Source of the DNA: Chiloscyllium plagiosum
Lineage: Eukaryota
NCBI RefSeq assembly: GCF_004010195.1
Contig: NW_025214591.1
Coordinates: 1 to 32,329 of the forward strand
DNA: 32,329 nt
Direction of reading: 5' to 3'
In this document: positions 1 to 32,329 of the stretch, piece after piece
Position numbering within the stretch: the stretch's first letter is position 1
Layout of the letters: every line of letters starts with the position of its first letter
Program-made: the position numbers and the translations under genes
The notes under the pieces: model-generated
Databases searched by the model: none
Told to the model about the DNA's origin: nothing
What the model saw: the letters and a program-made list of their open reading frames with translations, nothing else

Positions 1-276
1 CCACTCACTTTACAACATAATCGACCTACCAGATTTTCATGCCTGCATAAACCGCCCTCCTTATACACATTTAGACTAACAAGTTCAGACAGCCTTGAGT
101 TGTCACCGTCAGTTAGATTTTTTGCAAGGGTATATACTGACGATATTTGATTGACAGTTTTATGATCTTGCAAGAGGAACATTTTAATGCAGATTTTGGA
201 TGGTTGCTCATTTACTTTACAGTTTCATTACTATTTTATTAACTTGCTAATAAAATATCATCTGCCCCATTTGTGC

Positions 277-580
277 TTAGAACCATAGAATTCCTACAGT
301 GTGGAATCAGACCATTCAGCCCACCTAGTTCACACCAATCTCTAAAGATCATCCTACCCAGACCCATCCCCTGACCCTATCCCTGAATTTCTGCTAATCC
401 ACCTAGCCTATGCATCCCTAAACACTATGGGCAATTTAGCTTGGCCAATCCACCTAATCTGCACAGCTTTGGAGTGTGGGAGGAAACCCATACAGAAACA
501 GAAAAATGTGCAAACTCCACACAGACAGTCACCTGTGGGGATAATCGAACTTTCCTGGCACTGTGTGGCAGCGGTGCTAT
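277..580 (-). mobile_element. HE1-type V-SINE (shark tRNA-derived SINE), diverged
   Basis: Reverse strand carries the V-domain-type core (TGTCTGTGTGGAGTTTGCACAT...GTGGATTGGCCAAGCTAAATTGCCC) and a CR1/HER1-like tail (CCACACTGTAGGAATTCTATG). Matches other copies in the window. Confidence 0.85.
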
Positions 581-1111
581 TATTGAATGATATCAGGGCT
601 GTAAACACAATACTGTCTGTCGAACAGAAATTTTCCAATTGTACAAAGTACTGTAATGCATTGAAAATGTTTTGCAATGTGAGTCAAGTTCAGGGCCCCT
701 TACTTTTTCAATCACTGCAATAAAAACAAAATATAACATTTCAAATGGAATCTAATTAAGAGAGTTGGTATTGAAACTTACTTGCTGAAACATTATTAAT
801 TGCACAGCAGCTTCCCCCTCCATAGTTCAAAAACTCATTTGCTTGGTATAGTTCACACAATGTAAGGAACTGACTCACCTCAGGGAGGATTGTAATTAGA
901 GTATGTTTTAGACACAAACCCAACATGGGTGACTGTGTGCAACTCACTGTGTATCCCCACCCCAAGAAAACAAATTTTGATTTAAAAAGTTAGTCAAATG
1001 TCAAACATGTAACGACTGTTGATGGCTGTACTAACCCATCTGGTTGATTTATGTCCTTCGGGGAAGGAAATCTGCCATCCAGACCTGAATCAACATGGGT
1101 GACTTTTAACT

Positions 1112-1467
1112 AGCTGAAAATGTGTTGCTGGAAAAGCGCAGCAGGTCAGGCAGCATCCAAGGAGCAGGAGAATCGACGTTTCGGGCATGAGCTCTTCTTC
1201 AGGAATGAGGAAAGTGTGTCCAGCAGGCTAAGATAAAAGGTAGGGAGGAGGGACATGGGAGGGGCGTTGGAAATGCGATAGGTGGAAGGAGGTCAAGGTG
1301 AGGGTGATAGGCCGGAGTGGGGATGGGGGCGGAGAGGTCAGGAAGAAGATTGCAGGTTAGGAAGGCGGTGCTGAGTTTGAGGGATTTGACTGAGACAAGG
1401 TGGGGGGAGGGGAAATGAGGAAACTGGAACCGACTGACCCCGCACGGACTCCGGACTATGCAACACC
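1112..1467 (-). mobile_element. Neptune-type PLE 3' end/pLTR fragment with HHR, flanked by a direct repeat
   Basis: Reverse complement (CAGTTTCCTCATTTCCCCTCCCCCCACCTT...) matches the 3' end of the GIY-YIG ORF at about 27388-27457 and the tail at 27585-27690. TGACTTTTAACTAG is repeated at 1100-1113 and 1468-1481. Confidence 0.85.
1171..1206 (-). ncRNA. Minimal hammerhead ribozyme motif (family A)
   Basis: Minus strand reads ATTC-CTGAAGA-A-GAGC-TCAT-GCCC-GAAA-CG-TC-GATT: CUGANGA and GAAA core boxes, helix II with one mismatch, GUC cleavage triplet. Confidence 0.7.
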
Positions 1468-1664
1468 TGACTTTTAACTAGGCAATTAGTGATGGGCAAT
1501 ACATGAATCCCATGAATGAATAAAAAATTTCACCGTAAATGTGCCAAAAAAATCTAATAGACTTTTGGATACTCTGCTATTTATATTGATTTGACAGCAA
1601 GCTGGAACTGTATTTACCAGGTAAAGTTTCACATTTCAGTTATTTTAAATATTTAATACTTACC

Positions 1665-1761
1665 TCAGAAGGGCCTATGCCCGAAACGTCGATTCTCCTG
1701 TTCCTTGGATGCTGCCTGACCTGCTGCGCTTTTCCAGCAACACATGTTCAGTTCAGAAGGG
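1665..1761 (+). mobile_element. Mini PLE-terminus insertion with 5'-truncated HHR
   Basis: GAAGGGCCTATGCCCGAAACGTCGATTCTCCTG...TTTTCCAGCAACACAT. TCAGAAGGG is repeated at 1665-1673 and 1753-1761. Confidence 0.75.
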
Positions 1762-1764
1762 GTA

Positions 1765-1880
1765 CCCAGATATGAGGAGAAAGTGAGGACTGCAGATGCT
1801 GGAGATCAGAGCTGAAAATGTGTCAGGCAGCATCCAAGGAACAGGAGAATCGACGTTTCGGGCATGAGCCCAGATATGAG
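1765..1880 (-). mobile_element. Mini PLE-terminus insertion
   Basis: GGAGAAAGTGAGGACTGCAGATGCTGGAGATCAG...GACGTTTCGGGC is the reverse of the PLE tail. CCCAGATATGAG is repeated at 1765-1776 and 1869-1880. Confidence 0.8.
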
Positions 1881-2669
1881 TGTGGGAGAGATGAATATGA
1901 TGTGAACATCTGTACATGTTTGTTCAATTTAACATTGAAAACAGTAATTGTAAATGGAACATTTATCCTGTTTTCTCAAAGGCTCTGTGGTCAAATATGC
2001 CTTTATTAAGAGTACAGCATTTTCAATCTTGTCTTCAAATACTTGAAAAGCAAATTGGATGATGGATTTAAGAAGCTGTTTGAGCTGAGTTTTTGCAGGA
2101 AGGTAGTTTAAATTTCTTAACATGAGAAAAAAGAGCTGAGATGTATTCAAATCTTTCGAACAGCTGTGCTTTCTTGTATTTATACATTCAATTCCAAAAC
2201 AATCATTCATTCTTTAAATAAGGCTTGTTTATACAGCTGTAGTGAATAAGGGAAACACTACTTATGAAATCTTGAAACACTTCTTTCCAAATTCAATCAC
2301 TTGGGATGTGCACTTCCCTATTCCCTTGCACTTTAACACCTCAATAGCTAAATGTAAACAGCATAAAATATGAAGTTTGAAATGCCATGAACCACACTTC
2401 ACTGTGGCAAGGTATCTCAAGGCATGTGCGGTTAGTTAGACTCGCATTTGCGTGTTTTGGCTCTGAATTTTTTTCTTGGTTGGCATGGATTTGTAAGTGT
2501 GAGCAGATGTCCTTGGATAACAGGGTACCTGGGATTTGAGTGAGCTTCGGCAACGTACAAAGTATCGCTTTAACCAATCGGATTGTGGGTTTGGCAAAGA
2601 ATAGAGGAAGGATTGACGAGTGTGAATGAAAGTGGGTGAACTCAGTGTTGACTGAAAACATCCAATGGA

Positions 2670-2803
2670 AAGCCATTGAGACTCAAAACGTTAGCTTGCT
2701 CTCTCTCTCTCTCTCTCTCTCCATGAATGCTGCCCGACCCAATGTGATCTCCAGCAATTTTTGTTTTCAGTTCAGACGCCAGCATCTGCAGTAATTTGCT
2801 CCT
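2670..2803 (+). mobile_element. Old PLE-terminus fragment containing a (CT)n tract
   Basis: GACTCAAAACGTTAGC...ATGCTGCCCGACCC...CTCCAGCAATTTTTGTTTTCAG...CCAGCATCTGCAG has the same tail layout as other copies. (CT)n runs about 2699-2721. Confidence 0.6.
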
Positions 2804-2884
2804 ATATTGAACTCTGTGTTGCATCAGTTGCCAAAAGAGCAATAAAGAGAGGGAAAAGCATTGGATTAAAAGAGAAATCAGAAA

Positions 2885-3185
2885 GGGGGGGTCTCATATT
2901 TAAGACAGAGATGAGGAGGATCTTTCTCTAGGAGGGCCGTGAATCTATAGAATTCTTTACTGCAGAGGACAGTTGAGGTTAAGTCATTAAGTATATTCAA
3001 GGCTAGGATGGACAAACTTTTAATCAGTAAGGGAGCTTGAGGATGATGGGGAAAAGAGGAAAGAGGAGTTGAAGATAATTAGATCAGCCATGATCTCACT
3101 GGATTGATTGATCACATCCTCCCTGAGATACTCTGCCACGGTAAAGTGTGCAGCAGACTTCTGCTCCTATGTCTTATAATGTTAT
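2885..3185 (+). mobile_element. Old CR1-clade LINE 3' fragment
   Basis: TTTAAGACAGAGATGAGGAGGA..., GATCAGCCATGATCTCA and CTGCTCCTATGTCTTAT are typical of a CR1 ORF2 end and 3' UTR. Confidence 0.65.
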
Positions 3186-3339
3186 GGTCCAAATAGAGGT
3201 TAGAAGGTCACTGATTCCTTTCCAATTCCCGCTTCGACATTGGTCATAACGACATTTCAATTTAACCAGGACAGGTTTACAGAGTAAAGAAGGATCTCCT
3301 GTTTGCACTCGGTGGTATGTCAGTAACTACCGGTCAATT

Positions 3340-3613
3340 TCAGGACTGTCAGCAAGAGAGCTGGGAGGGAGATGAGGAGAAAGGTCATTAAGCAGAGAGT
3401 GGTTAGGATTGGAATCCACAGCCTGGGAGAGTGATGGTAGCAGATTCCATACAAGGTTTCAAAAGAGAACTGGATATATATTTGAAAGGGATGAATTTCG
3501 AGGAATATGGAGATATGGCTGGAGAGTGGGACTAGCTCATTCAGAACGCGATAAAGGCACGATGGGTTGAGTGGCCTCCTTCTGTACTGTGAATTTAATG
3601 ATTCTGTGATTCT
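3340..3613 (+). mobile_element. Old CR1-clade LINE 3' fragment
   Basis: CAGAGAGTGGTTAGGATTGGAA..., then GGCCTCCTTCTGTACTGT followed by a GATTCTGTGATTCT tail. Confidence 0.65.
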
Positions 3614-4523
3614 AACTGGAATCAATATAATACCAGTCTGGGTAACAAACTGGTCAAGCACTCCTCAGTCAACATCAATTAGTGAATGTGGTCACATTAA
3701 TCACATAGACTTCCCAGTTAGATACACCACTCCGCCTCCCCTCCCCCCACAGGAAGTTGGGTGGGTCACACAGGGTGAATCATCAAATCTCATTCAAGTT
3801 TCTCAAGGGATTCTTTTTGAAGACCTGGATTTGGACTTCCCTCCAAAGTCACTCTGTTATGGGTTGCCTCACTGACTGCTCATACTCTGCTCACTCTTCC
3901 CATCCTAGTGCTAGCCTTGCCTTGATTCTACACCTGGCCTCCAGCAACTACCCCCAGGGCACAATTCCAGCTTTTCACAGACAGCCAGCTTCACAAGTCT
4001 AGTACCGCCTCTTGAGTTCTAGAGGCAGGAGAACTCTGGAAGCTTTCTTAACTGCACAAAGCTGAATATCAGTTTTATGGGTCATCTGCTTCTCCCAAAA
4101 CTTCCATAACTCCCGGCATGTTTCCCGCATCCTAATTCCAACAATTAGTTGCACCAGCTCTCAGAACTTTTTCTGAGTCTTAACCACACGGAGTTCTCAA
4201 ACAGCTCCTGAGACTTCTTCCTGAGCTCTGACGACAGTGAGTCAGTGGTCCTCAGTCATTTTCTCAGCAGTACATCTTAGCAGTACTCCTCTGCAAGGAG
4301 TCTATGGGTCCCAACTGGTTCTGTCCCTTGAACTGCTCTTCAGTGCCACCTTGAACAGTCAATGAGCTACTGAATAAAGTATTCAAAAATAAAACAGACA
4401 TGTTTACTCATTTAGTCTTTTAATTGAAGAATGGACAGAACTGCAGATTTTTACTCCTCGAGAGAACCCATGAAACTAGCAAGTAAAATTTGAGTTTAAT
4501 ATATTCAGCCGTCATCAATTAGT

Positions 4524-4715
4524 GAGGCAGGAGGCTGGAAGGAAACAGCAATCCAGGCAACATCAGGAGGTGGAGAAGTCAACATTTTGGGTGTCACTGT
4601 CCTTACACACGAAATATCGACTTCCGCACCTCCTGATGCTGCCTGACTTGCTGTGTCCATCCAGCCTCCTGCCTGTCTACTTTGGATTCCAGCATCTGCA
4701 GTTTTTTTTTTACTC
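4524..4715. mobile_element. Fold-back (inverted) PLE-terminus element, divergent subfamily
   Basis: AGGCAGGAGGCTGGA...CATCAGGAGGTG is the inverted copy of CACCTCCTGATG...TCCAGCCTCCTGCCT. Ends in TCCAGCATCTGCAG. Confidence 0.7.
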
Positions 4716-4784
4716 TAACCATAGATTAAGGAGTCTGATAACACTTTGGATATTACATAACACAACATTCTTTGAAATTTGCAT

Positions 4785-5421
4785 CGCAGGTGTGTTAAAA
4801 AGAGGTATAGCACATTTACCTTCATTGCTCAGTGTGGAGGAGTTGAGACGTCATGTTGAGGTGGTAGAGAATATTGGTAGGCCTCGTCTGGAGTACTGTG
4901 TCCAGTTCTGGTCGCCTTGTTATAGGAAGGATATAATTAAGCTGAAGAGGGCTCAGAAAAAAAATTACCAGGATGTTGCTGGGTATGGAGGGCTTGAGTT
5001 ATAAAAATAGGCTGAATAGGCTGGGACTTCTTTCACTGGAGCGTAGGAGGTTGATGGATGACCTTATCGAGGTTTATAAAATCATGAGGGACATAGATAA
5101 GGTGGATGGCAGGTGTCTTTTCCCTAGGGTGGGAGGTTTTCAATACTAGGGGGCACATTTTTAAGATGAGAGGAGAAAGATTTAAAAAAGCTTTGAGGGG
5201 CAAATGTTTTACACAGAGAGTGGTTCTTACGTGAAATGAACTTTCAGAGGAAGTGGTGGATGCAGGTACAGTTAAGATTCATTTGGATAAATTCTTGCAT
5301 AAGAAATGTTTGGAGGGATATGGGTCAAGCGCAGGCAAGTGGGACTGGTTTAGTTTGGAATCATGGTTGGCATGGACTGGTTGGACTGAACGGTCTGTTA
5401 AGGGGTTTTTGACTCTATGAC
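4785..5421 (+). mobile_element. CR1/HER1 LINE 3' fragment
   Basis: Translates RPRLEYCVQFWSPCYRKDIIKLKRAQK. 3' UTR ends GACTCTATGAC. Confidence 0.9.
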
Positions 5422-5869
5422 AACATCGCAAGTGTTAGAAAATACTGAGTGTCATTCAAAATTAACTCATCAATAAAAGGTTTACAATGGATTCCCAGTT
5501 ACCTGCCAAGCAAATTGGTTTAAAGTTACCCCTAAACTATTCGCTAGATCTCAACAAGCACTCCACCCTAGGTCCTTGAATTAATCTTGCACCTATCACT
5601 CTTCAAAGCCAGACTTTGTGCTGACAGCATTTCGCTGACCTCCACTTGGGTTAGCAGTAGTAACAATTACTTGGGATTCCGTAGGTGTTAATTAAGCAAT
5701 TGTAGACCACTGTAACAGCGAGACATCAATGATCCTCTAGATGCAGGACTTTAAACTATCCATTTAGAATATCATAGGATACTCACTAATAACAATATGA
5801 TCTTACACACTGTAAATACACAGAGACATATCTGTTCAAAATTCATCCCTAAAGGTGATACCTTAACTG

Positions 5870-6016
5870 ATTCGGAGATGCCGGTGTTGGACTGGGGTGT
5901 ACAAAGTTAAAAATCACACAAGCGTCGCTCCGATGAAGGAGCGTCGCTCCAAAAGCTACTGCTTCCAATTAAATCTGTTGGACTACAACCTGGTGTTGTG
6001 TGATTTTTAACTTTGT
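5870..6016. mobile_element. Fold-back PLE-terminus element, family B, with degenerate HHR
   Basis: ACAAAGTTAAAAATCACACAA is inverted as TTGTGTGATTTTTAACTTTGT. Contains CCGATGAAGGAGCGTCGCTCCAAAAGCTA. ATACCTTAACTG is repeated at 5858-5869 and 6017-6028. Confidence 0.75.
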
Positions 6017-6427
6017 ATACCTTAACTGGGTTTCTATTTCCTGACTTTCACTTTTCTGTGGAAATGACTTCATGGTGTATAAACAATTACCCAGTTGGGT
6101 CTTTCAGAAAAATACTTCACTACATAACTCATTTACTTTCCATCCATTAAACCTTGCTCCGTTTTTAATAAAAGCTGGGAATATATTTTGTTTTATGCTC
6201 CCAGCACTTAAGTGTAGCCTCCTGAACCACATTTTTAAGAATCTCTCTCCACATGACAGTGTGATAGGCTGTGTACCATACAGCTGACACTCCGGGCCCG
6301 GTCAATAGCGTGAGCCCTCACAAAGTTTACTTTTGCTTGTGAATCTACCAAAGAGATTTTTGGCTGATCGTTATACTTCGTATCAGCTCAATACATACTT
6401 CAGCTAATCACCCATACGCTCCCTGGT

Positions 6428-7136
6428 GCTGGGCACAGCTCAGTGGCAGGGTCGAAGAAGGCTGTAGGTTCACTGCAGAGTATTTTACTGGCAATCCAAT
6501 ACAGTATCTGGAGAGAATGCTGCACTGATGGAGTTATCACCCTTTAAATATTAAGCAAAGGCTTCCCTCACTGGCGAACATGGAAGATTCATGGCATAAC
6601 ACGGTGGCTCAGTGGTTAGCACTGCTGCCTCCCAGCACCCAGGTACATGGGTTCAACTTCACCCTTAGGTGACTGTCTGTAAGGAGTTTTCACATTCTCC
6701 CCGTGTCTGTGTGGGTTTCTCCCTACGGTCCAAAGATATGCAGGTTAGGCGGATTGTCCATGTTAAATTGTCCATTGTGTCCAGGGTTGTGTAGGGTAGG
6801 TAGATTAGCCATGGGAAAAGCTGGGTTACAGGGATGGAGTAGGGAGGTGGGTCTGGGTGGGAGGGTCAGTGTGGACTTGATGGGCCAAATGGCCTGTTTT
6901 CAAGTAGAGCAAAGAGTTTCAACCCAGTCTCCTGGCCAATATTTATATCTCAACTAACATCACCAGAATACATTAACTGTTCATTATCTCTTTGCTCTTC
7001 TTAGCCAGTGATTGTATGTGAATGGACAGTTGTAGTTCTGATAGTAGCCAAGTGGGTACGTTTTAAAGTGTTTCCTTGACAACAGAGTATCAAACATTGC
7101 GTGGATATGAAAGGTGGGAATGAGAGTCTTTATTTC
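6428..7136 (+). mobile_element. Deu-domain SINE (SacSINE1/AmnSINE1-like), interrupted by HE1
   Basis: CCTGGCCAATATTTATATCTCAACTAACATCACCA (6931-6965) resembles the recalled Deu core. The 5' part has AGCTCAGTGG and TGCTGCACTG. Confidence 0.6.
6599..6901 (+). mobile_element. HE1-type V-SINE
   Basis: tRNA-like head CACGGTGGCTCAGTGGTTAGCAC (A box) and GGTTCAACTTC (B box), V core, and tail GGGCCAAATGGCCTGTTT. Confidence 0.9.
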
Positions 7137-7464
7137 AAACACTTTCCTACCATTCAGCCCCTTCAGCTGTGTATCAATGTACTCTCTGTTTGCTCCCAAT
7201 GTTTACACCCCTTGCTAATAGACTTGGACCACACCTAGTGCGTCCCACTATGCAGGGAAGGGGCATAGCCCTTCAGGCATGGTCTGATTATCTTTCTAGT
7301 CTGTTTAGTGATGTCATTTATGATGTGTCTGCATATTTCCCCCGCACATCTTTTGTTAACATGGAAAATGCTTCTTCACTTTCCTTATATCAAGTTTCGG
7401 ATGAAAACGTTTACCTGTTGATGCATGAAACTGTTTCCAGCCTTGGTTCTGCTTAAATTAAACA

Positions 7465-7676
7465 ATAGGTGCTGGAGATCTGAAACAAACAGAAACAGAA
7501 ATTGCTGAAGAAACTCAGCAGGTCTGCCAGCATCCGTGGAGAGGGAAACAGTTTCAAGTTAACAGTTTGAGGTTCTGAAGAAGGGTGATTAGACTTGAAA
7601 CATTAACTCTGTTTCTCTCTCCACGGATGCTGCCAGACCTGCTGAGTTTCTCCAGTAGTTTCCAATTTTGTTTGTT
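7465..7676. mobile_element. Fold-back PLE-terminus element with degenerate HHR
   Basis: GAAACTCAGCAGGTCTGCCAGCATCCGTGGAGAG is the inverted copy of CTCTCCACGGATGCTGCCAGACCTGCTGAGTTTC. The centre holds CTGAAGAAGGGTGATTAGACTTGAAACATT. Confidence 0.75.
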
Positions 7677-8239
7677 TTGGTTCTCACTTTGCCCAAGCTC
7701 ATGTGATAAATCTAGTTTTCAACACTCTGCCTGCATTATTAGCATCAATTTATAAGGCTGTGTTTGTGGGCATTCCAGTCTGTACAGAACGATTCAATGA
7801 AAGTACAGCTCCTGTTGTCAGCTATAAGTTAACTCAGCAACATCTCCCATTGTCAATAGCAAGGTGTTGAAAGGCAAGTTCTGAAACTGCCAATTCAAAA
7901 TACGTTTTGAAGATGAATGACAGTCTGCAATTTGGACAAGTGTGTAAGACCAGTTACACGGTGCTGAAAGATCACTAGCAAATTAAATAAAATGGGACAA
8001 AACATTTTTATCCTCCACCTTTGCTGTAGGCAGTATGTTAAAGTGAGTGAACATAAGGAATGCCATAGACCGGCTGGGAGAAGGGAGAACCGCAATCAGG
8101 TGGGCTTTGATGTTCTATATCTCCAACGCCTCTTAGTTAACCGTACAACTGTGCTTGTTGCCACAGCACAGCTGAGTATGCGCAGTTAGATCACCATGAC
8201 AATTTTAGCTTTGGGGTCACACACTTGGAAATTTTAGCA

Positions 8240-8420
8240 TTAAAATTAGATTTTATTGTCACGTGTACTCAAGTATAGGAATACAGGAGCACAGTGAAAA
8301 GTGTAGAGAGACACCATTTTCTGGTGTCATCTTGGTTTCAAAACCAGAACGTCAAAAAAGAAACAACAGAAATAAAAGAAAACCAAAACCTAAGAAAAAC
8401 GTCCAGATTCTCAAAGTCTA
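8240..8420 (-). mobile_element. Probable 3' tail of a non-LTR element, family unassigned
   Basis: Minus strand ends CTTTTCACTGTG...GTACACGTGACAATAAAATCT, a polyA-signal-type tail. Confidence 0.35.
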
Positions 8421-8699
8421 TGTCTTAACGCCTGAGGGGTTTTTGGAACCACCGACGCAAGCACCCGGGCCTAGCCATAGCTTGACACTTTGGTCAGCCT
8501 GCAAGTCTTGTATCGATCGACTGGATGAGCTGTGTCCTTATTGTCGCCGATGTCATCACCTTTGATCACTGGAGGACGTCCACGAGGAGCTTTGTCCACT
8601 GCTGCTGCCATCTCAGTGAGTTTTGCTACTGCAGGGGATAGTTCTTTGGCACTGTGTTTAGATTTGTTAATGCAGTCCCGGAGGTGCTCATCCTATGGG

Positions 8700-8953
8700 G
8701 TTAAAAACTCTGCCCTCTCAGGTCAATGTAAAATTCCCAGGACTGTTACTTGGTGATTTTTCTGATAATTATGTAACAACCAAATCCACCAAACCAGGTG
8801 ACCTGGATACTTACTTCATCGCTATTTCTTGGGATCTTGCTATTCATGAATTAATTTTTTGCTTTTCACAATGTTACAGCTGCGATGACCCTTCAAGGCA
8901 CTCAGACCATAGAAAAGCACATTTGAGATGTCCAGACATTGTGCCTTATAAAC
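8700..8953 (+). mobile_element. Highly diverged Deu-domain SINE fragment
   Basis: CTGCCCTCTCAGGTCAATGTAAAATTCCCA...TGGGATCTTGCT...TTTGAGATGTCCAGA follows the recalled Deu-SINE layout. Confidence 0.5.
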
Positions 8954-9936
8954 TCATCTCACTGTACACAAACCACCTTCTGTGACATTCATTGATTTGT
9001 AGTGGAGTCTGGAACCTGATTTCCAAAATGGCTTCCTCATATTGTTCCCCATGGCAATATGAAATATTCTAGCGTAGCATCCAGATAGAAATGCCAATCA
9101 GCTATTGATGCTCCAAAACCTCTTGCGTCTTTGAAATTAATGGACACTTATAGAACAACTGTTTAAAACTCAATATTCTCAACAGCTCTCTGGAATATTC
9201 AGGAGACTACTCATCGTGGGCTCAAAAACTGTCTTCAATCATGAAAGTCTAACGCAATCGCCCCAATAACATCATCAGGGTCTGCTTTCAATCTTTAACC
9301 ACTTGTTGTTAAACAGATTTCCGATCAGGACACATCTCCTCCTGGTGAAGCCTTCGCTTTACATTACAATAGTGATAGACGTTGCCCAATGATTTTCAAG
9401 CTCATCATCCGATTTTAATACCTGGGACTTTTACGGACTAAACTAGTTTTTAAAATAAAAAAATGCCAACTTAAAATGGTAACCGTAATCTGCTGACCAC
9501 ACAGGTTAGATAATCTTCATGAAATCAACTTGAAGTAAACAACGTTGTCTGAGCTAAAATGAACATTTTTATCTGAATATACTGATACACAACCAGACGG
9601 GAAGAAACCAACATCTTCTGAATTGGTTTAAACTTGTATGATACATTCCAGATATTGGAAATGAAGGATGTCATGTTCAGTCATTAAACATGAAAACAAG
9701 GAACTCAGATATTGGAGTACAGAACCTGGGTGTATTTTAGGGAGTTACTTTTGGCAATTGTAGGAGATGGATTTTTGACTAGATTAAACTGGACAAAGTT
9801 CTCTTCCTCTCAGTCTCTCTCAAATTAATAAAGTATCCTGTGACAACATAAACTAAAAGGAAATATCAGGAACTCAAAAGACAACTCTCATGAATTGGAT
9901 TTGTGTTTTTTGAAAGAGTGACCAAAAAGACAGGTG

Positions 9937-10366
9937 AAAGTGAGGACTGCAGATTAGAGTCGAGAGAGATTAGATTCCCTGCAGTGTGGAAACAAGCACT
10001 TCGGCCCAACCAGTCCACACCGACCCTCTGAAGAGTAACCCACCCAGACCCATTTCCCTCTGACTAATGCACCTAGCACTATGGGCAATTTAGCATGGCC
10101 AATTCACCTGACCTGCACATCTTTGGACTGTGGGAGGAAACTGGAGCACCCAGATGAAACCCACGCAAACACGGGGAGAATGTGCAAACTCCACGCAGAC
10201 AGACACCCAAGGCTGGAAACAACCCAGGATCCTGTTGCTGTGAGACAGCAGTGCTAACCACTGAGTCACTGTGCCGCTCTCTGGTGCTGGAAAAACAGAG
10301 CAGGTCAGGCAGCATCTGAGGAGCAGGAGAACCGACACATTGGGCAAATGCCCTTCATCAGGAATC
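9937..10366 (-). mobile_element. PLE-terminus fragment split by HE1
   Basis: GAAAGTGAGGACTGCAGA...GAGTCGAGAG, then HE1, then TGGTGCTGGAAAAAC...GCCCTTCATCAGGAAT. Confidence 0.75.
9968..10277 (-). mobile_element. HE1-type V-SINE
   Basis: Head, V core and tail all present on the minus strand. Confidence 0.9.
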
Positions 10367-11435
10367 CAAAAACGTAGATGAGGGCAATGAGGCAAGCATT
10401 GTCTACATGGCCTTTAGCAAGGCTTTTGACTGAATGAATAGAGAGATCTAAAGGTACAGGAGTTACAGGTAAACAGGGCAGTGCAGAAGGCTTTCGGCAT
10501 ACTAACTTCCATCGGTTGGTGCATTGAGTGGAGCAGTTGAGATGTCTAATTGCAGCTGTACAAGATGTTGGTGAGGCCCTATTTGGAGTACTGCATGCAG
10601 TTCTGGTCACGCCCCTATAGAAAGGATATTCTTAAACTAGAAAAAGTGCAGAAAAGATTTACGAGGATGTTACCTGGACTGGAAGGTTAGAGTTATAAGG
10701 AGAGGTTGGATAGGCTGGGATTTTTTTTACCAGAGACTGAGGGGTGACTTATGGAGGTATTTAATATCATGAGAGACATAGATAAGGTAGACAGCCTTCA
10801 GCATTTCCCCATGATAGGGGAGTCTAAAACTAGAGGGCGTAGGTTTAAGGTGAGAGGGGAGAGATACGAAAGAGCCCAGAGGGGCAATGCGTTCAGCCAG
10901 AATGTAGTGAGTGTCTGGAACGGGTTGCTACAGGTAGTGGTGGAAGCGAATGCAACTTCATTTAAGAAACATTTCGACAGGCACTTGGACGGGTTAGGTA
11001 TTGATGAACATGCACAAAGCACAGGCAAATAAGGCTAGTTTAAAGTATGAAAACTGGACAAGTTGGACCATAGGACCTGTTTCTATGCTGTAGACAATTA
11101 TGGCTATGACTCTAACTGAAATGTTTGCTGCTACTGAGGATGGAAGCCATTACTTAAACAACCATGGTATCAGGTTAAACCCTTAAATCTCAAAGTACAT
11201 CCTGAGGTCTTTAAACTGGATCCTTTTTTAATGTTTCTTTTGTGTTGTTCCCTATCCACCTTGAACTTTGTGCATGTTTGCACATGCATTATTTTTTTCA
11301 CAGAGTTAGCACATAATAAAAAAGTGGTCTTTCTTTCACTCCAACAAACCTTGTACCTTGTTCCTTATAATCCTTGGTGAACTAACTGCCTACATTTTAT
11401 TTCGAGAGAGCAGTAGCTAAAAGGCCGTGGGCAAT

Positions 11436-11752
11436 TAGATTAGATTAGATTACTTACAGTGTGGAAACAGGCCCTTCGGCCCAACAAGTCCACACCGACC
11501 CGCCGAAGCGTAACCCACCCATACCCCTACATTTACCCCTTTACCTAACACTACAGGCAATTTAGCATGGCCAATTCACCTGACTTGCACGTCTTTGGAC
11601 TGTGGGAGGAAACCGGAGCCCCCGGAGGAAACCCACGCAGACACGGGGAGAACGTGCAAACTCCACACAGTCAGTCGCCTGAGTCGGGAATTGAACCCGG
11701 GTCTCTGGCGCTGCGAGGCAGCAGTGCTAACCACTGTGCCACCGTGCCGCCC
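11436..11752 (-). mobile_element. HE1-type V-SINE, young full-length copy
   Basis: Intact A/B boxes (GGTGGCACAGTGG, GGTTCAATTCC), CpGs retained, (TAATC)n tail. Confidence 0.92.
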
Positions 11753-11914
11753 ACAATTCAAGAAGCTGAAAAGAGGGGAACCAATTCACCTCTCCTCACT
11801 TGGTTACAAGTCACAGTTCTGAAGCAAAACAGATTTATAAACCTCATGATTCTGTTACTTCTTCATTTTTGGAGGATCTCGAGTTAGTTCTCAAGCTGAA
11901 CAGTCTGCTTCTGA

Positions 11915-13960
11915 ACCTGAACCAGTATGTTCCTGTTAGGGTGAAAGGCAAGGCTGGTAAATGTAGGGAATGTTCGAAAACTAGAGAAATTGAGGTTTTG
12001 GTGAAAGGAAGGAAGGAAGCAGGTATAGCAAGGAGAGATCGAGTGGATCCTTAGAAGCGTATAAAGGCAGTAGGAGTATATTTAAGAGGGAAATCAGGAG
12101 GGCAAAAAGGGGACATGAGATAGCTTTGGTAAATAGAATTAAGGAGAATCCAAAGGGATTCTACAAATACATTAAGGATAAAAGGGTAACTAGGGAGAGA
12201 TTAGGGCCCCTCAAAGATCATAAAGGCAGTCTACATGTGGAACTGCAGGGGACGGTTGGGATACTAAACAAATATTTTGCATCAGTGTTTATTGTGGAGA
12301 AGAAGATGGAATATAGCAACATCTTGAAATATGTCCATATCACAGAGGAGATATTAATAGCAACATCTTGAAATATGTCCATATCACAGAGGAGATGATG
12401 CTGGACATCTTAAAACGCATAAAGGTGGATAAATCCCCAGGACCTGATCAAGTGTACCGTAGAACTCTGGGACGTGAGGGAATAGTGACCTCTTGCTGAG
12501 ATATTTGTATCATCGATAGTCATAGGTGAGGTGCCAGAAGACTGGAGGTTGACTAATGTGGTGCCACTATTTAAGAAAGGTGGTAAGAAAAAGCCAGGGA
12601 ACTATAAACCAATGAGCCTGACATTGGCTGTGGGCAGTTGTTGGAGGGGATTCTGAGGGACAGGATTTACATGTATTTGGAAAGGCAAGGACTAATTAGG
12701 GATAGTCAACATGGCTTCGTGTGTGGGAAATCATGTCTACTAACTTGATTGAGTTTGTTGAAGAACTAACAAAGAGGGTTGATGATGGCAAAGCAGTGGA
12801 TGTGATCAGTAAGGCGTTTGACAAGGTTCCCCATGGGAGACTGCTTAGCAGGTTAGATCTCATGGAATACGGGGAGAACTAGTGATTTGGATGCAGAACT
12901 GGCTGGAAGATAGAAGACAGAGGGTGGTGATGGAGGGTTGCCTTTCAGACTGGAGGCCTGTGACCAGTGGTGTGCCACAAGGATCGATGTTGGTCCACTG
13001 CTTTTTGTTATTTATATAAATGATTTGGATGTGAGCATAGGAGATATAGTTAGTAAGTTTGCAGATTATACTAATATTGGAGGTGTATTGGACAGTGAAG
13101 AAGGTTATCTCAGATTACAATGGGATCTTGAACAGATGGGCCAATGGACTGAGGAGTGGCAAATGGAGTTTAATTTAGATAAATGTGAGATGCTGTATTT
13201 TGGAAAAGCAAATTTTAGTAGGACTTATACACTTAATGTTAAGGTCCTATGGAGTGTTGCTGAACAAAGAGACCTTGGAGTGCAGGTTCATAATTCCTTG
13301 AATGTGGAATCACAAGTAGATAGGATAGTGAAGAAGGCATTTGATATGCTTTCCTTTATTGGTTAGTGCATTGAGTATAAAAGTTGGGAGGTCATGTTGC
13401 GGCTGTACAGGACATTGGTTAGGCCAATTTTGCAATTCTGCATACAAATATGGTCTCCTTCCTATAGGAAGAATGTTGTGAAACTTGAAAGGGTTCAGAA
13501 AAGATTTACAAGGATGTTGCCAGGTTTGGAGGGTTTGAGCTACAGGGAGAGGCTGAATAGGCTGGGGCTGTTCTACCTGGAGTGTCGGAGGCTGAGGTTT
13601 ATAAAGTTATGAGGGTCATGGATAGGATAAATAGACAAAGTCTTTTCCCTGGGGTGGGGTGTCCAGAACTAGAGGGCATAGGTTTAAGGTGAGAGGGGAA
13701 AGGTATAAAAGAGACCTAAGGGGCAACTTTTCCATGCAGATGGTGGTATGTGTATGGAATGAACTGCCAGAGGAAGTAGTGTAAGCTGGTGCAATTACAA
13801 CATTAAAAGGTATCTGGATGGTTATGAATAGGAAGGGTTTGGAGGGATATGGATCAAATGCTGGTAAATGGGAATATGTTTATATAGGATAGCTGGTTGG
13901 CATGGACGGGCTGGACTGAAGGGTCTGTTTCCATGCTGCATTTCTCTGTGATCTACGACT
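11915..13960 (+). mobile_element. CR1/HER1 LINE, 5'-truncated (about 2 kb), disrupted ORF2 RT
   Basis: IKENPKGFYKYIK, DKSPGPD, GPLLFVIYINDLD, SKFADYT, LVRPILQFCIQIWSP, with stops and frameshifts. Confidence 0.95.
12313..12396 (+). repeat. Tandem duplication with 44 bp period inside CR1
   Basis: ATAGCAACATCTTGAAATATGTCCATATCACAGAGGAGAT occurs at 12313 and 12357. Confidence 0.95.
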
Positions 13961-13971
13961 TAATAAATGGT

Positions 13972-14090
13972 GAAAGTCCAAACGTGTGACACTGGAAAAG
14001 TACAGCAGGTCAGGCAGCATCTGAGGAGCAGGAGAGTTGATGTTTTGGGCATAAGCCGTTCCTCAGGAATGTCCAGCATCCACAGTTCGT
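13972..14090 (-). mobile_element. PLE-terminus fragment with decayed HHR
   Basis: CTGGAAAAGTACAGCAGGTCAGGCAGCATC...GATGTTTTGGGCATAAGCCGTTCCTCAGGAA, followed by a short forward TCCAGCATC. Confidence 0.75.
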
Positions 14091-14470
14091 TTGGTTTTTA
14101 ATTTCATTGGGTATTAGTTGCCTCAGATTCCACCTCCCGGTAGCTCCTGCCTGAAGTGACTTCCAGGATGGGAGCAGACTGACAAAAATAACTGAAGAGT
14201 AACATTTGACCTTTCCACTCCTACGCCATTACACCTGACACTTCTGCCTCCCTGGGGGGGCAAATTCCTGTCACTCTAGAGTAACACTGATCCTCTTCCT
14301 GAAGGATTCTCAACCACTGCCAGGCTGTCAGTGGGAGCCCAACTAGTTTGGCATCTGGTGAAGAGGGAAGGCCATCGCATTGGATGGGGTCTCTGTACCG
14401 GACTGGTGCAACCGTTGTGATTGTTGAGGGCAGTCTCATTCAAAGTGTCCAGTCACATCAACGTTCCAAC

Positions 14471-15336
14471 AGGCTATCTCAGATTACAACAGGATCTGGA
14501 CCAGATGGGCCAATGGGCTGAGAAGTGGCAGATGGAGTTTAATTCAGATAAATGTGAGGTGCTACATTTTGGGAAAGCAAATCTTAGCAGGACTTATACA
14601 CTTAATGGTAAGGTCCTAGGGAGTGTTGCTGAACAAAGAGACCTTGGAGTACAGGTTCATAGCTCCTTCAAAGTGGAGTCGCAGGTAGATAGGATAGTGA
14701 AGATGGCGTTCGATATGCTTTCCCTTATCGGTTAGATTATTGAATACAGGAATTGGGAGGTCATGTTGAGACTGTACAGGACATTGGTTAGGCCACTGTT
14801 GGAATATTGTGTGCAATTCTGGTCTCCTTCCTATCGGAAAGATGTTGTGAAACTTGAAAGGGTTCAGAAAAGATTTACAAGGATGTTGCCAGGGTTGGAG
14901 GATTTGAGCTACAGGGAGAGGCTGAACAGGCTGGGGCTGTTTTCCCTGGAGCGTCGGAGGCTGAGGGGTGACCTTATGGAGGTTTACAAAATTATGAGGT
15001 GCATGGATAGGATAAATAGGCAAAGTCTTTCCCCTGAGGTCAGGGAGTCCAGAACTAGAGGGCATAGGTTTAGGGTGAGAAGGGAAAGAAAAAAAAGAGA
15101 CCTAAGGGCAACTCACGCAGAGCGTGGTATGTATATGGAATAAGCTGCCAGAGGAAGTGGTGGAGGCTGGTACAATTACAACATTTAAAAAGCATTTGGA
15201 TGGGTCTATGAATAGGAAGGTTTTAGAGGGATATGGGCCAGATGCTGGCAGATTGGGTTGGGATATCTGGTTGGCATGGATGGGTTGGACTGAAGGGTCT
15301 GTTTCCATGCTGTACATCTCTATGACTCTATGACTC
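14471..15336 (+). mobile_element. CR1/HER1 LINE 3' fragment, young
   Basis: WAEKWQMEFNSDKCEVLHFG and LVRPLLEYCVQFWSP. Tail (CTATGACT)n. Confidence 0.95.
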
Positions 15337-15544
15337 AATGACCTCTTTGGAGCATCTCTCGAGCAGGATTGTCTGTCAGGATTACCATGGTGATTAAACA
15401 GTGAACACTTGTTGTGCCACAGCCTGTTCTGGCCACCTCTTCAGCCTGAGATCTACATCCTGATCCATGTCTACAGTTACCTGCCTGACAGTATTGTTTC
15501 TCCTGGTCTTAGGAGTCCAATCTTTCCCCATGATCTGGATGGTG

Positions 15545-16684
15545 TGATTCCACATGGTAGGCTGTTGGAGAAAATGCAGAGGCATGGAATTGAGGGTGAT
15601 TTAGCAGTTTGGATTAGAAACTGGCTTTCTGAAAGAAGGCAGTGAGTGGTGGTTGGTGGAAAATATTCAGCCTAGAGTCCCGTTACTAGTGGTGTGCCAC
15701 AAAGATCTGTTTTGGGACCACTGCTGTTTGTCATTTTTATAAATGACTTAGATGCAGGCATAGGTGGATGGGTTAGTAAATTTGCAGATGACACTAAAGT
15801 TGGTGGAGTAGTGGACAGTGTGGAAGAATGTTACAGCTTGCAGGGGGACTTGGATAAACTGCAGAATTGGGCTGAGAGGTGGCAAATGTAGTTCAATGCA
15901 GCTAAATGTGAGGTGATGCACTTTGGGAAGAATAACAGGGAGGCAGAATACTTGGTCAATGGAAAGATTCTTGGTAGTGTGGATGTGCAGAGGGATCTTA
16001 GAGTCCATGTGCATAGATCCCTGAAAGTTGCTGGATCCAGGTGGATAGTGCTGCTAAGAAGGCATACGGTGTGTTAGATTTCATTCATAGAGGAATTGAG
16101 TTCCGGAGCTGCAATATCATGCTGCAACTATACAAAACGCTAGTGCGGCCACACTTGGAATATTGTGTACAATTTTGGTCGCCATATTTTGGGAAGGATG
16201 TGGAAGCATTGGAAAAGGTGCAGAGGAGATTTACCAGGATGTTGCCTGGTCTGGATGGAAGGTCTTATGAGGAAAGGCTGAGAGACTTGAACCTGTTTTC
16301 ATTGGCAAGAAGAAGGCGGAGAGGATTTGAAAGAGGCATACAAGATGAACAGAGGTTTAGATAGGGTAGACATTGAAAGTCTTTTTCCTAGGATGATGAT
16401 GTCAGCTTGTACGAGGGGGCATAACTACAAATTGAGGGGTGATAGATTTAAGACAGATGTCAGAGGCAGGTTCTTTACGCAGAGAGTGGTAAGGGTGTGG
16501 AATGCCCAAACTGCTAATGTAGTCAACTCAGCCACATTAGGGAGATTTAAGCAATCCTTGGATAAACACATGGATGATTTTGGGATAGTGTAGGGGGACG
16601 AGCTGGGAATAGTTCACAGGTCGGCGCAACATCGAGGGCTGAAGGGCCTGTTCTGCGCTGTATTGTTCTATGTTCTATGTTCTA
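15545..16684 (+). mobile_element. CR1-clade LINE, different subfamily
   Basis: [39 protein letters not shown]. Tail (TTCTATG)n. Confidence 0.95.
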
Positions 16685-16744
16685 TTCCTGCATCAATGAT
16701 AATCCCAGGCATGGTCCATGGGGAAACACTAGTTAATCTTAGTT

Positions 16745-16890
16745 AATCACAACACCAGGTTATAGTCCAATAGGTTTATTTGGAAGCACTAGCTTTTGGA
16801 GCACTGCTCCTTCATCAGGAGCCGGAACATAAGACACAGAATGTATAGCAAAAGATCACGGTGTCATGCAACTAATATGATAGATTGAAT
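16745..16890 (-). mobile_element. PLE-terminus fragment, family B, with HHR motif at about 16787-16821
   Basis: Minus strand reads CTGATGA-A-GGAGC-AGT-GCTCC-AAAA-GC-TA-GTG. Homologous to 5930-6005. Confidence 0.7.
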
Positions 16891-16989
16891 TAATCTCCCA
16901 GTGGAACTCATTGAGTACAAGTTTCCTTGGGAACAGGCAACAGAACTCATCACCTGAGCCCTTTATAAGGAAGACCCAGTGAGAACTCT

Positions 16990-17097
16990 TGTGTCACAGT
17001 GGTGATGTCCCTACCTTTGAGCAAGGAGGCCCGGGTTCAAGTCCCTCCTGTTCTAGAGGTGGGTAATACCATCACTGAGGCAGTTGATTAGAAAAAA
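16990..17097 (+). mobile_element. Short tRNA-derived SINE-like element
   Basis: A-box-like GTGTCACAGTGG, B box GGTTCAAGTCC, A-rich end. Confidence 0.5.
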
Positions 17098-18219
17098 GGA
17101 TGAAGCAGACCCAGGGCTGAGTCTGTAGCACTGTCCATCTCAGGCTGGGACTAGCCTGTGCACACCATCAATACGGCACTATTTCGGTGTTCAACAATAA
17201 ATGACATTCCTTTCCAATCAGGCTTCCTGAGTTATCACAGCAGCACCTTATCACTACTTATCCTCCTGAGCTCCAGCAAATTATCTTGTAAAGGAATTTT
17301 CTTCAGACAGATTGAGCATAAATGCTCTTCCTGTTCCTTAAAAACGTTACCTCATGTTGTCCCAAAACTCTCCCAACTATCACCTAGCTCCTTAGCTCAT
17401 TCCAAGGTGGTCCTGCCTCTCGAGGAGCTGTTGGTCAAGGCCATCTCATCTAATGGCTGTTAATAGTACTTTAATGACCGTTTTCTCTACCATCTGTTCC
17501 TGGGAACCTTTTCCCTTCTCCAATTAAACATTGGGATGATCAAGCCATTCATGGCCTTCAATTCTGAGAATCAATCAGCTCCTTCATTCCCAACTTCATC
17601 CTTGGCTGATGTCTGAGGCTGACCTGAGTTCTGACCCCACACCCACGCCACAGCAAAGACCACTGACTCAAAACTCCATGCCATCAGCTGTCTTCACTGC
17701 TGTCACCTACTGTCACAACCTGCTATGATCCCAGCTGATGGTAATACTGGACAGCTCAGATCCCAGAAAGAAACCTGGCTTGATAGATCACACATTTACT
17801 TTTCTCAGTTCATTACTATGGTGGTTAGTCATTGAATCATTTTCATGTGGGGCTGCAGATATTCTTTAACAACAGAGTATATGTTTATTACATAAACAAA
17901 GCAAGTTATATCTAGTTAAGGCAGTTGGAAAGATCTTAACGTATACAGCAGAACAAAGTCCCAACACTAACCTTTTACTGATAATCAATTCCAGAGACAT
18001 TTCATTCTCTTCCCAATCCTTTAAGTTTTTACTTAACTGATTCCTCCCAGTTTCTTTCTCGTGGGCTGCTAAGACAGTTTTAAGATTCCTTTCTGAGTCT
18101 ACTGATATGAACCTTTCACAATTCTAATGGCCTAAACCCTCTTCATTTTTAAAAACTTGAAGATTTCTACCCAAACTCTCCATGCTGCAAAACTACACGT
18201 CACTAAAACATATCAGTAA

Positions 18220-19436
18220 GATTAGATTACTTACAGTGTGGAAACAGGCCCTTCGGCCCAACAAGTCCACACCAACCTCCCGAAGAGCAACCCACCCATT
18301 CCCTTACATGTACCCCTTCACCTAACACTATGGGCAATTAAGCATGGCTAATTCACCTGACCTGTACATAGAGTCATAGAGTCACAGAGATGTACAGCAC
18401 GGAAACAGATCCTTCGGTCCAACCCGTCCATGCCGACCAGATATCCCAACCCAATCTAGTCCCACCTGCCAGCACCTGGCCCATATCCCTCCAAACCCTT
18501 CCCATTCATACACCGATCCAAATGCCTCTTAAATGTTGCAATTGTACCAGCCTCCACCACTTCCTCTGGCAGCTCATTCCATACACTTACCACCCTCTGC
18601 GTGAAAAAGTTGCCCCGTAGGTCTCTTTTATATCTTTCCCCTCTCACCCTAAACCTATGCCCTCAAGTTCTGGATTCCCCGACCCCAGGGAAAAGACTTT
18701 GCCTATTTATCCTATCCATGCCCCTCATAATTTTGTAAACCTCTATAAGGTCACCCCTCAGCCTCCGACGCTCCAGGGAAAATAGCCCCAGCCTGTTCAG
18801 CCTCTCCCTGTAGCTCAGATCCTCCAACCCTGGCAACATCCTTGTAAATCTTTTCTGAACCCTTTCAAGTTTCACAACATCTTTCTGATAGGAAGGAGAC
18901 AAGAATTGCACACAATATTCCAACAGTGTCCTAACCAACGTCCAGTACAGCTGCAACATGACCTCCCAACTCCTGTACTCAATACTCTGACCAATAAAGG
19001 AAAACATACCAAACGCCTTCTTCACTATTGTATCTACCTGTGAATCCACTTTCAAGGAGCTATGAACCTGCACTTCAAGGTCTCTTCGTTCAGCAACACT
19101 CCCTAGGACCTTACCATTAAGTGTATAAGTCCTGCTAAGATTTGCTTTCCCAAAATGCAGCACCTCGCATTTATCTGAATTGAACTCCACCTGCCACTTC
19201 TCAGCCCATTGGCCCAGATCCTATTTTAATCTGAGGTAACCCTCTTCGTTGTCACTACATCTCCAATTTTAAGAACATCACATCTTTGTGACTGTGGGAG
19301 GAAACTGGAGCAAACCCACGCAGACACGGGGAGAATGTACAAACTCCACACAGACAGTTGCCTGAGGTGGGAATTGAATCCAGGTCTCTGGTGCTGTGAG
19401 GCAGCAGTGCTAACCATTGAACCACTGTGCCGCCCA
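18220..19436 (-). mobile_element. HE1-type V-SINE split by a CR1 insertion (halves about 18220-18369 and 19280-19436)
   Basis: CACCTGACCTGTACAT resumes as ACATCTTTGTGACTGTGGGAGG after about 0.9 kb of CR1. Confidence 0.9.
18370..19278 (-). mobile_element. CR1/HER1 LINE 3' fragment nested in HE1
   Basis: 175-aa ORF EFNSDKCEVLHFG...LEYCVQFLSP, highly similar to 14471-15336. Confidence 0.95.
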
Positions 19437-19559
19437 CGAATGGCTCCATTGACCTAGAACTTGATTCTCCTGTTAGGAGAAACGTTTGCCCATTCTGAAC
19501 TGAACTCTCAATTCTTCGGAACTGAGAACTTAAATCTTGCTCATTTAACTCCAATAATA

Positions 19560-19680
19560 CTTTGGAGGGATATGGGCCGGGTGCTGGCAGGTGGGACTAG
19601 ATTGGTTTGGGATATCTGGTCGGCATGGACCGAAGGGTCTGTTCCCATGCTGTACATCTCTATGACTCTACGACTCTATA
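19560..19680 (+). mobile_element. CR1/HER1 3' UTR fragment
   Basis: GGAGGGATATGGGCC...ATCTCTATGACTCTACGACTCTA. Confidence 0.85.
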
Positions 19681-19951
19681 ATACTGAGCAATGTAAACTT
19701 CTGAATCCTTAACATAACAGGTATTTTCCCAGGTTGACACATTTTGCTGGTGTCCTTTATATTGTTTCTGATTACTTTCTGACCTATTTTAAAGAAAGGT
19801 TACCTTCACCGAAGTATCCTCATCCATCTGCTTCGATTTTAAATCCAAATTCAAAAGTAAAATGCGTTCATTATACACCTCATTTACGAAAATTGATTTG
19901 GTGTCCCATTAGTCAGAGTATACAGCTCAATCTCACCAGCTACAACCTGTC

Positions 19952-20295
19952 CTTTTTTAATTCACTCATGAGATATGGCCAGCATTTATTATCAATCCTA
20001 ATTGCCCAGAGGGCATTTAAGTGTCAGGTACATTGCCGTGGGCCTGGGGTTACATGTACACCAGACCAGATAAAGAAGGCAGAGTTGCTTCTCTAAAGGA
20101 CATGAGTGACCCAGATGGGTTTTTATGACATTTGAGAATGGTTATGTGGTTGCCATTAGACTGGCATTTCATTCCAGATTTTTATTGGATTCACAAGTCC
20201 AAACCAGCCATGGTGGGATTTAAACTCAAGTCCTCAGCACATTAGCCTGGGGCTCTGGATTACCAGCCTAATGATGTTACCACTACACCACCACC
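19952..20295 (-). mobile_element. tRNA-derived SINE, non-HE1 family
   Basis: Minus strand has GGTGGTGTAGTGG (A box) and GAGTTTAAATCCC (B-like box). Body is homologous to 1000-1528 and ends A-rich. Confidence 0.7.
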
Positions 20296-20403
20296 TCCCC
20301 ATGCCCAAAGCCCATCCAACCTGGAAATCACTTCCTTTCACTTCAGGAACATTACACAGGGCTATTTTACAAAGTTTGAAGAGGACCCTACAATAGTCAT
20401 ATG

Positions 20404-20563
20404 GGAGAAAGTGAGGACTGCAGATGCTGGAGATCAGAGTCGAGAGTGTGGTGCTGGAAAAACACAGCAGGCCAGGCAGCATCCGAGAGCAGGAAAATTG
20501 ATGTTTCGGGCGTAAGCTCTTCATCAGGAAATCCTGCTGTGCTTTTCCAGCACCACACTCTCA
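20404..20563. mobile_element. Fold-back mini PLE-terminus element with 14-bp flanking repeat
   Basis: Reverse tail plus HHR (20404-20531), then a forward piece. ACAATAGTCATATG occurs at 20390-20403 and 20564-20577. Confidence 0.85.
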
Positions 20564-20674
20564 ACAATAGTCATATGATACAGCACTATAAATCATAGAG
20601 TTCCAAAACATCAAATCACTCCGGACCATTCCTTGTGAGAAGCTTAGTTTCTCTCTAAATGTCTACAGTCTCAA

Positions 20675-21115
20675 TAATGTGGAAGCAGGCCATTCACCTC
20701 CTACTGACCCTCCAAAGAGCATCTCACACAAACCCACTCTACTCCAGTATTCCCGCATCTCTCATGGCTAACCTACCTCACCAGCACATTCCTGGACACT
20801 ACGGGTAATTTAGTATGGTCAATCCACCGAACCTGGACATTTTAGACTATGGGAGAGAAACCAGAGCACCCAGGGGGGATCCACACAGACACAGGGAGAA
20901 TGTGCAAATTCCACACAGTCGCCTGAGTGTAGAATTGAACCCGAGTCCCCGAACCTGGACATTTTAGACTATGGGAGAGAAACCAGAGCACCCAGGGGGA
21001 CCCACACAGACACAGGGAGAATGTGCAAACTCCACACAGTCGCCTGAGTGTAGAATTGAACCTGAGTCCCTGGTGCTGTGAGGCAGCAGTGCTAAACACC
21101 GAGCCATTGCACCAT
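20675..21115 (-). mobile_element. HE1-type V-SINE with internal 122-bp tandem duplication
   Basis: CCGAACCTGGACATTTTAGACTATGGG starts at both 20827 and 20949. Confidence 0.85.
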
Positions 21116-22087
21116 CTCTACAAGATTGATTTTAAAGTAAGATTTATTGGAAGTGGAGGGCATTGGAAAATATATTTTGCATGTCCATGTACTTTATTTT
21201 TTAGCTTAATTGTGAAACATTTCTCATAAAGTCAAGTGATGCATCAAAATTAGAACTTAGGAATATTTCTTCACGTTCACAAACAAACATTTACATCACT
21301 GATTGGGAAAGAATGCAAGTAGTTAATGCTGGTCCTGAATAAAAACTCCTGTGTAATAAATCTGCAGCCTGGCATTATCTGAACATTGTAGCATTTAATC
21401 TGTGTTTCTGAACATACCCTGTCTCGACACTCTGATTCCAACCAGATCAGGAAAACTTTGATTCGTTCCATTTCATGCAAATTGGATGTATGGATACACA
21501 TCACAGCAAACTTTAGGCACTCACTGTTATTTAACTCAGGTAAAATCAGGTTTCCCATTAAAACTGGATTTACCTTACACATCCCAAAACAGATTTGAAG
21601 TCTTACCCCACCCTTGCCATCGAGACTGATGTCAGTTACTTGTCAGGATTCCCTCTGATTCTTTTCCACTGGAAAATGGCCACATTCAGAACAACCATCT
21701 CCACTCTTTCACCATGAGGAACACTTCTGTCATCTTATCCTATAATCAGCATCGTTGCAGTGAAGCGAGCGCCTAAACTGCATTATTTTCTAAGAAGACC
21801 TGCAGATAAAATCCTGTGTAGTGATGCACTGAGATATATTCACAACCAAAGAGGCAAAAGGAAGTCTTCAGGATGTTAATGGGATGAAAGATACTGGAGT
21901 ATGTTAATTGTGTTATTTAGTTTCTGTTTCTGGCATTTCAGTTTTCCAACGTAGGAACAAAAAGCAAAGATTTTATTTGGCATTTCTGGAGTTTGTTTTT
22001 GCACAATTGTCTAACTCATTCATTTTTATTCCGGAATTCCTCGCATCCCTTGCAATACACTGATGTGTTTTGTGTGGTCGGTGTGTT

Positions 22088-22115
22088 GGGGAGGGAGGAG
22101 GGGGGGGGGGGTGGG
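22088..22115 (+). repeat. G-rich tract (potential G-quadruplex)
   Basis: GGGG-A-GGG-AGGA-poly(G)-T-GGG. Confidence 0.6.
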
Positions 22116-22768
22116 TGTGTGAAATATTTTACAGTCTGAGCTCCACTCTGTGCCTTACGACAAGACAGCTTGTGTGCCCGCAGAGCAGGAAGCCACAGTT
22201 TGTGAAATATGTCTTGTTAAGGACTCACACAAAGGGCTCATAAAAGGTAATGGTGATTTTGATTGACAACTGCTTTCTGCTGTACCCTTGAACAAACGGA
22301 AAGTTCACACGGCAATGGATATTTCATTTGTGATGAGAATATTAATCCGGACAAGCGTAGATCGTTGTTGATTGATAAAGAAAGAGGCGTCGAACAACTT
22401 TCTCAGTTAATGCTGTAGACAGACAGCTGCTGTAATAATTAGCTGTTGTAAAGGCTGATGGCTCAATGCTGTGAAATCACATAGGACAGACAACAGGACT
22501 GAAATACAACATCACAACTCTGTAAAATCACATGGGACTATATTGTAAAATCGTATAAGGTGTTACAATGAAATCACAATAAAGCTATTTTAGGGAAGGG
22601 TAGATTGTGTTTGAGAAAAGGAGTGATATAAATGATATGTGTCGGTAGTCAACAGAGGCTTACCAGCATTGGCACACACTGTGGGACATGTACAGCCTCC
22701 TCCCTGTGCTGTCATTTCCTTCACTCCCTGAAAATGAAGAATGTGCCATGTAATCATTCAGGAGGTGG

Positions 22769-23060
22769 TTTAGATTAGACTCCCTATAGTGTGGAAGCAG
22801 GCCCTTCGGCCCAACAAGTCCACACCGACCCTCCGAAGAGCAACCCATCCCCTCTGACTAATGCACCTAACACTATGGGCAATTTAGCACGGCCAATTCC
22901 CCTAACCTGCACATTGTTGGACTGTGGGAGGAAACCGGAGCAAACCCACGCAGGTATGAGGAGAATGTGCCAACTCCACCTAGAGGGCTGCCCCAGGCGG
23001 GAATTGAACCCAGGTCCCTGGCACTGTGAGGAAGCAGTGCTAACCACTGTGCCACCGTAC
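22769..23060 (-). mobile_element. HE1-type V-SINE
   Basis: Head GGTGGCACAGTGGTTAGCAC, V core and tail on the minus strand. Confidence 0.9.
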
Positions 23061-23112
23061 CACCACAAGCATTTAGAAATGGCGAGTAGAGATTACAACA
23101 ACACGGCGTGTG

Positions 23113-24059
23113 GCAAAGGGGCCTTATCACTGAACCCACTGGCCCCTTTTGCAGCCTCTTGGGTGGTTTAGGTTTGACTGCACTCTCGCTGTTCAAAGTC
23201 CAAGTGCAGATCAGTACTGGCTGAGATTCCCAGCTTGCACCTTCACAGGGGGAATCAGGGTCCAAGGAGATACCAATGGAAAGGCACATGAACTGGGGTA
23301 AGCCAGACTAGGACGAGGGGGGTGTTGGGGGGGAGATCTGGAGTGTACATAACAAGCTATAAGATTATAGCTACTTCCAAGGTGGGTATCAGGACATTAA
23401 ATGTGTCTCTACAATTTGTACACAGGCTGCCAGTGAATTGTTGCTAAGTATTGGTCAGGAAAAGCATGTTCAAGGACAACAACATCAGGTCTGACACCAG
23501 AATCAGAGCTGTGGTGGTTCCTGCCCTCCTACAGGCCTCAGAGACATGGGCTGTCTCCAGCAGAAATCTCAAGGCACTGGAGCAGTGCAAAGGGGCCTTA
23601 TCACTGAACCCACTGGCCCCTTTTGCAGCCTCTTGGGTGGTTTAGGTTTGCCTGCACTCTCGCTGTTCAAAGTCCAAGTGCAGATCAGTACTGGCTGAGA
23701 TTTCCAGCTTGCACCTTCACAGGGGGAATCAGGGTCCAAGGAGATACCGATGGAAAGGCACATGAACTGGGGTAAGCCAGACTAGGACGAGGGGGGTGTT
23801 GGGGGGAGATCTGGAGTGTACATAACAAGCTATAAGATTATAGCTACTTCCAAGGTGGGTATCAGGACATTAAATGTGTCTCTACAATTTGTACACAGGC
23901 TGCCAGTGAATTGTTGCTAAGTATTGGTCAGGAAAAGCATGTTCAAGGACAACAACATCAGGTCTGACACCAGAATCAGAGCTGTGGTGGTTCCTGCCCT
24001 CCTACAGGCCTCAGAGACATGGGCTGTCTCCAGCAGAAATCTCAAGACGCTGGAGCAGT
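23113..24059 (+). repeat. Near-identical tandem duplication, units 23113-23586 and 23587-24059
   Basis: Both units begin GCAAAGGGGCCTTATCACTG and end CTGGAGCAGT, with only a handful of differences. Confidence 0.95.
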
Positions 24060-24628
24060 CCCACCAATGCTGCCTGTACAAGATCCTGCGAATCCACTGG
24101 GAAGGCAGACACACCAATACCAGCATCATCAACCAGGCCAACATCCCCAGCATCAAGGCACTGACCCCCACTGTCCCACCACCCCCCAAATCGCCCTGAT
24201 TGACTGCGACAGGCTGGGCACATGGTCCCCATGACTGACATGAGACTCCACAAACAGGGGCTCTCCTCCCAGCTCCGAAATGGCAGGCGAGCCCCAGGTG
24301 GGACAGGGGATACCCTCAAGGCCTCACTAGAAAAGTGCAGCGTTCCCACTGACACCTGGGAATCACTGGCCCCAGGCCGTCCAAACTGGAGGAGGAGCAT
24401 CTGGGAAGGTGTCAAGCACCTCGAGACTTGCCAACAGGAAAAAGCAGAAGCCAGGGGGAGAACAGGGAAAGGAGCACGCTGTTACTCCAAAGCTCTGCCC
24501 ACCCCATTCCTGTAGCCACTACCTGCTCCAAGTGTAACACAGCCCGTGGTAGCCGACGGACTCACCCTGAGAGTGGAAGAGAGTCATTCTCGTCTGTGAG
24601 GGTCTGCCAATGATGACGATAATGATTG
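23926..24628 (+). mobile_element. RTE-clade LINE 3' fragment (its 5' edge is duplicated at about 23453-23586)
   Basis: RAVVVPALLQASETW, CLYKILRIHW and DTLKASLEKC...WESLA are RTE C-terminal motifs. Tail is (TGA)n-like: ATGATGACGATAATGA. Confidence 0.8.
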
Positions 24629-24889
24629 ATCAGGAGGGGAACCTGATGGTTAACAATAAACTTTCAATTCCCGTTATTTCCAACTGCCACCGAGACATCA
24701 ACCTCCTCAACCCGTCCACCCCCCTCCCCCATTCCAACCTCTCGCCCTCACAACACGCAGCCCGCCATTCCCTCCGCTCCAACCCCAACCTCATCATCAA
24801 ACCTGCTAACAAGGGGGAGGGGGCGCAGTGGGAGTTTGGCGCATTGACCTCTACACCCCTGAAGCCAGGCACCAACTCGAAGACTAGGT

Positions 24890-25238
24890 AAAAACACCAG
24901 ATGGCCTCCTTCTTTAGAGACCGCAATTTCCCTTCCCACGTGGTTAAAGATGCCCTCCAACGCATCTCGTCCACATTCCACACCTTCGCCCTCAGACCCC
25001 ACCCCTCCAACCGTAACAAGGACAGAACGCCCCTGGTGCTCACCTTCCACCCTACCAACCTTTGCATAAATCATCCGCCGACATTTCTGCCCCCTCCAAA
25101 AAGACCCCACCACCAGGGATATATTTCCCTCCCCACCCCTTTCCGCCTTCCGCAAAGACCGTTCCCTCCGTGACTACCTGGTCAGGTCCACGCCCCCCTA
25201 CGACCCACCCTCCCATCCTGGCACCTTCCCCTGCCACC
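24890..25238 (+). mobile_element. Second 5'-truncated Neptune-type PLE copy, running into the gap
   Basis: MASFFRDRNFPSHVVKDALQRISS is a divergent paralogue of MVSFFKDHKFPSHVVDDTLQNISS at 26681. Confidence 0.85.
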
Positions 25239-25736
25239 NNNNNNNNNNNNNNNNNNNNNNNNNNNNNNNNNNNNNNNNNNNNNNNNNNNNNNNNNNNNNN
25301 NNNNNNNNNNNNNNNNNNNNNNNNNNNNNNNNNNNNNNNNNNNNNNNNNNNNNNNNNNNNNNNNNNNNNNNNNNNNNNNNNNNNNNNNNNNNNNNNNNNN
25401 NNNNNNNNNNNNNNNNNNNNNNNNNNNNNNNNNNNNNNNNNNNNNNNNNNNNNNNNNNNNNNNNNNNNNNNNNNNNNNNNNNNNNNNNNNNNNNNNNNNN
25501 NNNNNNNNNNNNNNNNNNNNNNNNNNNNNNNNNNNNNNNNNNNNNNNNNNNNNNNNNNNNNNNNNNNNNNNNNNNNNNNNNNNNNNNNNNNNNNNNNNNN
25601 NNNNNNNNNNNNNNNNNNNNNNNNNNNNNNNNNNNNNNNNNNNNNNNNNNNNNNNNNNNNNNNNNNNNNNNNNNNNNNNNNNNNNNNNNNNNNNNNNNNN
25701 NNNNNNNNNNNNNNNNNNNNNNNNNNNNNNNNNNNN
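25239..25736. other. Assembly gap
   Basis: Run of 498 N. Confidence 1.
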
Positions 25737-28224
25737 CCCCCCCATCACCAAACCATCATCTCCCAGACCACACATAACCTCATCAACTCAGGGGAACCCC
25801 CACCCACAGCCTCCACTCTCATAGTTCAGGAACCCCGCACTGCCTGATTCTACCTCCTTCCCAAGATCCACAAGCCTGACCACCCCGGCCAACACATTGT
25901 CTCAGCCTGCTCCTGCCCCATCAAATTTATCCCAACCTACCTCAACACTGTCCTATCCCCCCCGGTCCAGGAACTGCCCACATATGTTTGGGACATCACC
26001 TACATCCCCCACCTCCACCAACACTTCTGTTTCTCCGGCCCCCAACCCCTCATATTCACCATGGACATCCAGTCCCTCTAAACCTCCATCCACCATGAGC
26101 AGGGCCTCTAAGCCCTCCATTTCTTCCTCTCCCAACGTCCCCAACAGTACCCTTCCACTGACACTCTTATTCGTTTGGCCGAAGAGGTCCTCACCCTCAA
26201 CAATTTCTCCTTTGAATCCTCCCACTTCCTCCAGATGAAAGGGGGTAGCCATGGGCAGCCATATGGGCCCCAGCTATGCCTGTCTCTTTGTCAGCTACAT
26301 AGAACAGTCCATCTTCTGTAATTACACCAGCGCCAGTCCCCACCTCTTCCTCCGCTACATTGATGACTGCATCAGCGCCACCTCATGCTCCCGCGAGGAG
26401 GTTGAACAGTTCATCAACTTCACCAACACATTCCACCCTGACCTTAAATTCACCTTGACTATCTCTGACATCACTCTCCCCTACCTGGACCTCTCCATCT
26501 CCATCAACAGTAACCAACTCAATACTTGACATTTTCTACAAACCCACCGATTCCCACAGCTACCTGGATTACATCTCCTCCCACCCTACCTCCTGTAAAA
26601 ATGCCATCCCGTATTCCCAATTCCTCCACCTCTGCCGCATCTGCTCCCAGGAAGACCAGTTCTACCACAGAACACACCAGATGGTCTCCTTCTTTAAAGA
26701 CCATAAATTCCCCTCCCACGTAGTTGATGATACCCTCCAGAACATCTCATCCACATCCCACACCTCCGCCCTCGAACCTCCAACCATAACAAGGACAGAA
26801 CCTCCACCCCAGGTCCTCATCTTCCACCCGACCAACTACTGTATACATCGCATCATCCTCTGCCATTTCCGCCACCTACAAATGGACCCCAATACCAAAG
26901 ATATATTTCCCTCCCCACCCCTATCCACTTTTTGTAAAGACTGTTCCCTCTGTGACTCTCTTGTCAGGTCCATGCCCTGCTACCAACCCACCCTCATGGG
27001 GAGGGTGGGTTGCAAAACCTGCGCCCACACCTCCTCCCTCACCTCTATCCAAGGCCCTAAAGGAGCCTTCCACATCCATCAAAGTTTTACCTGCACATCC
27101 ATTAATATCATTTATTGTATCCGTTTCTCCCGATGCTGTCTCCTCTACATTGGGGAGACTGGGCGCCTCCTAGCAGAGCGCTTTAGGGAACATCTCCGGG
27201 ACACCCACACCAATCAACCAAACCGCCCCGTGGCCCAACATTTCAACTCCCCCTCCCACTCTGCCGAGGACATGCAGGGCCTATGCTTCATCCATCGCCG
27301 CTTTCTTACCACCCAACACCTGGAAGGAGAATGCCTCATCTTCTGCCTCGGGACCCTTCAACCCCAGGGCATCAATGTGGATTTCACCAGTTTTCTCATT
27401 TCCCCTCCCCCTACCTTACCCCAGTTCCAACTGTCCAGCTCAGCACCACCCTCATGACTTGTTCCATCTGTCAATCTGGAGGAGAAAGTGAGGTCTGCAG
27501 ATGCTGGAGATCAAAGTTGAAACTTTATTGCTGGAACAGCACAGCAGGTCAGCCCCCATCCCCCTCCCATTTATCTCTCCACCCCAAAACGTCGATTCTC
27601 CTGCTCCTCAGATGCTGCCTGACCTTCTGTGCTTTTCCAGCGCCACACTATCGACTCTGATCTCCAGCATCTGCAGTCCTCATTTTCGCCTAACAAAATT
27701 CAATAACTGCCAGTTACTGGTAAAATCAAAGCTAATTCCACCCCTGCTTTCTCCATCGAGAATCCTTCATCTTTGTTTTCCCCATGACCTATTCTCCCTT
27801 CTGACCCCATCCTCAGCTTTCCTGTTGTCATCGTATCTTTGAGAGCTGTGCCCTGAGTCTCAGCATGTCAGCTGTCAACATGAAACCAAGAGAGTTCAGG
27901 AGAGCTGACCTTTAAAAGGTATTTACATGAGCATTGGCAGATCGAGGTGGGCAGGCAGTGGGCATTGTGATATTCTATGATGAACCCTCCAAAAACATCT
28001 CCCCCTAGAGCCAGTGACCCTAATTGCAGCCAGGGCCTGGATCAGGAGGTAGATCAGGGCCCAATAATTGGGGCCCACGTGCACATGCACACACCACATC
28101 TAGGTGGCGATATTCCTTACATTTGCAGCCCTTGTCCTTCTGGGTTGTGGAGGTTGCAAACTTAGAAGCTGATGTTGAAGGATGTATAATGAGGCTTAGC
28201 CAAGAGCCAAGAAACATATTAAAA

Positions 28225-28315
28225 CACAAGTGGAATCAGTTCAGTGTAGGAAACCTGGTCAGCATGGACGAGTTACGCCAAAGGATCTGCATCTGTGCTG
28301 TATGACTCTATGACC
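28225..28315 (+). mobile_element. CR1 3' UTR remnant
   Basis: GGTCAGCATGGACGAGTT...GTGCTGTATGACTCTATGAC. Confidence 0.7.
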
Positions 28316-28423
28316 TGAACCCCAGGGAAAACACTACTTGATTAACAGCTCTGGCCCTCTGATGTTGGGTGTCAATTGTACAATGTTTATTGGCGAAAAA
28401 TTACAATGCTTCAATTACTTGCA

Positions 28424-28674
28424 TGCTCCTGCTCCTCGGATGCTGCCTGACCTGCAGTGCTTTTCCAGCACCACACTCTCGACTCTGATCTCCAGCATCA
28501 CTTTCTCCTAGCATCTGACGAGCAGGAGAGTCGATGTTTCGAGCATAAGCCCTTCAGTCGGAATGATGAATCTGGCTTATGCTTACTCCCGATGATGGGC
28601 TTAAGCTTGAAATATCGATTCTCCTGCTCCTCGGATGCTGCCTGACCGGCTGTGCTTTTCCAGCACCACACTCT
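28424..28674. mobile_element. Three-part (+/-/+) PLE-terminus cluster
   Basis: Forward tail 28424-28510, reverse piece about 28511-28565, forward piece with decayed HHR CCGATGATGGGCTTAAGCTTGAAATATC at about 28589-28674. Confidence 0.8.
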
Positions 28675-29016
28675 TTGGTATCTTTTCCAAGGCAGGTGTA
28701 CAAACCTAGGAATTCTCGCAACTCCTGCTGCCCAGCACAAAGATGGATAACTAAGCCATAACTAATCTCCCAGAAGTTTTAATATGTGCTAAAATAAGTT
28801 ATCATCTCAGATGGTCATAAGTCTGGATCCGTCAGACCTTCAGCAGGAATCTGTCTTGATGAATCATAACTAGAATTTTTGGAGTAATTTTCCATGGTGG
28901 CTAATCACATAAGGCTGCTGACATTCATTGATGAAATAACACAAGTTTTTACACAGAAGAACTAAATATTTGTGAGTCAATGTGAAAAACTCTTAACTAA
29001 GCAGCAAAGACATAAA

Positions 29017-29242
29017 GGAGGAGAAAGTGAGGACTGCAGATGCTGGAGATCAGAGCTGCAAATGTGTTGCTGGAAAAGCGCAGCAGGTCAGGCAGTGTCC
29101 AAGGAGCCGGAGAATCGACGTTTCGGGCATGACCCCTTCTTCAGGAATCCCCCTTCCTGAAGAAGGGCTCAAGCCCGAAACGTCGATTCTCCTGTTCCTT
29201 GGATGCTGCCTGACCTGCTGCACTTTTCCAGCAACACATTTT
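29017..29242. mobile_element. Near-perfect hairpin mini-PLE with one HHR on each strand
   Basis: Arms about 29055-29147 and 29154-29247 are reverse complements. CAGCAAA(G/A)ACATAAA occurs at 29002-29016 and 29243-29257. Confidence 0.88.
29154..29188 (+). ncRNA. Minimal hammerhead ribozyme motif with intact core (family A)
   Basis: CTGAAGA (29157-63), extra A, helix II GGGC-TCAA-GCCC, GAAA (29177-80), CG, then TC. Predicted cleavage after C29184. Confidence 0.78.
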
Positions 29243-29429
29243 CAGCAAAAACATAAATCCAGCTTTTTTTTTCTGTAATGGCTTTTTCCAATAGCCAATT
29301 CCAGAGAGAACATGCCTACCTTTACTCCTGAATTTTCTTTAATACTCTCCAGCTTTCCTTTTCAGCTTGCAAAACAGTTCGAAGGCATCTTTCAAGTTCT
29401 GAGAGCTTAGGTCTCTGATCAAAAGGCAA

Positions 29430-30523
29430 GTTCAGTATAGCCAACCTACTGGACATACAGAACAGAAAACAGGACGCTGAACCTATCAACAAAGACGGCA
29501 TACTTAAACTACTGGACTTGTGCCTCACAACACACTTCACATTCAACAACCAGATATACGAACGAATCAATGGAACACCCATGGGATCACCCATCTCTGG
29601 ACTCATAGCAGAGGCAGTTATGCAAAGGTTAGAACAAACAGTCCTACCACAAATTCAACCCAAACTCTGGGTCAGATATGTCGAAGACACATTTGTAATC
29701 ATTAAAAACACGGAAATAGAAAAACACACCGGATCATCAACGCCATACTCACAGGAATCCGATTCATGAGAGAAGAAGAAAAGGATAGCCAACTCCCATT
29801 CCTAGACGTGATGGTACAGAGAACACCGAACGGGGAATTCACTACAAGGGTATACAGGAAAGCCACACAAACAGACCAAGTCCTAAACTATGAAAGTAAC
29901 CACCCCAACACACACAAACGAAGCTGCATCAGGACACTATTCAAAAGGGCCACAACACACCGCAGTACACCAGAACTGCAAAAAGAAGAAGAGGAACACC
30001 TATACAAGGTATTCGCCAAAAACGGAGACCCGCTCAACTTCATCAACAGATGCCTAAGAGAAAGACCACGGAACAAGGACATACCACAACCAAAAGGACT
30101 AGCAACACTACCATACATCAGGAGCATCTCAGAACTGACAGCCAAACTACTGCGACCCCTAGGACTCATAACGGCACACAAACCAACAGCCACGCTCAGA
30201 CAACAACTCACCAGAACAAAGGATCCGATACCTAACATGAGCAAGACGAATGTAGTGTACAAAATACCATGCAAGGACTGCACAAAACACTATATAGGAC
30301 AAACAGGAAGACAGCTAACAACCCGCATACATGAACATCAACTAGCCACGAAAAGACACGACCAGCTATCCTTAGTAGCCACACACGCGACAGACCACTA
30401 TAAACACCGGAGGAAACATCAAAGAAGCGCTTCGCAGGAGGCTCCCAAGCACTGATGATGTCGCCTAGCCAGGGGACGAAATGTTTGCAACAAAAACTTC
30501 CAGCTCGGCGAACAGAACCACAA
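29430..30523 (+). mobile_element. Penelope/Poseidon-type PLE, 5'-truncated, frameshifted and internally deleted
   Basis: GTPMGSPISGLIAE; WVRYVEDTF; LPFLDV; VYRKAT; NVVYKIPCKDCTKHYIGQTGRQLTTRIHEH (GIY-YIG). CAAAAGGCAA is repeated at 29420-29429 and 30524-30533. Confidence 0.92.
30449..30488 (+). ncRNA. Minimal hammerhead ribozyme motif (family C) in the PLE tail
   Basis: GCA-CTGATGA-T-GTCGCCT-AGCC-AGGGGAC-GAAA-TG-TT-TGC. Helix I is GCA/TGC and helix II pairs at 6 of 7 positions. Confidence 0.75.
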
Positions 30524-30679
30524 CAAAAGGCAAATCTTTGTTTGTTAGGATGGCCCATAAGTCAGTATAGATGCTCTATGTTTAAGCATATTTCCCATTG
30601 TTGAGCGATGCTGCAGTGATGCAGCATTACAATGAGCCTGCAAGTGAGGAAGACTGAAAGAAAAATTCAGAATGAGAGA

Positions 30680-31205
30680 ATGACTATAGTGCAGAAGAAA
30701 ACCATTTGGCCCACTGTGCTGCACCCGTTCTATTATCGAATATTAATCCCCTGCCTTTTCCCCTTGTCCTTGCTTATCATTTCAATCCACATAACCATCC
30801 AGAGCCCTTTTGAATGCTTCAAATGAACCTGCCTTCTCCACGTTTCCAGGCAATGCATTCCCGATCCGAACGACTCACTCTCTCACATCCCCCAAACTTT
30901 GTTTGCACATCATTTTGTACCAAAGTGCTCTCATTCTTGTTTTCTTTTACAGGTTCTCCCTATTTACTCTGTACAGCCCCTTTAGGATCTTGAAAACCTC
31001 ACCCAGATCTCCTCTTCGTCTGTCCAAAGAGAACAGTCCCAAAATCTCCAATCCTCAGAGCTGAAGTCACCCACCCCAGAACTGTTCTAGTGGTCCGCTT
31101 CTGCACTCTCTGCCACCAATGCATTCACATTTTTGGGGTAATGTAATGCCCCACAACTGTACACAGTACTCCAGCTGAGATAACAACTGTCTTGTGCAGG
31201 TTCAA
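30680..31205 (-). mobile_element. Old CR1-clade LINE 3' fragment
   Basis: Minus strand CAGCTGGAGTACTGTGTACAGTTGTGGG (QLEYCVQLW) and GGAGATCTGGGTGAGGTTTTCAAGATC. Confidence 0.75.
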
Positions 31206-31333
31206 GTCAAGTTCATTGTCCAGGACTTGTGCCGAAGTGCACTTCATCGCAACACTGCTACCCAAACCATGGATACCAAGTGCCCACAAAGAGATGACTT
31301 CCATTGCCGTGGGATGGGTGCAGGCTTTGATTG

Positions 31334-31498
31334 AGAGAAATTGAGGACTGCAGATGCTGGAGATCAGAGTCGAAAAGTGTGACGCTGGGAAAGCACAACT
31401 GGTCAGGCAGCATCCAAGGAACAGGAGCGACCTTATGCCCGGAATGTCGACTCTCCTGCTCCTGACCTGCTGTGCTTTTCCAGCGCCACACTTTTCAA
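31334..31498. mobile_element. Fold-back mini PLE-terminus element
   Basis: Reverse tail then forward tail. Degenerate flanking repeat TGCAGGCTTTGATTG / TGCAGACTTTAGTTG. Confidence 0.8.
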
Positions 31499-31600
31499 TG
31501 CAGACTTTAGTTGGGCAAGTGGCCCTGGGGAAGAGGTCGTAGGGTGCGCCAGGTGCTGTGATGGTGATATAAAAGGCACTGTTCAGTGCTGTGGGATTTA

Positions 31601-31669
31601 GGATGGCACGGTGGCTCAGTGGTTAGCACTGCTGCCCAACAGTGCCAGGGATGTGGGTTTGATTCCAGG
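31601..31669 (+). mobile_element. HE1 tRNA-like head only
   Basis: GGCACGGTGGCTCAGTGGTTAGCACTGCTGCC...GGGTTTGATTCC. Confidence 0.85.
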
Positions 31670-31673
31670 CTCA

Positions 31674-31927
31674 CTGTTTTCCTTGGACCATCGGAGGCTG
31701 AGGGGTGACCTTATAGAGGTTTACAAAATTATGAGGGGCATGGATAGGATAAATAGAAAAAGTCTTTTCCTTGGGATAGGGGAGTCCCGAACTAGAGGGC
31801 ATAGGTTTAGGGTGAGAGGAGAGAGATATAAAAGAGATCTAAGGGCAACTTTTTCACGCAGAGGGCGGTATGTGTATTGAACAAGTTGCCAGAGGAAGTG
31901 GTAGAGGCTGGTACAATTGCAAGATTT
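31674..31927 (+). mobile_element. CR1/HER1 fragment
   Basis: LFSLDHRRLRGDLIEVYKIMRGMDRIN. Confidence 0.9.
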
Positions 31928-32329
31928 AGAGTCATAGAGTCAAAGAGATGTACAGCATAGAAACAGATCCTTCGGTCCAACCCGTCCATGCCGACCAGAT
32001 ATCTCAACCCAATCTAGTCCCACCTGCCAGCACCCGGCCTATATCCCTCCAAATCCTTCCAATTCATGTATCCATCCAAATGCCTCTTAAATGTTGCAAT
32101 TGTACCAGCCTCCACCACTTTCTCTGGCAGCTCAAATCATACATGTATCACCCTCAGCATGAAAAGGTTCCGCTCTCACCTTAAACCTATACCCTCTAGT
32201 TCTGGACTCCCCGATCCCAGGGAAAAGACTTTGCCTATTTACCCTATCCATGCCCCTCATAATTTTGTAAACCTCTATAAGGTCACCCTTCAGCCTCCGA
32301 CGCCCCAGGGAAAACAGCCCCAGCCTGTT
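31928..32329 (-). mobile_element. CR1/HER1 3' end, continues beyond the window
   Basis: Starts with the reversed tail AGAGTCATAGAGTC and is near-identical to 18370-18797. Confidence 0.92.

Follow-up and report, generated by a model that had tools for sequence, protein, structure and literature searches.

The window studied here, a 32,329-nt stretch of Chiloscyllium plagiosum contig NW_025214591.1, contains a small insert with two opposed termini of a Penelope-like element (PLE), and the question it raises is whether such a hairpin propagates as a unit or is what PLE insertion leaves behind. The hairpin is a genuine insertion, built from a pair of PLE terminal module copies in head-to-head orientation. 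We consider it probable that it is a single insertion, likely from one integration event and likely immobile as a unit; that it is an ordinary product of PLE insertion we regard as very probable. Coordinates are collected in Table 1.

Table 1. Features of the hairpin insert, of its sister inserts and of its source family in the window.
Feature	Positions	Strand	Remarks
Left TSD copy, 15 bp	29002..29016	+	Occurs once in the empty site of a related species (X9 record 17)
Inverted PLE terminal module copy (pLTR), 132 nt	29017..29148	-	Spans 4 nt upstream of hammerhead core to tail end
38-nt tail, only on inverted arm	29017..29054	-	Terminates 8/17 family pieces in window
Putative minimal type I hammerhead motif	29109..29152	-	C3 = 29144, C17 = 29117; helix II reduced to 3 bp
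Five-C junction between arms	29149..29153	+	3/5 bases agree with element's upstream sequence; untemplated or mutated
Direct tail-less module copy, 93 nt	29154..29246	+	Final 4 nt common to right TSD copy
Putative minimal type I hammerhead motif	29155..29186	+	C3 = 29157, C17 = 29184; helix II intact, helix I 2 bp
Right TSD copy, 15 bp	29243..29257	+	14/15 match to left copy
Sister insert	20390..20577		Exact 14-bp TSD; inverted tail-bearing arm 20404-20531; 31-nt tail-less direct arm; other junction
Sister insert	31319..31508		10-bp TSD with 1 mismatch; inverted tail-bearing arm, tail-less direct arm; other junction
Longer tail-less copy, young subfamily	1102..1481	-	356 bp, direct only; exact 12-bp TSD overlapping element end by 2 nt
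Decayed RT + GIY-YIG Penelope-like ORF, older subfamily, source family	26239..27691	+	Module at 3' end

By sequence inspection, 226 bp were found to be enclosed by two 15-mers (29002-29016 and 29243-29257) that differ by a single mismatch; when 20000 pairs of positions were drawn at random from the window, four matched at 14/15 or better. The insert contains an inverted repeat with 93-nt arms (29055-29147 and 29154-29246) that are 91% complementary and separated by a 6-nt spacer, and it folds with -174.3 kcal/mol (z = -20.3), a stability equalled by none of 200 shuffles. An earlier note had described an insert of about 225 bp with reverse-complement arms, which holds for its size and for these 93 nt and fails for 38 nt of the left arm. 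This arm measures 132 nt with only 93 nt mirrored, and positions 29017-29054 form an unpaired 'tail' that the right arm lacks. At the termini of the insert 5 of 20 terminal bases are complementary, and the right TSD copy begins with the same 4 nt that close the right arm. Over 93 sites the two arms show 8 differences (4.3% per arm).

Positions 28700-29420 were compared with four of 24 listed runs, three of them DNA contig sets and the fourth RNA; X15-X20, whose shares are small, were set aside. The evidence for an empty site is one contig from one run of organism B, a related species: X9 record 17 (672 nt, depth 25.4) matches 28700-29016 and 29264-29420 and has 7 letters between these flank matches, where 6 would be expected with a single TSD copy and 21 with both; the T run after the site can explain the one surplus letter. 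Since this empty site has a single copy of the 15-mer, the 15-bp duplication is a true TSD, as the earlier note had claimed, and the comparison with a relative that it had suggested yielded a clean orthologous site from which the insert is absent. The insert was therefore gained on the lineage of organism A, a clean loss in organism B being less likely. Flank divergence between organisms A and B amounts to 35 substitutions in 474 bases (7.4%). Flank contigs of X1 (organism A, possibly the assembly's own sample) enter the insert for about 20 letters from both ends, which fits its presence and stays under the 31-letter bridging rule, and those of run X3 end at 28958 and resume at 29293, which makes this run uninformative.

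The window holds 17 pieces of the hairpin's PLE family, and matches to the module and its upstream sequence cover 5.9% of it. All but one of these pieces (16/17) end at either of two 3' positions some 35 nt apart, eight with the tail and eight without. Seven start at most 9 nt upstream of hammerhead C3, where an even spread of starts along the module would give about one; two (28423 and the left arm of 31329) start at most some 5 nt past the predicted cleavage site, one starts far upstream, four inside the motif and three further downstream. The sequence upstream of the hammerhead is revealed by copy 1102-1481, and the same sequence forms the loose end of 185 RNA reads. This upstream part matches the end of the decayed ORF (27387-27461; 76% over 75 nt, E 3e-10); a module copy (27583-27691) comes after this ORF, and module identity to this older subfamily is 84%. 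The link from hairpin to RT + GIY-YIG ORF runs through an older, decayed subfamily copy. Pfam returned RVT_1 (E 0.006) and GIY-YIG (E 0.009) for the decayed ORF, both under the curated cut-off, and the ORF matched Atlas GIY-YIG/RT clusters at 0.95. It displays a YIGET motif and, at aa 185 of the 26459 ORF, the CxxC of a linker whose first C was lost in a decayed stretch. A CX2-5CxxC linker upstream of GIY-YIG is described as a mark of Neptune and Nematis (PMC8557442). Since the linker marks both, the family can be called Neptune-like only tentatively, the apparent linker remnant being shared with Nematis. Both arms are thus the terminal module of a GIY-YIG PLE, which bears out the proposal that the insert is retro-derived from two opposed PLE termini.

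A separate Penelope/Poseidon-type RT + GIY-YIG remnant adjoins the hairpin (29419-30500). This PLE (29419-30455) was rejected as source because it belongs to another family, lacks the linker CxxC and has its own hammerhead-like motif at 30452. An exact 21-mer of the module had no matches in metagenome contigs and none in viral contigs; its lone match in a prokaryote genome, 24 nt in a bacterial contig, was taken as chance. Several other arrangements of terminal modules were observed. At 27478-27691 an inverted tail-bearing piece lies inside the 3' UTR of the Neptune-like ORF, followed by a direct tail-bearing module, and this direct module at the 3' end is without the 5' half of the hammerhead. 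Three module pieces stand in series at 28423-28674 (+, -, +), with no TSD detected, and are probably nested insertions. Two further PLE-like terminal modules, which are more diverged, have left fold-back stubs at 7465-7685 and 4517-4705; 7575 possesses a hammerhead-like core of its own, in which helix II is longer. From module position 48 onward (29017-29148, -) an ATG-opened frame downstream of the hammerhead runs to the tail end; it is open without indels in three of five tail-bearing copies from two subfamilies, a fourth having a 10-nt deletion, and its ATG is mutated in the hairpin's left arm. This frame may be the N-terminus of the ORF, as in other PLEs. Elsewhere the window contains a 123-bp tandem duplication (97%) within a SINE-like repeat (20827-21070), a 474-bp tandem duplication of 98.7% identity that is possibly recent or an assembly artefact (23113-24059), and an N run, an assembly gap, between two PLE ORF pieces (~25240-25740). 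Many LINE fragments, which from protein motifs we take to be CR1/L2-type, lie at 4834-5399, 10459-10977, 12861-13964, 14471-16504, 18367-19271 and 31674-32329, several of them inverted.

A motif scan identified three hammerhead-like cores per strand of the window, two of which are the arms of the 29017 insert. Both arms contain CUGAAGA, one extra A, helix II and the GAAAC-GUC boxes, and display the core characters of minimal hammerheads (min-HHRs), namely an extra nucleotide after position 9, G10.1-C11.1 and a palindromic helix III stub. Where helix I of min-HHRs has 4-5 bp, the + arm has 2 bp and the source element 2 bp, a mismatch and 1 bp. On the - strand helix I forms 7 of 8 pairs, solely through the junction G run, and the closing pair of helix II was lost through a private change. 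Since Rfam, searched over the whole window at E<=1, gave no hammerhead match and three weak unrelated ones, the assignment is based on the motif scan together with what has been published on min-HHRs. A candidate minimal hammerhead on each strand, with a predicted C17 at 29184 on the + strand, thus agrees with what had been noted before, the core boxes being intact in both arms.

The likeness to published min-HHRs (PMC4209133) extends to core boxes, the extra nucleotide between 9 and 10.1, G10.1-C11.1, the palindromic 15.2-16.2 and a missing loop 3. Helix II has 4 bp here versus 7-8 in Schistosoma min-HHRs. Unlike published min-HHRs, the source element has a helix I of 2 bp plus mismatch, and the hairpin's motifs lie 12 nt apart, the published pairs on opposite strands being 100-700 bp apart. 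A variant with a 2-bp helix I is known in D. virilis, and the same source reports no cleavage for a single min-HHR and low cleavage for dimers, a same-strand partner being needed (PMC4209133). The motif of the anole element is described as protein-assisted and dispensable for insertion in vitro (PMC11167929).

Forcing the ribozyme fold onto the hairpin costs 51.0 (+) or 51.7 (-) kcal/mol versus 5.8 in the long copy 1102-1481, and at all ten transcript lengths the core had an unpaired probability of 0.001 in equilibrium folding, which does not describe kinetics. In the head-to-head layout the antisense arm is transcribed first in either direction. Given this order and a fold cost of about 51 kcal/mol, read-through would likely yield dsRNA rather than a ribozyme; the earlier expectation of one ribozyme from read-through in either direction finds no support in these predictions, in the 2-bp helix I of the + arm or in the need of min-HHRs for a same-strand partner. 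As passengers of the pLTR, the hammerheads are predicted to be locked in a 93-bp duplex in a read-through transcript. In RNA run X21, of which 2% was read, 2374 reads fell on the module, from many paralogues, and 185 extended upstream of it, as reads of longer copies would. In the same 2%, RNA depth was zero in 18/18 bins of the unique flanks, and RNA ends did not pile up anywhere on the stretch. Differences in these paralogue-mixed reads were A>G 10, T>C 17, C>T 17 and G>A 15.

Three TSD-bounded head-to-head inserts (29017, 20404 and 31329) occur in the window, and in all three the inverted arm bears the tail and the direct arm is without it. Their centres all differ and their TSDs measure 15, 14 and 10 bp. 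Across five TSD-bounded inserts the lengths are 10, 12, 12, 14 and 15 bp. No TSD was found for 7 of 14 intervals (4517, 28423, 28510, 28423-28674, 10282, 27478 and 27478b), and 7465 and 13975 had only weak 8-9-mer candidates; these nine older or compound copies were left out of the TSD-length count. Two adjacent tail-to-tail stubs at 1667-1880 were also observed, 1667-1757 (+) and 1777-1868 (-, with a 12-bp TSD and a 21-nt internal deletion), the hairpin of which (1691-1851) has a sub-threshold Rfam mir-609 match. Before 29018-29021, more than 1000 tail-bearing copies in each run have AT-rich flanks, in which a faint motif recurs 12-16 nt upstream; it is similar to the module's tail-less end (agreement only 0.33) and may reflect TSD length and target match.

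Insertions of EN+ PLEs are described as having, next to the 5' end, an inverted copy that is itself 5'-truncated, together with a tail of 30-40 bp at one of the ends (Craig et al. 2021, PMC8557442), and inverted-copy-plus-tail units with 8-10-bp TSDs are described in a rotifer (Arkhipova et al. 2013, PMC3846280). The hairpin likewise has a head-to-head inverted pLTR, a tail at one end (38 nt here) and a variable TSD around the unit. Unlike these complex insertions, its direct copy is only a 93-nt stub, so that a 226-bp unit without ORF results, and TSDs in the hairpin family are 10-15 bp versus 8-10 bp in the rotifer PLEs. The hairpin is a minimal instance of this published 'inverted copy plus tail' PLE architecture. 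With PAc, a Poseidon of Anolis carolinensis (Frangieh et al. 2024, PMC11167929), it shares two fixed 3' ends that bound the tail downstream of the hammerhead, AT-rich flanks and an absence of RNA reads ending at the cleavage site. The family here differs in having a CxxC linker remnant, which is Neptune/Nematis-like and not Poseidon-like, and in a tail-less end that often matches the target by 2-4 nt, PAc starting without homology in vitro (PMC11167929). Animal non-LTR retrozymes are similarly described as non-coding, PLE-derived and equipped with a type I hammerhead (bioRxiv 10.64898/2026.07.22.740005); they are head-to-tail tandems with same-strand ribozymes, whereas the hairpin is head-to-head with one motif per strand. 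No account of shark PLE hairpins was found in the literature searched; the supplements of PMC4209133 and PMC11167929 may list such elements.

For the origin of the hairpin as an ordinary insertion product we propose a two-ended priming scheme, whose details we hold tentatively and with the scales tipped slightly against them. A nick in the top strand would prime reverse transcription at the tail end, and a nick in the bottom strand would prime it at the tail-less site by means of the 4-nt match. Both cDNAs would halt just upstream of the hammerhead, after which their ends would be joined head to head through the five C. C-tailing at the cap is known for retroviral RT. The cDNA stop coincides with the A of TCATTC in the long copy 1102-1481, which fits the initiator consensus. 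Against an RNA start there speak the 185 RNA reads that extend upstream of the module, the lack of any pile of RNA ends and the two pieces that begin near the predicted cleavage site; of four arms that stop near the A of the initiator-like motif, only two have a G in front. Penelope is described as having a start site within its pLTR (PMC6765202, PMC2377424). For PAc, cutting and extension of both strands, a predicted dimer and RT starts at two internal sites bounding the tail are described (PMC11167929). It is conceivable, though we lean clearly towards doubt, that a dimeric PLE protein carries two separate RNAs, one primed per nicked strand at the two start sites on either side of the tail, and that each cDNA reaches a capped 5' end, located at an initiator directly before the hammerhead, whereupon the cDNAs join head to head; the arms could then stem from different loci. 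Module position 39, which is split about evenly in the family (55% C at 29195, X1; young copies 1112 C, 1777 T), is C in the left and T in the right arm of the 29017 insert, and the 31329 pair is discordant as well. Discordance in these two hairpins may be a weak hint at two templates.

The same PLE insertion could also have made its mirror half from one molecule, by self-priming or fold-back (snap-back of a cDNA end or an antisense template), a possibility we take seriously without expecting it to be right. According to PMC3846280, self-priming from palindromes is favoured at inverted junctions, on an antisense template. Two features of the arms agree with it: they share young-subfamily states at most variable sites, and their 8 differences in 93 nt (4.3% per arm) are consistent with the age given by the 7.4% flank divergence. 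Discordance at the evenly split position 39, known from two pairs only and at a site picked post hoc, and the 4-nt match of the right arm end to the target, which target priming would lead one to expect, argue against it. The hairpin could instead be a non-autonomous palindromic unit, a retro-MITE, that is transcribed whole and re-inserted by PLE protein, which we think quite improbable. PLE protein could indeed bind to the module found on either strand, the family occurs in great abundance (92,080 X1 contigs match it, at a depth 5-6 orders of magnitude above the flanks, which is not a copy number), and all three DNA runs contain one small joint close to the centre, from 29150 to 29187. At 29153, 81% of X1 depth has the family's A where the hairpin has C; the 19% without it (~14,000 of 75,779 summed) make other copies with a similar centre possible. 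Against propagation as a unit, one of the options in the earlier note, stand the different centres of all three TSD-bounded hairpins, the many joints each present in few contigs (best 15 of 598), the 8 private or variable arm differences with no sign of homogenisation, and the zero RNA depth in 18/18 unique-flank bins (X21, 2% read). No contig across the hairpin centre was found among the contigs listed. The other option in that note, a stereotyped insertion product, gains support from the constant tail/tail-less plan in three inserts with different junctions.

The likeness to a MITE, which had also been remarked on, does not extend to the ends. MITEs are small, non-coding, hairpin-forming elements with a TSD, their hallmarks being terminal inverted repeats and a TSD of short, fixed length. 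The hairpin is short and non-coding, folds strongly and is flanked by a TSD, yet it is of retro origin and lacks terminal inverted repeats (5/20 terminal bases), the tail being on the left arm only; its TSD is long (15 bp), TSDs of sister inserts vary between 10 and 15 bp, and the empty site is clean. A MITE-type DNA transposon derived from PLE sequence is thus hardly credible. Use by the host as a regulatory RNA, with read-through giving an active ribozyme or a functional edited or diced dsRNA, appears extremely unlikely to us. If transcribed, a duplex of 93 bp could plausibly serve ADAR or Dicer as a substrate, and the 7 of 8 helix I pairs gained by the - motif through the junction G run would speak for a ribozyme. 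However, the insert is lineage-specific and missing in organism B, a private change has impaired helix II in the - motif, the core is predicted to be paired at every length, RNA reads (X21, 2% read) do not cover the flanks, and X21 shows no A>G excess, a comparison that paralogue-mixed reads make uninformative.

As a likely one-off by-product of insertion, one among very many PLE stubs, the single locus matters little. The architecture itself was already known; what is new here is the empty orthologous site, and with both tail states in one insert the hairpin offers a clean, dated example for the unsolved mechanism of PLE integration. It is also a warning that PLE stubs can be mis-annotated as MITEs or, as the mir-609 match at 1691-1851 illustrates, as miRNA precursors. 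If double priming is true, the many young hairpins of this genome could decide how the inverted repeats and tails of PLEs form, to the disadvantage of the self-priming model in the literature. Many intronic hairpins of this kind are predicted to supply, together, double-stranded RNA.
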